64,000 nt of DNA from NCBI GenBank assembly GCA_027492205.1, contig JAOZFN010000017.1, positions 96,001-160,000 of the forward strand, given 5' to 3'. The position numbers were made by a program, and so were the translations under genes. The stretch is from Thermoproteota archaeon (GTDB taxonomy: Archaea > Korarchaeota > Korarchaeia > Korarchaeales > Korarchaeaceae). This document shows, in pieces, positions 1 through 64,000 of this stretch (position 1 is the first letter of the stretch; each line of letters starts with the position of its first letter). The notes under the pieces are model-generated. The model was given only the letters and a program-made list of their open reading frames with translations, made no database searches and was not told where the DNA came from.

Positions 1-89
1 TTAACAAAAAGCCGGACTATCCCGCTGAATGGGTTAAGTTTTTGAGTGGGCGAGAATGGGTCCGGCAGCCTCCAAAGGAGGTGCACCTA

Positions 90-1730
90 ATGAGAAGGAG
101 GAGCGGAATATCCAGGGCCGCGGTGGGCGCCCTGATCGTTGTGGTGCTGCTGATCTTGGTCGGCGCCTACCTGGCCATGAGGCCTAGCCCCGCCCCGACG
201 ACGGCTCCGCCCGCGACGACGACCGGGGCGCCCCCGACATCCCCTCCAGCGCCCAAGTACGCCGACACCATCATCATCGGGGTGACTGACAAGGTCTCGG
301 ACCTCGACCCCGCGATGGCTTACGACTTCTACACGTGGGAGGTCTTCAACAACATAGGGGAGGGGCCGTTCAAGTACAAGCCCGGGACGACCGAGCTCAT
401 CCCCGGGATAATAGAGAGCTACGAGGTGCAGGAGGGAGGGAAGGTCTACATCCTACACCTCAGGCAGAACCTGAAGTTCGCGGACGGGACCCCCTGCACC
501 GCCCAGACCCTGAAGTGGTCCATAGACAGGGTAGCGAGGATCCAGGGAGACCCAGCGTGGTTCGTGCTGGACTTCGTAAACTACACCGAGGTAGTCGACG
601 ACTACACGCTCAAGATAGTGCTCCAGCAGCCCGTCGCCTTCTTCCCGGCCGTCCTGGCCGTGCCGACCTACTTCCCGATCCCGCCTGACAAGTATCCGGC
701 CGATCAGGTGTCCTCCGACAACACCGCCGGAAGCGTCGGGCCCTACAAAATCGTCAAGTGGGTGAGGGATCAGGAGCTGGTCCTCGAGGCGAATCCCTAC
801 TACTACGGTGAGCCGCCGAAGACGAAGAGGATCATAGTCAGGTTCTACAAGGACGCGACATCCCTTAGGATGGCCCTAGAGGCAGGGGAGATCGACATAG
901 CCTGGAGGACGCTGAATCCCACCGACATTCAGGACCTCAGGGGCAAGCCGGGAATCAAGATCTACGAGAATCCGGGCTCCTTCATCAGGTACATCGTCAT
1001 AAATACGAACATCCCGCCCTTCGACAACAAGCTCGTGAGGCAGGCCCTGGCGGCCGCCCTGAACAGGCAGGCGATCTGCGACACCGTGTTCATGGGGACC
1101 ACCGAGCCCCTCTACAGTCTGGTGCCGAACGGCATGTGGAGTCACGTCGACGCCTTCAAGGAGAAGTACGGAGATCACAACATAGAACTCGCCAGGCAGC
1201 TCCTGCAGCAGGCCGGATACTCCGAGGAGAACAAGCTGGTCGTTGACCTCTGGTACACCACGACGCACTACGGCGACACCGAGGCGGACGTGGCGGCGCT
1301 GATCAAGGCGGCCTGGGAGGAGACCGGAATGATTCAGGTGAATGTCCACAGCGCCGAGTGGTCCACCTACCTCGACCTCACCAGGCAGGGCCAGCTACCC
1401 GTGACGCTGTACGGGTGGTACCCGGACTACATAGACCCCGACAACTTCCTGTACCCGTTCCTGCACACCGGATCGAACCGCTGGCTGGGCGAGCCCTACA
1501 GCAACCCTGACCTCGACGCCCTGCTTGAGCAGGCACAGGTGGAGCTGGACCAGAATGTCAGGGCTCAGCTATATCAGCAGATCCAGCAAATACTCGCAGA
1601 GGACGCCCCAATCATACCCATCTTCCAGGGTAAGCTCGTCCTGGCCGCCAAGGATAACGTCCAAGGCATAGTACTGGATCCCGTCATGCTGCTTAGGTAC
1701 TATCTGCTCGTGAAGCTGGCGGAGGGCTGA
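90..1730 (+). CDS. dppA: Peptide/oligopeptide ABC transporter substrate-binding protein (SBP family 5)
   Basis: N-terminal TM anchor plus Pro/Thr linker; LDPA, LKFADGTP, GPYKIVKW and GWYPDYIDPDNFL motifs; ATG at 90 follows a GGAGGTG RBS. Confidence 0.93.
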   Translation: MRRRSGISRAAVGALIVVVLLILVGAYLAMRPSPAPTTAPPATTTGAPPTSPPAPKYADTIIIGVTDKVSDLDPAMAYDFYTWEVFNNIGEGPFKYKPGTTELIPGIIESYEVQEGGKVYILHLRQNLKFADGTPCTAQTLKWSIDRVARIQGDPAWFVLDFVNYTEVVDDYTLKIVLQQPVAFFPAVLAVPTYFPIPPDKYPADQVSSDNTAGSVGPYKIVKWVRDQELVLEANPYYYGEPPKTKRIIVRFYKDATSLRMALEAGEIDIAWRTLNPTDIQDLRGKPGIKIYENPGSFIRYIVINTNIPPFDNKLVRQALAAALNRQAICDTVFMGTTEPLYSLVPNGMWSHVDAFKEKYGDHNIELARQLLQQAGYSEENKLVVDLWYTTTHYGDTEADVAALIKAAWEETGMIQVNVHSAEWSTYLDLTRQGQLPVTLYGWYPDYIDPDNFLYPFLHTGSNRWLGEPYSNPDLDALLEQAQVELDQNVRAQLYQQIQQILAEDAPIIPIFQGKLVLAAKDNVQGIVLDPVMLLRYYLLVKLAEG

Positions 1731-1816
1731 ACCCTCCTCCCCACCCCCTCCTTTTTCCCAGGGCATGGGCGCGGCTGCTTTTTAGGTAGAGTTCTGGGCC
1801 GGGGTGTGGTGGTCCA

Positions 1817-2830
1817 TTGGCCTCGCTGCGGGCTTACGTCCTGACGAGGATTCTCTTGACGATTCCCATGATCTTCATCCTACTGACCGTGGTGTTTCTC
1901 GTGATGAGGGTGCTTCCAGGGAACCCAGTGATAGCGATGGTCGGCATGAAGGCTTCAGAGGAGCAGATCAGGCAGCTGATGCACCAGTTGGGACTGGACA
2001 AGCCGCTCTGGAGGCAGTACCTTGACTACCTCTCTAGGGTGCTGCGGGGGGACCTAGGCAACTCGATGATTTGGGGCAGGAGGCCCGTCATCGACGAGAT
2101 CATGGATCACTTCCCGGCCACCATCGAGCTGACCATATCCGGCTTCGCCGTGAGCGTCCTATTGGGGATAGTCACGGGGACCGCGGCCGGCCTCAGGAGG
2201 GGAACCGGATTGGACTTGGCCATGAGGGTCTACAGCATCGTGGTCTACGCCCTCTTCATACCGTGGCTGGGCATGATGCTCCAGTACGTATTTGGGGTCA
2301 AGCTGGGCTGGTTTCCCGTGGGCGGGAGGATAGGGCCCATGATGGAGCCCGAGCACGTGACGGGCCTCTACGTGCTCGACTCCATACTAACCCTGAACTG
2401 GGGCAGCCTGGCCAGCGCCCTGAGGTACCTGACGCTCCCGTCTCTGACCCTTGGCGTGGTGCTCTCGGGGGTGTACACCAGGCTGGTCAGGACGAGCCTC
2501 AGCGAGGTCTTGGAGCAGGACTTCATCCGGGCCGCCAGGTCCAGGGGGGTGTCGGAGCGGGTCGTCCTCTTCAGGCACGCCCTGAAGAACGCCTTCATAC
2601 CCATCCTAACCATGATGGGCCTCCAGTTCGCCCTCCTGCTCGCAGGCGCGGTGCTGACGGAGACGACCTTCTCGTGGCCGGGCATGGGAACCTTCCTCAT
2701 GGAGAGGATAATCTACAGGGACTTCACGACGGTGCAGGGGACCATAGTGTTCTACGCCCTCTTCGTGGCCCTGGTGAGCCTAGTGGTCGACCTGATCTAC
2801 GCGTACATCGATCCGAGGATAAGGTACTGA
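1817..2830 (+). CDS. dppB: Peptide ABC transporter permease
   Basis: LGLDKPL..QY, GDLGNS, EAA-like loop QDFIRAARSRG, C-terminal YAYIDPRIRY. Confidence 0.95.
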   Translation: MASLRAYVLTRILLTIPMIFILLTVVFLVMRVLPGNPVIAMVGMKASEEQIRQLMHQLGLDKPLWRQYLDYLSRVLRGDLGNSMIWGRRPVIDEIMDHFPATIELTISGFAVSVLLGIVTGTAAGLRRGTGLDLAMRVYSIVVYALFIPWLGMMLQYVFGVKLGWFPVGGRIGPMMEPEHVTGLYVLDSILTLNWGSLASALRYLTLPSLTLGVVLSGVYTRLVRTSLSEVLEQDFIRAARSRGVSERVVLFRHALKNAFIPILTMMGLQFALLLAGAVLTETTFSWPGMGTFLMERIIYRDFTTVQGTIVFYALFVALVSLVVDLIYAYIDPRIRY

Positions 2831-2834
2831 GGGG

Positions 2835-3707
2835 GTGGCGATGTCCGGGGTCTTCGGGCGGCTCGCCGGGGGTAAGCTGGCGACCCTGGGGAGGGCCAGG
2901 GGGATAGAGAGGTTCATGCTCGGGGTAGGGCTCGCAATCGTACTGCTGGTTATAGGGATGGCCGCGTTCGCCGACGTCCTGTCACCCTATGACCCCATAG
3001 AGATAGTCGACAGGCCGATCCTTCCGCCCTCCAGGGGGCACCCCCTGGGGACCGACTCGCTCGGGAGGGACGTGTTCAGCCGGGTGCTCCACGGGTCCAG
3101 GACGATGCTCACAGTCGTCTCGCTGTCGACGCTCATCTCGCTCTCCGTCGGCGTGCCGCTGGGTCTCCTGTCGGGGTACAGGGGAGGGGTGTTGGACAGA
3201 GCCCTCTCGCTGGTCATGGACAGCATATACGCATTCCCGGGACTCATACTGGCGATAGCCGTCGCTGCCATGCTCGGGCCCGGAGTCTACAACACGGCCA
3301 TATCGATAGCGGTGGTCTACATGCCGACGTACTTTAGAATGGTCAGGGGAGAGGTCCTGAGCCTCAAGGAGAGGACCTTCGTCGAGGCGGCCAGGGCGCT
3401 GGGGGCCAGGGATCGGACGATCCTGAGGAAGTACCTCCTCCCCAACGTTCTGCCCACCATACTCGTGGTCTTCTCCCTCAACGTGGCCGACGCGGTCCTC
3501 ACCGAGGCCGGCCTGAGCTTCCTGGGTTTGAGCGTCCCGTCCCCAACCCCCGACTGGGGGTTCGACATGAGGAACGGGCAGAGGTACTTCCTCTCGGGAT
3601 ACTGGTGGCTCGTCACCTTCCCCGGCCTCATGATAATCCTGCTCTGCGTGGGATTCAGTCTGCTCGGCGAGGGGCTGGACGCCATCCTGAACCCGAGGGA
3701 GGCGTGA
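2835..3707 (+). CDS. dppC: Peptide ABC transporter permease
   Basis: HPLGTDSLGRDVFSR, FVEAARALGA, EAGLSFLGL, PDWG motifs. Confidence 0.95.
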   Translation: MAMSGVFGRLAGGKLATLGRARGIERFMLGVGLAIVLLVIGMAAFADVLSPYDPIEIVDRPILPPSRGHPLGTDSLGRDVFSRVLHGSRTMLTVVSLSTLISLSVGVPLGLLSGYRGGVLDRALSLVMDSIYAFPGLILAIAVAAMLGPGVYNTAISIAVVYMPTYFRMVRGEVLSLKERTFVEAARALGARDRTILRKYLLPNVLPTILVVFSLNVADAVLTEAGLSFLGLSVPSPTPDWGFDMRNGQRYFLSGYWWLVTFPGLMIILLCVGFSLLGEGLDAILNPREA

Positions 3708-3710
3708 CCG

Positions 3711-4733
3711 ATGGGGGGCGAGCTCCTGAGGATAGAGGACCTCAAGGTTCACTACTTCACCTCGGGAGGGGTAGTGAGGGCAGTCGACGGGGTCGACCTT
3801 GAGGTGAGGCGAGGGGAGCTGGTCGGCCTTGTTGGGGAGTCCGGGAGCGGCAAGAGCACCCTCGGCCTGGCCATCCCTAGGTTGATCCCTCCCCCGGGGA
3901 AGATCGTAGGGGGCAGGATAGTGTTCGACGGCCTCGACCTCACCGAACTCAGCGAGGAGAGGATGCGCGATATCAGGGGGAGGAGGATAGGGATGGTCTT
4001 CCAGGACCCCATGACCTCCCTCGACCCCCTCATGAAGGTGGGGGACCAGATATCCGAGACCATCCTGGCCCACGAGGACGTCTCCAAGTCGGAGGCGAGG
4101 GCGAGGGCCGAGGAACTCCTCGAGGCGGTGGGCATACCCCGCGACAGGTACGACGACTACCCCCATCAGTTCAGCGGCGGAATGAGGCAGAGGGTTATGA
4201 TCGCATCGGCAATAGCGCTCAAGCCGGACCTCCTCATAGCCGATGAGCCCACCACGGCGCTGGACGTCATAGTCCAGGCTCAGATCCTGCACCTCTTCAG
4301 GGAGCTCCAGAGGAGCATGGGGATGAGCGTGATACTCATCACGCACGACATGGCGCTCGAGATGCAGGTGGCCGACAGGATAGCCGTCATGTACGGCGGG
4401 TGGATCGTGGAGTACTCTCCCGCGGTTGCGATGGCGAGAGATCCGCTAAATCCCTACACGGCCGAACTCCTGAAGGCCATACCGAATATCGAGCTGGAGG
4501 ATCAGAGGCTGGTCTCGATACCGGGCTCCCCGCCCGACCTGAGGGCCCCGCCCCCGGGGTGCAGGTTCCACCCCAGGTGCCGCAGGAGGTTCGAGCCCTG
4601 CGCCACCGAGGAGCCCGCGACGGTCGAGGTCGACGGGAGATTAGTGAAGTGCCACCTCTACGCTTCGGGAGGGCCGGACTCGGCTGGAGGATCGGAGAGG
4701 GGTGAGGGGGAGAGGGAGAATGGGCGAGGATGA
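3711..4733 (+). CDS. dppD: Peptide ABC transporter ATP-binding protein
   Basis: Walker [26 protein letters not shown]-terminal GCRFHPRC domain. Confidence 0.95.
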
Positions 4734-5712
4734 GGAGCTGGTCAGGGTCGAGGGGCTGAAGAAGTACTTCCCCGTCGAGAGGGGGTTCGTGGAGAGGCTC
4801 CTGACCCGTCGGAGAAGGTTCGTCAGGGCCGTCGACGGGGTGACGTTCGGCATAAGGAGAGGGGAGGTCCTCTCCCTCGTAGGGGAGACCGGGAGCGGTA
4901 AGAGCACGACGGGGAAGCTCATCCTCAGGCTGATAGACCCGACGGAGGGGAGGATCTACTTCGACGGGGAGGACATCACCGAACTAAGGGGGGAGGAGCT
5001 GAGGAGGCTCAGGAGGAGGATGCAGATAATCTACCAAGATCCCTACGCCTCTCTCAACCCTAGGATGAGGGTAGGCGATGCCATAGCCCACCCGCTCGAG
5101 ATCCACGGCATGGCCGACAGAGAGGAGAGGGGGGAGGCTGTCCTGGAGATGCTGGAGAGGGTGGGCCTCGTGCCGGCCGAAGAGTTCTACGACAGGTTCC
5201 CGGCCCAGCTCTCAGGGGGACAGCGGCAGAGGGTGGCGATAGCCAGGGCGGTCATAACCAGGCCCGAGTTCATAGTGGCGGACGAGCCCGTCTCGTCCAT
5301 AGACGTCTCGCTCAGGGCGTCGATACTTGAGCTCATGATGGACCTCAAGGGAGAGTTCGGCCTCTCCTACCTGTTCATCACCCACGACCTCGCCGTCGCC
5401 AAGTACATCTCCAGCAGGATAGCCGTCATGTACCTGGGCAAGGTTGTGGAGGTGGGCCCGGTGGGGGAGGTGTTCAGGAATCCGGCTCACCCCTACACCA
5501 GAGCCCTGCTGGCAGCCGTGCCGGTGCCGGATCCCGCGAGGGGGTTGGCCCCCGTTGAACTCAAGGGGGAGATCCCCTCCGCCATCGACATCCCACCCGG
5601 GTGCCGGTTCCACCCCAGGTGCCCCGAGGCTAGCGACGTGTGCGGGGAGCGCGAGCCGGAGATGGTCGAGGTCGGGCCGGACCACTTCGCCGCTTGCCAC
5701 CTGTACTCCTGA
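4720..5712 (+). CDS. dppF: Peptide ABC transporter ATP-binding protein
   Basis: [40 protein letters not shown]; start moved to ATG 4720. Confidence 0.95.
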   Translation: MGEDEELVRVEGLKKYFPVERGFVERLLTRRRRFVRAVDGVTFGIRRGEVLSLVGETGSGKSTTGKLILRLIDPTEGRIYFDGEDITELRGEELRRLRRRMQIIYQDPYASLNPRMRVGDAIAHPLEIHGMADREERGEAVLEMLERVGLVPAEEFYDRFPAQLSGGQRQRVAIARAVITRPEFIVADEPVSSIDVSLRASILELMMDLKGEFGLSYLFITHDLAVAKYISSRIAVMYLGKVVEVGPVGEVFRNPAHPYTRALLAAVPVPDPARGLAPVELKGEIPSAIDIPPGCRFHPRCPEASDVCGEREPEMVEVGPDHFAACHLYS

Positions 5713-5735
5713 CTCAACTGGGTGCTCGTTCAACC

Positions 5736-6803
5736 TCATGGGGTCATAACCGGAACAGAGCCGAATCTCCCCAGGTCCACCCAGTCGCCGGGTCTCGCGT
5801 CGGCCAGGATCAGTCTCAACCCCAAGGGCCTCCCTTTGATGGCCGCGGCCGCGAGGACATCCCTCATCAGCTTAGCCAAGGTAGGGGGGTTGAAGAGCGG
5901 AAGCGCCACCATGTCAACCCCGGCCACGCACACCGTCGACAGGCCGACTAGATCCCTCAGTCTGAGCTCGCCACGCGAGGCAAGCTCCTTAAGACGGTCG
6001 TCCTCGGCAACGGGCAGCATGACCTCCGAGAAGCCAACCGTCGGTGCGTGGTCTCTCAGAGAGGAGAGAATGGCGTTCAGTCGCCAGATCGCCCAGTAGG
6101 TGCCCGGCCCGCCGAACTCCTCTTCCGTGAGGGACTCTATCAGGGCCGCGACGGACTCCTCCATCCACGGCGACACGGACGGGTCTACGCCGAGGAACTC
6201 TATGCCAGAGGACATGGCTATTCTCCTGCCAGCCTCCGTGGCCCAATTCACGATTTCGATAATCCTCTGTTTCAGTTGCCTCCAGGATCCGGTCTGCGCG
6301 GCCACCCTGAGATCTCCCGCGTAGAGCAGGCTGAGGGAGATGCCCTCCCTCTCTGAAGCTGTGGACGGGAAGTAGGGCGTCTCGACGAGACCCCCCAGCC
6401 CCAGGGCCATCCTCGTGAGGGCTTCGGGTCCCTGATCTTCGAACACGGAGTGTAGAAGCCTGGCGAGCTTCGTCGCGAACTCGGGTCGCGGTCGCCTGAC
6501 CTCGATCCCCACGAAGATCGCGTCAGAGACGGAAAGGAGAGCCGGCGCCCCGCCAGCCTGATCCAAGCTTAGGGGGATGGAGAGGTACTCCGCGCCTGCT
6601 TCAGTCGCGCGGTCGTAGACCTCGGCGACGAGGTCCGGGCTCCGCGCCCAAGGCCCCCTGGGGAGGACGATCCTCTTGGTCCAGGCCAGGTCGCCCGAGG
6701 CCGAGAAGGCGGGCTCGGATTTGGCTAGGATGAGGTCCGGGATGGTGTCGATTTTCTCAGGATCGACGGGCGGTGCGTGGAAGGCGAGAGCTCTGATCCT
6801 CAA
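5736..6803 (-). CDS. DUF711 (UPF0210-like) family protein
   Basis: TPYFP, GVDPSVSPWMEESV, VGFSEVMLPVAEDDRL and CVAGVDM motifs typical of DUF711. Confidence 0.8.
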   Translation of the reverse strand: MRIRALAFHAPPVDPEKIDTIPDLILAKSEPAFSASGDLAWTKRIVLPRGPWARSPDLVAEVYDRATEAGAEYLSIPLSLDQAGGAPALLSVSDAIFVGIEVRRPRPEFATKLARLLHSVFEDQGPEALTRMALGLGGLVETPYFPSTASEREGISLSLLYAGDLRVAAQTGSWRQLKQRIIEIVNWATEAGRRIAMSSGIEFLGVDPSVSPWMEESVAALIESLTEEEFGGPGTYWAIWRLNAILSSLRDHAPTVGFSEVMLPVAEDDRLKELASRGELRLRDLVGLSTVCVAGVDMVALPLFNPPTLAKLMRDVLAAAAIKGRPLGLRLILADARPGDWVDLGRFGSVPVMTP

Positions 6804-7699
6804 GGCTCAACACCTCGTCATGGGCCCGCCGGATCACGAAAAATCTCTGCTGCGTGCGTCCAGAACGCGCATGGTCTCGCGTGCCCCCTGGTGGAAATCG
6901 GGTCGATAGAGATGTGGCCGAGACGCCCAATGCCTCTTCCCAGGGACGATCGACCTCGCGCTCGAAAGAGAGGAACTTAGCGGTCCTGAAGTCCCGCAGC
7001 GATCCGCCTTGGTTCGGCTCAGAGCGGCGCCGGCGCTGGCGCGGGAGGTCTGAGTCAGGGAGATCTGTCTGTGCGCGTCGACAAGGCGGCTGCTTGATTT
7101 TTGCGCCCGCGCCGCTCTGAGTCCCCCGAGGTATCCGCCGAATTCTGGGATCAAGATTGCCCGCTGTGCACGAAGGAGCCATGCGTGCTGCGAGGAGAGG
7201 TGCGGATACCGGTGCACCCAATGGTAGGGGGTCTGCGACTGCTTTGGAGACACAGACGGCGGGGAAACTCGCGTCTGCTGGAAGGGGTGTCAGAAGTACG
7301 AGTGGGCGTGCTGGCAAGACTGTAAAAGGGCGAACTTCTGCCAGAAGGTGTACCACTAACCGGTCAGATGAGGGGATGCTCTCCTAGATTGGTGCCCGCC
7401 CGAGCGCTCACCGATTGGCGTGGCGAATCGGCGTGCCCCGCAGACGCAGGGAACATCCCAGGGGGTGGAGCTAGAAGTAGGAGATAACTCGGGAAGCCCG
7501 GAAGGGTCGTCGAGTCCCCTTTTGGCACAGAGCTATTCTCATCCGTCATAAGGGGTCCCCAAGGGGCCGAAGTTGGGGACTACCTTGACCATAGAGGAGA
7601 GCGTACGGGGGACCAAGACCGGCCGCTGCGGTCGCGCTCTTCCTATTTAATCAGGGCCCACAACTCCCCCCGAGGTGATCGAGGGTTCGGGTTAAGGTA

Positions 7700-9196
7700 A
7701 TGCCCGAGAGCTTTCCGGCAGGCCGTAGGATAATACTCCTCTCGGCTCAGGATGCCAGGGAGGCAGGCCTGAGGCCGTACGACAGGGTTAGAGTTAGCCT
7801 GGACAGCAGGAGCGCGACTGCCCTGCTCTCCGTGGTCGAGGGGATGATCCCCCCCGGAGAGGCCGTCCTATCGCTGGAACTCAGGGGGGCCCTCGAGGTT
7901 CAGTCTGGAGAAGAGGTCACTCTCAGCCTGGCTGGCAGGCCCAAATCCTTCGACGCCATACGGAAGAAGATGCGGGGGGAGGAGCTGACCCCCGAGGAGA
8001 TAAGGGCCATAGTGTTTGACGCGGCGAACTACGAGATAGGCGAGCTGGAGATAGCCGCCTTCCTGCTGGCTCAGGAGTTCAAGGGAATGAACATGAACGA
8101 GATAGTGGCCCTCACGAAGGCCATGGTGGAGGCGGGCTCCACGGTGGACTTCGGGAGGCCCGTCTACGAGAAGCACTCCATAGGCGGCGTGCCCGGGAAC
8201 AAGGTCAGCCTCCTGATAGTCCCGATAGCTGCGTCGCTGGGAGTATTCATCCCCAAAACCAGCAGCAGGGCGATAACCAGCCCGGCCGGCACCGCTGACA
8301 CGATGGAGGTCCTGGCCCCGGTGGAGTTCGATCTAGAGGAGTACAGGGAGGTGGCCCTCAAGGCGGGAGGGTGCATAGTCTGGGGTGGAAAGCTCGACCT
8401 GGCGCCGGTTGACGACATATTCATTAGGATAGAGCACCCCCTCGGCATAGACCCGAGGAGTCAGATGCTCGCCAGCATATTCTCCAAGAAGCTGGCCGTC
8501 GGCATACGGGGGCTCGTCATGGACATACCAACGGGGAAGGGGGCCAAGGTTGAGGATCTAAAGGATGCAGAGGCCCTCGCGAGCCAGTTCATCGAGCTGG
8601 GCAGGAGGTTTGACGTCAGGGTTCAGTGCGGCATAACCTACGGGGGGCAGCCCGTGGGCCACGCCGTAGGCCCCGCGCTGGAGGCCAGGGAGGCCCTCGA
8701 GGCCCTCATGGGCGGGGGGCCGGCCAGCCTGATAGAGAAGTCGACGAGCCTGGCCGGCCTGCTGCTGGAGCTCTCTGGCGTGACTACCAAGGGGGCCGGC
8801 CAGGATGCCGCGAAGGAGGCCCTAAGGACGGGAAGGGCGCTTGAGAAGATAAGGGAGATAATCGAGGCCCAGGGCGGGGATCCCAAGGTCAAGCCCGGGG
8901 ACATCCCCGTCGGGGAGTACAGGGTAGAGCTTAGAGCGCCAGCCGACGGCTACGTTACCAACGTGGACAACGCGTCGATCGCGACGATAGCCAGGCTCGC
9001 CGGAGCCCCAAGCGAAAAGGGCGCCGGCGTGCTCCTCCACGCCAAGCAGGGGTACAAGGTGAAGAAGGGGGATGTCCTCCTCGAGATCTTCGCCGAGAGG
9101 GAGTCTAAGCTCACAGAAGCCTATGAGGCTGCCATGAGGTTGAGGCCAGTAACCGTCGAGGGCATGCTCCTCCGGAGGGTCCCGGAGTACCTGTGA
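7700..9196 (+). CDS. AMP phosphorylase (thymidine phosphorylase family)
   Basis: KHSIGGVPGNK, PKTSSRAITSPAGTAD, extra N-terminal domain and ~500 aa length of archaeal AMP phosphorylases. Confidence 0.92.
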   Translation: MPESFPAGRRIILLSAQDAREAGLRPYDRVRVSLDSRSATALLSVVEGMIPPGEAVLSLELRGALEVQSGEEVTLSLAGRPKSFDAIRKKMRGEELTPEEIRAIVFDAANYEIGELEIAAFLLAQEFKGMNMNEIVALTKAMVEAGSTVDFGRPVYEKHSIGGVPGNKVSLLIVPIAASLGVFIPKTSSRAITSPAGTADTMEVLAPVEFDLEEYREVALKAGGCIVWGGKLDLAPVDDIFIRIEHPLGIDPRSQMLASIFSKKLAVGIRGLVMDIPTGKGAKVEDLKDAEALASQFIELGRRFDVRVQCGITYGGQPVGHAVGPALEAREALEALMGGGPASLIEKSTSLAGLLLELSGVTTKGAGQDAAKEALRTGRALEKIREIIEAQGGDPKVKPGDIPVGEYRVELRAPADGYVTNVDNASIATIARLAGAPSEKGAGVLLHAKQGYKVKKGDVLLEIFAERESKLTEAYEAAMRLRPVTVEGMLLRRVPEYL

Positions 9197-9209
9197 TTTA
9201 CCGCGCGCG

Positions 9210-9533
9210 AGACTTGGAGAGGGCCTCTAGGCCGCGTCGAGTACGCCAGCACGGGCGGGCGCTACTACGCGGCCAGGCTGGCGGTGACGGGGGCCCTAGA
9301 GAGAGGGCAAGCGAGGGTTCTCGTCCTCGGGGAGATCCACCGCGATCAGCTCACGCCCCTGAGGAGTCTGGCTTGTGAGGGAGGGCGTGAGGTCCACCCT
9401 GCGCGAGAGGCCCGCGAGGTTCTACGGCCTCGAGGAGGCAGGTCGACACCTCGACCTCCCGCTCCGCTTCTGGGTCAGGGTCTCCGAGACCCTCAGGGGA
9501 TGTAGGCAGGAGACCCTATCCAAGTACCTGTGA
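9210..9533 (+). pseudogene. nreA: Nre (archaeal PCNA-interacting DNA repair protein), C-terminal fragment, frameshifted
   Basis: GRVEYASTGGRYYAARLAV...VLVLGEIH..TPL, then after a frameshift near 9361 GVWLVREGVR...QETLSKYL* (PIP-box-like end). Confidence 0.75.
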
Positions 9534-9540
9534 GCCCGGC

Positions 9541-10470
9541 CTACTGGCCCAGCTGCCTCGCTATGTCCTCCAGAGCCCTGAGCCTGTCCACGATGTTGGG
9601 GTGTGTGGAGAATATCCCGAGGATCCTCTCCGACACCGTAGGCTCCTTCTCCATCAGCGCCCTCTTTAGCTCAGCCGGATCCACTGGTGGGAGCATCGGG
9701 TCGGATATGAAGAGCGGGCGTGCCTGGGCAACCCGGATCCCCAAGCTGGGATTAGAGCGGGCCGCTATCTTCACCAGCGCGTGTTGGAGCCTCCTGGCGC
9801 CCCCGGGAATCACCGTCGCGGCGTGTGCGTCGGCGTAGTACTCCCTAAGCCTGCTCAGCCTGAGCGACACGAGCCAGAGCACGGTGGCCAGGGCGATCGC
9901 CAGGCCTCCGGCGAGGACCAGCTGCCCCCTGTCGTCCCTGTCCCCCAGGTAGGAGGAGTAGTAGAGCGACCTGCCGATGTGGTAGAAGATCGCTGGCAGG
10001 GTCGAGGCGAGCATCATCACCTGCATGTCGCCGTGGGCGACGTGCCCGACCTCGTGAGCAAGGACGGCCTCGACCTCCTCGGGGGAGAGGGTCGAGAGGA
10101 GCCCCTCCGTCACGGCCACCCTGTAGCCGGAGATGGGTGTCCCGTAGGCGAACGCGTTCGGCACGTTGAGCGGAACCAGGACGAGCTTCGGCTTCCTGAC
10201 TCCGCTCTCCGCCGAGATCCTCTCCAGCGCCTCGTGGAGCCACGGGACCTCCGAGGGCTTGAGCTCCCTGGCCCTGTACATGAGCTCGATCAGCGACGGC
10301 GAGGCGAGCCACATGAGGAAGTTGAACGCGACGGCCAAGACGACGGCGGCGAGGGGGTTGACGAACCTCGTGAGCGCCGCGAAGGCCAGCGTCGCCAGCC
10401 CTATCAGCAGAGCAAGCGTCCCGAACATCTCGAAGTGGAGCCTGCCCAAGTTCGCTATTCTAGTGGACAT
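9541..10470 (-). CDS. htpX: Membrane zinc metalloprotease HtpX (M48)
   Basis: PNAFA, HEVGH zinc motif, SRLREYYAD, FSTHP. Confidence 0.93.
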   Translation of the reverse strand: MSTRIANLGRLHFEMFGTLALLIGLATLAFAALTRFVNPLAAVVLAVAFNFLMWLASPSLIELMYRARELKPSEVPWLHEALERISAESGVRKPKLVLVPLNVPNAFAYGTPISGYRVAVTEGLLSTLSPEEVEAVLAHEVGHVAHGDMQVMMLASTLPAIFYHIGRSLYYSSYLGDRDDRGQLVLAGGLAIALATVLWLVSLRLSRLREYYADAHAATVIPGGARRLQHALVKIAARSNPSLGIRVAQARPLFISDPMLPPVDPAELKRALMEKEPTVSERILGIFSTHPNIVDRLRALEDIARQLGQ

Positions 10471-10513
10471 ACTCGGGGTTGAGGGGTGGGAGGGGGTAAA
10501 AAAGTTGGGGGGC

Positions 10514-11960
10514 TCACGGGAGCTCGCCCACTATTGGGAGGCTCCCTATCTGGTAGACCAGCTTGCCCCCCATCCTCACCTCCAGCTTGACCGCGGACCT
10601 GAGGGGTCCCTGGAACGTGAGGGTCACCACCGCCACCCGAGACGGGGGGAACGTTAACCTCTAGGGTGGTGCTGTTCAGGTACCTCCCGCCCATGATCGG
10701 GACGCCGGCGGTTATCGTCAGGTTCGCCCAGTCCTGCCCGAAGTTGGCCACGGTCACCACCACCGTCGCCACCTTGGCGGATGACTGCCAGATCACCCCC
10801 ACCCTGTTCCTGACGACGACGGGCATGGGGATGCTCTCAAGCTCGGGGAAGAGAAAGATCGGGTGCTCGTAGTCGAGGTACTCCGGCAGGAGGGGCTCCC
10901 CAAGCAGAAGGCCCGGCTGGGTGGCGTCTATGTAGTAGTACGTCGTCCCGTTCACGTCCCACCTGAGCCCCCTGCCCTCCTCAAGCGCGACGGCTACGCC
11001 CATGTGTCCCGCGGGGAATCCCGGCTTTCCCCAGACGATGACGAGGGCGACGTCGTACCCCATCTCCATGTACAGCGTCGCCAGGAGGATGGCGTGATCC
11101 TCGCAGTCGCCCCCGTAGTCCATCAGAGTCTCTATGGGGAACCTGGGGTACTCGCCCGACGCCATTATCACGTCCTTCTCCAGGTTGTAGGGTATGTGCT
11201 GGACGAAGGCTGCGAGGAATTCGAGGGTCTGAATCCCATTGTATCCATGGGACCTCGCCATGGAGAGGAGCTTGTTCAGGAGGCTCCTTATGTAGGGCCG
11301 GGAGAGGGGATCAGACGCCAGGACGGCCCAGTCCTCGTAGGGTATCTGATGCTCTGAGGAGACGTAGTACAGGTAGAGGTCCTTTGGGACGGTGAGTCCC
11401 ATGGAGAACTCCTGGCCTGCGTACGTCCACCTGAACTCCCTGCTGGCCACCTCGGCTGTCTTGTAGCCGAAGGGAGAGACCTCCGATATCCTGCTCGGGT
11501 AGAGTATCCAGTCCTGGTACCCTCCCTGTTCGAAGAGCATGACTGCCTGGTAGGTCTCGACCCTCGTGTGGCCCGCCAGGACCACGTAGTGCCTTCCGTC
11601 CACGTTCCTGATGAAGAAGTTGAGGTAGCCGGGCCTCTTCACGAGCAGTTCGCTCTCCAGGTCGGTCAGAATCCGGGACGATATCTCGCCGACTCCCTCG
11701 TAGGCCTCCGGACCCCCGAGGACGAATATCGCGGTCGCCAGATCCTCCACCTGATCCAGCCCTGAGGCAGAGACGACGACCACCTCTGCGCCCCTGCCGG
11801 AGAGGAACTGGGATAGGGCCTCGGCCGCCCTCGCGTCTGCCTCGTTGGAGACGATCACGGCCAGGGGGCCGGGTGTTCCGGCCCCCATGTGCGCCGTTGG
11901 CAGGAGGAACAGGAGGGTCAGCGCGAGGACCATCCCCATTCTCACAGGCGCGCGGCTCAT
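10514..11960 (-). CDS. Secreted transglutaminase-like cysteine-protease-fold protein; probable frameshift near 10640
   Basis: Signal peptide, S-layer-like N-domain (VLGGPEAYEG), FPIETL..GGDCEDHAILL, GHMGVAV, YYYIDAT; a protein-like C-terminus continues in a shifted frame to TGA at 10514-10516. Confidence 0.75.
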
Positions 11961-12058
11961 CAGGCTGATACGGGGGTGGGCCGCATTAACGATCGCTCGG
12001 CCCGTGCCCGGGGTCGGTAACCTTCTTTTCTGAGCAACCCGGGAGGCGGGGGTATTCC

Positions 12059-12802
12059 ATGTGCAGGATGATCGCCGCCATCTCGCCTTCGGCGATGCCC
12101 GTCTACGCGCCGCTCGAACTCGTCGATGCGCTCGGCCGCCTCGCGCTGCGCGGGAAGAGCAGTGACGGCCTGGGGCACCCCCACGGGTGGGGAATCCTCG
12201 GGCTCAGGAGGGGTCACGTGGTGGAGTACCACAGGTCTACCGAGCCGGCGTGGAGGGCGAGCCTCGACGAAGCCTTCAGGGCAGACCTCCTGATACTGCA
12301 CGCCCGAAAGGCGTCCAAGGGAGAGGTCAGGCTGGAGAACACCCATCCGCTGGTCAGACTCGTTGGCGGGAGGCTCTGGGGGCTGGCCCACAACGGAACC
12401 ATTCACGGGTGGGAGGGCCTGCTGGAGGAGGGTGAGAGGGGGGAGATGCTGGGAAGCACCGACACGGAGGCCCTCCTAATTCACCTGTCGAAGGCCGGAG
12501 ACCTTCAATCGGTGATGGAGAGACTCTCGGAGCTGAAGGACGACGTCGATCGCCTCGGAGTCGAATCGATCACGTGTCTGCTCACGGACGGGTCGTCCCT
12601 GCTTGCCTGCCGCGGGGCCTCGAAGAGGCAAGACTACTACACCCTCAGCTGGACCAGGAGGGAGTGGGAGGGCATCGAGTCTCTGGTGTTCTCATCCGAG
12701 CCCCTTGAGGGCTGGGGAGCCTGGACTCCCCTGAGGAATTGGTCCGGGCTGCTCGTCAGGCGCGTTGCAGGTGGATTGGAGGTCGACGATGTGGACCTCT
12801 GA
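12059..12802 (+). CDS. Class II glutamine amidotransferase family protein (YafJ/EgtC-like)
   Basis: N-terminal MCRM, HPHGWG, HARKAS, NTHP, AHNGTI, TDTE. Confidence 0.88.
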   Translation: MCRMIAAISPSAMPVYAPLELVDALGRLALRGKSSDGLGHPHGWGILGLRRGHVVEYHRSTEPAWRASLDEAFRADLLILHARKASKGEVRLENTHPLVRLVGGRLWGLAHNGTIHGWEGLLEEGERGEMLGSTDTEALLIHLSKAGDLQSVMERLSELKDDVDRLGVESITCLLTDGSSLLACRGASKRQDYYTLSWTRREWEGIESLVFSSEPLEGWGAWTPLRNWSGLLVRRVAGGLEVDDVDL

Positions 12803-12851
12803 CCCGACCCCGAGGGGCGCCGCGGGTCGGAGGGAGGGCGCTCTGGCCCGG

Positions 12852-13286
12852 TCACTCTCCGAGAACGGTGACCTTGACGCGCCGCTTCCGGGGACCGTCC
12901 AGCTCCACGAGGAGGACGGCCTGCCAGGTCCCGAGGTCGAGGTCCCCCGAGCTGACCGGGAGGGTGATCCCCGGCCGTATCATAGAGGACAGGATGTGGG
13001 CGTGCGCGTTCTGCTCCCCAGGCAGGCGGGAGTACTTGGCGTTGTGCCTGTAGTCGCCCTCCACGGGTACGAGCCTGGCGAGGGTCTCCAGGATGTCCTC
13101 CCACAGGTCCGGGTCGGGCTCGTTGACCGTCAGCGCGGCGGTGGTGTGCGGGACCCAGGCGCTCGCGAGCCCCTCGGAGATCCCGCTCTCCCTCACGAGC
13201 CGGCGGACTTCCCGGGTCACGTCGATGACCTCAAGCCTTCGGGAGGATCTCACGCTGACCTCTCCCCTCCAGAGCCTCAAGCTCAA
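12852..13286 (-). CDS. yjbQ: YjbQ/UPF0047 family protein
   Basis: PHTTAALTVNE, NAHAHI, LGTWQ..LLVELDGPR. Confidence 0.93.
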   Translation of the reverse strand: MSLRLWRGEVSVRSSRRLEVIDVTREVRRLVRESGISEGLASAWVPHTTAALTVNEPDPDLWEDILETLARLVPVEGDYRHNAKYSRLPGEQNAHAHILSSMIRPGITLPVSSGDLDLGTWQAVLLVELDGPRKRRVKVTVLGE

Positions 13287-13331
13287 CCCCAGGCGCGCGC
13301 CGGTCAGCCATTTTAACGACCGCGGGGGGAC

Positions 13332-14117
13332 ATGGTGAGGCGAGGTCGCTTGACCCGCATCGTCGACGTGGTGGGGGGGCTCCCGAGAACCGAGAGGATC
13401 TACCTCAGGGACTCCTACGCGAGAGAGTGCAGGTCAGAGGTGCTCAGGGTGGTCAGGGACCGGGGCGCAAAGAGGTATCTGGTGCTGGACAAGACCGTCT
13501 TCCACCCCCTGGAGGGGGGTCAGCCCAGCGACGGGGGTGAGATAGTCGGGGAGAGGTTCAGTCTCACGATGAAGAAGGCCCTGTCGTCCGGGGGCGTCGT
13601 GGCGCACTACGGCACCATAAGCGGCGAGGACCCACAGCCGGGAGACGCCGTCACCTGCCGACTGGACTGGGAGAGGCGCTACCTCATAATGAGGCTCCAC
13701 ACCGCCGGCCACATCCTAGACGCGGCCGTGAGCGAGGTCTTCGGAAGTCCGGTGAACACCCTCGGCGCTAACCACGGCCCACCGGAGGCCCACGTAGACT
13801 ACGCCGCGAGGCTCCCCTCGGAGGACGAGCTGGGCCGCATAGAGAGGATCGCGAGCGAGATCGTGTCCGACGACCTGGAGGTGAGGGTCAGGTTCGTCGT
13901 CCCGGAGGAGCTGGAGTCTTCCGCCTACAACGCCCCAAACCTCGACAGGCTCCCGGAGGCCCCAGTTTACAGGCTGGTAGAGATCCCCGGGAGGAACTCC
14001 ATCCCGTGCACGGGGACGCACGTCGCCAGGACCGGCGAGGTCGGGGGAGTCAGGGTGCTCGGGGCCGCGCCCCTGCGGGGTGGGTTCAGGCTCTCTTACT
14101 GGGTTACCCGGCCCTAG
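13332..14117 (+). CDS. alaXM: Alanyl-tRNA editing protein AlaX-M
   Basis: IYLRDSY, FHPLEGGQPSD, MRLHTAGHIL, PCTGTHV zinc motifs; start uncertain. Confidence 0.9.
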   Translation: MVRRGRLTRIVDVVGGLPRTERIYLRDSYARECRSEVLRVVRDRGAKRYLVLDKTVFHPLEGGQPSDGGEIVGERFSLTMKKALSSGGVVAHYGTISGEDPQPGDAVTCRLDWERRYLIMRLHTAGHILDAAVSEVFGSPVNTLGANHGPPEAHVDYAARLPSEDELGRIERIASEIVSDDLEVRVRFVVPEELESSAYNAPNLDRLPEAPVYRLVEIPGRNSIPCTGTHVARTGEVGGVRVLGAAPLRGGFRLSYWVTRP

Positions 14118-14153
14118 CTGCAGGCCCTTCGACGGACCTCAAGCCGCCAACGA

Positions 14154-14813
14154 TTGCCTGAAGGTCCTCCGCCTACGGACTGTCGCGCCTTAAAGAGAGG
14201 GCGGGCCGGGCATCAGGCTTTGCCCGGCCGAGGAGTCGTTGAGGTCGTATCGGTGGCGCTGTCTCCCGCCACCATGGGCGTCGTCGCGGCGGTCGCCCTC
14301 GCCAGCGGGGGCTGGTCCGAGCTGGCGGTGGCCCCCGCGCTCGGGTTCCTGATGGGCGTGGCCTTCCTAAGCATCCTCCCAATGGCCCCAATCGCGGTCG
14401 AAGACGGCGTTTACGGCCTGATGAGTCAGAGGCTCGAGAGCGAGGAGAAGAGGATCGCGGTTCTAACGTGGTCAGCCCCAGTCTACGCCGGGGGATCCGT
14501 CGCGTTCGTTGCGGTGGGTTGGGACAGCATGGCGTACCTCGCGGCGTGCTACGCCGTAGCCTCCGCCCTGCTGGCGGCGATCACGCTGAGGCTCAGGGTC
14601 AGCCTCCACGCCGCCGGAGTCTCGCTCCCCGCCGTCGCCCTCGCCCTGATGAGGGGCCTCCCCTGGTCCGCGCTCCTTCTCCTCCTCCCGGCAGTCGCCT
14701 GGGCAAGGATCAGGGCGGGCGTCCACACGCCCCGTCAGGTGGCGGTAGGCGCCGTGGCCGGGGGACTCGTCCCGCTGGCCCTGTGGCTCCTCCTACTCAG
14801 ACCTCACCCTTGA
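14154..14813 (+). CDS. PAP2-superfamily membrane protein
   Basis: Multiple TM helices, VSLHAAG and WARIRAGVHT..QV..G motifs; true start probably downstream. Confidence 0.7.
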   Translation: MPEGPPPTDCRALKRGRAGHQALPGRGVVEVVSVALSPATMGVVAAVALASGGWSELAVAPALGFLMGVAFLSILPMAPIAVEDGVYGLMSQRLESEEKRIAVLTWSAPVYAGGSVAFVAVGWDSMAYLAACYAVASALLAAITLRLRVSLHAAGVSLPAVALALMRGLPWSALLLLLPAVAWARIRAGVHTPRQVAVGAVAGGLVPLALWLLLLRPHP

Positions 14814-15884
14814 GACGTAGGCGCAGGCGAGCAGCACGCCTAGAACGAGCGGGTCAAGTCCCGTCTCAACCGCCACCGTGAGGTACGCCAGCGCGAGCGC
14901 GCCGGACGATCCCTCCCCCGAGTCCCTTAGGGCTACCCCTACGGCCAGGGCCTCCAGCGGAGCCAAGAGGCCGAAGTCTCCCACGGGTTGGCCCATGATG
15001 AAGTAGGTGTACCTGGTGGCCCCCCTGCCGAACAGCCTCGCCACCTCCCTTCGGGGGTCTGTGGAGACCAGCAGGCTCCCGTGGAACAGACCCCAGGGGA
15101 GGCTGTTCAGGGCGATAGTCTCGTACACCCAGTAGGTGAAGGAGGCCCTGCTTACCACGCCGAGGGGGTCCGGCTTCCCCGCTATCCCCCTCATCGCGCC
15201 CAATGCCGCGCCCCCAACCGCCACCACGGCCGCAAACGTGAGGAGCCTCCTCCAGCTGCCTGAACTCCCGCGCGGGGCCGCCCAAGCCAGGGCAGGGAGG
15301 ATCGCGTACGATCGGAACCCCGTAAGGAGCCCCAAGGCTGAGGAAGTTGCCGCCAGCGGGGCGCTACCGGATAGGACGGTGGCAGAGGTAAGGAGGAGCG
15401 TGGCCAGTCCAAACACCCGAGAAACGTCTCCCGCTCGACTAGCGCCCTCTTGTATTAGTGGAAGCCCAAAGGCGACGGCCCCCGCCGAGTAGACAACTAA
15501 TCCGGCAGCCAAGGCCAAGAGGGCGTTTGAGGGAGATCGGGTCCTGGCCGACCTGATCCTCTCCTCCAGAGGTCTTCTGACGGCCGCGAAGGCCAAGGTC
15601 AGGAGGGTCACGAGCGCAAGGCCCGCGGGGGATCTGCCAAGCGTCCCCAGGGCCAGGAGCGAGATCGCCGCGGCGTAGGTCCAGCCGGGAGGTGAGGGCA
15701 CCAGCGCGTAGCCGGCGGCCAGCGCGGCCCACCCCGCCAGAGCCAGCAGGAGGGGGAGGGGCTCCAGCGGACGCCCTGTGAGGGCAGCCCCGAGGGAGGC
15801 CAGGGCTAGGTATCCGAAGAAGAGGAGGGAGAGGAGGGTCAGGGAGTTGGGGCGTATCGATTCCCCCCTCCCCCTCCCGAGCAT
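14793..15884 (-). CDS. Polytopic membrane protein, oligosaccharide repeat unit polymerase (Wzy-like) family
   Basis: About 10 hydrophobic segments; LTGFRS and RYTYFIMGQPVGDFG motifs; start reset to ATG 15884. Confidence 0.6.
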   Translation of the reverse strand: MLGRGRGESIRPNSLTLLSLLFFGYLALASLGAALTGRPLEPLPLLLALAGWAALAAGYALVPSPPGWTYAAAISLLALGTLGRSPAGLALVTLLTLAFAAVRRPLEERIRSARTRSPSNALLALAAGLVVYSAGAVAFGLPLIQEGASRAGDVSRVFGLATLLLTSATVLSGSAPLAATSSALGLLTGFRSYAILPALAWAAPRGSSGSWRRLLTFAAVVAVGGAALGAMRGIAGKPDPLGVVSRASFTYWVYETIALNSLPWGLFHGSLLVSTDPRREVARLFGRGATRYTYFIMGQPVGDFGLLAPLEALAVGVALRDSGEGSSGALALAYLTVAVETGLDPLVLGVLLACAYVSRVRSE

Positions 15885-15922
15885 CCGCCCACCTCTCCCG
15901 CCCCTGGCGCCGCGGGCCCGGC

Positions 15923-16993
15923 CTACAGCCTTATGGCCAGGGTCAGCTCGGGGGACGCGTAGACCTTGATCGGCTTCCCGACGGGCACCTCCTCGTCCGG
16001 GTCGACCTCTATGACGAAGGGCGCGTCCCCGGCCCTGGCCTGGACCCTCAGGGAGTTCCCCAGGAAGGACACGTGGTAGACCTCCACCTCGAACTCGTTC
16101 GAGTCCCATGTCTCCGGGGCCAGCTCGAACGACTCGGGCCTTACCATGACCAAGACCCTGTCACCCACATCTGGATTGGCCTCGGGGTGCGATGGAACTG
16201 CCAGAACCTCCTTCTCGATGGCCTCCAGCCTCACCCTCAGCCTCTCACCATCCTTCGCGACGACCTCCCCGTAGAGGAACGTGCCCTGCCCGATGAACCT
16301 CGCCACGAACTCGTTCTTCGGGTGCTTGTAGATCTCCTGCGGGGTACCGATCTGCATGACCCTGCCCTGGTTCATGACCGCGATCCTGTCGGAGATGCTC
16401 ATGGCCTCCTCCTGGTCGTGGGTGACGTAGAGCGTCGTTATCCCGAGCTCCCTCTGGAGCCTCTTCAGCTCGGCCCTCATCTCTATCCTGAGCTTGGCGT
16501 CGAGGTTGCTGAGGGGCTCGTCGAACAGCAGCACCTTCGGGTTGATGACTATGGCCCTCGCCAGCGCGACCCTCTGCTGCTGCCCGCCTGAGAGCTGGTG
16601 TGGCGTCCTGTTCTCCATCCCCTCGAGCTTGACGAGCTTGAGGACCTCCATCACCCTCCTCCTGATCTCCTCCTTCTTGTACCCCCTGATCTTGAGTCCG
16701 TAGGCGATGTTGTCGAAGACGTTCATGTGGGGCCACAGTGCGTAGTTCTGGAACACCATCCCCGTGTCCCTCTTGTGGGGCGGGACCTCGGTGACCTCCT
16801 GATCGTCGAAGTAGACCTTCCCCTCGTCCGGGAGCTCAAGCCCGGCTATGCAGCGGAGGAAGGTGGTCTTGCCGCATCCGCTGGGGCCCAGCAGCGTGAA
16901 GAACTCGCCGTGCTGGATCTCGAGGCTGACGTGGTCGACCGCCACGACCTCCCCGAAGCGCTTCGTAAGATCGACGGTCCGTATCTTTACCAT
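15923..16993 (-). CDS. ABC transporter ATP-binding protein (FbpC/AfuC/PotA type, TOBE domain)
   Basis: GPSGCGKT, VFQNYALWPHM, LSGGQQQR, DEPLSNLD, YVTHDQEEA. Confidence 0.93.
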   Translation of the reverse strand: MVKIRTVDLTKRFGEVVAVDHVSLEIQHGEFFTLLGPSGCGKTTFLRCIAGLELPDEGKVYFDDQEVTEVPPHKRDTGMVFQNYALWPHMNVFDNIAYGLKIRGYKKEEIRRRVMEVLKLVKLEGMENRTPHQLSGGQQQRVALARAIVINPKVLLFDEPLSNLDAKLRIEMRAELKRLQRELGITTLYVTHDQEEAMSISDRIAVMNQGRVMQIGTPQEIYKHPKNEFVARFIGQGTFLYGEVVAKDGERLRVRLEAIEKEVLAVPSHPEANPDVGDRVLVMVRPESFELAPETWDSNEFEVEVYHVSFLGNSLRVQARAGDAPFVIEVDPDEEVPVGKPIKVYASPELTLAIRL

Positions 16994-17003
16994 GCGATCA
17001 CCC

Positions 17004-18899
17004 TCAGACTCCTATCAGGGCCGTCGCCCGCCTCCTCAGCAATAAGTTTGCACCGACTATGAAGACGAACTGCAGGCCCATGAGCATGAAGCCCATCGCC
17101 GCGGGCTGGGCCAGGCCGCCGGCCAGGCCGTGGAACAGCATGTCGTACATCTTCCAGGTCATGGGGGCGTCCCTGTGGTTCGCGTCTCCCACCACTATCC
17201 CGGTGCTGACCTCGGACATGGAGTAGATGAAGGACAGCATCCCGCCGGCGAGGACGTTGAGCGCGATCAGCGGCAGGATTATTGTGAAGAAGGTCCTTGT
17301 CCTGCTGGCCCCCACGGTCCACGCGACCTCGTCCAGGGCCTTGTCGGTCTGCTCCAGCCCCGAGAACACCGATCGAACGGTGAACGGGATCTTCCTGACC
17401 GTGTATGAGGCTATGAGGAGCGGCGCCCCGCTTATGGTCGGGCTGAGGGGCGTCCCGAGGTACGTGAGGAAGAGGCCCGTCGCCACCGCAATGCCCGGGA
17501 CCGCTATGGGCAGGGTGACGAGCAGGTCCAGGGCCTCTATGCCGGGCACCCCCTTCTTCCTGGACACCAGGTAGGCCGCGCTCACGCCGAGGATCACCAT
17601 GAACACCGTGGCTATCCCAGAGTAGACCAGGCTGTTCACTATGCTTCTCCTGGCCTGCTCGTCTGCCAGGACGGCCTTGAAGTTGTTCAGCGTGTAGCTC
17701 TCGGGCAGGATCGTGGTACCCCACTCCTTGGAGAACGCGAGGAGCGTCACCCCGATGTGCGGCAGGGTGGCGAAGAAGAGGACGGCGAAGACGAACACGT
17801 AGACGAGCGCGACGGTCTTGTTGGATAGCCTCCGCCTCCTGGGCCTCCATATCCCTCCCTTGCCGAGCATGGCGTACCGCCTGAGGCTCACGTACCTCCT
17901 GACGGCCACGAACACGACCGCCGATATGACCAGGAGTATGAGCGCCAGCGTAGTGGCCTCCTGCGAGATCAGCCCGGCTGGGGTGAATATCCTGTTGAAT
18001 ATCTGGAAGGTGAGGACCTTCTCGGCGACGGTCCCCTTGAACACTATTGGGGTGCCCAGGTCCTCCAGTGCCAGGATGAAGACCAGGAGGGCGCCGGCCT
18101 CGACTCCTGGGGTCGCCAGCGGGAGGGTTATCGTCCTGAAGAGGCGGAACCCGCTCGCCCCCATGTTTATTGCCTGCTCCTCGAGCGAGGGATCCAGGCT
18201 TATCAGGGCCGTGTAGGCGTTCAGCATGACTATCGGGTAGAATATGAGGGTCTGGACCATTATCACGGCCGGCAGGCCGGTGATCTCCACCTTGAAGGGG
18301 ATCGCCCGCAGGATGTCGTGGAACAGGACGTTGAGCACCCCGTCGGCGACTATCATCCTCTTGAGCCCGATGGCGCCGACGAAGGGGGTGGAGAGGAGCG
18401 GTATGAGGGAGATTATCCTGAGGGCCTCGGCCCCGGGAAACTTGTACTTGGCGAAGATGAAGGCCAGCGTGAATCCCAAGACGGTGGAGAGGATTGCCGT
18501 CGAGGTGGCGACGACCAGCGAGTTCACCAGTACGCCGAAGTCCCACCCGGTTATGTAGATGATCTTGACGACCTCTCCCGTGGGCCTGGTGTACTCCACG
18601 ACGTGGTAGAGGCTGCCCCTGACTCCCTCCAGGGAGATGAATGGGAAGTCGCTCGTCAGGTGGACCCTCAGGGGGAAGTAGTAGTCGTCAGTCAGTACGA
18701 GCCTCAGGGAGTCGAGCGTGAACCCGCCGGAGGTGTAGAACGACCTGACGATGACCATCCCCAGCGGGATCAGCATGAAGGCGGCGAACGCCGCAAGGAC
18801 TATGAAGAGCTGGCTCCACGAGAAGGGGTCCATCTCCCACTTGAGCCTTCTCAACGACCTCTTCAGCCTCTCCTCCAGCCCCTCGGCCCGAGAACCCAT
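17004..18899 (-). CDS. ABC transporter permease, fused two-domain FbpB/AfuB type
   Basis: Two EAA-like loops (SLEEQAINMGAS, ALDEVAWTVGAS), EDLGTP; start reset to ATG 18899. Confidence 0.9.
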   Translation of the reverse strand: MGSRAEGLEERLKRSLRRLKWEMDPFSWSQLFIVLAAFAAFMLIPLGMVIVRSFYTSGGFTLDSLRLVLTDDYYFPLRVHLTSDFPFISLEGVRGSLYHVVEYTRPTGEVVKIIYITGWDFGVLVNSLVVATSTAILSTVLGFTLAFIFAKYKFPGAEALRIISLIPLLSTPFVGAIGLKRMIVADGVLNVLFHDILRAIPFKVEITGLPAVIMVQTLIFYPIVMLNAYTALISLDPSLEEQAINMGASGFRLFRTITLPLATPGVEAGALLVFILALEDLGTPIVFKGTVAEKVLTFQIFNRIFTPAGLISQEATTLALILLVISAVVFVAVRRYVSLRRYAMLGKGGIWRPRRRRLSNKTVALVYVFVFAVLFFATLPHIGVTLLAFSKEWGTTILPESYTLNNFKAVLADEQARRSIVNSLVYSGIATVFMVILGVSAAYLVSRKKGVPGIEALDLLVTLPIAVPGIAVATGLFLTYLGTPLSPTISGAPLLIASYTVRKIPFTVRSVFSGLEQTDKALDEVAWTVGASRTRTFFTIILPLIALNVLAGGMLSFIYSMSEVSTGIVVGDANHRDAPMTWKMYDMLFHGLAGGLAQPAAMGFMLMGLQFVFIVGANLLLRRRATALIGV

Positions 18900-18973
18900 C
18901 GCACCACCACCGGCCTGAGTCCAAGGAGGACCCGCGTCGTGAGGAATAAAAAGAGGGTGAGGGTGAGTCCGGT

Positions 18974-20380
18974 TCACGGCTCGGGTATCTGCTCGTAGAT
19001 CGCCTCGTACCTCTGGAGGGCCGCGTCCCTCCAGAGGGCCTGCATCTGGGAGGCGAACGCCGGATCGGTCTTCATGCGCTCGTTGATCTGCTTGGCGAAC
19101 TCCAGCGTGAAGGTCATCTGCTGCCCGTTCTCCTCCCAGGACAGCGGCTTTCCTAACTCGTGGGCGAACTGCTCGAACTGCTCCTCAGTGATCTTCCCTG
19201 CCTCGTAGGCGTCGACCAGCTTCTTCCAGACCCTGACGAGTTCGTCGTGCCTGTCGCACAGCACCGCGTCGAAGTAGTAGGCGACGGAGAAGTACACCTG
19301 GCCGGCGAGGCTCTCGTCGAACTCAATCGTCTGGAGGTTGATGGTCTCGTTGAACTTCTCGTAGAGGTCGGTCCTCTGCCTGCCCTCCGGGGTCTGGAAA
19401 ACCTTCGGGGATATCGGGAGCCTGTTCACCTTGGGGTCGAGCCAGATCTTCTGGCCATCGGTGAGAACCCACCTTATGAAGGCCTGCGCGGCCTCCGGGT
19501 GCTCGGACGTGGCGCAGAGCGCTATCGGATCGCCGTTGACGATGCTGTTGGGCGGGGTCACGTAGACGAAGTCTGGAGACTTGGTCTGCAGCTCGTAGCC
19601 GTAGAAGTCTATCATGATCCCTATGGGAACCTCCCCCGTCTGGACGGCGAACTGGGCCTCCACAGACCCGCCGTAGGGCCTTCCGTTGGCGGCGAGCCTG
19701 GTGAGCAGCACCCAGCCGTCCTCCCAGCCGTATGCCTGCAGGATGATCTGATAGATCCTGGAGTGGGAGGTCGAGGTGGTGGACCTCGCGAAGGATATCG
19801 CGGGCATCGGGAGCATCTTGGCGTACACGGGGCTGGCCAGGTCGTCCCACGTCGCGGGCTCGGGCAGCCCCCTCTCGGCGAGCTGCTTCTTGTTGTAGGT
19901 GAATCCGAAGGACGAGATGGCGGCCGCGACCCAGGTGACCTGACCGTCGTCGTACCTCTTCATGGCGGACCCGCTTATCGTGTCTGGGATCTCCGAGATC
20001 ACTTGGAGGAGCTCTGGGTCGGTCATCGGCTGCAGGAGTCCCTTGTCGGCCAGGTCGTTGAAGACGGTGGGGCCCCCGCCCCACGCCACGTCGATCCTCT
20101 CCTTCTTGATCACGTCCGGCCACAGGGCCGCGTTCGGGCCGTAGAAGCGGATGTCGACTATGTTGTACTGCCTGGCCAGGTCGGACTTGAGAAACTCCTC
20201 CTTAGTCAGCAGCCAAATGGTGCTGGCGTGCCTGGTTATCACCTTCAGGGTGATACCCTGCTTGGACGGTCCGGCGGTCGGGGTGGGCCCGGCGCCTCCC
20301 CCTCCCCTCGTGAGGAAGAGGGCCGCGCCTATAAGTACGATGACGACCGCCAGGATGGCCACCAAGTACTTGGCTCCCAA
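18974..20380 (-). CDS. ABC transporter substrate-binding protein (AfuA/FbpA-like, archaeal type)
   Basis: N-terminal TM anchor, ITRH, DVAWGGG, SSFG, P.TWDDL, IDFYG, NGDPIA. Confidence 0.88.
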   Translation of the reverse strand: MGAKYLVAILAVVIVLIGAALFLTRGGGGAGPTPTAGPSKQGITLKVITRHASTIWLLTKEEFLKSDLARQYNIVDIRFYGPNAALWPDVIKKERIDVAWGGGPTVFNDLADKGLLQPMTDPELLQVISEIPDTISGSAMKRYDDGQVTWVAAAISSFGFTYNKKQLAERGLPEPATWDDLASPVYAKMLPMPAISFARSTTSTSHSRIYQIILQAYGWEDGWVLLTRLAANGRPYGGSVEAQFAVQTGEVPIGIMIDFYGYELQTKSPDFVYVTPPNSIVNGDPIALCATSEHPEAAQAFIRWVLTDGQKIWLDPKVNRLPISPKVFQTPEGRQRTDLYEKFNETINLQTIEFDESLAGQVYFSVAYYFDAVLCDRHDELVRVWKKLVDAYEAGKITEEQFEQFAHELGKPLSWEENGQQMTFTLEFAKQINERMKTDPAFASQMQALWRDAALQRYEAIYEQIPEP

Positions 20381-20534
20381 GACTCACCACCCCGCAGACG
20401 AGGATCAGCTGCACGCCTCCACTATAAAGGCGCCCTTCCGGGTCTCTCTGGGAGGGGCCCTTTCGACCTACCCGCACGCTCGGGAGACCTGAAAAGGAAC
20501 AGCGAGTAGAAAGAAAATAGGAGGGGGGAGGCCC

Positions 20535-21557
20535 TCACTTCTTCTTGAGGGCCAGCGCGGCGCCGACGATGATCACGATCACCACGACGGCGATCGCTAT
20601 GTAGGTCGTCGGGATGGCCGGGCCGGCGCTCTCCTCCGTGAGTCCCCAGGCGAAGGCGTTCTTGGCGAAGGTGGCTCCCTGGAGCTCGACGCCGTGGTAC
20701 TCGGGGGTGATGATCACCCTGTCCCCGAGCAGGGACTCTCCGGTGACGATTACCTTGCTGTACTTGTTGCCGACCTTGATCTTCTCGGCGGCGGCCTCGA
20801 CGAACTGGCCGGTCTCGCCGACCGCGTGGGCCTTCGGGTCGACGCCGTCGTGGCTCACCACGGTGCCGCTGGGCGAGGACCTGTAGAGCCACGTCACGGT
20901 CTCGCCGTTGTCAACCTGGCTGAACGGCACGAACTGACCGTTCTTGTATCCGACGACGAAGGTCGGGCCGTGGAACAGGACCTTGGGGGCGCCGGCGGTT
21001 ATCTGGGCGGCCCAGCCCTGCGTGTTGGCCTCGTAGCTGATGACCCTGTAGCCGGCGCCGGCGTTGGACTCGGGGTCCTCGAGGCTGCCGTACTCGAGCC
21101 TCAGGCTGGAGCCTATGGCCTCGAGGATCTTGTTGGGCTCACCGGCCTTGAAGGAGGTGTCCTCGGGGTTCAGGTAGGGCTCGACGTAGTCGGAGTCTGC
21201 CCCCACCCACAGGAACTTGCCTCCCTCCTTGAACCAGTTGGCTATGGCCTGAACCTCTGCGGAGGAGAAGCCGCTGTCGTAGTCCTTCATCTTGCCGATG
21301 ACCAGGGCGTCGACCCCCTCGAGAGCTGCCGGGGTTATCTCGGTAAGCTCCTTCACCTGATAGCCCGCGGAGGTCAGCAGGTCCTTCAGGGCCTGGAGGT
21401 TCTTCTGCCCCCACTCGCTGTCCAAGTCCTTGATCCTGCCGGGGGTGAGGTCCAGCGCGACGACCTTCTGATCCTGGGCGGACACGCTGGTGCCGAACCA
21501 CACACCCACGGAGAGTGCGAAGAGGGCCACCAAAGCCAGAGCGAGCAACTTCCTCAT
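20535..21557 (-). CDS. Surface-anchored protein with GATase1-like/Gldg-type domain
   Basis: Signal peptide; ITPAALEGVDALVI..FS..EVQAI.NW..GG.FLWV..DSD pattern; C-terminal TM plus KKK. Confidence 0.65.
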   Translation of the reverse strand: MRKLLALALVALFALSVGVWFGTSVSAQDQKVVALDLTPGRIKDLDSEWGQKNLQALKDLLTSAGYQVKELTEITPAALEGVDALVIGKMKDYDSGFSSAEVQAIANWFKEGGKFLWVGADSDYVEPYLNPEDTSFKAGEPNKILEAIGSSLRLEYGSLEDPESNAGAGYRVISYEANTQGWAAQITAGAPKVLFHGPTFVVGYKNGQFVPFSQVDNGETVTWLYRSSPSGTVVSHDGVDPKAHAVGETGQFVEAAAEKIKVGNKYSKVIVTGESLLGDRVIITPEYHGVELQGATFAKNAFAWGLTEESAGPAIPTTYIAIAVVVIVIIVGAALALKKK

Positions 21558-21749
21558 TGTGCCCTCACTGAGGGGGGTCTGGCCAGTGACTGCTATTAAT
21601 GTTTGGCTTGAGGCGTTGCAGGTCCGTAGCTAATTTCCATGAGAAGTAAAGTGCCGGATTGTCTTACGAACCTATTGGGCGTTTCGAATAAAAAAATCTC
21701 AGAAAGCCGAGGGCTCAGTCGCTGATTTTCGACTCTCGCCTTCTCCAGT

Positions 21750-23495
21750 TTAGCGCCTCAACTTATAGGCCACCGCGATGGCAGCCGCCGCCAGAATCGC
21801 CACGCCGATCATCCAGATCGGGAAGTGAACCTTCTCTGCCCCTGTCTCGCCCGTCGGTCCGGTGGGCGATCCCCAGCTGATCACCTTCTCCACGGTGGTC
21901 GCCCTGCCAGACAGGTCGAGGGCCTCCACCCTGAAGCTGGCCTGACCCGCCTCCCGGGGCACCTGTGTGGTCGCGAGGAAGGTGTCCCCGTCGAGCCTGA
22001 GGAGTTCCACCTCTTGCCAGCTCTGACCGTCGGTTGACACCCGAAGTCTGACGTCTGAGACCCCCGAGACGTCGTCTCTGACGGTCAGGTTGACTCGAAT
22101 GACCACCGTGCCGCCCACCTTCGGCTCCGCCTGGAACTCGACCGTCGGAGGGCTGGAGTCCTCCTCTGCCCATACCTTCACCACCCTATCCTGCCCCGGG
22201 GGAACGGTCACGGCCACGTACGCCACACTGTAGCCGAGTCTGGACTCCCTGATCCCCAGAAGGTCCCCTCCCTCGACCTCCACGCTGCCGCTGCCGCTTA
22301 TCCGGGCCACCAGGGTTCCGTTGAGCGGCCACGGAGACCTGTTGATCACCCTGGCCGAGAAACCCCCGGCGCTCCCGTCGTTGACCTGGTAGTGCTCCAC
22401 CTCGAACCAGTTCAGCGGGATCGGTTTCTCCACACCTCCGAGCCACCTCAGGCTGCCGTCCGGCTCGATCGTGAAGATCCTGTATCCGGGTACGGCCTTC
22501 TCGGCCGCCTTCTCCACGTCTCCGTAGGAGTTGGGATTCGTCACCATCAGTATTGGCTCCGTATAGACGTAGTTCTCGTGCATGTGCCCAGAGAGAGCAG
22601 CCGTCACGCCCCGCTCGGCCATCAGCCGGATCACGGTGTCGGAGTCGGCCCCGGGCACGGCCTCCAGGTTCCAGGGCGGGTGGTGGAACAGCACTATCTT
22701 CACGGTCGCGTTGGTGGCGGACAGGTCCCGATCGAGCCAAGAGACCTGGTCAACGCCCAGTTTGCCCTCAAGCGATCCCGGACCGGTGTCCACGCTCACG
22801 ACGTGTACCTCTGGCCCGATGTCGAGGCTTAGGTTGGATGGGGCCAGGTACATGACGAAGGGCGCGCCCTTGATCGAGTGGTCGTGGTTTCCGGGTATCA
22901 GGACGATGGGGACGTCGAACGCGGGCATCAGCCTGCGGAGTCCCTGAAATATGACCTCGTGGGGGTTGTTGCACACGTCGCCCGTGTGGATCACGAAGTC
23001 CGGCCTGAGGAAGTTGATCAGCCAGACGTCTCGGACGAACTGGGCCGCCTGGTGGAGTTGTCCGGGCCTGTTGTCGTAGTGGGTGTCGGAGATCCATAAG
23101 ACCGTGAAGGGAGGGTCGAGGTCCTCCAGCACCGCCACCGAGTTTGGCTCGCGCCTCACCTCGCCGCCCTCCAGCTCCACGACGAGGTCGTACAGCCCGG
23201 GAGACGCCTCCGGCGGCAAAGCCGCCTCGACCTCGGTCTTTCCGTCGGCGGCCGTGGTCCCCTCGACGGACAGCTCGTACTCCCCAAACTCGTTCTCTAT
23301 CCTCACGGCGCCGACCGAGACCTCGCCGACGAGCTTGATCCTTATCCCGCTCCCCGGAGCGGTGAATGCAGGGAAGCCGATTCTCGGAAGCTCGATGCCG
23401 GAGAGAGGTGACTCGCCCGATGCGACGACATGAACGGATGTAGCGGATGCGGTGAGGGAGAGGAGGAGGGCGGCTGCCCCGCTCCTCCAGCTCAC
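21750..23495 (-). CDS. Surface-anchored calcineurin-like metallophosphoesterase
   Basis: SDTH, HTGD, PGNHD, FHHP, SGHMH; signal peptide, Ig-like flanks, C-terminal TM. Confidence 0.88.
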   Translation of the reverse strand: MSWRSGAAALLLSLTASATSVHVVASGESPLSGIELPRIGFPAFTAPGSGIRIKLVGEVSVGAVRIENEFGEYELSVEGTTAADGKTEVEAALPPEASPGLYDLVVELEGGEVRREPNSVAVLEDLDPPFTVLWISDTHYDNRPGQLHQAAQFVRDVWLINFLRPDFVIHTGDVCNNPHEVIFQGLRRLMPAFDVPIVLIPGNHDHSIKGAPFVMYLAPSNLSLDIGPEVHVVSVDTGPGSLEGKLGVDQVSWLDRDLSATNATVKIVLFHHPPWNLEAVPGADSDTVIRLMAERGVTAALSGHMHENYVYTEPILMVTNPNSYGDVEKAAEKAVPGYRIFTIEPDGSLRWLGGVEKPIPLNWFEVEHYQVNDGSAGGFSARVINRSPWPLNGTLVARISGSGSVEVEGGDLLGIRESRLGYSVAYVAVTVPPGQDRVVKVWAEEDSSPPTVEFQAEPKVGGTVVIRVNLTVRDDVSGVSDVRLRVSTDGQSWQEVELLRLDGDTFLATTQVPREAGQASFRVEALDLSGRATTVEKVISWGSPTGPTGETGAEKVHFPIWMIGVAILAAAAIAVAYKLRR

Positions 23496-25369
23496 TTGGA
23501 CCCCCTCCTGAGGGCTAGGAGGGCGGCGACGGCGACCACGACTATGCCAGCTATCCAGAGCACTAGGTTGGAGGCCAGGCCAGCCCCTCCCTCGGGGCCT
23601 GGCTGGGGCGTCGGCGCCGGGCTGGTCGTGGCCGGAGCCAGCTTGCTTATCTCGCCGAAGAACTCCGCCTCGTTGCCCGCAGCGTCCGTGGCCGTGATCT
23701 TGAAGTAGCGGTACTGGTCTGGCGAAACCCTCCAGACTGGCCAGCCCGTGTCGAACTCCGGCTCCAGCTCGCTCCAGGTGGAGTTGTCCGGCGAGACGTA
23801 GACCCTGTACTCAAGCACGCCGAGGCCCTCGTCGGTGATCCTGGGCCAGATCTCCTTGCGACCGTCCTTCGCGTCCTTCAGGTCTGCAGATATCTTCGGC
23901 GGCGACTGGTCAGGCTTTAGGTAGATCTTCACGACCCTCTCCTCGCCGGGGGCCAGGGCGACCGTGAGCTCGTAGGCCCCCTTGCCGGAAGCCCCGTAGG
24001 CCGCCGAGAGTTCGGCGCCCTCGACCTTGGGGCTGGGGTCGAAGGACGAGAGCACCACGGGCAGCCTCAGGGTCACCTCCTCCTGTCCCTTGTTCCAGAC
24101 CCTGATGGCCACGGCGTAGGAACTACCGTCGTAGGCCTGGAGGTACTCGGCGCCGAGTTCGGAGACTGAGGGGGAGGAGGGCTGATACCAGAAGCCCCCG
24201 TCTGCGGTGAACCTCAGGTGCCTGTAGTGCCCGAAGTCGCCCTCAGGACCCCCGTAGCTTGTTCCGTGATCATGCTGCCCGGCTTCGGTGACCAGGCACA
24301 GTACGTCGCCGAACTTACCCTGATCGTCGCTATGCCAGTGGCCGGTGAGGACGACGGGCGCGTTGGCCATGTGCGCTATGTCGACGACCCTCTGCACCGT
24401 CTGATTGTAGTCGAGGGTGCCCTGGAACTTCCCATCCGGACCGTAGAGCCAGACCCTTATGTCCTGATCCATGAGCGGATAATGCGTGAGTACGGCCCCG
24501 GTACCACCCTTTCCCTCTAGCAGAGACTCGATCAGGTCGAACTGGTATCCGAAGATCTTTCCCGTGTCCGAGTCGATCTGGACGAAGTGAAAGTTTGGCC
24601 CCACGTCCACGACCCCGTAGAACGGGCCAAAGTACTTCTCCCAGTAGTACTGCTTCTTCTCCACGGCCGTGTAGTCGTTGTTTCCCTCTACGGCTATCAG
24701 GGGGACTCGAAGCCTCACGAGATCCCTGTACGCCTCTCTAAACGGGTCCTCCTCGTCAGGCCTGGCAATCGCGTCTATGACATCTCCGGTGTGGACCACG
24801 ACGTCGGGCCTCAGGCCGTTTATGGTCGCCACCAGCATCCTAAAGAGCTGCTGATTCCTGTGGTGCTTGGGTATGTCCCTCGTCCCGTAGTGCGTGTCGG
24901 TGAACTGGATGACGCGGATCTCCGTGGGATAGGAATCTCCGAAGACGTAGACCGAGTTGGGCTCGGTGAACCTGAGTCCCGACCCCTCTACCGTCAGGTT
25001 GTACAGGCCTGGCGGAACGTCCTCGGGGACCCTGACGGTCACCCACCATCCGCCCACGCCCTCGTCGAATCCCTGGTCGACCGCGTCTAGGGCGTAGCGC
25101 CAATCCTCGGTGAACACCGACTCCAGGTAGGCGCTCCACGTCACCGAGGATGGGAGGTCGTCGGTCCTTGCGATCCAGGCGGTGAAGGCGTCTCCGTAGG
25201 CGACGAAGGCTGGGGATGTCAGGCGGGGGTACAATACGTGATTCAGCGGCGTCACGTGGTACTCCGGGAACGGCGGCTGCGGGGCGGATGAGAACTCGGC
25301 GGTGGTCGAGGGGGCGACAAACAGGACGAGCAGGGAGACTGCCAGCAGGCCTCCACCCCTGACCCTCAA
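23492..25369 (-). CDS. Surface-anchored calcineurin-like metallophosphoesterase (paralog)
   Basis: TDTH, HTGD, EGNND, THYP, TGHWH; signal peptide, C-terminal TM; 4-nt overlap with the next gene. Confidence 0.88.
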   Translation of the reverse strand: MRVRGGGLLAVSLLVLFVAPSTTAEFSSAPQPPFPEYHVTPLNHVLYPRLTSPAFVAYGDAFTAWIARTDDLPSSVTWSAYLESVFTEDWRYALDAVDQGFDEGVGGWWVTVRVPEDVPPGLYNLTVEGSGLRFTEPNSVYVFGDSYPTEIRVIQFTDTHYGTRDIPKHHRNQQLFRMLVATINGLRPDVVVHTGDVIDAIARPDEEDPFREAYRDLVRLRVPLIAVEGNNDYTAVEKKQYYWEKYFGPFYGVVDVGPNFHFVQIDSDTGKIFGYQFDLIESLLEGKGGTGAVLTHYPLMDQDIRVWLYGPDGKFQGTLDYNQTVQRVVDIAHMANAPVVLTGHWHSDDQGKFGDVLCLVTEAGQHDHGTSYGGPEGDFGHYRHLRFTADGGFWYQPSSPSVSELGAEYLQAYDGSSYAVAIRVWNKGQEEVTLRLPVVLSSFDPSPKVEGAELSAAYGASGKGAYELTVALAPGEERVVKIYLKPDQSPPKISADLKDAKDGRKEIWPRITDEGLGVLEYRVYVSPDNSTWSELEPEFDTGWPVWRVSPDQYRYFKITATDAAGNEAEFFGEISKLAPATTSPAPTPQPGPEGGAGLASNLVLWIAGIVVVAVAALLALRRGSK

Positions 25370-25468
25370 GGCTCAAACCCAAAACTTTCCCCCGGCGACA
25401 GTCTATAAACGATTGGGGGGTCGGGAGAACTCTGCCGACCGCGACACCGGAGATGACCTGGGGGCTCG

Positions 25469-25790
25469 TTACGGGCCCAGATAAGCGGTTTCTGACGTGA
25501 TCGTTCTTTAGAAGCTCCTCCCCCGATCCCTCCAGCACTATCCTCTTGGTCTCGATCACGTAACCCCTGTCGGCTATGGAGAGCGCCTGCTGAACATTCT
25601 GCTCAACCAGAAGGACGGTGACCCCTTCCTCTCGGATCTGCTCGACAGCACTCAAGACCTCTTGGACTACCTTGGGGGCCAGACCCAGGCTCGGCTCGTC
25701 GAGCATCAGCAGCTTGGGGGAGGACATGAGGCCCCTTGCTATGGCCAGCATCTGCTGCTCTCCCCCGCTGAACGTCCCCACGCTGGGTCT
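25469..25790 (-). pseudogene. livF: Branched-chain amino acid ABC ATPase, C-terminal fragment
   Basis: SGGEQQMLAIARGLM, LDEPSLGLAP, LLVEQN; no Walker A; terminal AYLG lies in a shifted frame. Confidence 0.85.
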
Positions 25791-26059
25791 GAGGCCCCAA
25801 ACTGCCTCCAGATGTCCTCTACACTCAGCGCTCCGCCATTGGTTCAGCATCGATCCGCCATTGGTTCAGCAGCCTCGGCGATACTTGCTGATCTTGAAAG
25901 AGACGGAGGGAGGGGGCTCTCCAAGATTCGACTCCAGCGAAGTCGTACAAATCCCCCCGAGAGCGGTCGTGCGTGGGTTGAGGGCCTCACGTGGCCAAAG
26001 CCGCTTGCTCGCGATACACTGCGAGCTAGTGCGTCTACCCCGGGCAGTGAGAGGCCTGA

Positions 26060-26169
26060 GAGCGAGGACCGGAACCAATCCGCCGCCCCCGACCGCGTCT
26101 CCCCCCGATCGGGAGCGCTGGAGGGGGATGCAGATGGCCGTCGAGGAGATCAACGCAAACGGGGGTTAG
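26060..26169 (+). pseudogene. Short relic of a branched-chain amino acid binding protein N-terminus (LivK-like)
   Basis: RGMQMAVEEINANGG followed by a stop; adjacent to the livF relic. Confidence 0.6.
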
Positions 26170-26290
26170 TGGTTTAAGGTCGACAAGGGGATCCGAGCAC
26201 GGCCATAACGCCGCGACGGAACAGCCTAATCGCTAATGAGCGGAGTCCGGTGGTTGTCACTGCTGGTAAATCGTGCGAAATATCCGGGAG

Positions 26291-28330
26291 TCAATCCTCC
26301 AACAGGGCCGCAAGAACTTCCTTCTCGATTGAGGCCTCACGGGTCTTAACTCTACGTAGAACCGTCAGCGTGAGAAGGACGAGGATCGAGCCCACTACAA
26401 GTGCTAGGAACCAGGTGGGAATTACCGACACCCTGATGCTGCTCTCGGCCAGGGTGGTTCCCTCGAAGAGGGCCCTGGCGTATACCGCGTGCTCACCCGT
26501 CGGCACCCTGATGCTGAAGACCCGGCTACCGCCCTCCTCGATGGTGACGTTTTGCCGGAGGGCGGGGGAAGAGTCCACGAAGCACTCCAGCGTAATGTTG
26601 AGGGGAAGCGGATAGGGGTTGTCCACGCTGAGCTCCACCTCCGCGGACCCCAGCTTCACCCCCGCAGGGGCCTCCAGTCTGAGGGGGATGGATGGGCCCA
26701 CCACGGCTGCCGATAGGTTGTATTCTGCCGTGAAGGTTCCCGCCGAGCCTAAGACGCGGATCCTCAGGCGGTGGACTCCGGGCTCAAGCGGCAGGGTTAT
26801 GTTCTGATAGGTGGGGCCCGGGGGTAGGCTGCAGCCCTCGCTATACACCTCGACCCCGCGGTCGAGCACGGCAACCCTGATGGGGACGTCTACGGGATTC
26901 GGGTTCGTGATCGCGAGGACTATCCTGACCGGCCCCCCTGGTGGGCTAAGGGCCCAAGCCCTGAGCCTCGGCGGCTCCAGCGAAGTAACCTTGGTGGAGG
27001 TCGCGTGAACCCCGCCGGGGGAGCGACACTCGATCTCAAGCAGGTGATCCCCCGGGGGGGCGTCCATCGCGAGGCTCACGTTACTCTCACCCGGGGGGAG
27101 CCGGATCTCCCTCTCCTCCACCGGGACTCCGTCTAGACTGACGGTCAGGGTGACCTCGACGGCAGCAGGGGCCCTATTCTCCAGCGTGAGGTTCAGGCTC
27201 AGCCGGCCCCTGGGAGCCGTCACCTCCACAGGAGCCAAGACGTGGACTGGAGACGCCACGAACGCGGCAACTCCGAAGAGTCCCCCGACGGCCACCGCCC
27301 CGAAGTTCGGGCTCCACTCCATCACCGTGGCGGAGTCGGGCAACAGCCCGGTGGAGAGGACGATCTCCCCCTCTGGAGACAGGATGAGCAACCACCTGTA
27401 TGAGAGGACCGCGAGCCTGTCTCCCTCCTGGCTCCAGCGAACCTCCCGGATCGCCCTACCGTACCTCGGCTTCAACCAGAGCACGGCGCCGGTTGAGTTG
27501 AGGGCCGCGACCCAGTCTCCACCTGCAGCGGCCAGACCCGTCTGAGACCAGTCCACCGAGTGGATTGGCGTCCCAAGCGGGTTTGACCTCCACAGCTCTC
27601 TCCCGCCGGAGTCGTAGCACACCAACACCGAGCTGGCCAGCCCAACGACGAGCCTCGAGGAGTCTGGGGACCACGCTGCCGAGGAGAGTTCGTCGCCATA
27701 CCTTAGAGCCAGCCCGGCCCTCGTCGTCCAGGCCTGAGATCCGTCCTCAGACATAACCGTCAGCCTTCCGTTGTCCAGCCCCACGGCCACGAGTCGGCCA
27801 TCTGGAGACCAGGCGATAGAGGAGGCCCCGGCCTCTAAGCTCACCTCGGAGACGAGACTTCCACTACCCGTGATCAGCAGGAGAGAGGACTCCCTCCCCC
27901 TGGGAACCAGTCTAGAGATGGCTACGGCCAGAGTTCGGCAGTCTGGAGACCACTCCAACAGAGCCTCTTCTCCTCCGCCCTTGACCGGTATCTCCACGAG
28001 TTCCCGCCCACTCCCGTCGAGGATGATTACCGAGCTGGCTGTAACCGCTCCCAGCTTGCCGAGTGGACACCAATCCAGGCCGAGCGGCTCGCCAACCTTA
28101 ACGGACCACACCACTTCACCGGAGGAAGAGTTCAGGGCCGAGATTCCGTCCTCGGTGACGACGGCTATGAGGGCTCCATCTGGAGACCAGCTGAGGTCTT
28201 CAACTGAGCCGATCTCCTCATTCATCCATATGAGGATGTCCCCCCCGACCGCGATCGGCTGGCTCAATGCCAAGACGGTGTGGGAAAACGTCAGGACAAG
28301 CACGGCGAGGGCCGAGGTCGGCTTCCTCAT
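26291..28330 (-). CDS. Secreted WD40/beta-propeller protein with Ig-like (CARDB-like) domains and C-terminal TM anchor
   Basis: Repeated WSPDG..LAV motifs, NPNP/NPYP Ig-like segments; start ATG 28330. Confidence 0.8.
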   Translation of the reverse strand: MRKPTSALAVLVLTFSHTVLALSQPIAVGGDILIWMNEEIGSVEDLSWSPDGALIAVVTEDGISALNSSSGEVVWSVKVGEPLGLDWCPLGKLGAVTASSVIILDGSGRELVEIPVKGGGEEALLEWSPDCRTLAVAISRLVPRGRESSLLLITGSGSLVSEVSLEAGASSIAWSPDGRLVAVGLDNGRLTVMSEDGSQAWTTRAGLALRYGDELSSAAWSPDSSRLVVGLASSVLVCYDSGGRELWRSNPLGTPIHSVDWSQTGLAAAGGDWVAALNSTGAVLWLKPRYGRAIREVRWSQEGDRLAVLSYRWLLILSPEGEIVLSTGLLPDSATVMEWSPNFGAVAVGGLFGVAAFVASPVHVLAPVEVTAPRGRLSLNLTLENRAPAAVEVTLTVSLDGVPVEEREIRLPPGESNVSLAMDAPPGDHLLEIECRSPGGVHATSTKVTSLEPPRLRAWALSPPGGPVRIVLAITNPNPVDVPIRVAVLDRGVEVYSEGCSLPPGPTYQNITLPLEPGVHRLRIRVLGSAGTFTAEYNLSAAVVGPSIPLRLEAPAGVKLGSAEVELSVDNPYPLPLNITLECFVDSSPALRQNVTIEEGGSRVFSIRVPTGEHAVYARALFEGTTLAESSIRVSVIPTWFLALVVGSILVLLTLTVLRRVKTREASIEKEVLAALLED

Positions 28331-28537
28331 CCTCCGAATCCCCCAGAGATCTTGAAATATAAAATCCGTTTTCAGAGTAAAAGCTAGAGAAGAGATAGAG
28401 ATGGGGGAGACGTCGGGCCTTGGGCAGATTTCCCCAGGAACCGAGCTGACATCCTGGGGGAGGGGGGAGGGTATCACGCTGAGGGGGACCGGCCCTCGGG
28501 GGTTTCTCGACCCCCTCCAGGCGGCACACAAGCCCCC

Positions 28538-28903
28538 TCACTTCTGAGTGAGGCCTGGGGTCTGAAGCGAACCCGCGCCTCTCTCCTCCGGTTCGACGAT
28601 GACGGCCGTTCCCCACGCGTTTATCACGATGGCTCCCTGCAGGAGTTCGGTCGTCTCGAAGTCTATGCCCACGATGGCGTTGGCTCCCATCTCCGCAGCC
28701 TTGGAGATCAACCTCTGCAGGCACTCCGACCTGGCCTTCTCCACCTCCGTGACGTAGGCGCGCACCTCCCCGCCCACGAGGCTCTGGAGGGCCGCGGCGA
28801 GCTGGCCTCCAACCCCCCTCGTCCTGACAGAAGTCGCGTGTACGAGTCCCACCACCCGGGCAACCCTGTGACCCGGTATGTGGGGAGTTGTCACCGCGAT
28901 CAT
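28538..28903 (-). CDS. YbjQ/UPF0145 family protein
   Basis: TTPHIPG, VGGEV..Y, GANAIVGIDF, GTAV. Confidence 0.9.
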   Translation of the reverse strand: MIAVTTPHIPGHRVARVVGLVHATSVRTRGVGGQLAAALQSLVGGEVRAYVTEVEKARSECLQRLISKAAEMGANAIVGIDFETTELLQGAIVINAWGTAVIVEPEERGAGSLQTPGLTQK

Positions 28904-28969
28904 GCCGCGCCCCGCTGAGCGCGCCCCACAGAAATATCTTACCGGCAGATCGACGCCCGGGGACAGGCG

Positions 28970-29377
28970 ATGAGGGCGAGGGTGAGGCTGCTGGGTGAGA
29001 TGACCTTCGTCGGGGACGCCGACGGCCCAGGGATAGTCGTTGACGGAAAGGGGAGGCTCGGCCCGTCCCCCATGCAGCTAGTCCTCATGGGGGTGGCGGG
29101 GTGCACCGCCGTCGACGTCGCCGAGATCCTCGGGAGGAACGGGCAGGTCTTCGAGAGGCTGGAGGTCGTGGCCGAGGCCGAGAGGGCGCCGGAGCCCCCG
29201 AGGGTGTTCACGAAGGTGAAGATAAGGTACGTGGTGCACGGAGACGTAGACGAGAGGGTCTTGAGGGACGCGATCAAGCTCTCTCAGGCCAGGTACTGCT
29301 CTGCCAGCATCATGGTCAGGAGGTCCGGGGCAGAGGTCACGACCGAGTACGAGGTAGTCAGGGGTCGCGGGGACTGA
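28970..29377 (+). CDS. OsmC/YhfA family protein
   Basis: PSPMQLVL..AGCTAVDV, YCSAS. Confidence 0.9.
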   Translation: MRARVRLLGEMTFVGDADGPGIVVDGKGRLGPSPMQLVLMGVAGCTAVDVAEILGRNGQVFERLEVVAEAERAPEPPRVFTKVKIRYVVHGDVDERVLRDAIKLSQARYCSASIMVRRSGAEVTTEYEVVRGRGD

Positions 29378-30032
29378 GGGACCTCAGGAGGGAGGGGAGC
29401 TCCCGGATCCCGGGGATTACGTGATCCGCCCCCTTCCTCCTCAGCCTCTCTTCCGGCTCCAGCCCGGTCAGCACGCCGATCGACAGGACGCCGGCCAGCT
29501 TGGCCGACTCGACGTCGACCCAGTAGTCCCCCACGAACACGGCCTCCTCCGGCGAGGCGCTGAAGTCCTCCAGGACCTTCTGGATCAGCTCGTGCCGGTG
29601 CCACAGCCCGCCGGAGTTCGGCTCGTGCTGGCCCAGGGTGTAGACCTCGTCCACCAGGTCTGCCAGGCCGAACCGCCCGAGCTCCCCCCAGAGGGCCTCC
29701 CTGGTGGTCCGCCTGCCCGTGGTGACCACGATCCTAATCCCCATCCTCCTGAGCTCCTCGAGGGCCTCCCTTGCACCCTCAATGAGCCTGTCCTCGGGGT
29801 GCCTCAGCTCGGCGTGCCTCATGGCGAACTCCCGCCAGAATTCGGCCTTATCCACTCCCCCTGGGACGTACTCGTCCAGCCTGTCCTCCGCGTACATCCT
29901 CACGAACTCCCTCCAGCCGGGGGGGCTCCCCCCCACCTTCGAGAGAACCTCCGAGAAGGCGACGTGGAACCTCCGGAGGGTGTCCAGCAGCGTCTGGTCG
30001 AGGTCCAGTATCGCGAGCCTGATCCTAGGCAC
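29358..30032 (-). CDS. HAD-superfamily hydrolase (Gph-like)
   Basis: DLDQTLLD, TTGR, FVGDYWVD, GVLTG. Confidence 0.88.
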   Translation of the reverse strand: MPRIRLAILDLDQTLLDTLRRFHVAFSEVLSKVGGSPPGWREFVRMYAEDRLDEYVPGGVDKAEFWREFAMRHAELRHPEDRLIEGAREALEELRRMGIRIVVTTGRRTTREALWGELGRFGLADLVDEVYTLGQHEPNSGGLWHRHELIQKVLEDFSASPEEAVFVGDYWVDVESAKLAGVLSIGVLTGLEPEERLRRKGADHVIPGIRELPSLLRSLSPRDP

Positions 30033-30039
30033 CCTCGAC

Positions 30040-31233
30040 TCACCTCCTGAGTACCCTCTCGACGGCCTCGGCGACTCGCCTGGCGTATTTGGGATTCGTA
30101 TAAACCCTGACGGTCTTTATCGCGGTCACGAGGGCCTCCGGAGGGATTACCCCGCCGCGGACCGACTCCAGGGGGACGACGGGGCCGTCCTCCTCCACGA
30201 CGCCGATGAGCCCGGCGTGGCTGGCGGACGGGAGGGAGGGAGACCCCACCAGGACCCAGTGGGCGGGCACGCCAGCCTCCTCGGCTATGCCCTCGTGCCC
30301 GACCTCGGCGAGCCTGTCTCCGTCCTCGCCCCCCCTCTCCGCCACGAGCCTGACGGGCCTCCTCGCCTCCAGGTCCGAGAGGATCTCGTCCACCCGCCTC
30401 GACTCGGCAGACGCGGCCCTGAGGGCGCAGACGACGGAGTGGTCGTCGAACCGCGCCCAGCCGGAGAGCTCGACCAGCTCCAGGACTTCTTCACCCGCGG
30501 GGAGGCCTACTACGTCCCTCGCGAGCTCGTAGGTCCGCTGGAGCATAAGCTCGAAGGCGACGACCGTCTTGTGGAGGTATACCGCCCTGAACATGAAGGT
30601 CCTGCTCAGGATGAAGTGCTCCAGCGCGTGGAGGGACCTCCTCGGGATTGCGAGCACCGGTGAGCCGGCCAGCTCGGCCTTTCTCACCACCCTGAGGATC
30701 CTCTGGACGTCGGGCCTGCCGTAGGTGACTCCCGTGTGGAGCGAGTCTCTCAGCAGGTAGTCCAGGCGGTCGGCGTCTAGTGGAGAGGAGATCAGGAGAG
30801 ACTCCGGTCTCTTGTGTCCCCACGCGACCTCGGCCACCTCTTCCGGGCTGTACCCGGCCGCCGAGAGGGCGTCGGCCAGCTCGCCGCTCCTGAGCACCTC
30901 CCTGCCCAGCCGCTCGTGGCTCGCCCCCAGGGTGGCCTCGAGGGTGTGGGAGAAGGGCGGGTGGCCGACGTCGTGGAGGAGGGCCGCCAGCCTGGCCAGC
31001 TGAGCGTCTGCCTCGGGTAGGGCGCTCCTGGCCAGGGCCTCGGCCAGGTGCATCGCGCCGAGGCTGTGGGCGAACCTGGTGTGGGTGGCCCCAGGGTAGA
31101 CCAGGTGTGCGGGGCCCAGCTGGGATATCCTGCGGAGCCTCTGGAAGGTCGGGGTGTCTACCACCGACACCTCGACCTCGGTCAGGCCGATGTAACCGTG
31201 GACGTTGTCGTACACGTGTTTGACGAACCTCAT
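30040..31233 (-). CDS. HD-domain phosphohydrolase (YdhJ/SAMHD1-like dNTPase family)
   Basis: DNVHG, FQRLRRISQLG, HTRFAHSLG, LLHDVGHPPFSH, DADRLDYLLRDS; start ATG 31233. Confidence 0.9.
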   Translation of the reverse strand: MRFVKHVYDNVHGYIGLTEVEVSVVDTPTFQRLRRISQLGPAHLVYPGATHTRFAHSLGAMHLAEALARSALPEADAQLARLAALLHDVGHPPFSHTLEATLGASHERLGREVLRSGELADALSAAGYSPEEVAEVAWGHKRPESLLISSPLDADRLDYLLRDSLHTGVTYGRPDVQRILRVVRKAELAGSPVLAIPRRSLHALEHFILSRTFMFRAVYLHKTVVAFELMLQRTYELARDVVGLPAGEEVLELVELSGWARFDDHSVVCALRAASAESRRVDEILSDLEARRPVRLVAERGGEDGDRLAEVGHEGIAEEAGVPAHWVLVGSPSLPSASHAGLIGVVEEDGPVVPLESVRGGVIPPEALVTAIKTVRVYTNPKYARRVAEAVERVLRR

Positions 31234-31307
31234 CGCTCGGGCCCTGGATCTGGCGGAATAATTATTGATTGGTAGGCCCGCGAAAGGGAGTCCCTCTGTT
31301 GGGACCG

Positions 31308-33310
31308 TCAGGAGCGAATCCTTCTGTACAGGGCCGCCGCCAGCGCTAGGGTCAACGCCAGAGGCAGGGCCAGGAACCACTGAGGTAGCACGTTCACCCT
31401 CAGCTCCCCCTCGGCGAGGATGTGCCCTTGGGCGAGCACTCGCGCGTAGACCCAGTGGGTGCCCTGGGAGAGCGTGACCGACGCGGAGGCCTCTCCTCCG
31501 GGAGGCACCGACAGGTTCTCAGAGACCGCGCGATTCCCGTCTATGAACACCTCCAGCGTTAGGTTGAGGGTGAGTTCGTAGGGGTTCTCCACGGTCGCAG
31601 AGAGGCTCCAAGATCCCAACTCGAATCTGCTCGGAGTGGAGATCTTGAGCGGAACGGTCGGGCCGACGACCGCAACGCTAACCCTCTCCTCCGCGAGCTC
31701 TATGTCGGCCGGGCCCACGACCCTCACGGTCAGGTCGTGGGTTCCAGGGCCCAGGTGGATCTCCCACGACTCGTAGAGGACGCCCGGGGACAGGTTCACC
31801 TCGATCCACTCTACCAGCTCGCCATCCTCCTCCAAGACCTCCACCCTGACCGGGATCTCGAGTGGGTTGGGGTTGGTCAGGGCGACCGTGAGATTCACCG
31901 GCCCCCCTGGGACTGAGGACGCCCACGCGGCCAAGCTCAGGTTGGTGATCGACTCAATTACGACCCGCGCGAACGACTCCGAACCCAGGGCCGAGCAGCG
32001 GAGCCTCAACTCGTGCCTGCCCGGCGTTGTGTTCAGGTCAAGTGGTATCTCCACGATCCCGCGCGCCGGCAACTCGTACGCCCCGGTCCAGAACTTCGCC
32101 CCGTCAAGCCAGGCGGTGACGACAGCCTCGGCATCCCTGGGGAGGGGGTTCTTTAGACTCAGCTCGATTGTCCCCCTGCCCTCCGGCAGGATGACTTGTC
32201 CAGGAACGCCGACCTCGATTGGCTCGGTCGCGTAGGCCCTGACCCCAAAGAAGCCAGACACGTAAACTACGTCTCCACCGGGTGCCCAGGCCACGGACAG
32301 GGCTCCGTCCGGCAAGAGGCCCGAGTCGAGAACGATTCGGCCGGAGCTGTCGAGCACCACAAGCCGCCTGTCGAGGAGCGCGGCCAGGAGGTCTCCATTC
32401 GGACTCCAGCGAACCAGGTTGATCGCCCGACCCAGGGCTCCGGTGGACCAGACGACTCCTCCCTTTTCGCCCAGTAGGACCACTTCTCCCCCCGAGGCAG
32501 CGACGAGCCCCCCTTGTCGCCAGTCGAGGGAGGACACGGGGTTTGCCAGTGGGGGGAGGTCCAGGCTGCCCTGCCGGACCGGTTGTAGAAATTGACGGTT
32601 AAGGACCGCTCCCTCTGGGATGAAGAGAGAAACCCGACGGCCAGCAGGGAGCCGTCCGGGCTCCAAGAAACCGACGCCCTCTCAGATCCGATGAACCCGT
32701 GCGTCTTTGGCGCTGTGGCCCACAGCTGAGCGCAGCTCCTGTTGAGGACGACTACTCTCCCGTTCCCCAGCGCGAAGGTCACCAGAGAGCCGCCTGGCGA
32801 CCAGTCAACCCAGGTTGCTGGGGTCTCCGTCTCAAACCAGCACAGCAGACCCTCGCTCTTGGAGAGTATCCCGTAGAGCCCCCGTCCTCCTCCTGCCTCT
32901 GAGGTCTTGAGGCTGAAGGCCAGTCCGGCGCACCCTGGATCCCACCGGACTACGCCGCTCCACGCTCTCTGCCTCACCGGCAGGGACCACCACACGGCCC
33001 CTGACCGATTGATCAGGGTGATTTCGTCGACTGAGAGGACCGCCATAAGTCCCCCTCGACACGAGTCCACGGACAGAGAGGGTCCCAAGTCGAGATGCCA
33101 TATCGTCTCCCCGTTGGACGCATTCAGAGCCAATAGGCCCTGCTCAGTCGCCACATAGACCTCCTTACCGTCTGGAGAAATGGCTAAGTCATATGCTGGT
33201 CCCACGTCGCTCCTTTCCCACAACATGGGCGCCGCGTGCTGGAATGTCGTGAGGACCGGCGCCGGAGCTACCAGCGCGAGGATGGTCGCAAGCGCTACAG
33301 CGCCCCTCAC
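31308..33310 (-). CDS. WD40/beta-propeller plus Ig-like surface protein, paralog of 26291-28330, split by a frameshift at G6 run 32551-32556
   Basis: ORFs 32267-33364 and 31308-32666 join to WTSPPLANPVSSLDW if one base is added; colinear with the paralog (WRSNPLGTPIHSVDW). Confidence 0.8.
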
Positions 33311-33471
33311 AACCCTTGCTGGGCGTGAGAGATTATTTTCGTTACTTGTGGCCGCTTCGTTCACCTTCGACCCTAAACTTGTGCGGGTTGAGTCGTCTCA
33401 TCGACCAATCGTCTATACCAGCCGTGCCGAGCCCTATTAACCCGGGAGCGGCTCAAGGAATCGGTGATAGC

Positions 33472-35250
33472 ATGAGGCGGGCCCTCTTGCCCTGCCTTGC
33501 CCTGTCCCTTGTAGTCCTCCTAGTGCTGCCGCTCCAGCTGGTGGAGGCCGCCTCTTCGACCGTCGAGGTGGAGGTTGCGGCCGACGTCTACATAGACGCC
33601 TACGACGGGGAGCTCGACCTCTCGATATCGGACCCAGATCTGAACTTCAAGCACGGCTCCGACCCCATCCTAATCGTGGGAAAGAAGAAGGAGAGCGTCG
33701 AGTACGGGAGGACGGCCTTCACGGACGACTGGCACGAGGGCTGCGGAATCTTCGATGCCGAGTGCGTCGGCCTCACGGGGGCCAACGAGTACAGGATCCT
33801 CCTGAGGCCCAGCCTGGACGGGATCTCCGGGGTAGTGATGTCAGCCAAGATAGTGCTCACCCTCAAGCAGATGGATCCTGATCACGACGTCGCAATTCTA
33901 GCGTATCCGCTGGTGGCCAACTTCAACGAGGCAGAGGCGACGTGGATCTACAGGGACTCGGGCGTGGAGTGGGCCATCGAGGGTGGAGACTACAACTCAT
34001 CAGGTCTCTTGGAGCAGGTCGTGGTGGAGGCCGGGTCAGCCCCGGGCACGGTGGTCGAGGTAGATGTGACGGACTACGTCCGCGCGGTGAAGCAGGGACG
34101 GTCCCACAACTACGGGATAATCCTGATCCCCGGGGCGACCCTCGGGTGGGCCGAGTTCTACTCCACCGAGTCCTCGAATCCCAAGGGGAGGCCCAAGCTT
34201 GTGGTGGAGACCTCCTCCCCGGGCGGGGTCGTCGGAACCCCGATGCCCACCACCCCGCCGCCCTTCGGGGGCTGGACGGGGCCGGTGACCCCCCACGTCT
34301 GGTACGTGTCGGTCTCACCCTCGGAGGTCACTGTCCTGCGGGGGAGAAGCGTCACCGTGGACGTCGGCGTGGAGGCGATTGGGGTCAGCCCCACGGTCTC
34401 GCTGTCGGCCTCTGGGATCCCGCCGGGCTGCGCGGTCAGCTTCAGCCAGACGGGTGGGCCCGCTCCCCTCGCGGCCAGCCTGACGGTATCCACCACCGCC
34501 TCGACGCCTGAGGGGGACTACAACGTGACGATCCAAGCGATTTCCAGCTCTGGGGAGACTCGCTCCACGGTGTTGCGCCTCAAGGTGGTCAGCAGGCCCA
34601 GTCCAGACTTCAAGGTCACGGTCAGGCCCCCGGGCGGCGCGGTCGGTCAGGGGGAGGCCGCTGCCTTCAAGGTCGCAGTTGCTCCGATGTACGGGTTCTC
34701 CGAACCCGTGACTGTCTCCCTGCTCAACCTGCCTTCCGGCTGCTCCTACACGGTCTCTGGAGTCGGAGTTCCCCCGTTCGAGGCCTGGGTCAACGTCTCT
34801 ACCTCTGAGGATACCCCCGCCGGTGCCCACAACCTGGTGGTCAAGGTCGCCGGCGGCGGCCTCACGAAGTCGGAGAGGTTTGTCCTCGTGGTGATTTCGG
34901 CCCCGGAGGGGGGCGAGACATCCCCGCCTCCAGGCGGTCCCGTGGGAGGTGAAGGGGCCCCTGGCTCCGGTGTCGGCGCGGGAGGAGCCGCCGGCGGTCA
35001 GTCTGCGGGCGGGGGTCCCCGGCAGGGTGGCTCGACCCAGGGGGGAGGTCGTCAAAGGCCGCCCAGGTCCCAGCCGACCGCTGGCCAGAGTCCGGGGGGT
35101 GGCGAATCCCAGGGAGCGGGCAGGGAGACCGGGAGCACCTTGACTCTGCCCCTCCTGGGAGTGACCTTGCCCGCGTGGCTGGTCGCGGTTCTGGCGCTGG
35201 GGCTGATCCTCATAGTCGCTGGGATCGCCCTGCGCGCCAGGGGGTCTTGA
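33472..35250 (+). CDS. Surface protein with DNRLRE-like domain, Ig-like repeats, Gly/Pro-rich stalk and C-terminal TM
   Basis: ADVYI, SAKIVL, EAEATW, DVTDYV, NYGIIL, FYSTE..RPKLVV; ATG 33472 after a GGTGA RBS. Confidence 0.75.
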   Translation: MRRALLPCLALSLVVLLVLPLQLVEAASSTVEVEVAADVYIDAYDGELDLSISDPDLNFKHGSDPILIVGKKKESVEYGRTAFTDDWHEGCGIFDAECVGLTGANEYRILLRPSLDGISGVVMSAKIVLTLKQMDPDHDVAILAYPLVANFNEAEATWIYRDSGVEWAIEGGDYNSSGLLEQVVVEAGSAPGTVVEVDVTDYVRAVKQGRSHNYGIILIPGATLGWAEFYSTESSNPKGRPKLVVETSSPGGVVGTPMPTTPPPFGGWTGPVTPHVWYVSVSPSEVTVLRGRSVTVDVGVEAIGVSPTVSLSASGIPPGCAVSFSQTGGPAPLAASLTVSTTASTPEGDYNVTIQAISSSGETRSTVLRLKVVSRPSPDFKVTVRPPGGAVGQGEAAAFKVAVAPMYGFSEPVTVSLLNLPSGCSYTVSGVGVPPFEAWVNVSTSEDTPAGAHNLVVKVAGGGLTKSERFVLVVISAPEGGETSPPPGGPVGGEGAPGSGVGAGGAAGGQSAGGGPRQGGSTQGGGRQRPPRSQPTAGQSPGGGESQGAGRETGSTLTLPLLGVTLPAWLVAVLALGLILIVAGIALRARGS

Positions 35251-35375
35251 GCCCCCCATACACGACTTTTTTCGGTGGTGTTGGATAGTGAGGGGGTTGC
35301 GTGGCCTCCCCTGTCCTGAAGCGATCGCCGGGCGCCGGCCTAATTAAATACGGATGGCGCGGGCCCATCGTCCTG

Positions 35376-36278
35376 TTGAGGCTCCTCAGGCCCTTCGACC
35401 CCTGGAAGAGCCCGCTGTGTACCTGCCCACCGCAGCTCACGCTCAATCCGTACACCGGGTGCGGGCACAAGTGCGTCTACTGCTACATTACCGCGTATGT
35501 GAGGGATGCCTTCAACCCGAGGCCAAAGAAGGACCTCTTATCACGTCTGATCTCCGACCTGAGGCACCTCCGGCCCGGAACCCTGGTCTCGATGAGCCTC
35601 AGCTCGGACCCGTACACGCCACCCGAGGGGGAGCTGGGGCTGACGAGGCGGGCCCTAGATCTCCTACTTAGAGCCGGGGCCAGGGTCCTCGTCGTGACCA
35701 AGTCCGGACTGGTGGCCCGTGACGCAGACCTGCTGGGGCGAGGCCGCGCGGCGGTAATGTTCACCGTCACGACGCTGAGCGAGGACCTGGCATCGAGGCT
35801 GGAACCCGGGGCGCCGCCGCCCAGGGAGAGGCTGAAGGCGATGTCTTTCCTCTCCGCCGCCGGCGTTCCCGTTGGACTCAGGCTGGATCCGATCATACCT
35901 GGTGTGAACGACTCCCTAGAGGAGATCGCGAGGATCCTGGAGGAGGCGAGGAGGGCCGGAGCCTCTCACGTAGTCTCCTCAACTTACAAGGCCAGGCCTG
36001 ACAGCGTGAGGCGCCTCACAGAGGCCCTGCCGGAGGTCGCCGAGGCGCTGAAGCTGGCCTACAGGTCGGGGGAGAGGGTCGGCGGCTACCTCTACCTGCC
36101 GAAGGCGGTGAGAGTCAGGCTCATGGAGGCGGTGAGGGAGGCGGCCCTTAGGTCGGGGATGACCTTCGCCACATGCAGGGAGGGGCTGGCCCACATGAAC
36201 ACGCCGGGTGTCTCGTGCGACGGGTCCCACCTGACCCCGCCCGACCGGGGGGCTCGGCCGACGGAAAAGGGATATTAG
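35376..36278 (+). CDS. Radical SAM protein, SplB-related family
   Basis: LNPYTGCGHKCVYCY, SSDPY.P.E, TKS, LEPGAP; TTG 35376 downstream of TTAAATA. Confidence 0.88.
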   Translation: MRLLRPFDPWKSPLCTCPPQLTLNPYTGCGHKCVYCYITAYVRDAFNPRPKKDLLSRLISDLRHLRPGTLVSMSLSSDPYTPPEGELGLTRRALDLLLRAGARVLVVTKSGLVARDADLLGRGRAAVMFTVTTLSEDLASRLEPGAPPPRERLKAMSFLSAAGVPVGLRLDPIIPGVNDSLEEIARILEEARRAGASHVVSSTYKARPDSVRRLTEALPEVAEALKLAYRSGERVGGYLYLPKAVRVRLMEAVREAALRSGMTFATCREGLAHMNTPGVSCDGSHLTPPDRGARPTEKGY

Positions 36279-36315
36279 GAACGCGCCGGGATCCAACCCC
36301 GCTGGGTGCCTGGGG

Positions 36316-36945
36316 TTGGGGCTCCACGCGTTCTTCGTGTTTGACGCCTTCACTGAATTCTTCAGCGCTCTCACGGCCATCTTCGTGGCCTATTACTCGC
36401 TGAGGGCCTACAAGATCCTGGAGGACAGCCGGATGGTCGCCCTCAACCTGGGGTTCTCCGTCCTCGGCGTCGGAATGCTGGTGCACGGGGCCATCAAGGT
36501 CAGGATAGCCTTGGCCGTCCTCTCCGGCGTGCCCGTCCCGCCAGCCAGGCGGCTCCCGCTGGTTAGGCTGGGGTACACCCTGGCCTTCGCCACGGAGCTG
36601 GCAGCCTACGCCCTCATCCTGCTCGCGACAATCAAGAGGCCCCCATCAATGGAGACGACACTCCTCCCACCACTGGCGGCCCCGCTGCTGGAGTACGATT
36701 TCCGCTCTGAGGCCCTCCTAGCGGTCCTGGCCCTGCTGATCGCCGTGAAGGCGGGAATTGGCTACTCCCAGGGGGAGTCGAGGCTCGCCGGGCTGGTGTC
36801 CCTCGGATTCGCGCTGCTCTCCGCCAGCCACTTCCTCCTCGTCTTCGGAGGCCCGCTGAAGCTGATCTCCGCCGACGTCGCGAGGCTGCTCGGGTTCGCC
36901 TGCCTCCTCTGGATGGTGATCAGGGTGAGCAGGGTGGGAGCATGA
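36316..36945 (+). CDS. Multi-TM membrane protein of unknown function
   Basis: 6-7 hydrophobic segments, host-like codon use, ATGA overlap with the next gene. Confidence 0.7.
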   Translation: MGLHAFFVFDAFTEFFSALTAIFVAYYSLRAYKILEDSRMVALNLGFSVLGVGMLVHGAIKVRIALAVLSGVPVPPARRLPLVRLGYTLAFATELAAYALILLATIKRPPSMETTLLPPLAAPLLEYDFRSEALLAVLALLIAVKAGIGYSQGESRLAGLVSLGFALLSASHFLLVFGGPLKLISADVARLLGFACLLWMVIRVSRVGA

Positions 36946-37229
36946 CGGCCAGGCAGAGGTACAGGTCGAAGATGAGGATCTGCTACGACATGCTCAGGGT
37001 GATACAGGAGGAGGGGGGAGAGGCGGGCCCCACCCGGATTCTCTACGGCGCGAACCTCTCCTACGAGAGGCTCAAGAGGTACCTCGCCGAGCTGATCGAG
37101 AAGGGCCTCATTGAGGAGGTGGAGAGGGACGGAAAGAGGATATACAGGCTGACGGACAGCGGGCGGATGTTCATCGTCCACTTCAGGAAGATGACGGAGT
37201 TCGCGAAGGCCTTCGGAATGATCCTATAA
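36942..37229 (+). CDS. Winged helix-turn-helix transcriptional regulator (HTH_45-like)
   Basis: RSKMRI..DML, TRILYGANLSY..LKRYL..L, YRLTDSG. Confidence 0.88.
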   Translation: MTARQRYRSKMRICYDMLRVIQEEGGEAGPTRILYGANLSYERLKRYLAELIEKGLIEEVERDGKRIYRLTDSGRMFIVHFRKMTEFAKAFGMIL

Positions 37230-37286
37230 CCTCGTCGCCAGGCCTCCCGACCGACCGCGCGGGTCGCCAGCGAGAGGCGCGCCGCG

Positions 37287-38056
37287 GTGCGCTGGTCCGA
37301 ACTCTCCGTGGAGGCCAGGAGTTACGTCCTGTATCAGCCCTAGCCTCGACGGTCCTGATCACGCGGTACGCGCTCCCCCTCTACCCGATGAAGGTGGGCT
37401 ACGGCGTCTTTGGAGGTCGGGGCCACATTCACGGCCGCGACCTGTTGAGCGTTCCGTTCACCGTCCTGCTGGGCAGGAGGTTCACGAGGGTCGACCCGAG
37501 GCTTGGGCTGGCCGCCATAGACCTGATGGAGGCGGTCTCCCTCGCCCTCTCCTCGATGGCGTACGGTCCGATGGCCCCCCTGCTCGTTCTGGCGGGGCAG
37601 CTGGTGGACGAGGCATCCAGCGTGCTCTATTCCCTCTATCCTGCCTACGAGAGGATCGCGTACTCGGAGGAGAGGTTCAGGAAGCCCATGCTGTGGCACA
37701 TGGCGGTTCCCGAGCTCTCGGTGGTCTTCACCTACCCGGCGCTCGGCTACGTCCTGGGGCGGGTCTGCGGTGACCCCTCCCGCCTACGACAGGCCTTCGC
37801 GGCCTTTGCGGCATACCAGCTGCTCCTGATACCCTACACCCTCCTGGCGCTCAGGCCCGTTGTCATAGAGGGTAAGAGAGATGGCCAGGGGGAGGGGAAG
37901 GGGGAGGGTTGGGGGGAGCGTGGGGATCTGTGGAGGAGGTATGGGGTCTACGTGGTCGCCGACGTCCTCTTCGTCCTGGGCTGGAGCCTGGCCCCGGGCT
38001 TGGCCACGGTCTACCTCGTTATGGAGAAGTTTGCGCGCGTGGCGGTCATAACTTGA
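37287..38056 (+). pseudogene. Truncated, frameshifted MFS-type transporter
   Basis: Hydrophobic segments spread over several frames (MRWSELSVEARSYVLY..., ..EVGATFTAA..), ends after about 7 TM. Confidence 0.5.
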
Positions 38057-38258
38057 CTGAGGAGGGTTCATCAACTCTGGAGAGCGTGGGCGGCTTGTCG
38101 ACTGGCGTGCGAAGACCTCGAAGGTTGCTTCCTGTGTAAATCCCAGCCCCACCCACCTTTTCGCAATTCAGTGGACCCGCGTAGGAGCCTTCGCTGTACA
38201 GAGGTCTCGCCCGTTACCAAAGGCAATTTAGTCTGAAAAGCCCTTGCCGGACTGTGTA

Positions 38259-38320
38259 GGGCGGTCGGGACTCGGCAAAGTCATCAGAGATCAGCCGGTT
38301 GATCCCTCCTCATCCCGCCC
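38259..38320 (-). ncRNA. Box C/D methylation guide sRNA
   Basis: GGGCGG-G-ATGAGGA(C)-GGGATCAACCGG-CTGA(D')-TCT-CTGATGA(C')-CTTTGCCGAGTC-CCGA(D)-CCGCCC; 6-bp terminal stem; guides complement 16S CCGGUUGAUCC and 23S ACUCGGCAAA. Confidence 0.88.
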
Positions 38321-38376
38321 AGCTGAAATGGCGGCCTGACTATTTTTCCTTATCTTGTGGGAGGTACCCCTCGGCC

Positions 38377-38898
38377 CTAACCTCCCCCGCCAGCCCCCCG
38401 GCTGATCCGCTCGGCCTCCCTGAGCGCTCGATCGTAGACGTCGGCCGTGAGCCAGAAACCGGCTCGGCTGAGGTTCCCGAGGTTTGTCCTGAACTGGGAG
38501 AGGTCGATTAGCCCGGCTTCCAGCAGATCAAGCAGGAGCCTCACCGTCCGCACGACCCTGACTCCCGCCGCCCTGGCCACGAGGTATGCCGGTCTGTCGT
38601 CCGCTAGGAGCGGGAGCCCCTTATCCAGCGCTAGAGAGATGGCCTCAGCCTCCCCCGGGTGAATATTCTCTCCGGCTGAGGGAACCGAGATCGGTTCGGC
38701 TCGCTCGACCGCCACCCCGCCAGCCTCGATCAGCGCTCTTAGGGCTTGAGCCTCCGGATGGCCCGTCTCTTCGCCCCTCACCACCACCTCGCGGTACACG
38801 GCCTCCGGAATCAGAATCCGGCCGAACAACCTCACCGCGAGGTCGATCTTCCCGAGCCTGACCAGGTATATCAGCGGGGTCGAGTTTGAGACCGCCAC
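38377..38898 (-). CDS. PIN-domain protein (DUF3368/VapC-like toxin)
   Basis: VSNSTPLIYL, IPEAVYREV, IHPGEAEAI, LADD; GTG 38898. Confidence 0.88.
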   Translation of the reverse strand: MAVSNSTPLIYLVRLGKIDLAVRLFGRILIPEAVYREVVVRGEETGHPEAQALRALIEAGGVAVERAEPISVPSAGENIHPGEAEAISLALDKGLPLLADDRPAYLVARAAGVRVVRTVRLLLDLLEAGLIDLSQFRTNLGNLSRAGFWLTADVYDRALREAERISRGAGGGG

Positions 38899-39188
38899 CC
38901 GAGATCCTCCTCCAAGTCCTCCAGGGTGTATTGGGCGGGGATCCGCCTCACCCTCAGCTCGGCTAGGAACTCGTAGAGGGTCAGACCGGCCATCTCCGCG
39001 GCCTTCCAAGCAGAGACCCTCCCCTCCGAGTAGAGTCTGATGGCCCTCTGAAGCTTCCACTGCCTCAGGCCCATCGAAATCAGCTTGCGAAGGGCCGTTG
39101 CCCTGTCGAGCTTCTCCTCCCTCTCCATCTCCTCCAGATCTTTCAGGGTGTCGTCTTCGATCCTGGTGGCCACCTGCCTCAGGGGCAC
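38871..39188 (-). CDS. UPF0175 family antitoxin-like protein
   Basis: RHH-like N-terminus, AIRLYSEGRVSAWKAAEMAGL..EF, LEEDL. Confidence 0.88.
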   Translation of the reverse strand: MPLRQVATRIEDDTLKDLEEMEREEKLDRATALRKLISMGLRQWKLQRAIRLYSEGRVSAWKAAEMAGLTLYEFLAELRVRRIPAQYTLEDLEEDLGWRSQTRPR

Positions 39189-39276
39189 GCGCGCTCGCGG
39201 GTGTGTTGATTTATAACTTTTGGGAACGACAATCTCCGGCCGACTCCGACCCTACGGTGAGTGGACCCGAGAGGAG

Positions 39277-39338
39277 GGGCGGTCGTGACTAGGCGAAGAC
39301 ATCGGCCTTCATCCCGTTGATCCCTCGTCGCACCGCCC
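39277..39338 (-). ncRNA. Diverged copy (pseudogene or paralog) of the box C/D sRNA at 38259-38320
   Basis: Ungapped 62-nt alignment, 48/62 identical by hand count; same GGGCGG/CCGCCC stem; boxes degenerate. Confidence 0.65.
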
Positions 39339-39612
39339 CCAAGAAATCTAGTGGGTCTGTTTTTGAGTTCCATTCTCCGGGCGTCTAGGGAATCTCCTTT
39401 AGCGTTCGCAGCGCAGGCGCTCCTTCAACTATTGAGCGCTCCAAACCCTCCAGCTGGATACGCACCCGCGCCCTGAAGTGGGTGTAAAGACAACCGGCTG
39501 CCGGCGATAGCGTTGGCCACCGTCGCAGTTGCCCTTCACTCAGGCCCCCGCCTGTCGGGTCCTGAGAGCAGCCCGGAATAACTCAGATTGGGGGCGTCGA
39601 TCCGATCGACTA

Positions 39613-40143
39613 ATGAGTGGGCCCCCCTACCCCCGGCGCGTGCCTAAAGAGGCTGCGGTGGCCATTGTAATCGCCGAGGTACGCGGATCTCCGTCCGTCC
39701 TCCTCGTCAGAAGGGCCAAGATGGGGGGCGATCCCTGGTCTGGAGACGTGGCGCTTCCGGGAGGGAGAAAGAAGGGCTCCGACCCAAGTCTGCTGGACAC
39801 GGCTATCAGGGAGTGCGCGGAGGAGACGGGAGTCGATCTTTCGGGGCTGAGGCCCGTGATTACTCTCGGCCCCTTCAGGTCTCAAGCGGATCCCGAGATG
39901 CTGGTGTGGGCGTTTGCCTTCACGCCCCCTGGGGCTCCGAAGGTCGCGCCCGGAGAGGAAGTTGAGGAGGCGTTCTGGGTGCCCCTTGCAGAGTTGAACG
40001 AGTCCAAGGGGGCGGCGAAGGTGAAGGGGAGGACCGTCGAGGCCTACTTATGGCGCGGGAGGGTGATATGGGGCCTGACGAAGCGGATCCTCGACCGTGC
40101 CCTCCCCCTCCTCTCCCAGCTCGGCCGTGGCAGGCCCGGCTGA
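39613..40143 (+). CDS. Nudix hydrolase, CoA pyrophosphatase-like
   Basis: AAV, DPWSGDVALPGG, TAIRECAEETG, IWGLT. Confidence 0.88.
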   Translation: MSGPPYPRRVPKEAAVAIVIAEVRGSPSVLLVRRAKMGGDPWSGDVALPGGRKKGSDPSLLDTAIRECAEETGVDLSGLRPVITLGPFRSQADPEMLVWAFAFTPPGAPKVAPGEEVEEAFWVPLAELNESKGAAKVKGRTVEAYLWRGRVIWGLTKRILDRALPLLSQLGRGRPG

Positions 40144-40147
40144 CAGC

Positions 40148-40986
40148 CTACCTGACGATCCCGCCGTACGTGATGACCTCGATCCCCCTGGACTCCAGCT
40201 CTTCTATGAGGGGGTTTATCCCCACCGAGTCGGAGGCCACGTGGCCGGTTACTATGAGGCTCCCCCTAGCGCCCGACTCCCTGAGGGCCCTGGGGTCCTC
40301 AGGGCCCTGGGGTCCTCCGGCTCTAGGTGGATGTAGATGACGGTGTCCACGCCGTGCTCGAAGTACGCCCTGGCCACCCTGTGTCCCCCGCTCGTGAAGG
40401 CGCCGTGGGCGACCACCGCCCTCTTGACCTCGGCCGACTCCTCGCCTAGCGCGAGGAATATGGGGGTCTCCGCAAGCTCGAACTCCCGCAGCTGGGAGAG
40501 GGCATGCACGAGATCCCCCACCGTGAGTCTGCCCGTGGCCATGACGCCGTCGACGACCTCCTGCATTATCCTCCGGCCCACCTCGTCCAGCGGGCAGTGT
40601 ATGTTCATGTACCCGACCCCCAGGAGGCTGGCTACCGACGGGGCGAGATCGTGGTTCTTCTTGTGGTCGACGAGCCTCAGAGCCTCGAACTTCTCCCTCA
40701 CGGCCTCTCTAGCCACGTCCTCCGGAACTCCAGCCTTCACCATGATCTCCACGTGCCTCAGAAGGACCTCGTGGCCTCTCACGGCGGCGCTTCCGCCCTC
40801 GGGGTGATGAGCAATGGCCAGGTCGCACCCAAGCTGCCTGGCCAGGAGCAGGCCGGGGACGCCCACGTCTATGCCAAACAGGACTCTCTTCACGTCTTCC
40901 TTGGGGACGTATATCTGGGAGTCGGCGGGCACCTGGTCGAAGCCGGCCAGCTCAAGGGCCAGAGACATGATCTCCTCTGTGTTCAT
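40148..40986 (-). pseudogene. Nif3-like dinuclear metal-centre protein disrupted by a 17-bp tandem duplication
   Basis: FGID, IAHHP, NIHCPLD; removing one AGGGCCCTGGGGTCCTC copy (40284-40300/40301-40317) restores ...TGHVASDSVGIN...GGIVR*. Confidence 0.78.
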
Positions 40987-41052
40987 CGAGACACCTCGAG
41001 GTCTAGAACTGGGTAGATAAATCTCTGGCCTAGCCGTGAGGCGGGACTCCGG

Positions 41053-41114
41053 TGGGGTCGCCGCGATGCAGCTCACATCACGCCTCAGTCCCGGGTAGTC
41101 CGGCTCATCCCCCA
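41053..41114 (-). ncRNA. Box C/D methylation guide sRNA
   Basis: TGGGG-G-ATGAGCC-GGACTACCCGGGA-CTGA-GGC-GTGATGT-GAGCTGCATCGCG-GCGA-CCCCA; first guide has 12-nt complementarity to 16S CCCGGGUAGUCC. Confidence 0.75.
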
Positions 41115-41641
41115 GGGCCCGACGGCCGGGCTAGTAATATGTGCGTGGCAGCCTCACTCAGTCTATGTTGGTGGCCATCGGGCCACCAATTCCGCCGAGG
41201 ATCGCCCCGACGATGGCTCCACAGGTCAACCCGGAGAGTAGGGCGAAGGCGGAGACAAACCAGAGCGCTGGGTGCAACACGAGGGTCAGACCCCGTGCCG
41301 CGAAGAGCCCCCGGTGCTGACCAGCCCGCCGATGACCGCGCCGTGGCCGCCCCCCTTTGCCCCCTGGGGATCCCTCGAGGAGTACCCAAACCACCAAGAG
41401 AAGTGGGCCGTAGAGGAACCCGCTGACCATGGCGCCCGACGGCCCGAGTTCAGGCAGTGTTCCTAGCGTGGAGCCCACCCCAAATGAGAGCGGCGAGTAA
41501 TTGCGCCTTGTCGAGTACGGATAGGTGACTACCCAGCGGCATGGCTCCCGAAGTGAGTCCATAGAGCGGTAATGAATCCGGGCGGGGCCAGGCGCCACGC
41601 CTTGCTCAGTTTTAATATTGCCTGGGAAGTCGGGATTCACA

Positions 41642-42565
41642 ATGTCCTCGGAAGACGCCATTAAGGAGAAGATTAGAAAGCTCGAAGAGGCCCTCATGGA
41701 GGGCAGGATAAGCGAGGAGACTTACAGGGAGCTGAAGGCGAAGTACGAGGCCGAGCTCGAGAGGGTTAGGTCTGGATGGGTCGAGGTTGGAACCCCGGCC
41801 GCCGCCCCAGGAGCCCCCGCTGCTCCGAAGGTGAAGGCGGAGGGCCTTGGAGACCTCTTCAACAAGGCGCTGGACTTCGTCAAGGCCAACCCCGTGGTGC
41901 TGGTGCCGCCGATCCTTGCCGGCATCCTGGCCGCATTCATCATGGCGGGCGTCGGCATCTCGGCATTCGGGATGATGGGCCTCGGCGGGCTCGGCGGTCT
42001 GGGAGGGCCAAAGCCTGTGCCTCCAGGCCCCGGGTACCCCCCCGAGGTGTCACCCTCCATCTACGGGTTCGTGGGCCTGGCCATGCTCGGTATGATCGTC
42101 GTCATGATAATCCAGCAGATCTTTAACGGGTGGCTCATCGCCATGGTCGAGCAGGGCGTCAAGGGTAAGACCGTCGACCTCGGGACCTCGTTCAACGAGG
42201 CCATGTCGAAGGCCGTGCCCATCATCGTGGCCTCGATACTGGTGGGCGTGATAGTCGGCATAGGCTTCATCCTCTGCGTCCTGCCCGGTCTTGTGGCGGC
42301 CATCCTACTCGCGCTGACCTTGCAGGCCGTCGTCATAGACGACTACGGGCCGGTGGACGCGCTTAAGGCGAGCTACAACGTCGTCAAGGAGAACTTCATC
42401 GAGGTCCTCATAGTGGTGATCGTCGCATTCATCGCGGAAGCGATCGTCGGCATCATCCCCTACATCGGCTTCATACTGTCGGCGGCCGTCGGTGGGTTCT
42501 TCAGCGTCCTGCTGACACTGCTGTACATGGCCAGGAGGCCCGCCGAGGCTCAGGTCACCTTGTAG
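41642..42565 (+). CDS. Membrane protein with N-terminal SHOCT-like helix pair and 6-TM domain
   Basis: LEEALMEGRISEETYRELK; LCVLPG..., GPVDALKASYNVVKEN; TTTAATAT about 25 nt upstream. Confidence 0.75.
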   Translation: MSSEDAIKEKIRKLEEALMEGRISEETYRELKAKYEAELERVRSGWVEVGTPAAAPGAPAAPKVKAEGLGDLFNKALDFVKANPVVLVPPILAGILAAFIMAGVGISAFGMMGLGGLGGLGGPKPVPPGPGYPPEVSPSIYGFVGLAMLGMIVVMIIQQIFNGWLIAMVEQGVKGKTVDLGTSFNEAMSKAVPIIVASILVGVIVGIGFILCVLPGLVAAILLALTLQAVVIDDYGPVDALKASYNVVKENFIEVLIVVIVAFIAEAIVGIIPYIGFILSAAVGGFFSVLLTLLYMARRPAEAQVTL

Positions 42566-42625
42566 GCTCGAGGTCTCGCTCCTTCCCCTCTTTTTATTGC
42601 CTCCGGGTGCTCGAGGGGATGGCGA

Positions 42626-42937
42626 ATGCCACCGTGGAGACAGAGGAAGTGGCTCATACTGCTGTCCGCCGGATTGCTGGCCTTCGCCACGCTGGTCCCC
42701 ATGAGTCCGGGTCAGGAGGAGCTTCCGTTCCCCTGGTTCAAGTGCCCCTACAGGCAGCTGACCGGGAAGCCCTGCCCCCTCTGCGGGTCGACCAGGGCAT
42801 ACATACACGCAGCCCACCTGCACCCAGAGGATGCCCTGGAGCTGAACCCCGTCGGGCTGATCGCCTACTTCGCGACCTGGGGCTTCCTCTCCTACCACGT
42901 AGTCAAGTACATTCGGGAGCGCCGCGAGGCCGGGTAG
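42626..42937 (+). CDS. DUF2752 domain membrane protein
   Basis: CPYRQLTGKPCPLCGSTRA ... LNP motif. Confidence 0.85.
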   Translation: MPPWRQRKWLILLSAGLLAFATLVPMSPGQEELPFPWFKCPYRQLTGKPCPLCGSTRAYIHAAHLHPEDALELNPVGLIAYFATWGFLSYHVVKYIRERREAG

Positions 42938-43096
42938 GTTGAGCGGTCTGCTCCAAGTTCCACTCACGTCTGAGCTTGCGAATTACCCCCCATCTGCTGG
43001 AGGGGCCTCTGGACCTTAGAAAGGTGTCCGGCGGCCTAGACGTCCCCTGGCCTTGGAGAGACGGACACGAGCCGCCCCCTCCTCGCTGAAGCCTGC

Positions 43097-43191
43097 GCCC
43101 CGCTGGAACGCCAGCCTGAAGCCAGCTCCGAACTCCACCCCTTCGCGCCTGGTGTCGCCAATGTCAGCCTGGCCATCTCCCCCTCCAGCCC
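43097..43191 (-). pseudogene. aroC: Decayed internal fragment of chorismate synthase
   Basis: Aligns at DNA level with 57508-57604 (GLEGE.ARL...KGVEFGAGFRLA) with one 1-nt gap. Confidence 0.7.
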
Positions 43192-43483
43192 AGACTGGGG
43201 GGCGTCTTCTTACCCTCCAATGAGGGAGGAGCCGGGCATTCGGAGCGAGACTTTGCCGAGCCAGCCGTGAAAAGGTACTCACGGTGTCAGGGGACTGCCG
43301 CCCCTCCTAAGGTCATGAAGACTACAGATAAGAGGGAGGTCTCGGGCACATCGGGTTTAACGACGGGAGAGCAACCTTTGTCCACGTGCCTCGAGCCCCG
43401 GTAGTCCCCTCACCCGGATTTTCTCTTTTTCTTCTTTTTGGGAAAAGTATTTGTAAGTAAAAGTCGGATAGAGAAGCCTGACC

Positions 43484-43945
43484 ATGCCCAGAGCTACCCC
43501 GGCGCATGGCCTGTTGAGGCACGAGATATTCCTGGCCTTCCTCCTCTACGGGATTGTGGTCGGCCCTTGGAGCGTCTGGTGGTGGGGCACGGGGGTATGT
43601 GCCATCATTCCGGCCAACATCCCCGGGGTTCTCTTGGGGGACTGGCTGTACGACCTCTCGGTGAAGTGGCTGGGGGACCCTAGTTCCCCTTTCGCTCACT
43701 ACACGATTCCCACTCCCCTCAGGATCCCTCAAATCTACGTAGTCTCCTCAATCCTCTTTTGGGCGCCGTTCGGGGCTGCCCTCCAGATCCTGCGGGACTG
43801 GGTCTTTCCCAGGTTCATGAGCCCCAGGGGCCTCGCATCGCTCATGAGGGTGATCCGCCTGGCGATTGCTCTCACCCTCGGTCTCACGCTGATCTGGACG
43901 CTTGACATCCTGCTCCCCGCCCCCACGCCTAGTGGCATCTCCTAG
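43484..43945 (+). CDS. Hypothetical membrane protein
   Basis: Hydrophobic ORF (PANIPGVLLGDWLY, IPQIYV); codon use differs from neighbours. Confidence 0.5.
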   Translation: MPRATPAHGLLRHEIFLAFLLYGIVVGPWSVWWWGTGVCAIIPANIPGVLLGDWLYDLSVKWLGDPSSPFAHYTIPTPLRIPQIYVVSSILFWAPFGAALQILRDWVFPRFMSPRGLASLMRVIRLAIALTLGLTLIWTLDILLPAPTPSGIS

Positions 43946-43978
43946 CGGGCCACCCATCGGGGGGACTCCCAACTCAAC

Positions 43979-44455
43979 ATGGGTAGTGGGGTTATTATCC
44001 CGGCACGCCCCTCCACCTGTGTGGGCTGGGGGAATGATCCGGCGTTCTTCTACATTTGGCTAGCTCTGCTTCTCTTTATGGCCCTAACACGCCTGACGGT
44101 TGAGCTGAACTCGGCGGGCCGTCCCCACCTAATCATCTTGGATGCGGCCTACGAGCTGACTACCCTTCTCCCCATCTACCCCATCGTCGCGACGGCGGCC
44201 TGCCTCTCCCGCCCGATTAGAGGGAGACCTGCGACCGCATTCATTCTCGGTTTCCTCACGGTTTCCCTACTTCCCTCTAGCTGGCTCGGTATCAGGAGGC
44301 CATACGCCATGCTGGGCCTAGTCCCTGCCGTCCTCTTTGGCCTAGGGGCCGCCACCCTATCCACGTCGCAGAACCCGCTTGACAACAGGGCCCTCTGGGG
44401 CTACCTACTCCTGTTCCTAATGTGGTGGTACTGCGTCAGCCTCCTGGTGGACTGA
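43979..44455 (+). CDS. Hypothetical membrane protein
   Basis: About five hydrophobic segments; no recognised motif. Confidence 0.45.
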   Translation: MGSGVIIPARPSTCVGWGNDPAFFYIWLALLLFMALTRLTVELNSAGRPHLIILDAAYELTTLLPIYPIVATAACLSRPIRGRPATAFILGFLTVSLLPSSWLGIRRPYAMLGLVPAVLFGLGAATLSTSQNPLDNRALWGYLLLFLMWWYCVSLLVD

Positions 44456-44610
44456 GGTTAGATTGACCCCTCCATCGCGTGTGGGCCTCTCTAGGACCTC
44501 TGAGGGCCCTCAGCACGCTACGAAGTCGTGGGTGCGTCAACTCGGGGATCGTGTTCGTATCCGTCAGTCCGGCGTTGATCTTGGGAGGGTAGAAAGCCCC
44601 TCGCGCGCTC

Positions 44611-45057
44611 CTACTCTCGCTCCAGGGAACTCCTGCGTTCTTCCTCCAACCTCAGCAGCCTCTCCACCTTGCCCAGGTACCTCGCCACCTTAACCGCAAG
44701 AGGTGAAACTTCAATGAGCTTGTCTCCGCGGCACACAAGGTGTTTCACGCTCAGGTCTCCACTCTTTGTGACCTTGACAGCCTCTTCCGCGGCGTGGTGC
44801 AGCTGGACGCAGTGGGGGCTCCCGTCCACCGTGAGGATCGTCAGCTCTTTCAGACTCACCCTAGCCAGTATCGAGGCGAGCTTCAGGGAGATCACGTTGA
44901 TGTGGTCCCTCTCGGGACAGGCCCACGTCACGACCGCCTCGTTGCCAAGACCCTCGATTAGGTCTGGCCTTTCCACCTCGAGGCACTTTCCGTACACTAT
45001 CAGCCTCCGGCGCTCTCGGAGGAGGCGAGAGGAGGCGTTAAGGGATAGCAGGTCCAT
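44611..45057 (-). CDS. Conserved Cys-containing protein (stand-alone ferredoxin-associated domain)
   Basis: YGKC, ACPE, LTVDGSPHCVQL, ARYL motifs. Confidence 0.7.
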   Translation of the reverse strand: MDLLSLNASSRLLRERRRLIVYGKCLEVERPDLIEGLGNEAVVTWACPERDHINVISLKLASILARVSLKELTILTVDGSPHCVQLHHAAEEAVKVTKSGDLSVKHLVCRGDKLIEVSPLAVKVARYLGKVERLLRLEEERRSSLERE

Positions 45058-45436
45058 CGATCTTCCACCACGGCGGCAGAAAAAATATGCACGTTGGCCC
45101 CCAGATTGTGGGAAGACGAGCTTGCCACAGCGTCCCAGGGGTCACCGGGGGGAGGACCGCAGAGCGGCCTGTGGCACGAGGACTGCGAAACTTGCAGGTC
45201 ACGGTTTTCCCCTGCCGCGTGTTTGGCGGATCCGTTGAGCTGGGTGAGAGGGGCTTTCCATCCTCTTCGCATTGAAGCGGCCATTCTACCTCCCAAGCAT
45301 TTACTCGGGGGACAAGAACCCGCTGAAGATGATGAGGGATGACCTCAGCCTGCTGAGGAACACCCCTGCTCGGGGTGACTCTCCGGACCGTTCCTCTTGC
45401 TCTCTGTGGTTCCCTCGTCCAGAAATGTTGTGTAGA

Positions 45437-45449
45437 TTATAATTTATAA
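45437..45449 (+). promoter_or_regulatory. TATA box / possible operator of vapBC
   Basis: TTATAA-T-TTATAA, 26-38 nt upstream of ATG 45475 in a GC-rich background. Confidence 0.55.
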
Positions 45450-45474
45450 CCTGTCATTTGTGGGTATTCGTGCG

Positions 45475-45675
45475 ATGGCCAAGACCATCCAGGTGAGGGA
45501 GAGCACTTACAGGCTGCTCGAGAGGCTCAAGAGGAGGATGAGTGCCAAGAGCTTCAACGAGGTCATAGAGAGGCTCGCCATGAGAGAGCTGGAACTGAGT
45601 GACGACATGTTCGGCGTCGACAGGGGGAGGCTGCCGCCGTTCAGGCCGGAGGACAGGGTGGAGGACAGGTGGTAG
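45475..45675 (+). CDS. vapB: VapB-type antitoxin
   Basis: MAKTIQV...TY..L..LK....SFNEVIERL; overlaps the PIN gene. Confidence 0.85.
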   Translation: MAKTIQVRESTYRLLERLKRRMSAKSFNEVIERLAMRELELSDDMFGVDRGRLPPFRPEDRVEDRW

Positions 45676-46073
45676 TCTACGACACCTACGCCTGGGTGGA
45701 GTACTTCAGGGGGACGGAGAAGGGGGCCATGGTTAGGAAACTCCTCGAGACCGAGGAGGGCCTCACACCCGCTATAGTGCTGGCGGAGCTCGCGAGGAAG
45801 TACGTCAGAGAGGGCTTCTCCGAGAGGGAGGTCAGGAGAAGGCTGGAGTTCGTCGAGGCCAAGACCGCCAGGGTCGATGTCGACGCGGATCTCGCCCTGA
45901 CGGCCGCTGAGCTGTACCTGAGGCTCCTGGAGGTGGCGAGAGAGAGGAGTCTCAGGTCGCCCAGCCTAGCAGATGCTATAGTTTACGCTTGCGCCCTCGT
46001 GAGGGGGGACATGCTGGTTACAGGAGATCGGTTGTTCAGAGACCTGGACTCCGTGGTATACATCGGAGACTGA
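45669..46073 (+). CDS. vapC: VapC PIN-domain toxin
   Basis: YDTYAWVEYF, VLAEL, SLADAIV, LVTGD..F. Confidence 0.92.
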   Translation: MVVYDTYAWVEYFRGTEKGAMVRKLLETEEGLTPAIVLAELARKYVREGFSEREVRRRLEFVEAKTARVDVDADLALTAAELYLRLLEVARERSLRSPSLADAIVYACALVRGDMLVTGDRLFRDLDSVVYIGD

Positions 46074-46511
46074 TCTGCCCTGTTCTCCACTCCTGGCGGC
46101 CTCCCTCTGACTGACCCCACCCAGACACGTGCGTATGCTTAAGTGGCTGAGGGTCAGTCCCTTGCAAAAGTGCCGTGAGAATGAACTGCGTGTGTTACTT
46201 TGTACCCAGTGCTTTGTCTCGCGCGATCCCAGTGAGCAGGAGGCACGGGGCAGATTAGGTTATCCAAACCCGGGGGCGACTTTACTGTCCGAGGATCGCA
46301 CTCACTTGTAGGCTACCCCCTCTTCCCCGCCTGGTGGTATGGCCTAAGCATCACAGGGAACTGAGCTGATATCTGTTCAATGTATCGATTTGAGGAGGCT
46401 CTAGCCCCGAGCATCGTTTGGAACTCCGCTCAATCTGCGCCAAGCGACGGTCGCCGGATCGGCTTTGAAAGCAGCTTGGGTGATAATAAGGGGACCCACG
46501 CACACGAGGGG

Positions 46512-46892
46512 GTGGGGACCCTGAGGCGGACGGTCAGCACAGGTCGCGCGCCCAGGCCGGTTGGACCGTATTCACAGGCAGTGGTGGCTGGAGGACTCGT
46601 GTTCGTCTCCGGTCAGCTGGGCATCGACCCAGAGACCGGGAAGCTCGAGGATGGAATCGCTAAGCAGGCGGAGAGGGCTCTGCTCAACGTCAAGGCCATT
46701 CTCGAGGCGGCCGGCTCCTCACTGGACAGGGTGGTCAAGGTGACTGCGTTCTTGGCGAGCCCGGAGCTGTACGGCGAGTTTAACGAGGTCTATTCGGGGT
46801 TCTTCAGGGAAGACCCACCGGCCAGGTCGGTGGCCTTCTGCAGACTCCCCAAGGGGGCGCTGGTCGAGGTGGAGGCCATCGCGATCATCTAG
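46512..46892 (+). CDS. ridA: RidA/YjgF reactive intermediate deaminase
   Basis: APRPVGPYSQAV, FVSGQLG, FNEVY, PPARS, LPKGALVEVEAIA; start approximate. Confidence 0.92.
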   Translation: MGTLRRTVSTGRAPRPVGPYSQAVVAGGLVFVSGQLGIDPETGKLEDGIAKQAERALLNVKAILEAAGSSLDRVVKVTAFLASPELYGEFNEVYSGFFREDPPARSVAFCRLPKGALVEVEAIAII

Positions 46893-46901
46893 GTGTAGTC
46901 C

Positions 46902-47627
46902 GTGCCCGCGAAGATCCGGGTCCTCTGGCTGGAAGAGCCCATCTCGGCAGCCCTCGGGCTGGCGCTGGAGGAGGCCCTGGTCAGGCGAATAGATGAGGGA
47001 AGCTCTGGCCCCGTCGCACTGGTCTGGCGGGCCCGACCGGCCGTCGTGATTGGAGTGAACCCCAAGACGCTCGAGGAGGTTGACCTCAAGACGGTCAAGA
47101 TGCTCCAGATTCCGCTCCTGAGGAGAGAGAGTGGCGGAGGGGCCGTCTACCTCGACCCAGGGTGCCTCGTGTACTCGGTGCTCACCCAGAGGGGCTCCCT
47201 ACCAGATACAGCCGAAGAGAGGTACGGGCTCCTCTCCTCAGGCCTAATCAACCTACTCGCTGACCTGGGGCTGACGCCCGAGTTCCGCGACCTGGGCGTG
47301 TGGGTTAGCGGTAGGAAGGTGTCCGGGACGGCGGAGCGGGTGCTCCGCACAGGCATCCTCCACCACGGAACGCTTCTGGTCTCATCAGACCTCAAGACGC
47401 TCGAAGCCGTACTGACCAGGCCCAAGGCGCCCGTTGCAAACCTGAACGACCTGCTGGGAGGGATAATCCGTCTAAGAGAGCTGGCGCCTCGCCTAGCGGA
47501 GAGCGTGGCGCTGGCGCTCGGGCAGCCGGTGTGGAGCTCCCTCACGACGGAAGAGCTCAAAGCAGCCGAGGCCCTGCTTCCCAAATACCTAAAGGGGGTT
47601 GAGCTCCCCTACAGCGCCCCACGGTAG
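46902..47627 (+). CDS. lplA: Lipoate-protein ligase A, catalytic domain only
   Basis: RRESGGGAVYLD.G, GRKVSGTA, HHGTLL. Confidence 0.85.
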   Translation: MPAKIRVLWLEEPISAALGLALEEALVRRIDEGSSGPVALVWRARPAVVIGVNPKTLEEVDLKTVKMLQIPLLRRESGGGAVYLDPGCLVYSVLTQRGSLPDTAEERYGLLSSGLINLLADLGLTPEFRDLGVWVSGRKVSGTAERVLRTGILHHGTLLVSSDLKTLEAVLTRPKAPVANLNDLLGGIIRLRELAPRLAESVALALGQPVWSSLTTEELKAAEALLPKYLKGVELPYSAPR

Positions 47628-48199
47628 CTGGAGGTGGCCGGGCAGCCTATGCAGGTCCCCTGGGAATACCTCGCGCAGGACCCGCACTCGGCCCCGCAGG
47701 GAGCCACCTCCAAATCCCCACCTACGGGGGGCTGGATGGGGGCGAATCCACCGACCATCTCACCGACCTCCACCTCCGACTTCCTGACTTCGGGCCTCGT
47801 CCTCACAGAGCAGCAGGTCAGGATGCTCTTGAGAACCGCGTCGTTCTCGGCGTACATCAGTATGATCAGGCTGTAGTCGCCCATCGACTCCATCATCCAG
47901 ATGGTCCGAGGGCATTTCGCGTACAGACCCTCGAGCCTCTCGAGTTCGGCGTACCCTGGAACCTCCACCTTGACCAGCGCGAGCTTGTAGCCCAGCTTGC
48001 TCAGATTCACCTCGGGAACCAGCCTGTACTCTCCCCTCGCGACCAGCCTCCTTAGCCTCTTTCCGACCGCCACGTGAGTGACTCCCTCGACCCTCGCCAG
48101 TTCAGTCAGCGAGAACCGGCCCCGCCGGATCCCGATCTCCCTGAGCCTGGCCACCAGCCGCAGATCTCTCGAGTTCACGGCCTCTCCGGGGCTGCTCAT
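47609..48199 (-). CDS. Lrp/AsnC family regulator with Cys-rich C-terminal tail
   Basis: N-terminal HTH (SLTELAR..GVTHVAV.KRLRRL), RAM-like middle, CGAECGSCARYSQGTCIGCP. Confidence 0.8.
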   Translation of the reverse strand: MSSPGEAVNSRDLRLVARLREIGIRRGRFSLTELARVEGVTHVAVGKRLRRLVARGEYRLVPEVNLSKLGYKLALVKVEVPGYAELERLEGLYAKCPRTIWMMESMGDYSLIILMYAENDAVLKSILTCCSVRTRPEVRKSEVEVGEMVGGFAPIQPPVGGDLEVAPCGAECGSCARYSQGTCIGCPATSSYRGAL

Positions 48200-48290
48200 T
48201 TGGTAATAATCATTCTAACTTTTGGTTTCAAAACGAAACGGAGGGCGAGGCCGCTGGAGCCCCTGAGTCGGAGAGCCCGTTCTCAAGAGA

Positions 48291-49091
48291 TCACCAGAGC
48301 CTCACGCCGAAGTAGGAGGCGATGTACTTGAGGGACACGTACAGGAAGTACGCCCCGAAGAGCGCCTTCAGCGTCGCCGGCCTGACTCTCTTGATCGCCC
48401 TGGCTCCCAACTGGGCCCCCACGACCGTGCCAGCGGCCAGCGGAAGGCCTATCCCCAGCCTGACGAAGCCCTGACTCAGCTTGATCAGTCCGCCAACGAC
48501 CGCCAGAGGGATCATCGTGGAGAGGGACGTCCCCATGGCCAGCTTGACGGGCGCGTGGAACAGATAGATCATCCCCGGCACGAGGGCGTACCCGCCCCCC
48601 AGGCCCACCAGCCCGGTCGTCACCCCTATCGCAAATCCAAACAGGGCCTTTGGGGCTGCAGCCCCGGGGATCCCCTCCGTCTCACTCTTCGCTGAGACCG
48701 ACGCACCTCTGAGTCCTGATATCCCCTCGTAGAACATCCTCAGGGCGGGCAGAAGGAAGACGGCTCCCAAGATCAGGTTGAGCAAGCTAAGCCTCGTCCT
48801 AGCGATACCGGTGAAGATGTAGGACCCTATGAGCACCCCGACGGTCCCCGCTCCGCCCATAACCGCGGTGGTGCCGAGGTCCAGATTCCTGATCCTGAGG
48901 TGGCCGTAGGCCCCGGAGAGCGTTGTGAACATCACCGCGAAGAGGGTGGTGCCGATCGCGAGCGTCGGCGGCAGCCCCATGTAGAAGTCCAGTATGGGTA
49001 GCATCACGCTGCAGCCGCCCGTCCCGATGAGCCCGCCGAGGGTGCCCGCGGCTACCCCGACCAGCAGCGCGACGACCTCTTGAGCGCCCAT
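48291..49091 (-). CDS. TauE/SafE (TSUP) family transporter
   Basis: GGLIGTGG, AIGTTL, GLVGLGGG, AMGTSL, GAQLGA. Confidence 0.9.
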   Translation of the reverse strand: MGAQEVVALLVGVAAGTLGGLIGTGGCSVMLPILDFYMGLPPTLAIGTTLFAVMFTTLSGAYGHLRIRNLDLGTTAVMGGAGTVGVLIGSYIFTGIARTRLSLLNLILGAVFLLPALRMFYEGISGLRGASVSAKSETEGIPGAAAPKALFGFAIGVTTGLVGLGGGYALVPGMIYLFHAPVKLAMGTSLSTMIPLAVVGGLIKLSQGFVRLGIGLPLAAGTVVGAQLGARAIKRVRPATLKALFGAYFLYVSLKYIASYFGVRLW

Positions 49092-49263
49092 GCCGGTCCC
49101 CAGGGCCCCCATTTTGGAACATCTAAAAGCGTGGGAGTTTCACTTCGAAACTACGGCCCCCAGGGGGCCCCTCGCTCGGGGGATGGGCGGCCGCCGAAGT
49201 TCCCGGAACTCCAGGCGGCTGGCGGACTGGCCGAGAGCCAGTTCAGCCGACCGGATGAGGTGG

Positions 49264-49659
49264 TCAGGTTGCTTGGCCGGCGTGCCCGCGGCCGTGCTCC
49301 CCGAACCCGGGCCTGGACTCCCAGCCCTCGTCCACCACGAGGGTTCCCTCCAGGTAGGCCCTGACCACCTCCCCGACCCTCCCCATCGCGCCGGTGACCA
49401 CCCGAATCCCCATCTGGGAGAAGAACCGCCGAGCCCTGACCCCCACCCCGTAGGCGAGCACCACGTCGACCCCGAGGCCCCGGAGGAAGCTCGGAATGTC
49501 CCCGGGCCCGTGCTGCTGGAAGGGCGTCTGTACCACCCTCACTGAACGTATCTCGCGCCCGTCCACGTCCACGATGGTGTAGAACCTGGCTCGACCGAAG
49601 TGCGGGCTGACGGTGGACTCGAGGCCCCCGTCGTCCTCGCTGGGTACGGCGATCCTCAT
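49264..49659 (-). CDS. NifB/NifX family (MTH1175-like) protein
   Basis: MRIAVP, VSPHFGRA..YTIVD, GVDVVL..GVG.RA; ATG 49659. Confidence 0.88.
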   Translation of the reverse strand: MRIAVPSEDDGGLESTVSPHFGRARFYTIVDVDGREIRSVRVVQTPFQQHGPGDIPSFLRGLGVDVVLAYGVGVRARRFFSQMGIRVVTGAMGRVGEVVRAYLEGTLVVDEGWESRPGFGEHGRGHAGQAT

Positions 49660-49766
49660 GGGGGGTCCCGAGAGAGGGCTGGCCGGGGGGTCCTTATTTA
49701 ACGTGAACGGGCCCCAGCGGCAAGGGTAAAATAGAAAGAATCGCGAGGGGCGGTCTAGGTGATACC

Positions 49767-50992
49767 GTGCGTTACCGGAATACCTGAAGCCCCAGAGGGG
49801 GCTGGAGTCTGTTTCTAGGGTCGTCCTCGCGTACTCGGGCGGGCTGGACACCACGGTGGCCGTCAAGTGGTTCTCCGAGGCTGGAGTGGAGGTCGTCACC
49901 CTAACCGTGGACGTGGGGCAGGGCGCGGACGAGGCCGAGCTCAGGGAGAGGGCGGTGGCGGCTGGGGCATCCAGGCACGTCCACGTGGACGCCAGGAGGG
50001 AGTTCGTGGAGAGGTTCGTCTGGCCGGCCGTGAGGGCCAACGCCCTCTACGAGGGGAAGTATCCCCTGTCCAGCGCCCTCTCGAGGCCGCTCATCGTGGA
50101 GAAGCTCGTGGAGGTGGCTAGGGAGGTCGGGGCCGACGCGGTGGCCCACGGGTGCACGTCCAAGGGGAACGACCAGGTCAGGTTCGACCTCACGGCGGCG
50201 GCCCTCGCGCCCGAGCTGAAGGTCCTGGCGCCGGTCAGGGTCTGGAGCTGGACCAGGGAGGAGGAGGTGCGGTACGCCGAGGAGAGGGGTATCCCGGTTC
50301 CGAGGGCCCACCGCAGGTACTCGATAGACCAGAACCTCTGGGGCAGGAGCGTCGAGGGGTCCGAGCTGGAGGATCCCTGGACCGGGCCGAGCCCTGAGGC
50401 CTTCGAGTGGACGGTGGATCCGGAGAGGGCGCCGGACGAGCCGCTTGAGATCACCCTGGGCTTTGAGGGCGGGGTGCCCACGTCGCTGAACGGGGAGGAG
50501 ATGGCCCCGGAGGACCTGGTGACCAGGCTGAACGAGCTGGCCGGGGCTCACGGGGTGGGGAGGATCGACCACGTGGAGAGCAGAGTCGTGGGGTTCAAGA
50601 GCAGGGAGGTCTACGAGTGCCCGGCCGCGGTCACGATTCTGGAGGCGCACCTCGACCTGGAGAAGCTCGTCCTGACCAAGGAGGAGCTCAGGTTCAAGTC
50701 CCTCGCCGACGGGGAGTGGACGAGGCTGGTATACGAGGGGCTCTGGGCGTCTCCCCTCAGGGAGAGCCTCGAGGAGTTCATAGCGAGCCTGGACGGGCCG
50801 GTCTCGGGGGAGGTCAGGCTCAGGCTGTACAAGGGGTCAGTCGCGGTGGTGGGGAGGAGGGCCGAGCGCCAGTCCTACAGCCTAGAGGTGGCGAGCTACG
50901 ATGAGGGCTGGTACCCGACGGACGAGCAGGCCAGGGGGTTCATATCCGCCTGGGGGCTGCCGACCTGGCTGGCGAGGGGGGCGAGGGGCTAG
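49767..50992 (+). CDS. argG: Argininosuccinate synthase (5' end lacks an in-frame canonical start)
   Basis: VVLAYSGGLDT, YPLSSALSRP, HGCTSKGNDQVRF, YSIDQNLWGRS, KSREVYE. Confidence 0.93.
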
Positions 50993-52408
50993 TTGTACAG
51001 GCCCGCGCTGGGGGAGAGGCCGGGGTGGATCGCCGAGTACACCTCCTCGCTGAGGACGGTGGACCCGCTAATATTCGAGGAGGTGGTTCTCGTGGCGTCG
51101 GCCCACCTGATCCACCTGACCGAGCTGGGCCTGATCCCGCGGTCGGCGGCCTCCTCCTGCGCCTCCGCCCTCCTCAAATCGCTGAACGCGAGGGAGGAGA
51201 TCCTGTCAGGCGAGTACGACGACGTTCACGAGTCTCTGGAGGCCTGGATTGTCGGGGAGATTGGGGAGGAGGCGGCAGGCTGGATCGGGTTCGGGAAGAG
51301 CAGGAACGACCAGGTGGCGGCGGCCATCAGGCTTGCCGTGAGGTCTAGGGTGCTCCGGGCGCTGAGGCAGGCGGCGCGGCTTAGGGAGGTCCTCTCGTCG
51401 ATGGGGGAGAGGTTCGCCGACTGGCCGATGCCGGCCTTCACCCACCTGAGGCACGCCCAGCCGACTACGCTCGGGCACTACGCACTGGCGGTTGAGGAGT
51501 CGGTGTCCCACCACTGGCGCTCCATGGCCCGTGCCCTGGGGGAGGTCGACGCGTCCCCGATGGGCGCGTGCGCCGCGTCGGGGCCCTCCCTGCCGGTAGA
51601 CAGGAGGAGGGTGGCCGACCTGCTGGGCTTCAGAGGGGTGGTCGGGAACACCCTCTACGCCTCCGGGTCCAGGGACTTCCTCCTCACCTCCGCATCTCCG
51701 GCCGCGTGGCTCCTGGTCTCGCTGAGCAGGGTGGCGGAGGACCTGATAGTGTGGTCGACGCCGAACTTCGGGTACCTGAGGGTACCCCCCGAGCACTCCG
51801 CCTCCAGCAGCGTCATGCCCCAGAAGGTCAACCCGGTCACCCTGGAGGTGGTGAGGGCGAGGGCCGGGGAGGCCATTGGAAGGCTCCTGGCGATGGCGGC
51901 CGTGATGAAGGGCCTCCCCAGCGGCTACAACTTGGACCTACAGGAGCTGACCCTCCACTCCCTCTGGATCATGGACGAGGCGGCGAGGGCGTCGGCCGTC
52001 ATGGCGGACCTCCTCGCCCGGGCTGAGTGGGACAGGGAGGCCCTGAGGAGGGACGCGGCGGGACCGGGCGGAGAGGGCCTCGCCCAGGACCTGGCGGAGC
52101 AGGCGGCGCTGAGGGGGGTCCCGTTCAGGGAGGCCCACCGGTCCGTGGCCCTGGGGCTGTCCGCCGGGAGGGGGGTCGGGGAGGTGGCGGCTGACCTGGG
52201 GCTCCCGCCGCCAGACCTTGAGGGGGCTCTGCGGGCCAGGACGGTGGAGGGAGGCCCCAACCCCAGGGAGGTCTTGAGGGCGGCCAGGGCGGCGGAGGAG
52301 AGGTTGAAGAAAGACGAAAGGTGGCTCAGGGCCGAGGAGGAGAGGGTCAGGTCCGCCAGGGAGAGGGTCCTCTCCCTGCTGAGGGGGCTGGCCTCGGGAC
52401 GGGGGTGA
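50993..52408 (+). CDS. argH: Argininosuccinate lyase
   Basis: DVHE, GKSRNDQV, MPAFTHL.HAQP, SSSVMPQKVNP, PFREAH. Confidence 0.93.
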   Translation: MYRPALGERPGWIAEYTSSLRTVDPLIFEEVVLVASAHLIHLTELGLIPRSAASSCASALLKSLNAREEILSGEYDDVHESLEAWIVGEIGEEAAGWIGFGKSRNDQVAAAIRLAVRSRVLRALRQAARLREVLSSMGERFADWPMPAFTHLRHAQPTTLGHYALAVEESVSHHWRSMARALGEVDASPMGACAASGPSLPVDRRRVADLLGFRGVVGNTLYASGSRDFLLTSASPAAWLLVSLSRVAEDLIVWSTPNFGYLRVPPEHSASSSVMPQKVNPVTLEVVRARAGEAIGRLLAMAAVMKGLPSGYNLDLQELTLHSLWIMDEAARASAVMADLLARAEWDREALRRDAAGPGGEGLAQDLAEQAALRGVPFREAHRSVALGLSAGRGVGEVAADLGLPPPDLEGALRARTVEGGPNPREVLRAARAAEERLKKDERWLRAEEERVRSARERVLSLLRGLASGRG

Positions 52409-52417
52409 GGCGGGGCC

Positions 52418-53566
52418 TCAGGTGGCCTCGGGGTACTCCCTTATCAGGCGGACTGTCTCGAGCAGCCCGCTGTAGGGACACTGGACCACCCTGCGGTAGT
52501 AGGGGCAGGCGGCGCAGGAGGGCGAGTTGCCCCAGCAGTCCACCTCGTTTGATGCGGCGAAGTCGCACGAGTCCTCGAACTGGCAGTCGTTGCAGGAAGG
52601 GTACTGGGCGAGCCTGACGAGGGCCCTGAACCTTACGTACTCCGGAGACTCCCATATCTCCCTCAGGGTCCGCTCCCGCAGGTTCCCGAAGGATATCCTC
52701 CTGATCAGCTTCTCCCGGCCGTCGATCCAGGCGTAGTAGTCGTGAAGGGCGAAGAGGCAGGGGACAACGTCTCCGTCCCAGGAGACGACCAGCATCCTGT
52801 TGTTGATGAAGGGACAGCTCCGCTCGGTCTTGTAGGCGAACTCCGGCTCGACCAGCCTGAGGTTGGTGAGGATCGCCCTCATCCTCGCCCTGTGCATGAC
52901 CTCTGGGAGGTCCTCCGGCGCCTCCCCGAAGTAGATGGCCTCTCCGGCCATCTCCTCCGTCGTGGGTATGAGGTTGGAGAGCAGGAGCCCGTTGGCGCCC
53001 AGCCTGGAGGCGCGCTCCACGTGGGAGGGGAGGTCCCGGAAGTTGGACCTCATCACTATGGTGGAGACCCATATGGCCGGCTTCCCCCCGCGGCCGGCCA
53101 CCCTCCTCAGGGCGTCGAGCCTGACCATCCCCTCCTCCACGGCCTGGAGCCTGGATCCCCTCCTGAGGACCTCGTAGAGGTCCCGCTGAAAGCTGTCCAC
53201 GCTCAGGACCACCCAGTCGACCCCGGCTTCCACGATCTTCTCGGCGTACCTCCCCAGCAGGAGGCCGTTGCTCACTATGCCTATTCTGAACCTGCCCTCC
53301 AAGAGGTCCAGGGCCTCCTCGAAGTTTGGGTGGAAGAGTGGCTCGCCCCACCCGCTGAGCCAGACGGTCTCGACCCCCAGCTCCTCCAGCTCGTCAACCA
53401 GCCTTCGGAATAGGCCCATGTCCATGTCTTCGAAGGGGCCCGGCCAGCTCTGCCTGTAGCAGAATGCGCAGTTCAGGTTGCACCTGGCCGTCAGCTCGAC
53501 GTGGACCTCCCTCGGGAACTCCTCATCGGGGATGTAGGTTCCTCCCAGCAGCCTGATCGGGCGCAA
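52418..53566 (-). CDS. Radical SAM/SPASM protein, tungsten-cofactor oxidoreductase maturase type
   Basis: CNLNCAFC, GWGEP, CPF, PCLF, Cys-rich tail YPSCNDC...C...DCWGNSPSCAACPY. Confidence 0.8.
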   Translation of the reverse strand: MRPIRLLGGTYIPDEEFPREVHVELTARCNLNCAFCYRQSWPGPFEDMDMGLFRRLVDELEELGVETVWLSGWGEPLFHPNFEEALDLLEGRFRIGIVSNGLLLGRYAEKIVEAGVDWVVLSVDSFQRDLYEVLRRGSRLQAVEEGMVRLDALRRVAGRGGKPAIWVSTIVMRSNFRDLPSHVERASRLGANGLLLSNLIPTTEEMAGEAIYFGEAPEDLPEVMHRARMRAILTNLRLVEPEFAYKTERSCPFINNRMLVVSWDGDVVPCLFALHDYYAWIDGREKLIRRISFGNLRERTLREIWESPEYVRFRALVRLAQYPSCNDCQFEDSCDFAASNEVDCWGNSPSCAACPYYRRVVQCPYSGLLETVRLIREYPEAT

Positions 53567-53732
53567 CGCTCCTCGGGTCCCGGCCTTTACAACGTCGTGA
53601 TAAAGTTGGCGCCGGAGAGGGGCCGGGGGGCGGTCGGGACGCGGCGGGGTTCTTCGCCCTTGAGACTGTGGAACAACCCCCGCTCAAGGCCCTCAACCGG
53701 ATCGGCGGTCCGGACTGGGGTCCCGCCGAGGA

Positions 53733-54122
53733 TCACTCGCCAGGCTCGACCCGCCGAGGCCCGCTCCTCACCGCCTCCAAGGTGGCAAGCACGGCCTCAG
53801 CCTCTCCGACTATCTCTCGGGCCTCTTCGAGGGAGAAGACTCTAGGGGTGTGGTCCGCGGCCTTTCTGAGGCTAAACAGGCGCAGAAATGAATTTCTTAT
53901 CTCCCCCGCCCTCTCCTCCCCTAAGGTTGGCTCGAGCAACCTCTCCAGCGCGTTCGCAACCTTGTCATCCTTCCTCGTCCTCAGTCCACGGAGGAGGGAC
54001 TCTGCCGCCATCCTAACGGCAAAATAGGAGGCGGACACCGCCTTGTTCGGGCAGCCAGCCTCTAGGTCTCGTCGGGCCTCCTCAATCATCAGCCTGGACT
54101 TCTCCCAGAGGTCGGCGTCCAC
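53733..54122 (-). CDS. HEPN domain protein
   Basis: MIEEARRDL, AVSASYFAV, LRKAADH (R-x4-H-like). Confidence 0.85.
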   Translation of the reverse strand: MDADLWEKSRLMIEEARRDLEAGCPNKAVSASYFAVRMAAESLLRGLRTRKDDKVANALERLLEPTLGEERAGEIRNSFLRLFSLRKAADHTPRVFSLEEAREIVGEAEAVLATLEAVRSGPRRVEPGE

Positions 54123-54130
54123 CCCTCACC

Positions 54131-54742
54131 TCACCCGGCCCCTCCGTCCGCCCTGGCCCGGCCCCGCGCCCCCCTAAAGCGCCTCAGCTCCCTCCCGCCG
54201 GCCAGCAGGAACGCCTCCAGGGTGGCCCTGTCGTCAGCGGAGGTCACGAGGGGGCTCACCCCCTCCGGGGTCACGCCGACCACGCGCGAGTGATCCTCCA
54301 GGGTAACCGGGCCGCTCAGGACCACGAGGACGTTCGAGTCGTAGAGCCTGTCCTCCGGGTCGGGCAGGGCCACGACCGCCTCCAGCCTGGGGCCGAAGGC
54401 CCGCTCGAGGGCTGAGGCGAAGGACGCGAGCTCGGCGCCCCACCCCCTCACCTCCCTGCGGTAAAGGAGGAACGCCTCCAGGGTGGCCCTGTCGTCAGCG
54501 GAGGTCACGAGGGGGCTCACCCCCTCCGGGGTCACGCCGACCACGCGCGAGTGATCCTCCAGGGTAACCGGGCCGCTCAGGACCACGAGGACGTTCGAGT
54601 CGTAGAGCCTGTCCTCCGGGTCGGGCAGGGCCACGACCGCCTCCAGCCTGGGGCCGAAGGCCCGCTCGAGGGCTGAGGCGAAGGACGCGACCTTCTCCCT
54701 CCAAGGCCTGGGGGCCTTGTAGTTCACGGCCAGCGCGAGCAT
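54131..54742 (-). CDS. Tandem-domain minimal nucleotidyltransferase-like protein (HEPN partner)
   Basis: Two identical domains FGPRLEAVVAL...YDSNVLVVL; directly upstream of the HEPN gene. Confidence 0.7.
   Translation of the reverse strand: MLALAVNYKAPRPWREKVASFASALERAFGPRLEAVVALPDPEDRLYDSNVLVVLSGPVTLEDHSRVVGVTPEGVSPLVTSADDRATLEAFLLYRREVRGWGAELASFASALERAFGPRLEAVVALPDPEDRLYDSNVLVVLSGPVTLEDHSRVVGVTPEGVSPLVTSADDRATLEAFLLAGGRELRRFRGARGRARADGGAG
54207..54690. repeat. Perfect 223-bp direct repeat (54207-54429 and 54468-54690), period 261 bp
   Basis: Read base by base; no mismatch seen; 38-bp unique spacer. Confidence 0.95.
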
Positions 54743-54896
54743 CTCGACACCGCCAGTGAGGGGTCAAAATAAAGGGGGGCTCCGGCCTCCCCAAGCCCCA
54801 CTCAGAACAGGGGGAATAAACCCGGACCTGTCTGGCGGCGATCTTCTTCGGCGCGCCGTTTTGATTTGGTCCCTGCGAGCGGGCGATCGACCCGAC

Positions 54897-55697
54897 CTAG
54901 TCCTCTCCCCCCAAGATCAGCTCGACGCCCCTCTCCCTGGCCATCCTCCTCAGCCTCCTGGCGACATCCTTTGGGGCCTTGAGCACTATCAGAAACTTCC
55001 TGGGCCTCCTCCCAAACCTCTTGGAGGCAACCTCCGCCTTCCTCTCCAGCTTCTTCAGCTCCTCCTCCGACTTCGCGTGGGCGGTGACCTCCCCGACTAT
55101 CAGAGGGTCCTCGAAGAAGAGGTTGATCTCTTCCCCGTCCACGACCTCGGACCTGAGCTCAGCGTCCCTAGGTATGTACCCGCTGGACCTCAGCCACTCG
55201 GACAGGAACACTCGGACGAACTCCTCGAAGGAGATCCCGGCAAACTTACCCAGCTCAGCGAATCCCTTCACCATGGCGGACGTGAGGCTCGCAATCGAGG
55301 AGTCCAGCCTCCTCTCGAGGGCGCGGTGCTGCCTCTGCAGGCCCTCCACCACTTCCATCATGCGGTTGAAGTCCTCTCTCAGCCTCGACAGCTCAGCCTC
55401 GTGCCTCTCGAAGCCCTTCGCCATGTCCTCCCTGAGCCTGGCCATCTCCTGCCTGAACTCCGACATCTGTCGTGTGAGGTCCCTTATCCCCTCCCACATC
55501 TTGGTCTGCTCCCGCCTGATCTCCAGGACTCCGGTGTTGAAGTCCTGCCTTAGCCTGGCCATCTCCTGCCTGAACTCCGACATCTGAGCGTTGAAGTCCT
55601 CCCTGAGTTCAGACTGGCGCTGAGCCAGAGCGTCGAGCCTCTCCACCAGGCTCCTCAGCTCCCTCGAGAGCTCCTCCGTCAGGGACATCCGCTCCAC
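54897..55697 (-). CDS. Coiled-coil protein with C-terminal PD-(D/E)XK nuclease-like domain
   Basis: Heptad-rich N-half with repeated QMSEFRQEMARLR; GISFEEF, EINLF...IVGEVT...KLERK. Confidence 0.7.
   Translation of the reverse strand: MERMSLTEELSRELRSLVERLDALAQRQSELREDFNAQMSEFRQEMARLRQDFNTGVLEIRREQTKMWEGIRDLTRQMSEFRQEMARLREDMAKGFERHEAELSRLREDFNRMMEVVEGLQRQHRALERRLDSSIASLTSAMVKGFAELGKFAGISFEEFVRVFLSEWLRSSGYIPRDAELRSEVVDGEEINLFFEDPLIVGEVTAHAKSEEELKKLERKAEVASKRFGRRPRKFLIVLKAPKDVARRLRRMARERGVELILGGED
55435..55586. repeat. 35-bp identical direct repeat (55435-55469, 55552-55586) in the coiled-coil gene
   Basis: AGCCTGGCCATCTCCTGCCTGAACTCCGACATCTG occurs twice. Confidence 0.9.
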
Positions 55698-56047
55698 GCC
55701 TGATGGAGAGTCTTAGGGTTAAAAAGTTGGGTCCCCCCGCCGAGCGGCGCCTCGTGGATTCTCTATCGTCTCGATCCCAAATAGACCCACCCACTGGGGG
55801 CCCGACCGCCCGCGTGGGCCGATCTCCCGCCGAGAGTTGGTACGCGATCTGACTTATTCGTGTCGATTGACGGTTCCGGCCTGATCAGGGCGCGCTCGAA
55901 GAGAGGCACAAGATCCGCGCCATCCTGAGTTGGTTAGGTCAGGGCGTTCAGTGAGTTCCCTCAGGTCGAGAAGTCTCCTCGAGATGCCTCCAGCCTCCAG
56001 CCATCGGTCAAGCTCTTCTCGAGAGGGTTGCGCGCGACCCCCCACCC

Positions 56048-57220
56048 TCACTCCGAATCGCGGGCAAGTTGCCGAGGAAATGGACTGGGCCTGCCGATAG
56101 CATTAGCATCTCTGGGGGTCTGAGGGCTGGGGTCTCGAACGTGCGAGAGGGCGTCCAGAGCCCTATAAAACGCAGCGTAGGCGTCCCCTGGATCGATTAA
56201 CTCCGCAAACGCGTGTCTCAACTCCCCCAGCAGAGCGTCGACCTCAGCGCCGCTGGACCCGGTCAGCCCCTCACAGACCTTGAGGTAGAGCTGAATAGCC
56301 TCTCGAACGAGCGGGTTGGAGAGGAGCTCCGAGACGAAGCTCGAGTCTTCCCCGGCGAGCGCGCACGAGTATGTTGACAGGTACCTGAAGGAGGTGCCAG
56401 CAATCTCGGCGATCCTCTCAGCGTCGCCCCACCGCGCCGCGGTCAGGCCGAAGGAGATCCCCACGAAGTACGCGAGGCCTATCGTCAGGGCCACCATCCT
56501 GTCGTGCGTCTCTGGGTCCACCCTCACCGGAACGGCCCCGGCCTCCCTGAACAGCTCCTCCGCCGGCGCGGCCCCCTCCTCCCTGCCCGGCACCGGCACC
56601 ACGGCAACTCTCTTCCCCTCAAGCCCCTCGGCTCCCGGGCCGAACAGCGGGTGGACGCTGCAGACCATCACGTCCCTCGGGAACCTGGAGAGCGCCTCCA
56701 CGACCCTCAGCTTCAGCGTGCTGAGGTCGAAGACCAGCCTTCCCTCCGGCACGTCCTCGGCTATCTCCTCCAGGACCTTGGGCGTCTTGCCCAGGGGAGT
56801 GGCCACGATCACCACGTCGCTCCACTCCAGCAGCTCCGCCAGCGAGTCCACCCTGAAGCAGCCTGGCGGCGGGGGGCCTGCCCTCACGTCGTAGACCGCC
56901 ACCTTCCTTATGCTGGAGAGCCTCTCGGCCATCCAGCGGCCCATCCTCCCCAGGCCCCCGACGACTCCAATCCTCCCCCTCTGGGAGAGCACTGAGTCCC
57001 TCAGTATGGCCTCGAACACCCTCCCGTGCTCCCCGGCCCTCTCGATCACGTACCTCTCCCTCTCGGGGTCTCTCACGCTCAGCCCCAGCCTCCTCTTGAT
57101 CCTCCCGATCTCCCTGACCATCCTGGTCCTCTCGTCCAGGAGCCTGAGGATCTCTCGGTCGATCCCGTCTATCCTCCCCCTGAGCTCAGAGATCTCCCCC
57201 ACTCCACCCAACTCAACCAC
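56048..57220 (-). CDS. tyrA: Chorismate mutase / prephenate dehydrogenase fusion
   Basis: AroQ motif LRGRIDGIDREIL..L.ER..RDPERE; GGLGRMG, SVHPLFGP, HDRMVA. Confidence 0.88.
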   Translation of the reverse strand: MVELGGVGEISELRGRIDGIDREILRLLDERTRMVREIGRIKRRLGLSVRDPERERYVIERAGEHGRVFEAILRDSVLSQRGRIGVVGGLGRMGRWMAERLSSIRKVAVYDVRAGPPPPGCFRVDSLAELLEWSDVVIVATPLGKTPKVLEEIAEDVPEGRLVFDLSTLKLRVVEALSRFPRDVMVCSVHPLFGPGAEGLEGKRVAVVPVPGREEGAAPAEELFREAGAVPVRVDPETHDRMVALTIGLAYFVGISFGLTAARWGDAERIAEIAGTSFRYLSTYSCALAGEDSSFVSELLSNPLVREAIQLYLKVCEGLTGSSGAEVDALLGELRHAFAELIDPGDAYAAFYRALDALSHVRDPSPQTPRDANAIGRPSPFPRQLARDSE

Positions 57221-58275
57221 CTCAGCGCGTGGTCCGCCAGGGCGACCGCCAGCGCGGCCTCCACGGCGGGGACGGCCCTCACGGCCACGCAGGGGTCGTG
57301 CCTCCCGGCCACCCTGAGCTCCACCTCCCTCATCTCCTCGAGGTCGACGCTCCTCTGGGGCGTCGGAATGGAGGGGGTCGGCTTGAAGGCGACCCTCAGC
57401 CTCAGGGGCATGCCGTTGCTTATCCCCCCCTCAACCCCGCCGGCGTTGTTGCTGAGCCTGGTCAGCGTCCCGTCGGGTGAGACGGCGAACTGGTCGTTCG
57501 CCTCGCTGCCCCTCATTGGCGCCAGCCTGAAGCCGGCCCCGAACTCCACCCCCTTCGCGGCGGGTATCGCCAAGATCAGCCTGGCGACCTCTCCCTCCAG
57601 CCCCTCCAGAAGGGGCTCCCCGAGCCCGACCGGCACTCCGGTGGCGACCGCCTCGACGATCCCTCCAACGCTGTCCCCCTCGGATCTGGCCCTCAGGATC
57701 TCCTCCTCCATCAGTCGAGCTGCGCCGGGGTCCGCGCACCACAGCCCGCTCGAGGCCGCCCTCACGATCTCGTCGGGCTCCACCTCCCTGTCGAGGCGGA
57801 CCCCCCCGACCTGAACCAGGTGCGCCGCGACGGAGACTCCCAGCACCCTTAGCACCATCTTCGCCAGCGAGCCCGCCATCACCAGGCCCGCGGTCATCCT
57901 CCCGGAGAGGTGCCCTCCCCCCCTGGGGTCTCCGAATCCCATGTACTTGACCCTGGCCGTGTAGTCTGCGTGACCGGGCCTCGGCACCCTGTCAACTGAA
58001 TCGTAGGGAGTCGAGTCCACGTCCACGTTCCACACCACCATGACGACGGGCCCGCCTGTCGTCCTGCCCCTGTAGACGCCTGAGAGGACCTCGAACTCGT
58101 CCGGCTCAGACCTTTGGCTCACCAGGGGGGCAGATCCAGGCCGCCTCCTATCCAGATCCGCTCTGACGAGTCCCTCGTCGAACGGGACCCCCGGAGGGCA
58201 CCCCTCGACCAGCGCCCCGACGCATCTGCCGTGGCTCTCCCCGAAGAGCGACAGCCGGAAGGCCCTGCCTATCAC
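57169..58275 (-). CDS. aroC: Chorismate synthase
   Basis: FGESHG, RRRPG, RPGHAD, NNAGG.EGGISNG, FKPTPS, GRHDPC. Confidence 0.96.
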   Translation of the reverse strand: MIGRAFRLSLFGESHGRCVGALVEGCPPGVPFDEGLVRADLDRRRPGSAPLVSQRSEPDEFEVLSGVYRGRTTGGPVVMVVWNVDVDSTPYDSVDRVPRPGHADYTARVKYMGFGDPRGGGHLSGRMTAGLVMAGSLAKMVLRVLGVSVAAHLVQVGGVRLDREVEPDEIVRAASSGLWCADPGAARLMEEEILRARSEGDSVGGIVEAVATGVPVGLGEPLLEGLEGEVARLILAIPAAKGVEFGAGFRLAPMRGSEANDQFAVSPDGTLTRLSNNAGGVEGGISNGMPLRLRVAFKPTPSIPTPQRSVDLEEMREVELRVAGRHDPCVAVRAVPAVEAALAVALADHALRWLSWVEWGRSLSSGGG

Positions 58276-59531
58276 GAGATCACCTCCAACCTGCCCCCCA
58301 GGTAGAAGAGGTCTGAGAAGAAGCTCGGGTAGGAGTCGGCCGCGACGCCCGCGTTAAGCACCCTGCTCGGCCCCTCCGCGACCAGGGCCAGCACGGAGAG
58401 GGCCATCGCGACCCTGTGATCCCCCTCAGGGTCCAGGGTCCTGGCCCTGATCCCGTCGCCCCCCTCGATCTCCAGCCCGTCCCTCCTCTCTGTGACCCTA
58501 ACCCCGACCCTCCTGAGCTCCCTGGCCATGACCGAGATCCTGTCGCTCTCCTTCACTCTCGCGTGCTCCACTCCCCTAAGCCTGGTGCGGCCTCTGGCGC
58601 GCGCCCCGACCACGGCCAGGATGGGGAGTAGGTCCGGGCAGTCTCTGAGGTCCGCCTCGAACCCATCCAGCGACCCTCTCGACTCCACCTCGGCCCACCC
58701 GTCCCCGACCCTGACTTCAGCCCCAGCCTCCCTGAGGAACTCCAGGATCCTCGCGTCTGGGTGACCGCCGGGGGGCGGGAGGCCGCCGACCCTCACCCTG
58801 CCGCAGAGCGCCCCGGCTGCCAGCAGGAAGGCCGCCGACGAGTAGTCTCCGGGGATCCCTATCACGCCCGGCCTGTACTCCTGCCTGGGGAACTCCACCC
58901 TCCACCCCTCCCTCTCGAACTCGATCCCGGAGCGCCTCATCATCTCCAGGGTCATCTCCAGGTAGGGTCGGGACTTGACGTCGCCCACGACCTCCACGGT
59001 CAGCCCGAGCTTTGGTGCAATCAGCAGGAGGCCCGTCGCGAACTGGGACGAGGTCCCGGCGCTGACCCTGACCGCCTCCCCCACGGGCCGTCCCCCCTCG
59101 ACCACAACCGGCGGCTTACCGCCGCTGGACCTGACTCTAACCCCCAGCTGGCGGAGGGCCTCAACCCCGTCTCTCATGGGCCTCCTCGCCAGCGAGCCCG
59201 AGCCCAGCAGGGTCGTGCGCCCTGGGGCCAGAGCCGCGACGGCCATTGCGATCCTCATCGTCGTGGCAGACCTCCTGCAGTTCACCGCCCTCTTGGGCGG
59301 CCTGGGGAGGCCGGAACTCTCTATCGTCCCATCTACGGACGCGCCGGCGCCGAACGCTCTGACTGCCCCGAGGCTGGCCATCACGTCCGTGCACCGGGAG
59401 GGCCTGACCACCCTAGTGAGCCCACCCGTCAGCAGCCCTATGAACAGGGCCCTGTGGCTGTGGCTCTTGGAGGGGGGGGCGTCGACCCGACCGTCCAGCG
59501 TAGACGGGCGTATAACCGCGTCCAGCCTCAC
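58272..59531 (-). CDS. aroA: 3-phosphoshikimate 1-carboxyvinyltransferase (EPSP synthase)
   Basis: PPSKSHSHR, SSQF, PGDYSSA, RVKESDR, DHRVAMA, SYP.F; GTG 59531. Confidence 0.95.
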   Translation of the reverse strand: MRLDAVIRPSTLDGRVDAPPSKSHSHRALFIGLLTGGLTRVVRPSRCTDVMASLGAVRAFGAGASVDGTIESSGLPRPPKRAVNCRRSATTMRIAMAVAALAPGRTTLLGSGSLARRPMRDGVEALRQLGVRVRSSGGKPPVVVEGGRPVGEAVRVSAGTSSQFATGLLLIAPKLGLTVEVVGDVKSRPYLEMTLEMMRRSGIEFEREGWRVEFPRQEYRPGVIGIPGDYSSAAFLLAAGALCGRVRVGGLPPPGGHPDARILEFLREAGAEVRVGDGWAEVESRGSLDGFEADLRDCPDLLPILAVVGARARGRTRLRGVEHARVKESDRISVMARELRRVGVRVTERRDGLEIEGGDGIRARTLDPEGDHRVAMALSVLALVAEGPSRVLNAGVAADSYPSFFSDLFYLGGRLEVIS

Positions 59532-60358
59532 CTCACCCCCGCCACGATCACCTCGTACCCCAGTCGGCCCCAGGACTCCGCGACGGGGTCTGGGTCTTGG
59601 CATATGGCCGCCACGGCTGGTCCCTTGCCCGAGAGGCCAGCAGACTCTGCCCCCGCCTGAAGGGCCAGCCTCACAGGTTCCAGCGGGTAGCCGAGGGCCG
59701 AGGCGCAGGCGACCCCGTTGAGCAGCATGGCCGGCCTCCAGTCACCCTCAAGGGCCAGCCCGTAGGCGGCCTCCACGTGATCCCTGACGGAGTCCAACCT
59801 CGCGATGTCGGGGCCGCTGGCCTCGCGGGGGACCCCCATCACCGCACGCAGGCCGCCCCCCACGCGCATCCTCCTGACCAGCAGGAGCCTCCTGTTGTCG
59901 GTTACGCAGAGCCCCCCCAGCATCGAGGCGCAGGCGTCGTCAAAAGCTCCTGTCACCGTAACCCCGGCCAGCCTGGACACCTCCACGCCGAGCCTCACGA
60001 CCTCCAGAGGGTCCAGCCCCATCCCCAGGGCGTCCGCCGCCGCGGCGGCCAGGGCGTTTGAGACCGCGCTGCTGCTCTTCAGCCCAACCCCCACCGGTAT
60101 CTCGGACCTGATCTCGACCTCCAGCCCGGCGTCTACCCCGAACCTGTCTGAGAGAATTCTCAGTAGGGCCTCCACCAGCTCCCCGCCCAGGCGCATGCTC
60201 TCCCCCCTCACGGTCGAGCGGACCTCAACGTCACCCGGTTGGCGGAGCCTGAGCTCCACCTCCACGCGGAGGTCCACCCCGATCGCGGCCCCCCTCCAGG
60301 CGGGGATCGCGTTGACCACGGTAACGGCCCCAAAGGCCTCGCCAAATCCCTCCGTCAT
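59528..60358 (-). CDS. aroK: Archaeal shikimate kinase (GHMP family)
   Basis: VVNAI, IPVGVGLKSSSA, TGAFDDA, GLSGKGP; ATG 60358. Confidence 0.93.
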   Translation of the reverse strand: MTEGFGEAFGAVTVVNAIPAWRGAAIGVDLRVEVELRLRQPGDVEVRSTVRGESMRLGGELVEALLRILSDRFGVDAGLEVEIRSEIPVGVGLKSSSAVSNALAAAAADALGMGLDPLEVVRLGVEVSRLAGVTVTGAFDDACASMLGGLCVTDNRRLLLVRRMRVGGGLRAVMGVPREASGPDIARLDSVRDHVEAAYGLALEGDWRPAMLLNGVACASALGYPLEPVRLALQAGAESAGLSGKGPAVAAICQDPDPVAESWGRLGYEVIVAGVR

Positions 60359-61203
60359 CCCCCCACCACCCAGTCCAGGGCGGCCTGCCTCATGACCCTC
60401 AGAGGAGGGTCTGAGACCCCAGCCCATATCCTGAGGGCCTCTGCAGCCTGATAGACGAGCATCCAAACCCCGTCGACCACCCTGCATCCCGCCGACTCAG
60501 CCTGCCTGAGGAGCCTCGTCTTGAGGGGGTTGTAGACCGCGTCGAGTACGGTCAGCCCAGGCCTCAGCGCCCCGGAGGGCACCGGGCTGACGTCCTCGAG
60601 GGGAGGGGACCCGAGGGTGGTGGCGTTCACCAAGACGTCCGCGTCCCTGAGCTCCTCCCTCAGGACCGGGGGGTTCAGAGGCAGGGGCCTGACGCGGACG
60701 CCCAGCTCCTCGAACCGACGCGCCGCGGCCTCCGCCTTCTCAAAGCTCCTGTTCGCCAGGGCCACGTCCGCCGCGCGCTTGGCCAGGGCGAGGGCTATGG
60801 CCCTCCCGGCTCCCCCGGCGCCGATCACCACGGCCTTGCCGCCGTCGACGTCGGTCACCCTCTCTAGGGCCTTGACGGCCCCTTCCCCATCCGTGTTGAA
60901 TCCTCTGAGCTTTCCAGAGGCGTTCTTGATCACGTTTACTGCCTGGGCCGCGTCAGCCTCTGCCGATAGGCCGTCGAGTAGCCTGACCGCCTCGGTCTTG
61001 TGCGGGGTGGTGACGTTGGCCCCCTCTATCCCCAGGGCCCTGATCCCGGCAACGGCCGCGCTCAGCTCCCCCTTCGGCACGTCGAAGGAGACGTAGACGC
61101 AGTCGAGCCCCAGCTCCCTGAAGGCCGAGTTGAGCATGGAGGGGCTGGCCGACCTGCTTGCCCTCTCCCCGATCAGGCAGTACACCCTCGTCTCCGAGTT
61201 CAC
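60355..61203 (-). CDS. aroE: Shikimate dehydrogenase
   Basis: S.SP.M.N, GANVTTPHK, AVN, NTDG, GAGGAG, NAT, G..MLVYQA; GTGA overlap with aroD. Confidence 0.94.
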   Translation of the reverse strand: MNSETRVYCLIGERASRSASPSMLNSAFRELGLDCVYVSFDVPKGELSAAVAGIRALGIEGANVTTPHKTEAVRLLDGLSAEADAAQAVNVIKNASGKLRGFNTDGEGAVKALERVTDVDGGKAVVIGAGGAGRAIALALAKRAADVALANRSFEKAEAAARRFEELGVRVRPLPLNPPVLREELRDADVLVNATTLGSPPLEDVSPVPSGALRPGLTVLDAVYNPLKTRLLRQAESAGCRVVDGVWMLVYQAAEALRIWAGVSDPPLRVMRQAALDWVVGG

Positions 61204-61862
61204 CCTCCAAATCCGAGGAGCGCCCATACCTCCCTCAGCCTCCTCGCGTCCAGCTGTCCCGGCGCGGTCTCGCCGAACCCGGGGGCGGAGGCGTAAGTGA
61301 AGGGGGCCCCCGCCATTGGAGCCAGAACTCTGGAGGGGAGGCCGAGCCGGCCCATGCAGAAGGAGACCACCCCCCTGGACTCGGCCACGAGCCGCAGGGT
61401 GGTCAGGTTGTCCCTCCAGACCCCCGCCGTGGTGACCAGCTTGACCGCGTGGGGCTCGAGCCTGAGGGCCCTCTCCCTCAGTGACCTGAGCTCCTCTATC
61501 TCGGGGGTCCGGGAGAGGTCGTGGTGTGAGGCTATCAGCCCGACCCCCAGCCGCCTGAGCGTCCTGATGACCTCCGTCCCGCCGGCGTCGATCTCTAGGT
61601 CCACGCACAGGGGCCTGAGTTCGGCCGAGAGCTTGGTCAGGAGCCTCAGCCTCCTGTCCTCGGGGCCGGCGAAGGCTCCCCCGTCCGACCTCCTCCTGAC
61701 GGTCACCACCAGGGAGTCCCTCAGTTCAGACAGCCTGTCCAGACCCTCAAACTCCTCCAGGAGGTCTGCCCTGAGTTCGAAGAGCTCCGCGTATGGTTTG
61801 GAGGCCTCCACGGCGGAGAGAAACTCTCTTACGGTCTTGGCTCCGATCGAGACGCATATCAA
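61200..61862 (-). CDS. aroD: 3-dehydroquinate dehydratase type I
   Basis: ELRAD, T.RRRSDGG.F, SHHD..RTP, FCMG..G..SR, APGQ. Confidence 0.93.
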   Translation of the reverse strand: MICVSIGAKTVREFLSAVEASKPYAELFELRADLLEEFEGLDRLSELRDSLVVTVRRRSDGGAFAGPEDRRLRLLTKLSAELRPLCVDLEIDAGGTEVIRTLRRLGVGLIASHHDLSRTPEIEELRSLRERALRLEPHAVKLVTTAGVWRDNLTTLRLVAESRGVVSFCMGRLGLPSRVLAPMAGAPFTYASAPGFGETAPGQLDARRLREVWALLGFGG

Positions 61863-62908
61863 TTGGCCATCCCCTCCAGGACCTCTAGCAGAACCTCCTC
61901 CGGAACTCTTCGCACGGTCGCGCTCCCCAGGTCCTCCGGCAGGACCATCGCGAGCCTCCCCAGCCAGGACTTCTTGTCCAGGAGGGCCGCCCTCACCACC
62001 TCACCCGGGGGGAGGGGGAGCCCCGTCGGGAGCCCCAGCCTGGCCAGCAGCCTCTCGACCCTCTCGGCGTGCTCGAATCCCAGCAGCCTCTCGGCCACCC
62101 TGCAGGCCGCCACCAGGCCTATCGCTACGGCGTGGCCGTGCCTGATGGAGTAGCCGGAGACGGCCTCGATCGCGTGGCCCACCGTGTGACCCAGGTTGAG
62201 CCTCATCCTCGGGCCTATGTCCCTCCAGTCCCGCCTGACGACCGAGACCTTGGCGGCCACGGCCCGCTGGATGACTAGATCCAGCTCCTCCCTGCTGGGG
62301 TCGAGCAGCCCGGCCCCGACCGACTCGACCAGCGAGAAGAGGGGGGGATCGCAGGCCACCCCGCACTTCACCACCTCCGCCAGCCCGCTGGCCATCTCCT
62401 CCATGGGGAGAGTGGAGAGCGTGTCTGGGTCAATCAGGACGAGGTCTGGCCTGTAGAACGTACCCACCAGGTTCTTGCCCGTCAGGTTCACTCCGTTCTT
62501 GCCCCCGATGGAGGCGTCGACCTGGGCCAGGAGGGTGGTCGGGACCAGCGCCAGGAGCGTGCCCCTCATGTAGGTGGAGGCGACGAACCCCGCCAGGTCG
62601 CACACCGCCCCGCCTCCGACCCCTACCGTGGCCGACTTCCTCCCGAGGCCCATGTCCGCCATGGCCTCCCACGCGGCCTTGGCCCATTCGAGGCTCTTGC
62701 AGGACTCGCCCCCCATTCTCATGACCACGTGCTCCACCCCCGCGCCGTCGAGCGCCCTCTCCACGTGAGGCAGCCACGAGTCCTCTATGCCCCTGTCCGC
62801 CAAGACGAGGGCCCCCTGAGGGGAGAGCCTCTCAATCTCCCTCGCCAGGTCCGCCAGGGAGCCCCTTCTCAGCACTATCCTGCCCGAAATCGGATCTTCG
62901 ATCTCCAA
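61859..62908 (-). CDS. aroB: 3-dehydroquinate synthase
   Basis: [48 protein letters not shown]. Confidence 0.95.
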
Positions 62909-63681
62909 TCGGAGAGCACCTCCATCAGACTCCTGAACCCGTCGATTGTCAGGCTCTGAGGTCCGTCCGAGAGGGCCTCCTCAGGCCTTGGGTGCACCTC
63001 CACCATTATCCCGTCGGCCCCGACGGCGAGGGAGGCCAGGGCCAGCGGGGGAACCAGGCTCCTCCTGCCGGCCGCGTGAGACGGGTCCACCACCACCGGC
63101 AGGTGAGTCAGCTCCCTCAGGGCCGGGACGGCCGAGATGTCAAGGGTGAACCTGCTGTGGTCCGCGAAGGTCCTGATGCCCCTCTCGCAGAGTATGACGC
63201 TCTCGTTCCCCCCCGCCAGGATGTACTCTGCGGCCATCAGCCACTCCCTCAGGGTGGCCCAGGGCCCCCTCTTCAACAGGACGGGCCTGTCTACCTTACC
63301 GAGCTCCCTCAGGAGGGGGAAGTTCTGCATGTTCCTGGCCCCAACCTGGAGCACGTCGGCGTACTCTGAGACCAGCCCCACGTGCCGCGGGTCCATCACC
63401 TCGGTCACCACGGGGAGGTCGTACTCGTCCCCCACCCGCCTGAGGAGCCTGAGGCCCTCTATTCCGAGCCCCTGAAACGAGTAGGGAGACGTCCTGGGCT
63501 TGAACGCGCCTCCCCTGAGCATGTCCGCCCCAGACTCCTTGACGGCCGCCGCCACCTCCTCGAGCTGACCCAAGCTCTCGACGGAGCACGGCCCGGCTAT
63601 CACCACGAAGCCCTCCCCGACCCTCACCCCGCGGACCTCGACGACCGTCCTGTCCCTGCGCTCCCTGCTAGTCAGGAGCAT
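62875..63681 (-). CDS. aroF: DAHP synthase type I-beta (3-deoxy-7-phosphoheptulonate synthase)
   Basis: [44 protein letters not shown]; no regulatory domain. Confidence 0.95.
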
Positions 63682-64000
63682 GAGCCACCGCCTCCGCGGC
63701 CCTGACGACTGATTCCGGGGTCAGGCCGTAGATCTCGAGGAGCCTCCGGTAGTCCCTGGACGTCCTCCCAAAGGCGTCGCGGACGCCGATCCTGATCACC
63801 CTGGTGGGCATCCTCTCGGCCAGGACCTCCGCGATAGCACCCCCAAGCCCCCCGATCACGCTGTGCTCCTCCACGGTTACGATCCCCGACGTCTCGGAGG
63901 CTGCCTTCAGCACGGCCCCCTCGTCCATCGGCTTCAGCGTGTGCACGTCGAGCACCCTCGCCTCGACGCCCCTGCGCGAGAGCTCCTCGGCGGCCGCCAG
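63668..64000 (-). CDS. Transketolase C-terminal subunit (5' end outside the window)
   Basis: [28 protein letters not shown]. Confidence 0.9.

Follow-up and report, generated by a model that had tools for sequence, protein, structure and literature searches.

An intact and a decaying copy of a box C/D guide RNA gene around a toxin–antitoxin pair, and the 3′ end of that gene as an integration point in archaeal relatives

Two co-oriented 62-nt copies of a box C/D sRNA gene bracket a UPF0175/PIN toxin–antitoxin pair, all on the minus strand, in the 64,000-nt stretch of archaeal DNA analyzed here (the window; Table 1). At the level of sequence, comparative analysis identified copy 1, next to the toxin gene, as an archaeal box C/D guide gene of working type that is conserved throughout the family; copy 2 as a decaying duplicate in the position that the sRNA holds in relatives without the toxin–antitoxin pair, which is the ancestral one; and the last 16 nt of the sRNA as the integration point for tyrosine-recombinase elements in relatives, the sRNA end being regenerated. 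Chances appear even that the toxin–antitoxin pair and copy 1 are the remains of a circular element that brought its own sRNA copy. The account as a whole (working copy 1, decaying copy 2, the 16-nt integration point and the block as an element remainder) we consider moderately probable.

A repeat search returned a single ungapped family (38259–38329 versus 39277–39347, spacing 1018), and the two 62-nt units were identical at 48/62 positions without gaps. BLAST of copy 1 against the whole 1.94-Mb genome gave 11 matches at E ≤ 10, of which only two are real: the self-match (E = 8.8e-37) and copy 2, with 77% identity over 62 nt (E = 1.4e-7). The remaining nine spanned 15–21 nt with E ≥ 0.136, and the 62-mer is therefore not a dispersed genome-wide repeat, the case that the initial annotation had raised against its own reading. 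The coordinates, co-orientation, identity and spacing that it gave were borne out, as was the lack of an integrase in the window; the sole PF00589 match of the genome lies on another contig, C1. A 10-mer, AGTGGACCCG, present near both copies was dropped from consideration, because chance alone should produce about 1.5 repeats of this kind in 1.8 kb (estimate). The copies lie in a variable interval whose left anchor, the HTH_45 gene, is syntenic in G001, G003, G004, L079, L080 and L083 and whose right anchor, the NUDIX hydrolase gene, is syntenic in G001, G004_C103, L079, L082 and L083.

Table 1 Features of the variable interval and its anchors (positions in the window)
Feature	Position	Strand	Evidence or remark
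HTH_45 gene, left anchor of variable interval	36942–37229	+	PF14947, 69.9 bits
Truncated transporter-like gene, 222 aa	37388–38056	+	On 3′ side of copy 1
Copy 1, intact dual-guide box C/D sRNA, 62 nt	38259–38320	−	Sequence, model R1, covariation, guide pairing
Copy 1 5′ stem GGGCGG	38320–38315	−	Sequence
Copy 1 box C AUGAGGA	38313–38307	−	Sequence
Copy 1 D′ guide, 12 nt	38306–38295	−	Sequence
Copy 1 box D′ CUGA	38294–38291	−	Sequence
Copy 1 box C′ UGAUGA	38286–38281	−	Sequence
Copy 1 D guide, 12 nt	38280–38269	−	Sequence
Copy 1 box D CCGA	38268–38265	−	Sequence
Copy 1 3′ stem CCGCCC	38264–38259	−	Sequence; 6-bp terminal stem
Attachment core, last 16 nt of sRNA (D-guide end, box D, 3′ stem)	38259–38274	−	Unoccupied here; G001 comparison
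TATA-like box GGAAAAATAG	38340–38349	−	20–29 nt upstream of copy 1; putative promoter
PIN-domain toxin gene, DUF3368-type, 173 aa from GTG at 38898	38377–38898	−	PF20698, DUF3368
UPF0175 antitoxin gene, 105 aa	38871–39188	−	PF03683, 60.1 bits, E = 1.7e-16
TATA-like box AAGTTATAAA	39210–39219	−	22–31 nt upstream of antitoxin start codon; putative promoter
Copy 2, sRNA pseudogene, NUDIX-proximal position	39277–39338	−	R1 score, broken K-turn pairs, flank match
NUDIX hydrolase gene, right anchor of variable interval	39571–40143	+	PF00293, 65.5 bits

Copy 1 scored 86.6 bits with the family model R1, which found the sRNA in 30/36 genomes of the family and 18/20 of the good-quality ones, and it is identical at all 62/62 positions in the sister genome G001. 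In the terminal stem, 88% of the cells were paired, 3/6 pairs changed on both sides and 0/500 shuffles reached the observed score. Position 5 of box C and position 2 of box D were paired in 17/17 homologs (G–C in 10, G–U in 5 and A–U in 2); in copy 1, with box C AUGAGG and box D CCGA, a Watson–Crick pair thus replaces the usual U–U. The boxes AUGAGGA and CCGA retain the GA dinucleotides, and a K-turn with tandem G–A pairs can form. The D′ guide pairs over 12/12 positions with the 5′ end of the genome's own 16S rRNA (11 Watson–Crick pairs, 1 G–U), and the D guide forms 10 contiguous Watson–Crick pairs (10/12) with 23S positions 1840–1849; as the 16S of this genome is only partly assembled, other targets are possible. 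The predicted 2′-O-methylation positions are the first U of GGUUGAUCC in 16S for the D′ guide and, for the D guide, the 23S nucleotide five pairs from box D. A fibrillarin gene (296.5 bits) is present in the genome. The PIN-adjacent copies in G001, G004_C159, L079, L080 and L082 have also kept the TATA-like box GGAAAAATAG on their upstream side, and a similar box lies upstream of NUDIX-proximal sRNA copies.

No Rfam family reached its gathering score anywhere in the window (0 matches). Below threshold, copy 1 matched sR14 (RF01145) with 22.1 bits (E = 0.0023; gathering score 38) and six other archaeal C/D families with 10.6–15.9 bits, and it is therefore a C/D sRNA by architecture and not a member of a curated family. 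A C/D pattern scan with the lineage variants AUGAGG and CCGA gave seven matches in the genome and none in the reversed control; with canonical boxes it found two loci only. That the 62-mers are not RNA genes at all and resemble C/D sRNAs by accident would fit the empty Rfam result, but this has a negligible probability given the BLAST E value between the copies, conservation across the family with a covarying stem and K-turn pair, the rRNA pairing of both guides and the clean reversed control.

The bracketed genes are adjacent and small, both have family matches and the antitoxin gene lies upstream, overlapping the toxin start by 28 nt; they form a predicted type II UPF0175/PIN pair. The PIN protein matched PF20698 with 41.8 bits (cut-off 27.8) and DUF3368 with 25.4 bits, just below the cut-off of 27.3. 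Its open frame extends to 39060, with GTG taken as the gene start. Nothing related to it appeared in a PDB sequence search, and NCBIfam returned nothing for the PIN protein and, on the antitoxin side, only a match at chance level (17.3 bits; cut-off 193.2). The toxin is 98% identical in G001 and 76–87% identical in L080 and L082, and the TATA-like box AAGTTATAAA is conserved in the alignment with L082. As in known type II UPF0175/DUF3368-type PIN and VapBC pairs, two small overlapping genes with Pfam matches stand antitoxin first; nothing about the pair is unusual among them, and its activity is a prediction. Genome-wide, 2 UPF0175 and 41 PIN matches were found. The block has a G+C content of 64.4%, against 64.7% for the window, giving no foreign signal.

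The boxes of copy 2 read GCGACGA, AUGA (D′), CGAUGUC (C′) and ACGA, both Watson–Crick pairs of the K-turn stem are lost (C–C and G–A), the guides carry 1 and 2 changes, each with added mismatches to rRNA, and the TATA-like box is altered to AAAAACAG. With model R1 it scored 45.8 bits, compared with 79.6–89.4 bits for ten complete intact matches, and it had no Rfam C/D match at E ≤ 10. It differs from its G001 counterpart at 3/62 positions, like the neighbouring spacers. Its upstream flank matches the flank of the intact sRNA in G004_C103 and L083, where the copy 2 position scored 83–84 bits (R1). Elsewhere, the same position scored 44.0 bits in G001, 22.3 bits in L082, whose counterpart is shortened by a deletion of about 65 nt, and 18.5 bits in L080, and it is deleted in L079.

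The 3′ end of the sRNA is where sequences of relatives part. In G001, copy 1 and the left flank known from the window are parted precisely at their junction by an insertion of at least 6.5 kb, with the identical 16 nt at both of its ends as direct repeats, and the window represents the empty site; the two G001 contigs involved, C32 and C9, are not physically joined, their adjacency being read from synteny with the window. The insertion contains a ribbon-helix-helix gene, a radical-SAM gene and, where the contig ends, the N-terminus of a PF00589 tyrosine integrase. Its far end carries the 16-nt core only and no full sRNA copy, and an exact 14-nt core pattern occurred in G001 at the insertion ends only. 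In four pairwise comparisons (G000, the genome of the window, with G001; G021 C17 with C125; L083 with G004_C103; L079 with L080), the indel starts within 3 nt of the sRNA 3′ end.

An integrase gene beside the attachment site, absent from the window itself, is intact in G021, partial in G001 and reduced to remnants in G003 and G004. In G021, which belongs to another genus, the end of an intact integrase gene (392 aa; PF00589, E = 1.8e-30) lies 345 nt away from the sRNA 3′ end. A second contig of the same assembly shares the sRNA and its upstream sequence and continues into the host flank known from L065, L061, G023 and G024. This side-by-side presence of occupied and empty alleles hints at recombination activity. 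A core-like 14-mer with one mismatch on G021 contig C32 was rejected as the far border because its flank is not host flank. G003 and G004_C103 hold pseudogene pieces of the G021-type integrase (42–60% identity). Other relatives of the G021 integrase in the contig collection, apart from G021's own record, were at most 30% identical and mostly from unrelated lineages, and in 19 further genomes of the family no PF00589 match fell on the sRNA-bearing contig. In G001, G003, G004 and G007, and more loosely in G021, about 100 nt after the sRNA form a conserved arm; the arm-plus-core pattern picked out exactly these four records (G001, G003, G004 and G007) from the contig collection and had 0 matches in viral contigs. 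The 16-nt core by itself gave 29 viral-contig matches, which look like chance because none has an sRNA-like context.

All genomes compared are metagenome bins, and none is shown to have two intact copies. Both sRNA copies are present in four lineages (G000, G001, L082 and L080), and in all of them the stretch from copy 2 to the antitoxin gene is free of any arm or integrase piece. L083 has one intact sRNA and no toxin–antitoxin pair between the same flanking genes. One sRNA without the pair, the arrangement that the initial annotation had suggested looking for by synteny, therefore exists, and the block, with its two sRNA copies, has both direct repeats and a site lacking it in a relative, as the G001 insertion does; the L083 site still carries an arm-like remnant of about 300 nt. 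In L079, the sRNA is kept beside a broken toxin gene, and PIN fragments also lie beside the sRNA in G004_C159. L079 is 97.8% identical to G004_C159 and L083 is 94.2% identical to G004_C103; these two genomes show alternative arrangements of one interval, so the G004 bin may mix two populations, and two intact copies in one G004 genome were rejected as unproven. The transporter-like gene, which has no Pfam match and a 404-aa homolog in G003, is absent from the corresponding place in G004_C159, L079 and L083; its truncated form in the window marks an earlier deletion at the sRNA site.

The same comparisons bear on a functional link, in which the guide RNA would derive from the 3′ end of the toxin–antitoxin transcript and its methylation targets would be tied to toxin activity, for example by protecting rRNA sites. 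Copy 1 lies on the same strand 56 nt downstream of the toxin stop codon, an arrangement shared by G001, L080 and L082 and, with PIN fragments, by L079 and G004_C159; a MazE-like/PIN (VapBC) pair stands after the arm near the sRNA in G007, and in the genome of the window the open frame of a broken RHH/PIN pair is followed, about 210 nt downstream, by a second candidate C/D sRNA. Against such a tie, a search reaching about 7 kb from the sRNA at the 11 loci outside the genus turned up no homolog of the pair (E ≤ 1e-8), nor was one found near the sRNA in L061, L065 and L075, so that the sRNA stands without the pair in all genomes examined outside the genus as well as in L083, and in L079 it persists beside a broken toxin gene. 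Copy 1 also has its own TATA-like box, and the G007 pair belongs to a different family and flanks the sRNA on its other side. As to the scan of toxin–antitoxin loci for flanking C/D sRNAs proposed in the initial annotation, the four paralogous PIN loci searched had no model R1 match. The functional tie that the annotation had offered as its second reading thus found no support and is very unlikely.

Its first reading, a small islet that entered through the sRNA gene, fared better: the decaying duplicate, the L083 site without the pair and the integrase elements at the sRNA end all agree with it, whereas the arrival of the pair on an element is something that we infer. In the scenario we prefer, a circular element carrying UPF0175, PIN and promoter plus its own sRNA copy would have entered the chromosomal sRNA, now copy 2, by Campbell-type recombination, either site-specific or homologous. 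The outcome would have been sRNA–element–sRNA, with the rest of the element deleted later. Addiction modules tend to be retained, and the pair would have been kept in this manner. With two guide genes present, the chromosomal one would have become dispensable and decayed to copy 2. Copy 1 would now supply the guide function in an sRNP with L7Ae, Nop5 and fibrillarin that 2′-O-methylates five nucleotides upstream of boxes D′ and D, and it would also be the current landing site for new elements.

A cargo origin of the pair is consistent with its place on the 3′ side of the ancestral copy, the same side where elements insert, with the G007 pair after the arm and with a HEPN gene in the G003 remnant. 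Against it, the G+C content of the block equals that of the window. No free element with the toxin–antitoxin pair and the sRNA was found in viral contigs or by the arm-plus-core searches, and, as the visible far end in G001 holds the 16-nt core only, the present-day element family alone does not explain a full-length duplicate. The restriction of today's elements to this core would suit a plain gene duplication, in which the sRNA and its promoter (about 100 nt) were duplicated locally, the cassette inserted between the copies or was included in the duplicated stretch, and the integrase elements came later and unconnected. No element remains between the copies, and full-length C/D sRNA duplicates, along with MITE-like sRNA elements, are reported in Pyrobaculum, where redundant guides drift (PMC6009581); in a genome as rich in cassettes as this one, moreover, one near the sRNA is not unlikely. 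Such a history nevertheless takes two events in the same place, against one for a Campbell-type insertion, and the junction comparisons mark that place as a recombination site in relatives. Directly upstream of the TATA-like box the copies cease to resemble each other, which means that the pair does not belong to a larger tandem repeat, and among the relatives examined none had both sRNA copies without the pair, an arrangement that the initial annotation had set against the islet. On balance, we regard plain duplication as rather unlikely.

It is textbook knowledge that mobile DNA integrates into tRNA and tmRNA genes. Genomic islands and proviruses use tyrosine integrases for this purpose (Islander, PMC4383910; archaeal review, PMC8371274), and the sites described here resemble theirs in that a tyrosine recombinase gene adjoins the site, the element enters a small stable-RNA gene at its 3′ end and regenerates it, a short displaced end copy marks the far border (16 nt, G001) and close relatives show both empty and occupied sites. 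Unlike in those islands, the target is a box C/D methylation-guide gene, and in the window the repeat is the full-length gene with no integrase left. The accessible text of the archaeal review contains none of the words sRNA, snoRNA or non-coding RNA. Among small RNA genes other than tRNA genes, the 4.5S RNA gene ffs of Enterococcus is a phage attachment site (PMC12540744), similar to the present case as an attB although bacterial, of another RNA class and used by a phage.

Copy 1 shares with archaeal box C/D sRNAs (Pyrobaculum families, PMC6009581; sR14) the boxes C, D′, C′ and D, 12-nt guides, a terminal stem and rRNA complementarity, but unlike them it falls below the sR14 gathering score and has one guide directed at 16S and the other at 23S. 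As in Pyrobaculum, C/D sRNA genes here duplicate and move, and redundant guides drift; unlike there, the duplicate brackets a toxin–antitoxin pair and the gene end serves integrase-bearing elements, and 'integrat' and 'toxin' are absent from the accessible text of that study. Full-text literature searches turned up no description of a box C/D guide gene as an archaeal integrase target. Nor is such a site described in the accessible text of the Pyrobaculum sRNA study, the archaeal tyrosine recombinase review, a review of archaeal C/D box sRNA conservation or a thaumarchaeal survey of integrated elements, the supplementary tables of PMC6009581 and PMC6563490 aside, which could list sRNA contexts or intergenic sites.

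We offer only tentatively the generalization that archaeal integrative elements may use a box C/D guide gene as attachment site, some of them carrying a working guide copy and an addiction module. If true, this would be a new class of attachment sites, and part of the 'intergenic' attachment sites of archaeal elements could be unannotated C/D sRNA genes, perhaps including some of the 15/68 sites recorded as intergenic in the thaumarchaeal survey. The horizontal spread and replacement of rRNA-modification guides would then go along with mobile elements and would explain in concrete terms how C/D sRNA genes duplicate, turn over and move, and the scores at the copy 2 position would trace the stepwise decay of a redundant guide across lineages (84, 46, 22 and 18 bits, then deletion). 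The defined 16-nt core and the intact G021 integrase make a pair that can be tested at the bench.

A repeat search of the window aligned 38259-38329 with 39277-39347 without gaps at a spacing of 1018 nt, with 48/62 identical positions across the 62-nt core of the repeat (copies 1 and 2). This confirmed the repeat described in the initial annotation, together with the UPF0175 and PIN toxin-antitoxin genes that it brackets on the minus strand. In a search of the whole genome (G000; 1.94 Mb, 17 contigs, 96% complete; the window is C4:96001-160000), copy 1 had two real matches only, its own locus at E 8.8e-37 and copy 2 at E 1.4e-7; the remaining 9 of the 11 listed matches were 15-21 nt long with E of at least 0.136. 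No integrase was found in the window, as had been noted, and the sole PF00589 match of G000 lies on another contig.

Features of the window, of other contigs of its genome (G000) and of two related metagenome bins; bare coordinates are window positions
Feature	Location	Strand	Remarks
Transporter-like gene	37388-38056	plus	
Copy 1 of the C/D sRNA	38259-38320	minus	
D' guide of copy 1	38295-38306	minus	complementary to the first dozen 16S nt
PIN gene	38377-38898	minus	GTG start; PF20698 41.8 bits; DUF3368 25.4 bits, just below cut-off
UPF0175 gene	38871-39188	minus	60.1 bits
Copy 2 of the C/D sRNA	39277-39338	minus	
NUDIX gene	39571-40143		
Further PIN-domain gene	45675-46049	plus	PF01850 61.6 bits; one of 41 genome matches
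16S rRNA start	G000:C16:347	minus	
Candidate C/D sRNA	G000:C1:35908-35956		
Candidate C/D sRNA	G000:C11:18560-18608		
Candidate C/D sRNA	G000:C4:134265-134313 (window 38265-38313, inside copy 1)		
Candidate C/D sRNA	G000:C9:251785-251839	minus	outside the window
sRNA of G007 (L038)	G007:C4:7065-7124		
Far border of the G001 insertion (L031)	G001:C32:~7585-7620		

In minus-strand orientation, copy 1 comprises a GGGCGG stem, box C AUGAGGA, a 12-nt guide and box D' CUGA in its 5' part, and box C' UGAUGA, a second 12-nt guide, box D CCGA and a CCGCCC stem in its 3' part. Seven archaeal C/D families of Rfam matched it, all below threshold (best sR14, 22.1 bits, E 0.0023, gathering score 38), and G000 contains a fibrillarin gene. 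The D' guide pairs 12/12 (11 Watson-Crick and one G-U) with CCGGUUGAUCCU, the extreme start of the organism's own 16S rRNA, and the D guide forms 10 contiguous Watson-Crick pairs with its 23S rRNA at 1840-1849, numbered from where the Rfam match begins. The usual five-nucleotide rule puts the predicted methylation targets at the first U of GGUUGAUCC and at C1843. Further 16S targets are possible, since the 16S rRNA is assembled in G000 at its two ends only and the guide search was limited to these. The D' guide is kept across the family and in G037 of another family, in which the D guide differs. Binding at the extreme 16S 5' end suggests a possible role in pre-rRNA folding or processing besides methylation.

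The sRNA is widely conserved. In an alignment of 17 distinct intact homologs, 88% of the terminal-stem cells are paired, three of the six pairs change on both sides and 0/500 shuffles reached the covariation score of the stem. All 17 homologs pair box C position 5 with box D position 2 (G-C in 10, G-U in 5, A-U in 2) and box C position 6 with box D position 1, the latter as G-C in 17/17; the unusual boxes C and D therefore account for each other. The covariance model built from this alignment (R1) detected the sRNA in 30/36 family genomes, and in 18/20 of those of good quality.

Copy 2 proved to be the decaying duplicate that had been postulated, scoring 45.8 bits with R1 compared to 79.6-89.4 bits for ten complete intact matches. 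Its boxes read GCGACGA, AUGA, CGAUGUC and ACGA, both box C/box D Watson-Crick pairs are gone, mismatches have been gained in each guide, and the Rfam archaeal C/D families gave no match to it even below threshold. Between G000 and the sister genome G001, copy 1 is identical at 62/62 positions and copy 2 at 59/62, with neighbouring spacers 95.5% and 92.4% identical; on these small numbers, copy 2 appears to behave like unconstrained DNA. The upstream flank of the sRNA in two loci lacking the pair (L083 and G004_C103) aligns with that of copy 2, and the upstream flank of PIN-adjacent sRNA copies aligns with that of copy 1, so that copy 2 occupies the position of the gene in genomes without the pair. 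There the equivalent sRNA is intact (83-84 bits), and across lineages the copy 2 position scores 84, 46, 44, 22 and 18 bits before it is finally absent.

Gene order was compared across the interval between an HTH_45 gene and the NUDIX gene. G000 carries HTH_45, a truncated transporter-like gene, copy 1, PIN, UPF0175, copy 2 and NUDIX; the right-hand part is the same on contig C9 of G001, the left flank of which (C32) is joined only to the 16 nt at the 3' end of the sRNA. L082 has an arm (~100 nt of element sequence 3' of the sRNA), copy 1, PIN, UPF0175, copy 2 reduced to 27 nt of its 3' part, and NUDIX, a ~65-nt deletion having taken the TATA-like box and 5' half of copy 2. In L080, 734 nt of unclassified DNA separate HTH_45 from copy 1; PIN, UPF0175, a copy 2 in advanced decay (18.5 bits) and NUDIX follow. 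In L079 and G004_C159 (97.8% identical), copy 1 is abutted by the HTH_45 stop codon; beyond it, L079 retains residues 100-166 of PIN and then NUDIX, and has lost both UPF0175 and copy 2. The relative with one sRNA and no pair that the islet proposal called for is L083, where HTH_45 is followed by ~300 nt resembling the arm, a single intact sRNA and NUDIX. G004_C103, 94.2% identical to L083, has integrase fragments, arm, intact sRNA and NUDIX. Two intact copies in one genome were not established among the relatives compared. Together with these contig identities, the 95.7% identity of the L079 and L083 HTH_45 genes versus only 72% for their NUDIX genes suggests that the G004 bin may mix two populations. 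Of the genes in the interval, NUDIX changes fastest in L079, L082 and L083, and it also differs more between G000 and G001 (90.3% identity) than the toxin-antitoxin genes (96.9%).

These comparisons point to the last 16 nt of the guide RNA gene as a predicted attB. On G001 C32, the left flank leads into a 16-nt stretch, GGGCGGTCGGGACTCG on the plus strand, and beyond it into foreign DNA; on C9, foreign DNA enters the same 16 nt, which extend into full copy 1. The foreign DNA (~6 kb on C32 and 0.54 kb on C9) contains numerous small ORFs and genes for a radical-SAM protein and a ribbon-helix-helix (RHH) protein; at the contig end it codes for the 140-residue N-terminus of a tyrosine recombinase (PF00589, E 1e-11). 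The window is the empty site for this insertion. C32 and C9 are unjoined, and their adjacency is deduced from synteny. In G021, from another genus, contig C17 carries an arm after the sRNA, then a small ORF and, reading towards the sRNA, an intact Xer-like recombinase of 392 aa (PF00589 E 1.8e-30; NCBIfam XerA 154 bits, below the cut-off of 220). Contig C125 has the same 59-nt upstream sequence and sRNA, followed by the host gene found 3' of the sRNA in L065, L061, G023 and G024; occupied and empty forms thus coexist in the sample.

In four pairwise comparisons (G000/G001, G021 C17/C125, L083/G004_C103 and L079/L080), the difference starts ≤3 nt from the sRNA 3' end. The arm, with two palindromes, lies 3' of the sRNA in G001, G003, G004 and G007 and in looser form in G021; the 16-nt core plus arm occurred in exactly four records of the genome collection, all from the former four bins, and in no viral contigs. 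A PF00589 profile search of 29 genomes placed a match beside the sRNA in two (G021 and G004) and, in G001, at the end of the contig bearing the 16-nt remnant. Remnants of the integrase seen in G021 comprise N-terminal pieces in G003 (42% identity, tblastn only) and C-terminal pieces in G004_C103 (51-60%). The element distribution is sporadic, as expected of mobile DNA.

Full-text literature searches gave no link between box C/D sRNA genes and integrase attachment sites. A review of archaeal tyrosine recombinases (PMC8371274) places most sites in tRNA genes, with 0 occurrences each of sRNA, snoRNA and non-coding RNA; PMC6563490 assigns 68 elements to 39 tRNA, 15 intergenic and 14 protein-gene sites; PMC7994747, a review of archaeal C/D box sRNA conservation, covers methylation hot spots and chaperone roles; and a bacterial phage attachment site in the 4.5S RNA gene is reported (PMC12540744).

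At the G001 far border, the 13 nt before the core, GGCGGATGGTGAG, resemble the sRNA 5' stem and box C, so that the border looks like a miniature C/D hairpin, possibly by chance. The G007 sRNA keeps the D guide and 3' end, next to the arm, with the D' guide swapped for unrelated sequence, and may be a hybrid from recombination inside the gene. The transporter-like gene encodes 222 aa in G000 and G001 versus 404 aa in G003 and is missing at the corresponding place in G004_C159, L079 and L083; its truncation is probably collateral damage of element loss at the sRNA end.

The initial proposal that an islet entered through an sRNA gene is largely upheld as to integration; that the pair itself arrived on an element is what we infer. 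We give roughly even chances to the pair and copy 1 deriving from a circular element with its own sRNA copy. A single crossover between such an element and the chromosomal gene, whether catalysed by an integrase at the core or homologous, would produce the observed gene order, and the resulting redundancy would account for the decay of copy 2. Elements enter 3' of the ancestral copy (copy 2), and this is also the side of the pair; copy 1 with its own TATA-like box forms the far end of the block. Such cassettes also occur in element-side DNA elsewhere: in G007 the arm is followed by a MazE-like/PIN pair (PIN 54.3 bits), and the G003 element remnant contains a HEPN gene. Against this origin, no trace of integrase or arm survives between copy 2 and UPF0175 in any of the four lineages with both copies, the G001 element far end has the 16-nt core only, a free element with pair and sRNA was not found, and the base composition of the block is native. 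Plain duplication of the sRNA followed by separate insertion of the pair is somewhat less likely; sRNA duplication and MITE-like copies are described in PMC6009581, in which 'integrat' and 'toxin' each occur 0 times.

Functional coupling of the guide RNA to the RNase toxin, the other initial proposal, is very improbable. At the 11 loci outside the genus, no homolog of the pair was detected up to ~7 kb from the sRNA (E ≤ 1e-8), and the same holds for L061, L065 and L075 (E ≤ 1e-3). In L083 the sRNA occurs in the absence of the pair, and in L079 it stands beside a broken toxin gene. R1 matched none of the four paralogous PIN loci searched. G000 is unusually rich in PIN-type cassettes (41 PF01850 matches, 36 above cut-off) and has 2 UPF0175 matches, so some chance adjacency with sRNAs is expected. 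The sole observation keeping coupling alive is a candidate sRNA on G000 contig C9 downstream of a broken RHH/PIN pair.

A C/D pattern scan of G000 yielded only seven candidates, of which ~5 look credible (reversed control, 0), indicating an apparently small repertoire. Several have AUGAGG as box C and CCGA as box D, a combination that places a Watson-Crick pair where U-U is usual. The C9 candidate has its own TATA-like box and lies ~210 nt downstream of the RHH antitoxin/PIN open frame and ~300 nt from the PIN-domain match, which is interrupted by a stop codon; our reading of this adjacency is that genes of the two kinds gather at variable sites.

What the first reader, a model, noticed from the sequence alone, without database searches (positions are those of the whole stretch)
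38259..38320. Dual-guide C/D sRNA predicted to methylate both 16S and 23S rRNA, with compensated variant boxes
Seen: 62-nt C-D'-C'-D layout with two 12-nt guides and a terminal stem; box C ATGAGGA and box D CCGA replace the U-U pair by G-C. Known: archaeal 16S starts with ..CCGGUUGAUCCUG, 23S contains AAGGAACUCGGCAAA, and the target pairs with the 5th nt upstream of D/D'. Inference: Um at the first U of CCGG[U]UGAUCC in 16S (central pseudoknot region) and Cm in ACU[C]GGCAAA in 23S.
Basis: partly seen in the sequence, partly recalled or inferred. Interest (0 to 1): 0.7.

Follow-up and report, generated by a model that had tools for sequence, protein, structure and literature searches.

The report
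Archaeal C/D box methylation guide RNA
This is a genuine but ordinary archaeal box C/D guide RNA gene predicted to direct ribose methylation of one site in 16S and one in 23S rRNA, and in related genomes its 3' end also appears to be a landing site for integrase-carrying mobile elements.

Summary
On the minus strand, 38320 to 38259 reads stem, box C AUGAGGA, 12-nt guide, D' CUGA, spacer, C' UGAUGA, 12-nt guide, box D CCGA, stem. [quoted passage not shown] The D guide pairs with its 23S over 10 Watson-Crick pairs (target at the E. coli 1671 position). Nineteen genomes in three genera hold 21 homologous copies; 18 genomes keep both guides. The terminal stem covaries. The box C position 5 / box D position 2 pair is G-C 13 times, A-U 5 times and G-U 3 times, so the compensated-box idea holds. 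G-C is also common among other C/D candidates in this genome. Both guide modules are already known elsewhere: Rfam sR14 and Ignicoccus sR155 for 16S, Pyrobaculum sR38 for 23S. Only their combination is new. No expression or methylation data could be obtained. Beyond the finding, a decayed second copy lies 1 kb upstream across a toxin-antitoxin cassette. In relatives, tyrosine-integrase elements abut the sRNA 3' end, and this window carries the unoccupied site. Verdict: a new member of a known kind, of low to moderate interest.

The parts
38259..38320 (-). Box C/D sRNA gene, 62 nt
   Evidence: It is 100% identical in sister genome G001, while the surrounding 4.3 kb is 86% identical.
38315..38320 (-). 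5' strand of the terminal stem (GGGCGG)
   Evidence: All 6 stem pairs show changes on both sides across 16 sequences.
38307..38313 (-). Box C, AUGAGGA (G at position 5 instead of U)
   Evidence: Position 5 covaries with box D position 2.
38295..38306 (-). D' guide GGGAUCAACCGG, antisense to the 16S 5' end
   Evidence: 11 Watson-Crick pairs plus 1 G-U with the genome's own 16S. 11-12 Watson-Crick pairs in relatives that have a full-length 16S.
38291..38294 (-). Box D', CUGA
38281..38286 (-). Box C', UGAUGA (preceded by the 4-nt spacer UCUC, 38287-38290)
38269..38280 (-). D guide CUUUGCCGAGUC, antisense to 23S
   Evidence: 10 contiguous Watson-Crick pairs with own 23S positions 1840-1849. No credible 16S target in three full-length 16S genes of relatives (at most 7 contiguous pairs).
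38265..38268 (-). Box D, CCGA (C at position 2 instead of U)
38259..38264 (-). 3' strand of the terminal stem (CCGCCC)
38339..38346 (-). A/T-rich TATA-like octamer starting 26 nt upstream of the sRNA 5' end (putative own promoter)
   Evidence: in 18 of 19 homologous loci the most A/T-rich octamer (at least 7 of 8 A/T) starts between -31 and -22. Promoter function is inferred.
38258..38274 (-). 17-nt core CGAGUCCCGACCGCCCU (end of D guide, box D, 3' stem, plus 1 nt). It is repeated at both ends of an integrase-bearing insertion in sister genome G001 and is unoccupied here.
39277..39338 (-). Decayed second copy of the sRNA gene (75% identical over 71 nt; boxes GCGACGA / AUGA / CGAUGU / ACGA)
   Evidence: It lies where the single sRNA gene of G004 lies, next to the NUDIX gene.
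38377..39188 (-). Two-gene toxin-antitoxin-like cassette between the two sRNA copies: UPF0175 (38871-39188) and PIN/DUF3368 (ORF 38377-39060)
   Evidence: Pfam PF03683 at 1.7e-16 and PF20698 at 1.6e-10.

Best explanation
The region is a functional archaeal box C/D sRNA gene on the minus strand, probably transcribed from its own TATA-like promoter. The RNA should fold into a terminal C/D kink-turn and an internal C'/D' K-loop. These bind L7Ae, then Nop5 and fibrillarin.

The D' guide pairs with the first nucleotides of 16S (E. coli 9-20) and places the first U after CCGG (E. coli U13 position) in the fibrillarin active site. The D guide pairs with 23S (own positions 1840-1849, E. coli 1668-1677) and directs methylation of C1843 (E. 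coli 1671 position). That site is already predicted to be methylated in Pyrobaculum, Thermoproteus and Ignicoccus.

In the kink-turn the usual U-U pair (box C position 5 with box D position 2) is replaced by a G-C Watson-Crick pair. This is a habit of the lineage, not a peculiarity of this RNA.

Shown here: the sequence anatomy, the complementarity to the genome's own rRNAs, conservation, covariation, and presence of the three protein genes. Inferred: transcription, RNP assembly and the two methylations.
For: - Anatomy with canonical 12-nt guide spacing.
- Guide-target pairing with a Watson-Crick pair at N+5 for both guides; shuffle controls 1/1000 and 17/1000.
- BLAST of 41 genomes found full-length homologues at E <= 1e-5 in 14. 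An exact guide-plus-box pattern is in 16 of the 43 genomes of the phylum, with 0 hits to the reversed control.
- The D guide is kept in 21 copies from 19 genomes, and both guides in 18 genomes, while the spacer and stems change.
- The count of structure pairs on 16 sequences: all 6 stem pairs have changes on both sides, and 0 of 500 shuffles reach the observed score.
- The box C5/D2 pair is G-C 13, A-U 5, G-U 3 across the 21 copies.
- The gene is 100% identical between G000 and G001, against 86% for the flanking 4.3 kb.
- An A/T-rich box lies near -26 in 18 of 19 loci.
- Fibrillarin, Nop5 and L7Ae genes are present.
- The same D guide register occurs in Pyrobaculum sR38, Tte sR151 and Iho sR169; the last is assigned to 23S C1991 in Dennis 2015 (supplement passages).
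- The same 16S guide occurs at the D' position of Rfam sR14.
Against: - No RNA or methylation data: no sequencing run was listed.
- There is no Rfam match at gathering score.
- The D guide duplex is only 10 bp, with mismatches at both ends.
- Only the first ~349 nt of this genome's 16S are assembled. Alternative 16S targets were therefore excluded only in three relatives.
- The 11-mer and 10-mer target cores each occur once more elsewhere in the genome (C3:108550, C11:4125). That is about the chance expectation, but other targets are not excluded.
- Dennis 2015 lists Iho sR155, which carries the identical 16S guide, as having no predicted target.
Confidence: 0.85

Rival explanations
1. The RNA is real, but its main job is folding control rather than methylation. 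By holding 16S nucleotides 9-20 (the 5' strand of helix 1 and of the central pseudoknot) it would delay pseudoknot formation, as U3 snoRNA does on 18S. It would also tether the 16S 5' end to 23S domain IV within one precursor.
For: - The D' guide covers exactly the segment that forms helix 1 and the pseudoknot 5' strand (numbering; helix assignment from established 16S structure, recalled).
- A 2021 review states that U3-like RNPs are not known in archaea (PMC8339473, passage).
- The 16S guide is widespread: 16 of 43 genomes here, 53 of 121 in another class, and Ignicoccus sR155.
- 16S and 23S appear to be adjacent across a contig gap.
- Chaperone roles for dual guides have been proposed (Dennis 2015 passages).
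Against: - The N+5 position is a proper Watson-Crick pair for both guides, as expected for methylation.
- The guide is patchy: it was not found in the Pyrobaculum catalogue (0 occurrences), occurs once in the supplement of Dennis 2015's seven-species catalogue, and was not found in 27 of 43 genomes of this phylum.
- The partner guide differs between lineages, so no fixed 16S-23S bridge is conserved.
- Nothing was tested experimentally.
Confidence: 0.1
2. The sequence is a chance C/D-like motif or a dead relic that is no longer expressed.
For: - There is no Rfam hit at gathering score.
- The fold energy is not significant.
- A decayed copy exists 1 kb away, showing that such genes do die here.
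Against: - Boxes, spacing and both guides are intact and conserved across three genera, with covariation.
- It is identical in G001 although the flanks are 86% identical.
- Shuffle controls.
Confidence: 0.03
3. The sequence is conserved mainly because it is the attachment site of mobile elements, and the guide function is secondary.
For: Integrase genes or their remnants abut its 3' end in G001, G003, G004 and G021.
Against: - Only the last ~17 nt are repeated in G001.
- Conservation of the 5' guide, the boxes and the covarying stem is not explained by an att function.
- Most homologous loci examined show no integrase.
Confidence: 0.03

Closest known systems
Rfam RF01145 (sR14), a C/D box sRNA family of genomes in another archaeal class (handles g20/g16; I recall sR14 as a Pyrococcus family, but the tools give no organism names)
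   Same: Same D' guide module (U/C/G)GGAUCAACCGG + CUGA at the same position, so the same predicted 16S target. It is also the best sub-threshold Rfam match of the window RNA.
   Different: The D guide is different (AGUCCGCAUCAC). The boxes are canonical AUGAUGA/CUGA in the 8 parsed g20 loci (L200-L207) and AUGACGA/CCGA in L208-L210. The window RNA scores 22.1 bits against a 38-bit gathering score, so it is not a member.
Ignicoccus hospitalis sR155 (Dennis et al. 2015, PMC4644070, supplement)
   Same: Contains GGGATCAACCGG followed by CTGA, identical to this D' guide.
   Different: There the guide sits before box D, not D', with a different partner guide. The published table gives 'NP' (no predicted target) for both guides.
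Pyrobaculum sR38 family (Lui et al. 2018, PMC6009581, supplement), Thermoproteus tenax sR151, Ignicoccus sR169
   Same: D guide UUUUGCCGAGUG + CUGA is in the same register as CUUUGCCGAGUC + CCGA, so the same 23S cytidine is targeted. Iho sR169 is assigned to 23S C1991. sR38 C'/D' boxes show the same G-C (GUGAGGA/CCGA) and A-U (AUGAAGA/CUGA) alternatives.
   Different: The partner guide there targets another sequence (AUGGAGACCUCGC and similar), not the 16S 5' end. Synteny was not examined.
U3 snoRNA (eukaryotes)
   Same: [quoted passage not shown]
   Different: U3 does not methylate, has extra hinge and box A/B elements, and pairs with the 5' ETS. Here the architecture is that of a plain methylation guide with a Watson-Crick N+5 pair.
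tRNA genes as attachment sites of archaeal tyrosine-integrase elements
   Same: A short direct repeat of the RNA gene's 3' end flanks an integrase-bearing insertion (G001), and the integrase gene lies next to the intact RNA gene (G021).
   Different: The target is a C/D box sRNA gene. The 2021 review of archaeal tyrosine recombinases (PMC8371274) has 0 occurrences of sRNA or snoRNA.

Membership tests
Archaeal box C/D sRNA (2'-O-methylation guide) | Box C (RUGAUGA) near the 5' end and box D (CUGA) near the 3' end, able to form a kink-turn with tandem G-A pairs | tested here: met
   AUGAGGA and CCGA keep both GA dinucleotides and the G6-C1 pair. Position 5/position 2 is G-C instead of U-U, and it covaries (G-C 13, A-U 5, G-U 3 in 21 copies).
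Archaeal box C/D sRNA (2'-O-methylation guide) | Internal D' and C' boxes separated by a short spacer | tested here: met
   CUGA, a 4-nt spacer, then UGAUGA.
Archaeal box C/D sRNA (2'-O-methylation guide) | Guides of about 12 nt between C and D' and between C' and D | tested here: met
   Both guides are exactly 12 nt.
Archaeal box C/D sRNA (2'-O-methylation guide) | At least 9 contiguous Watson-Crick pairs to rRNA or tRNA with a Watson-Crick pair at N+5 (criterion as in Lui 2018, passage) | tested here: met
   11 contiguous pairs (16S) and 10 contiguous pairs (23S). N+5 is A-U and G-C respectively.
Archaeal box C/D sRNA (2'-O-methylation guide) | Terminal stem and conservation in related genomes | tested here: met
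   All 6 of 6 stem pairs have compensatory changes, and 0 of 500 shuffles reach the observed score. Homologues occur in 19 genomes.
Archaeal box C/D sRNA (2'-O-methylation guide) | Partner proteins L7Ae, Nop5 and fibrillarin | tested here: met
   The genes are present in the genome. Binding itself cannot be tested with these tools.
Archaeal box C/D sRNA (2'-O-methylation guide) | Stable ~60-nt transcript and methylated target nucleotides | not testable with these tools
   No sequencing run was listed for the locus.
Rfam RF01145 sR14 | Score at or above the curated gathering score (38 bits) | tested here: not met
   22.1 bits, E = 7e-4. Only the D' guide module is shared.
[quoted passage not shown] | Both guides shared | tested here: not met
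   The D guide is shared in register, but the D' guide is unrelated.
RNA gene used as integrase attachment site (attB) | Direct repeat of the gene's 3' end at both borders of an insertion that encodes a tyrosine integrase, with an unoccupied site in a relative | tested here: met
   The 17-nt repeat is in G001. The insert is at least 6.6 kb and carries a PF00589 integrase N-terminus. G000 has the sRNA joined directly to the flank that follows the partial copy in G001. The insert spans a contig break, so its continuity is inferred from synteny.

The most novel reading that the evidence does not exclude
This conserved C/D box sRNA gene serves as the chromosomal attachment site of a family of tyrosine-integrase mobile elements, in the way tRNA genes do. 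The window would show three traces of that use: an unoccupied 17-nt core at the sRNA 3' end; a decayed sRNA copy at the ancestral position next to the NUDIX gene; and a 1-kb toxin-antitoxin cassette as the remnant of an old element that delivered the sRNA copy now in use.
Probability: 0.5. Interest if true: 0.5.

Novelty: new member of a known kind. Interest (0 to 1): 0.3.

Why it matters
As a guide RNA it adds little. Both predicted methylation sites and the box variation are already in catalogues from other archaea, and what is new is that the two guides sit in one RNA.

Three points have some value:
- It documents C/D sRNAs in a small, poorly studied archaeal phylum (43 species representatives in the collection).
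- It shows that the 16S 5'-end guide is a widespread module. At least one published catalogue left it without a target.
- Relatives give comparative evidence that a C/D sRNA gene can be an integration site for integrase elements. I did not find that in the papers searched. If it holds, it would extend the rule that mobile elements target small RNA genes to another RNA class, and it would offer one route by which sRNA genes get duplicated and moved.

Tried and rejected
- Rfam at gathering score: nothing in the window and nothing in 8 homologous loci of relatives.
- Sequencing runs: no RNA holder was listed and no run of any kind was listed.
- Viral contigs: the 16-nt att core gave 6 hits, all unrelated sequence contexts with no adjoining sRNA sequence (five GC-rich at 0.61-0.70, one AT-rich at 0.42). 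The dual-guide pattern gave 0 hits.
Taxon-restricted pattern searches replaced it.
- Searching relatives with the G001 integrase N-terminus found only distant hits at no more than 46% identity over long stretches, plus one 56% hit over 43 aa (G004:C187). None was at the sRNA locus.
- tblastn with four integrases, and separately with the G021 integrase, found no integrase in window 36000-41000.
- D guide against 16S: no credible site in three full-length 16S genes of relatives. The usual 'both guides within 100 nt' arrangement was therefore rejected.
- The decayed copy was considered as a second working sRNA and rejected. Its box C5/D2 is C-C, its C6/D1 is G-A, and its D' and C' boxes are degenerate.
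- Earlier notes of this scan: nothing on record.
- The plus-strand ORF 38299-38511, which overlaps the sRNA, was not examined further.

Full report
WHAT IS THERE. The reverse complement of window 38259-38320 reads GGGCGGG-AUGAGGA-GGGAUCAACCGG-CUGA-UCUC-UGAUGA-CUUUGCCGAGUC-CCGA-CCGCCC. It lies 57 nt downstream of the stop codon of a PIN-domain ORF on the same strand. An A/T-rich octamer starts 26 nt upstream of the RNA's 5' end. In 18 of 19 homologous loci the most A/T-rich octamer starts between -31 and -22. This fits an independent archaeal promoter, though promoter function is inferred.

TARGETS IN THIS GENOME.
- The genome (1.94 Mb, 17 contigs, about 63% G+C) has its 23S on contig C12.
- The Rfam search found no 16S. 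However, the first ~349 nt of 16S lie at the edge of contig C16 and read ...GACCGGUUGAUCCUGCCGGA.
- The D' guide pairs with CCGGUUGAUCCU: 11 Watson-Crick pairs plus one terminal G-U. The nucleotide five positions upstream of D' faces the first U after CCGG. By alignment to an E. coli operon this is the U13 position.
- The D guide pairs with ACUCGGCAAA in 23S: 10 contiguous Watson-Crick pairs, with both end positions mismatched. It targets own C1843, which aligns with E. coli 1671.
- Of 1000 shuffled guides, 1 reaches 11 contiguous pairs for D' and 17 reach 10 for D.
- Genome-wide, each target core has one further occurrence besides the rRNA and the gene's own antisense strand. That is about what chance gives.
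- In three relatives with a full-length 16S, the D' guide again matches the 5' end (11-12 pairs) and the D guide has no credible 16S site. The 16S-plus-23S reading therefore stands.
- Fibrillarin, Nop5 and L7Ae genes are present.

CONSERVATION AND THE VARIANT BOXES.
- BLAST of 41 genomes found full-length homologues at E <= 1e-5 in 14.
- An exact guide-plus-D' pattern occurs in 16 of the 43 genomes that make up this phylum in the collection, with no hit to the reversed control.
- Parsing gives 21 copies from 19 genomes that keep the 23S guide. Of these genomes, 18 also keep the 16S guide. G007 has another D' guide.
- Guides and boxes are conserved, while the spacer and stem change. On a 16-sequence alignment all six stem pairs show changes on both sides, and 0 of 500 shuffles reach the observed covariation.
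- The pair formed by box C position 5 and box D position 2, normally U-U, is G-C in 13 copies, A-U in 5 and G-U in 3, and never a mismatch. Two more distant RNAs that share only the 16S guide have U-U (G005) and C-C (G037).
Among the few strict C/D candidates in this genome, G-C is the commonest combination (3 of 5, 3 of 6). The same alternatives appear in the C'/D' boxes of Pyrobaculum sR38. Lui et al. 2018 already describe greater box and K-turn variation in Pyrobaculum (passages).

WHAT IS ALREADY KNOWN.
- Rfam gives nothing at gathering score. The best weak match, sR14, turns out to be meaningful. In another archaeal class the guide-plus-box pattern is in 53 of 121 genomes (53 of 85 in one family). 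In 5 of 8 loci scanned it lies inside Rfam sR14, at the D' position.
- The supplement of Dennis et al. 2015 lists Ignicoccus sR155 with the identical 12-mer followed by CTGA, but gives it no predicted target.
- The 23S guide occurs in the same register in Pyrobaculum sR38, Thermoproteus sR151 and Ignicoccus sR169. The last is assigned to 23S C1991. Helix 61 of domain IV is named as a methylation hotspot (Dennis 2015 passage; Breuer 2021 section 4).
- Dual guides that address both rRNAs also occur in that table (a row pairing 23S C999 with 16S U1282, beside the Mka sR68 entries).
- What is new is only the pairing of these two modules in one RNA and its lineage. I could not see the figures or PDF supplements of these papers, which may show the 16S 5' end.

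MECHANISM AND RIVALS. The best reading (0.85) is a standard methylation guide RNP acting on both sites. A folding-first, U3-like role for the 16S guide is not excluded (about 0.1). The guide covers the strand that forms helix 1 and the central pseudoknot. U3 pairs with the same end of 18S, and a 2021 review says no such RNP is known in archaea. However, the N+5 pairs are canonical, the guide is patchily distributed, and its partner guide differs between lineages. Chance or a dead relic is very unlikely.

OUTSIDE THE FINDING: A RECOMBINATION HOT SPOT. A 71-nt stretch at 39277-39347 is 75% identical to the sRNA gene, but its boxes are ruined. Between the two copies lies a UPF0175 plus PIN cassette.

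- G004: a single intact sRNA gene sits directly beside the orthologous NUDIX gene (48% identity, E = 3e-46), with no cassette and no second copy. The decayed copy in this window therefore occupies the ancestral position.
- G001: the sRNA is followed by foreign DNA. The flank that follows the sRNA in this window lies on another contig. There it is preceded by a 17-nt copy of the sRNA 3' end and at least 6 kb that end in a tyrosine-integrase N-terminus (PF00589, 1e-11).
- G021 (another genus): an intact 392-aa tyrosine integrase converges on the sRNA 3' end. A second contig shares 119 identical nt (59 nt upstream plus the sRNA) and then diverges exactly at the sRNA 3' end. From there it continues into the flank seen in two sister genomes.
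- G003 and G004: remnants of the same integrase family lie in the same place and orientation (E = 9e-20 and 1.7e-25).
- This window has no integrase, so it carries the unoccupied site.

The inserts cross contig breaks, so their continuity is inferred from synteny. A search for papers combining 'box sRNA' with integrase and integration-site terms listed none among the 15 of 199 papers shown. The 2021 review of archaeal tyrosine recombinases has no occurrence of sRNA or snoRNA.

VERDICT. The observation and the interpretation are both supported. This is a real, conserved box C/D sRNA and an ordinary example of its kind, with untested expression. The more interesting lead is the use of its 3' end as an integration site in relatives.

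Noticed in passing
window 39277-39347 (-): Decayed copy of the sRNA gene, 75% identical including about 9 nt upstream, with ruined boxes. It is also present in G001 with 3 differences from this genome's copy. It sits at the position the single sRNA gene occupies next to the NUDIX gene in G004.
   Followed up: partly
window 38377-39188 (-): UPF0175 antitoxin-like gene overlapping a PIN/DUF3368 gene, bracketed by the two sRNA copies. The cassette is absent from the orthologous locus of G004.
   Followed up: partly
L030 (G001:C32:45500-51652) and L025 (G001:C9): Insertion of at least 6.6 kb at the sRNA 3' end. It carries a tyrosine-integrase N-terminus, a CopG/RHH gene, a radical-SAM gene and several ORFs with no family, and is bounded by a 17-nt repeat of the sRNA 3' end. 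This window has the empty site.
   Followed up: partly
L197 (G021:C17:60200-62346) and L199 (G021:C125): An intact 392-aa tyrosine integrase and a small ORF with no family assignment (not scanned against Pfam) converge on the sRNA 3' end. A second contig shares 119 identical nt and then diverges exactly at the sRNA end into the ancestral flank. Remnants of the same integrase family lie at L029 277-694 (G003) and L031 2022-2358 (G004).
   Followed up: partly
L025, L029, L031, L009, L024, 10-25 nt after the sRNA: A palindromic motif, roughly GCCCTTTATAAGGGC, follows the sRNA in G001, G003, G004, G007 and G021 copy a. This window does not have it. Its role (promoter, terminator or recombinase arm site) is unknown.
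   Followed up: no
window 37388-38056 (+): A 222-aa ORF that matches only the N-terminal half of a 404-aa MFS-like protein of G003. The gene appears truncated about 200 nt from the sRNA, which suggests a deletion or replacement at this junction.
   Followed up: partly
window 6570-6661 (+): ARAGORN calls a 92-nt tRNA-SeC, but the Rfam scan of the whole window at gathering score found no tRNA there. It may be a false call or an unusual tRNA.
   Followed up: no
G000 contigs C16 (start) and C12 (end): The 16S gene is cut by a contig edge after about 349 nt and was missed by the Rfam search. The 23S lies 609 nt from the end of C12, so the rRNA operon probably spans the gap between these contigs.
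   Followed up: partly
G000 C1:35908(-), C1:78123(-), C3:72567(+), C11:18560(+), C9, C10: Other C/D box sRNA candidates from my pattern scans. Several have the same AUGAGGN/CCGA box combination. Their targets were not examined.
   Followed up: no
Dennis et al. 2015 supplement (PMC4644070): Ignicoccus sR155 is listed with no predicted target, although its guide before box D is a perfect antisense to the 16S 5' end motif CCGGUUGAUCC. The published target tables may miss sites at the extreme 5' end of 16S.
   Followed up: partly
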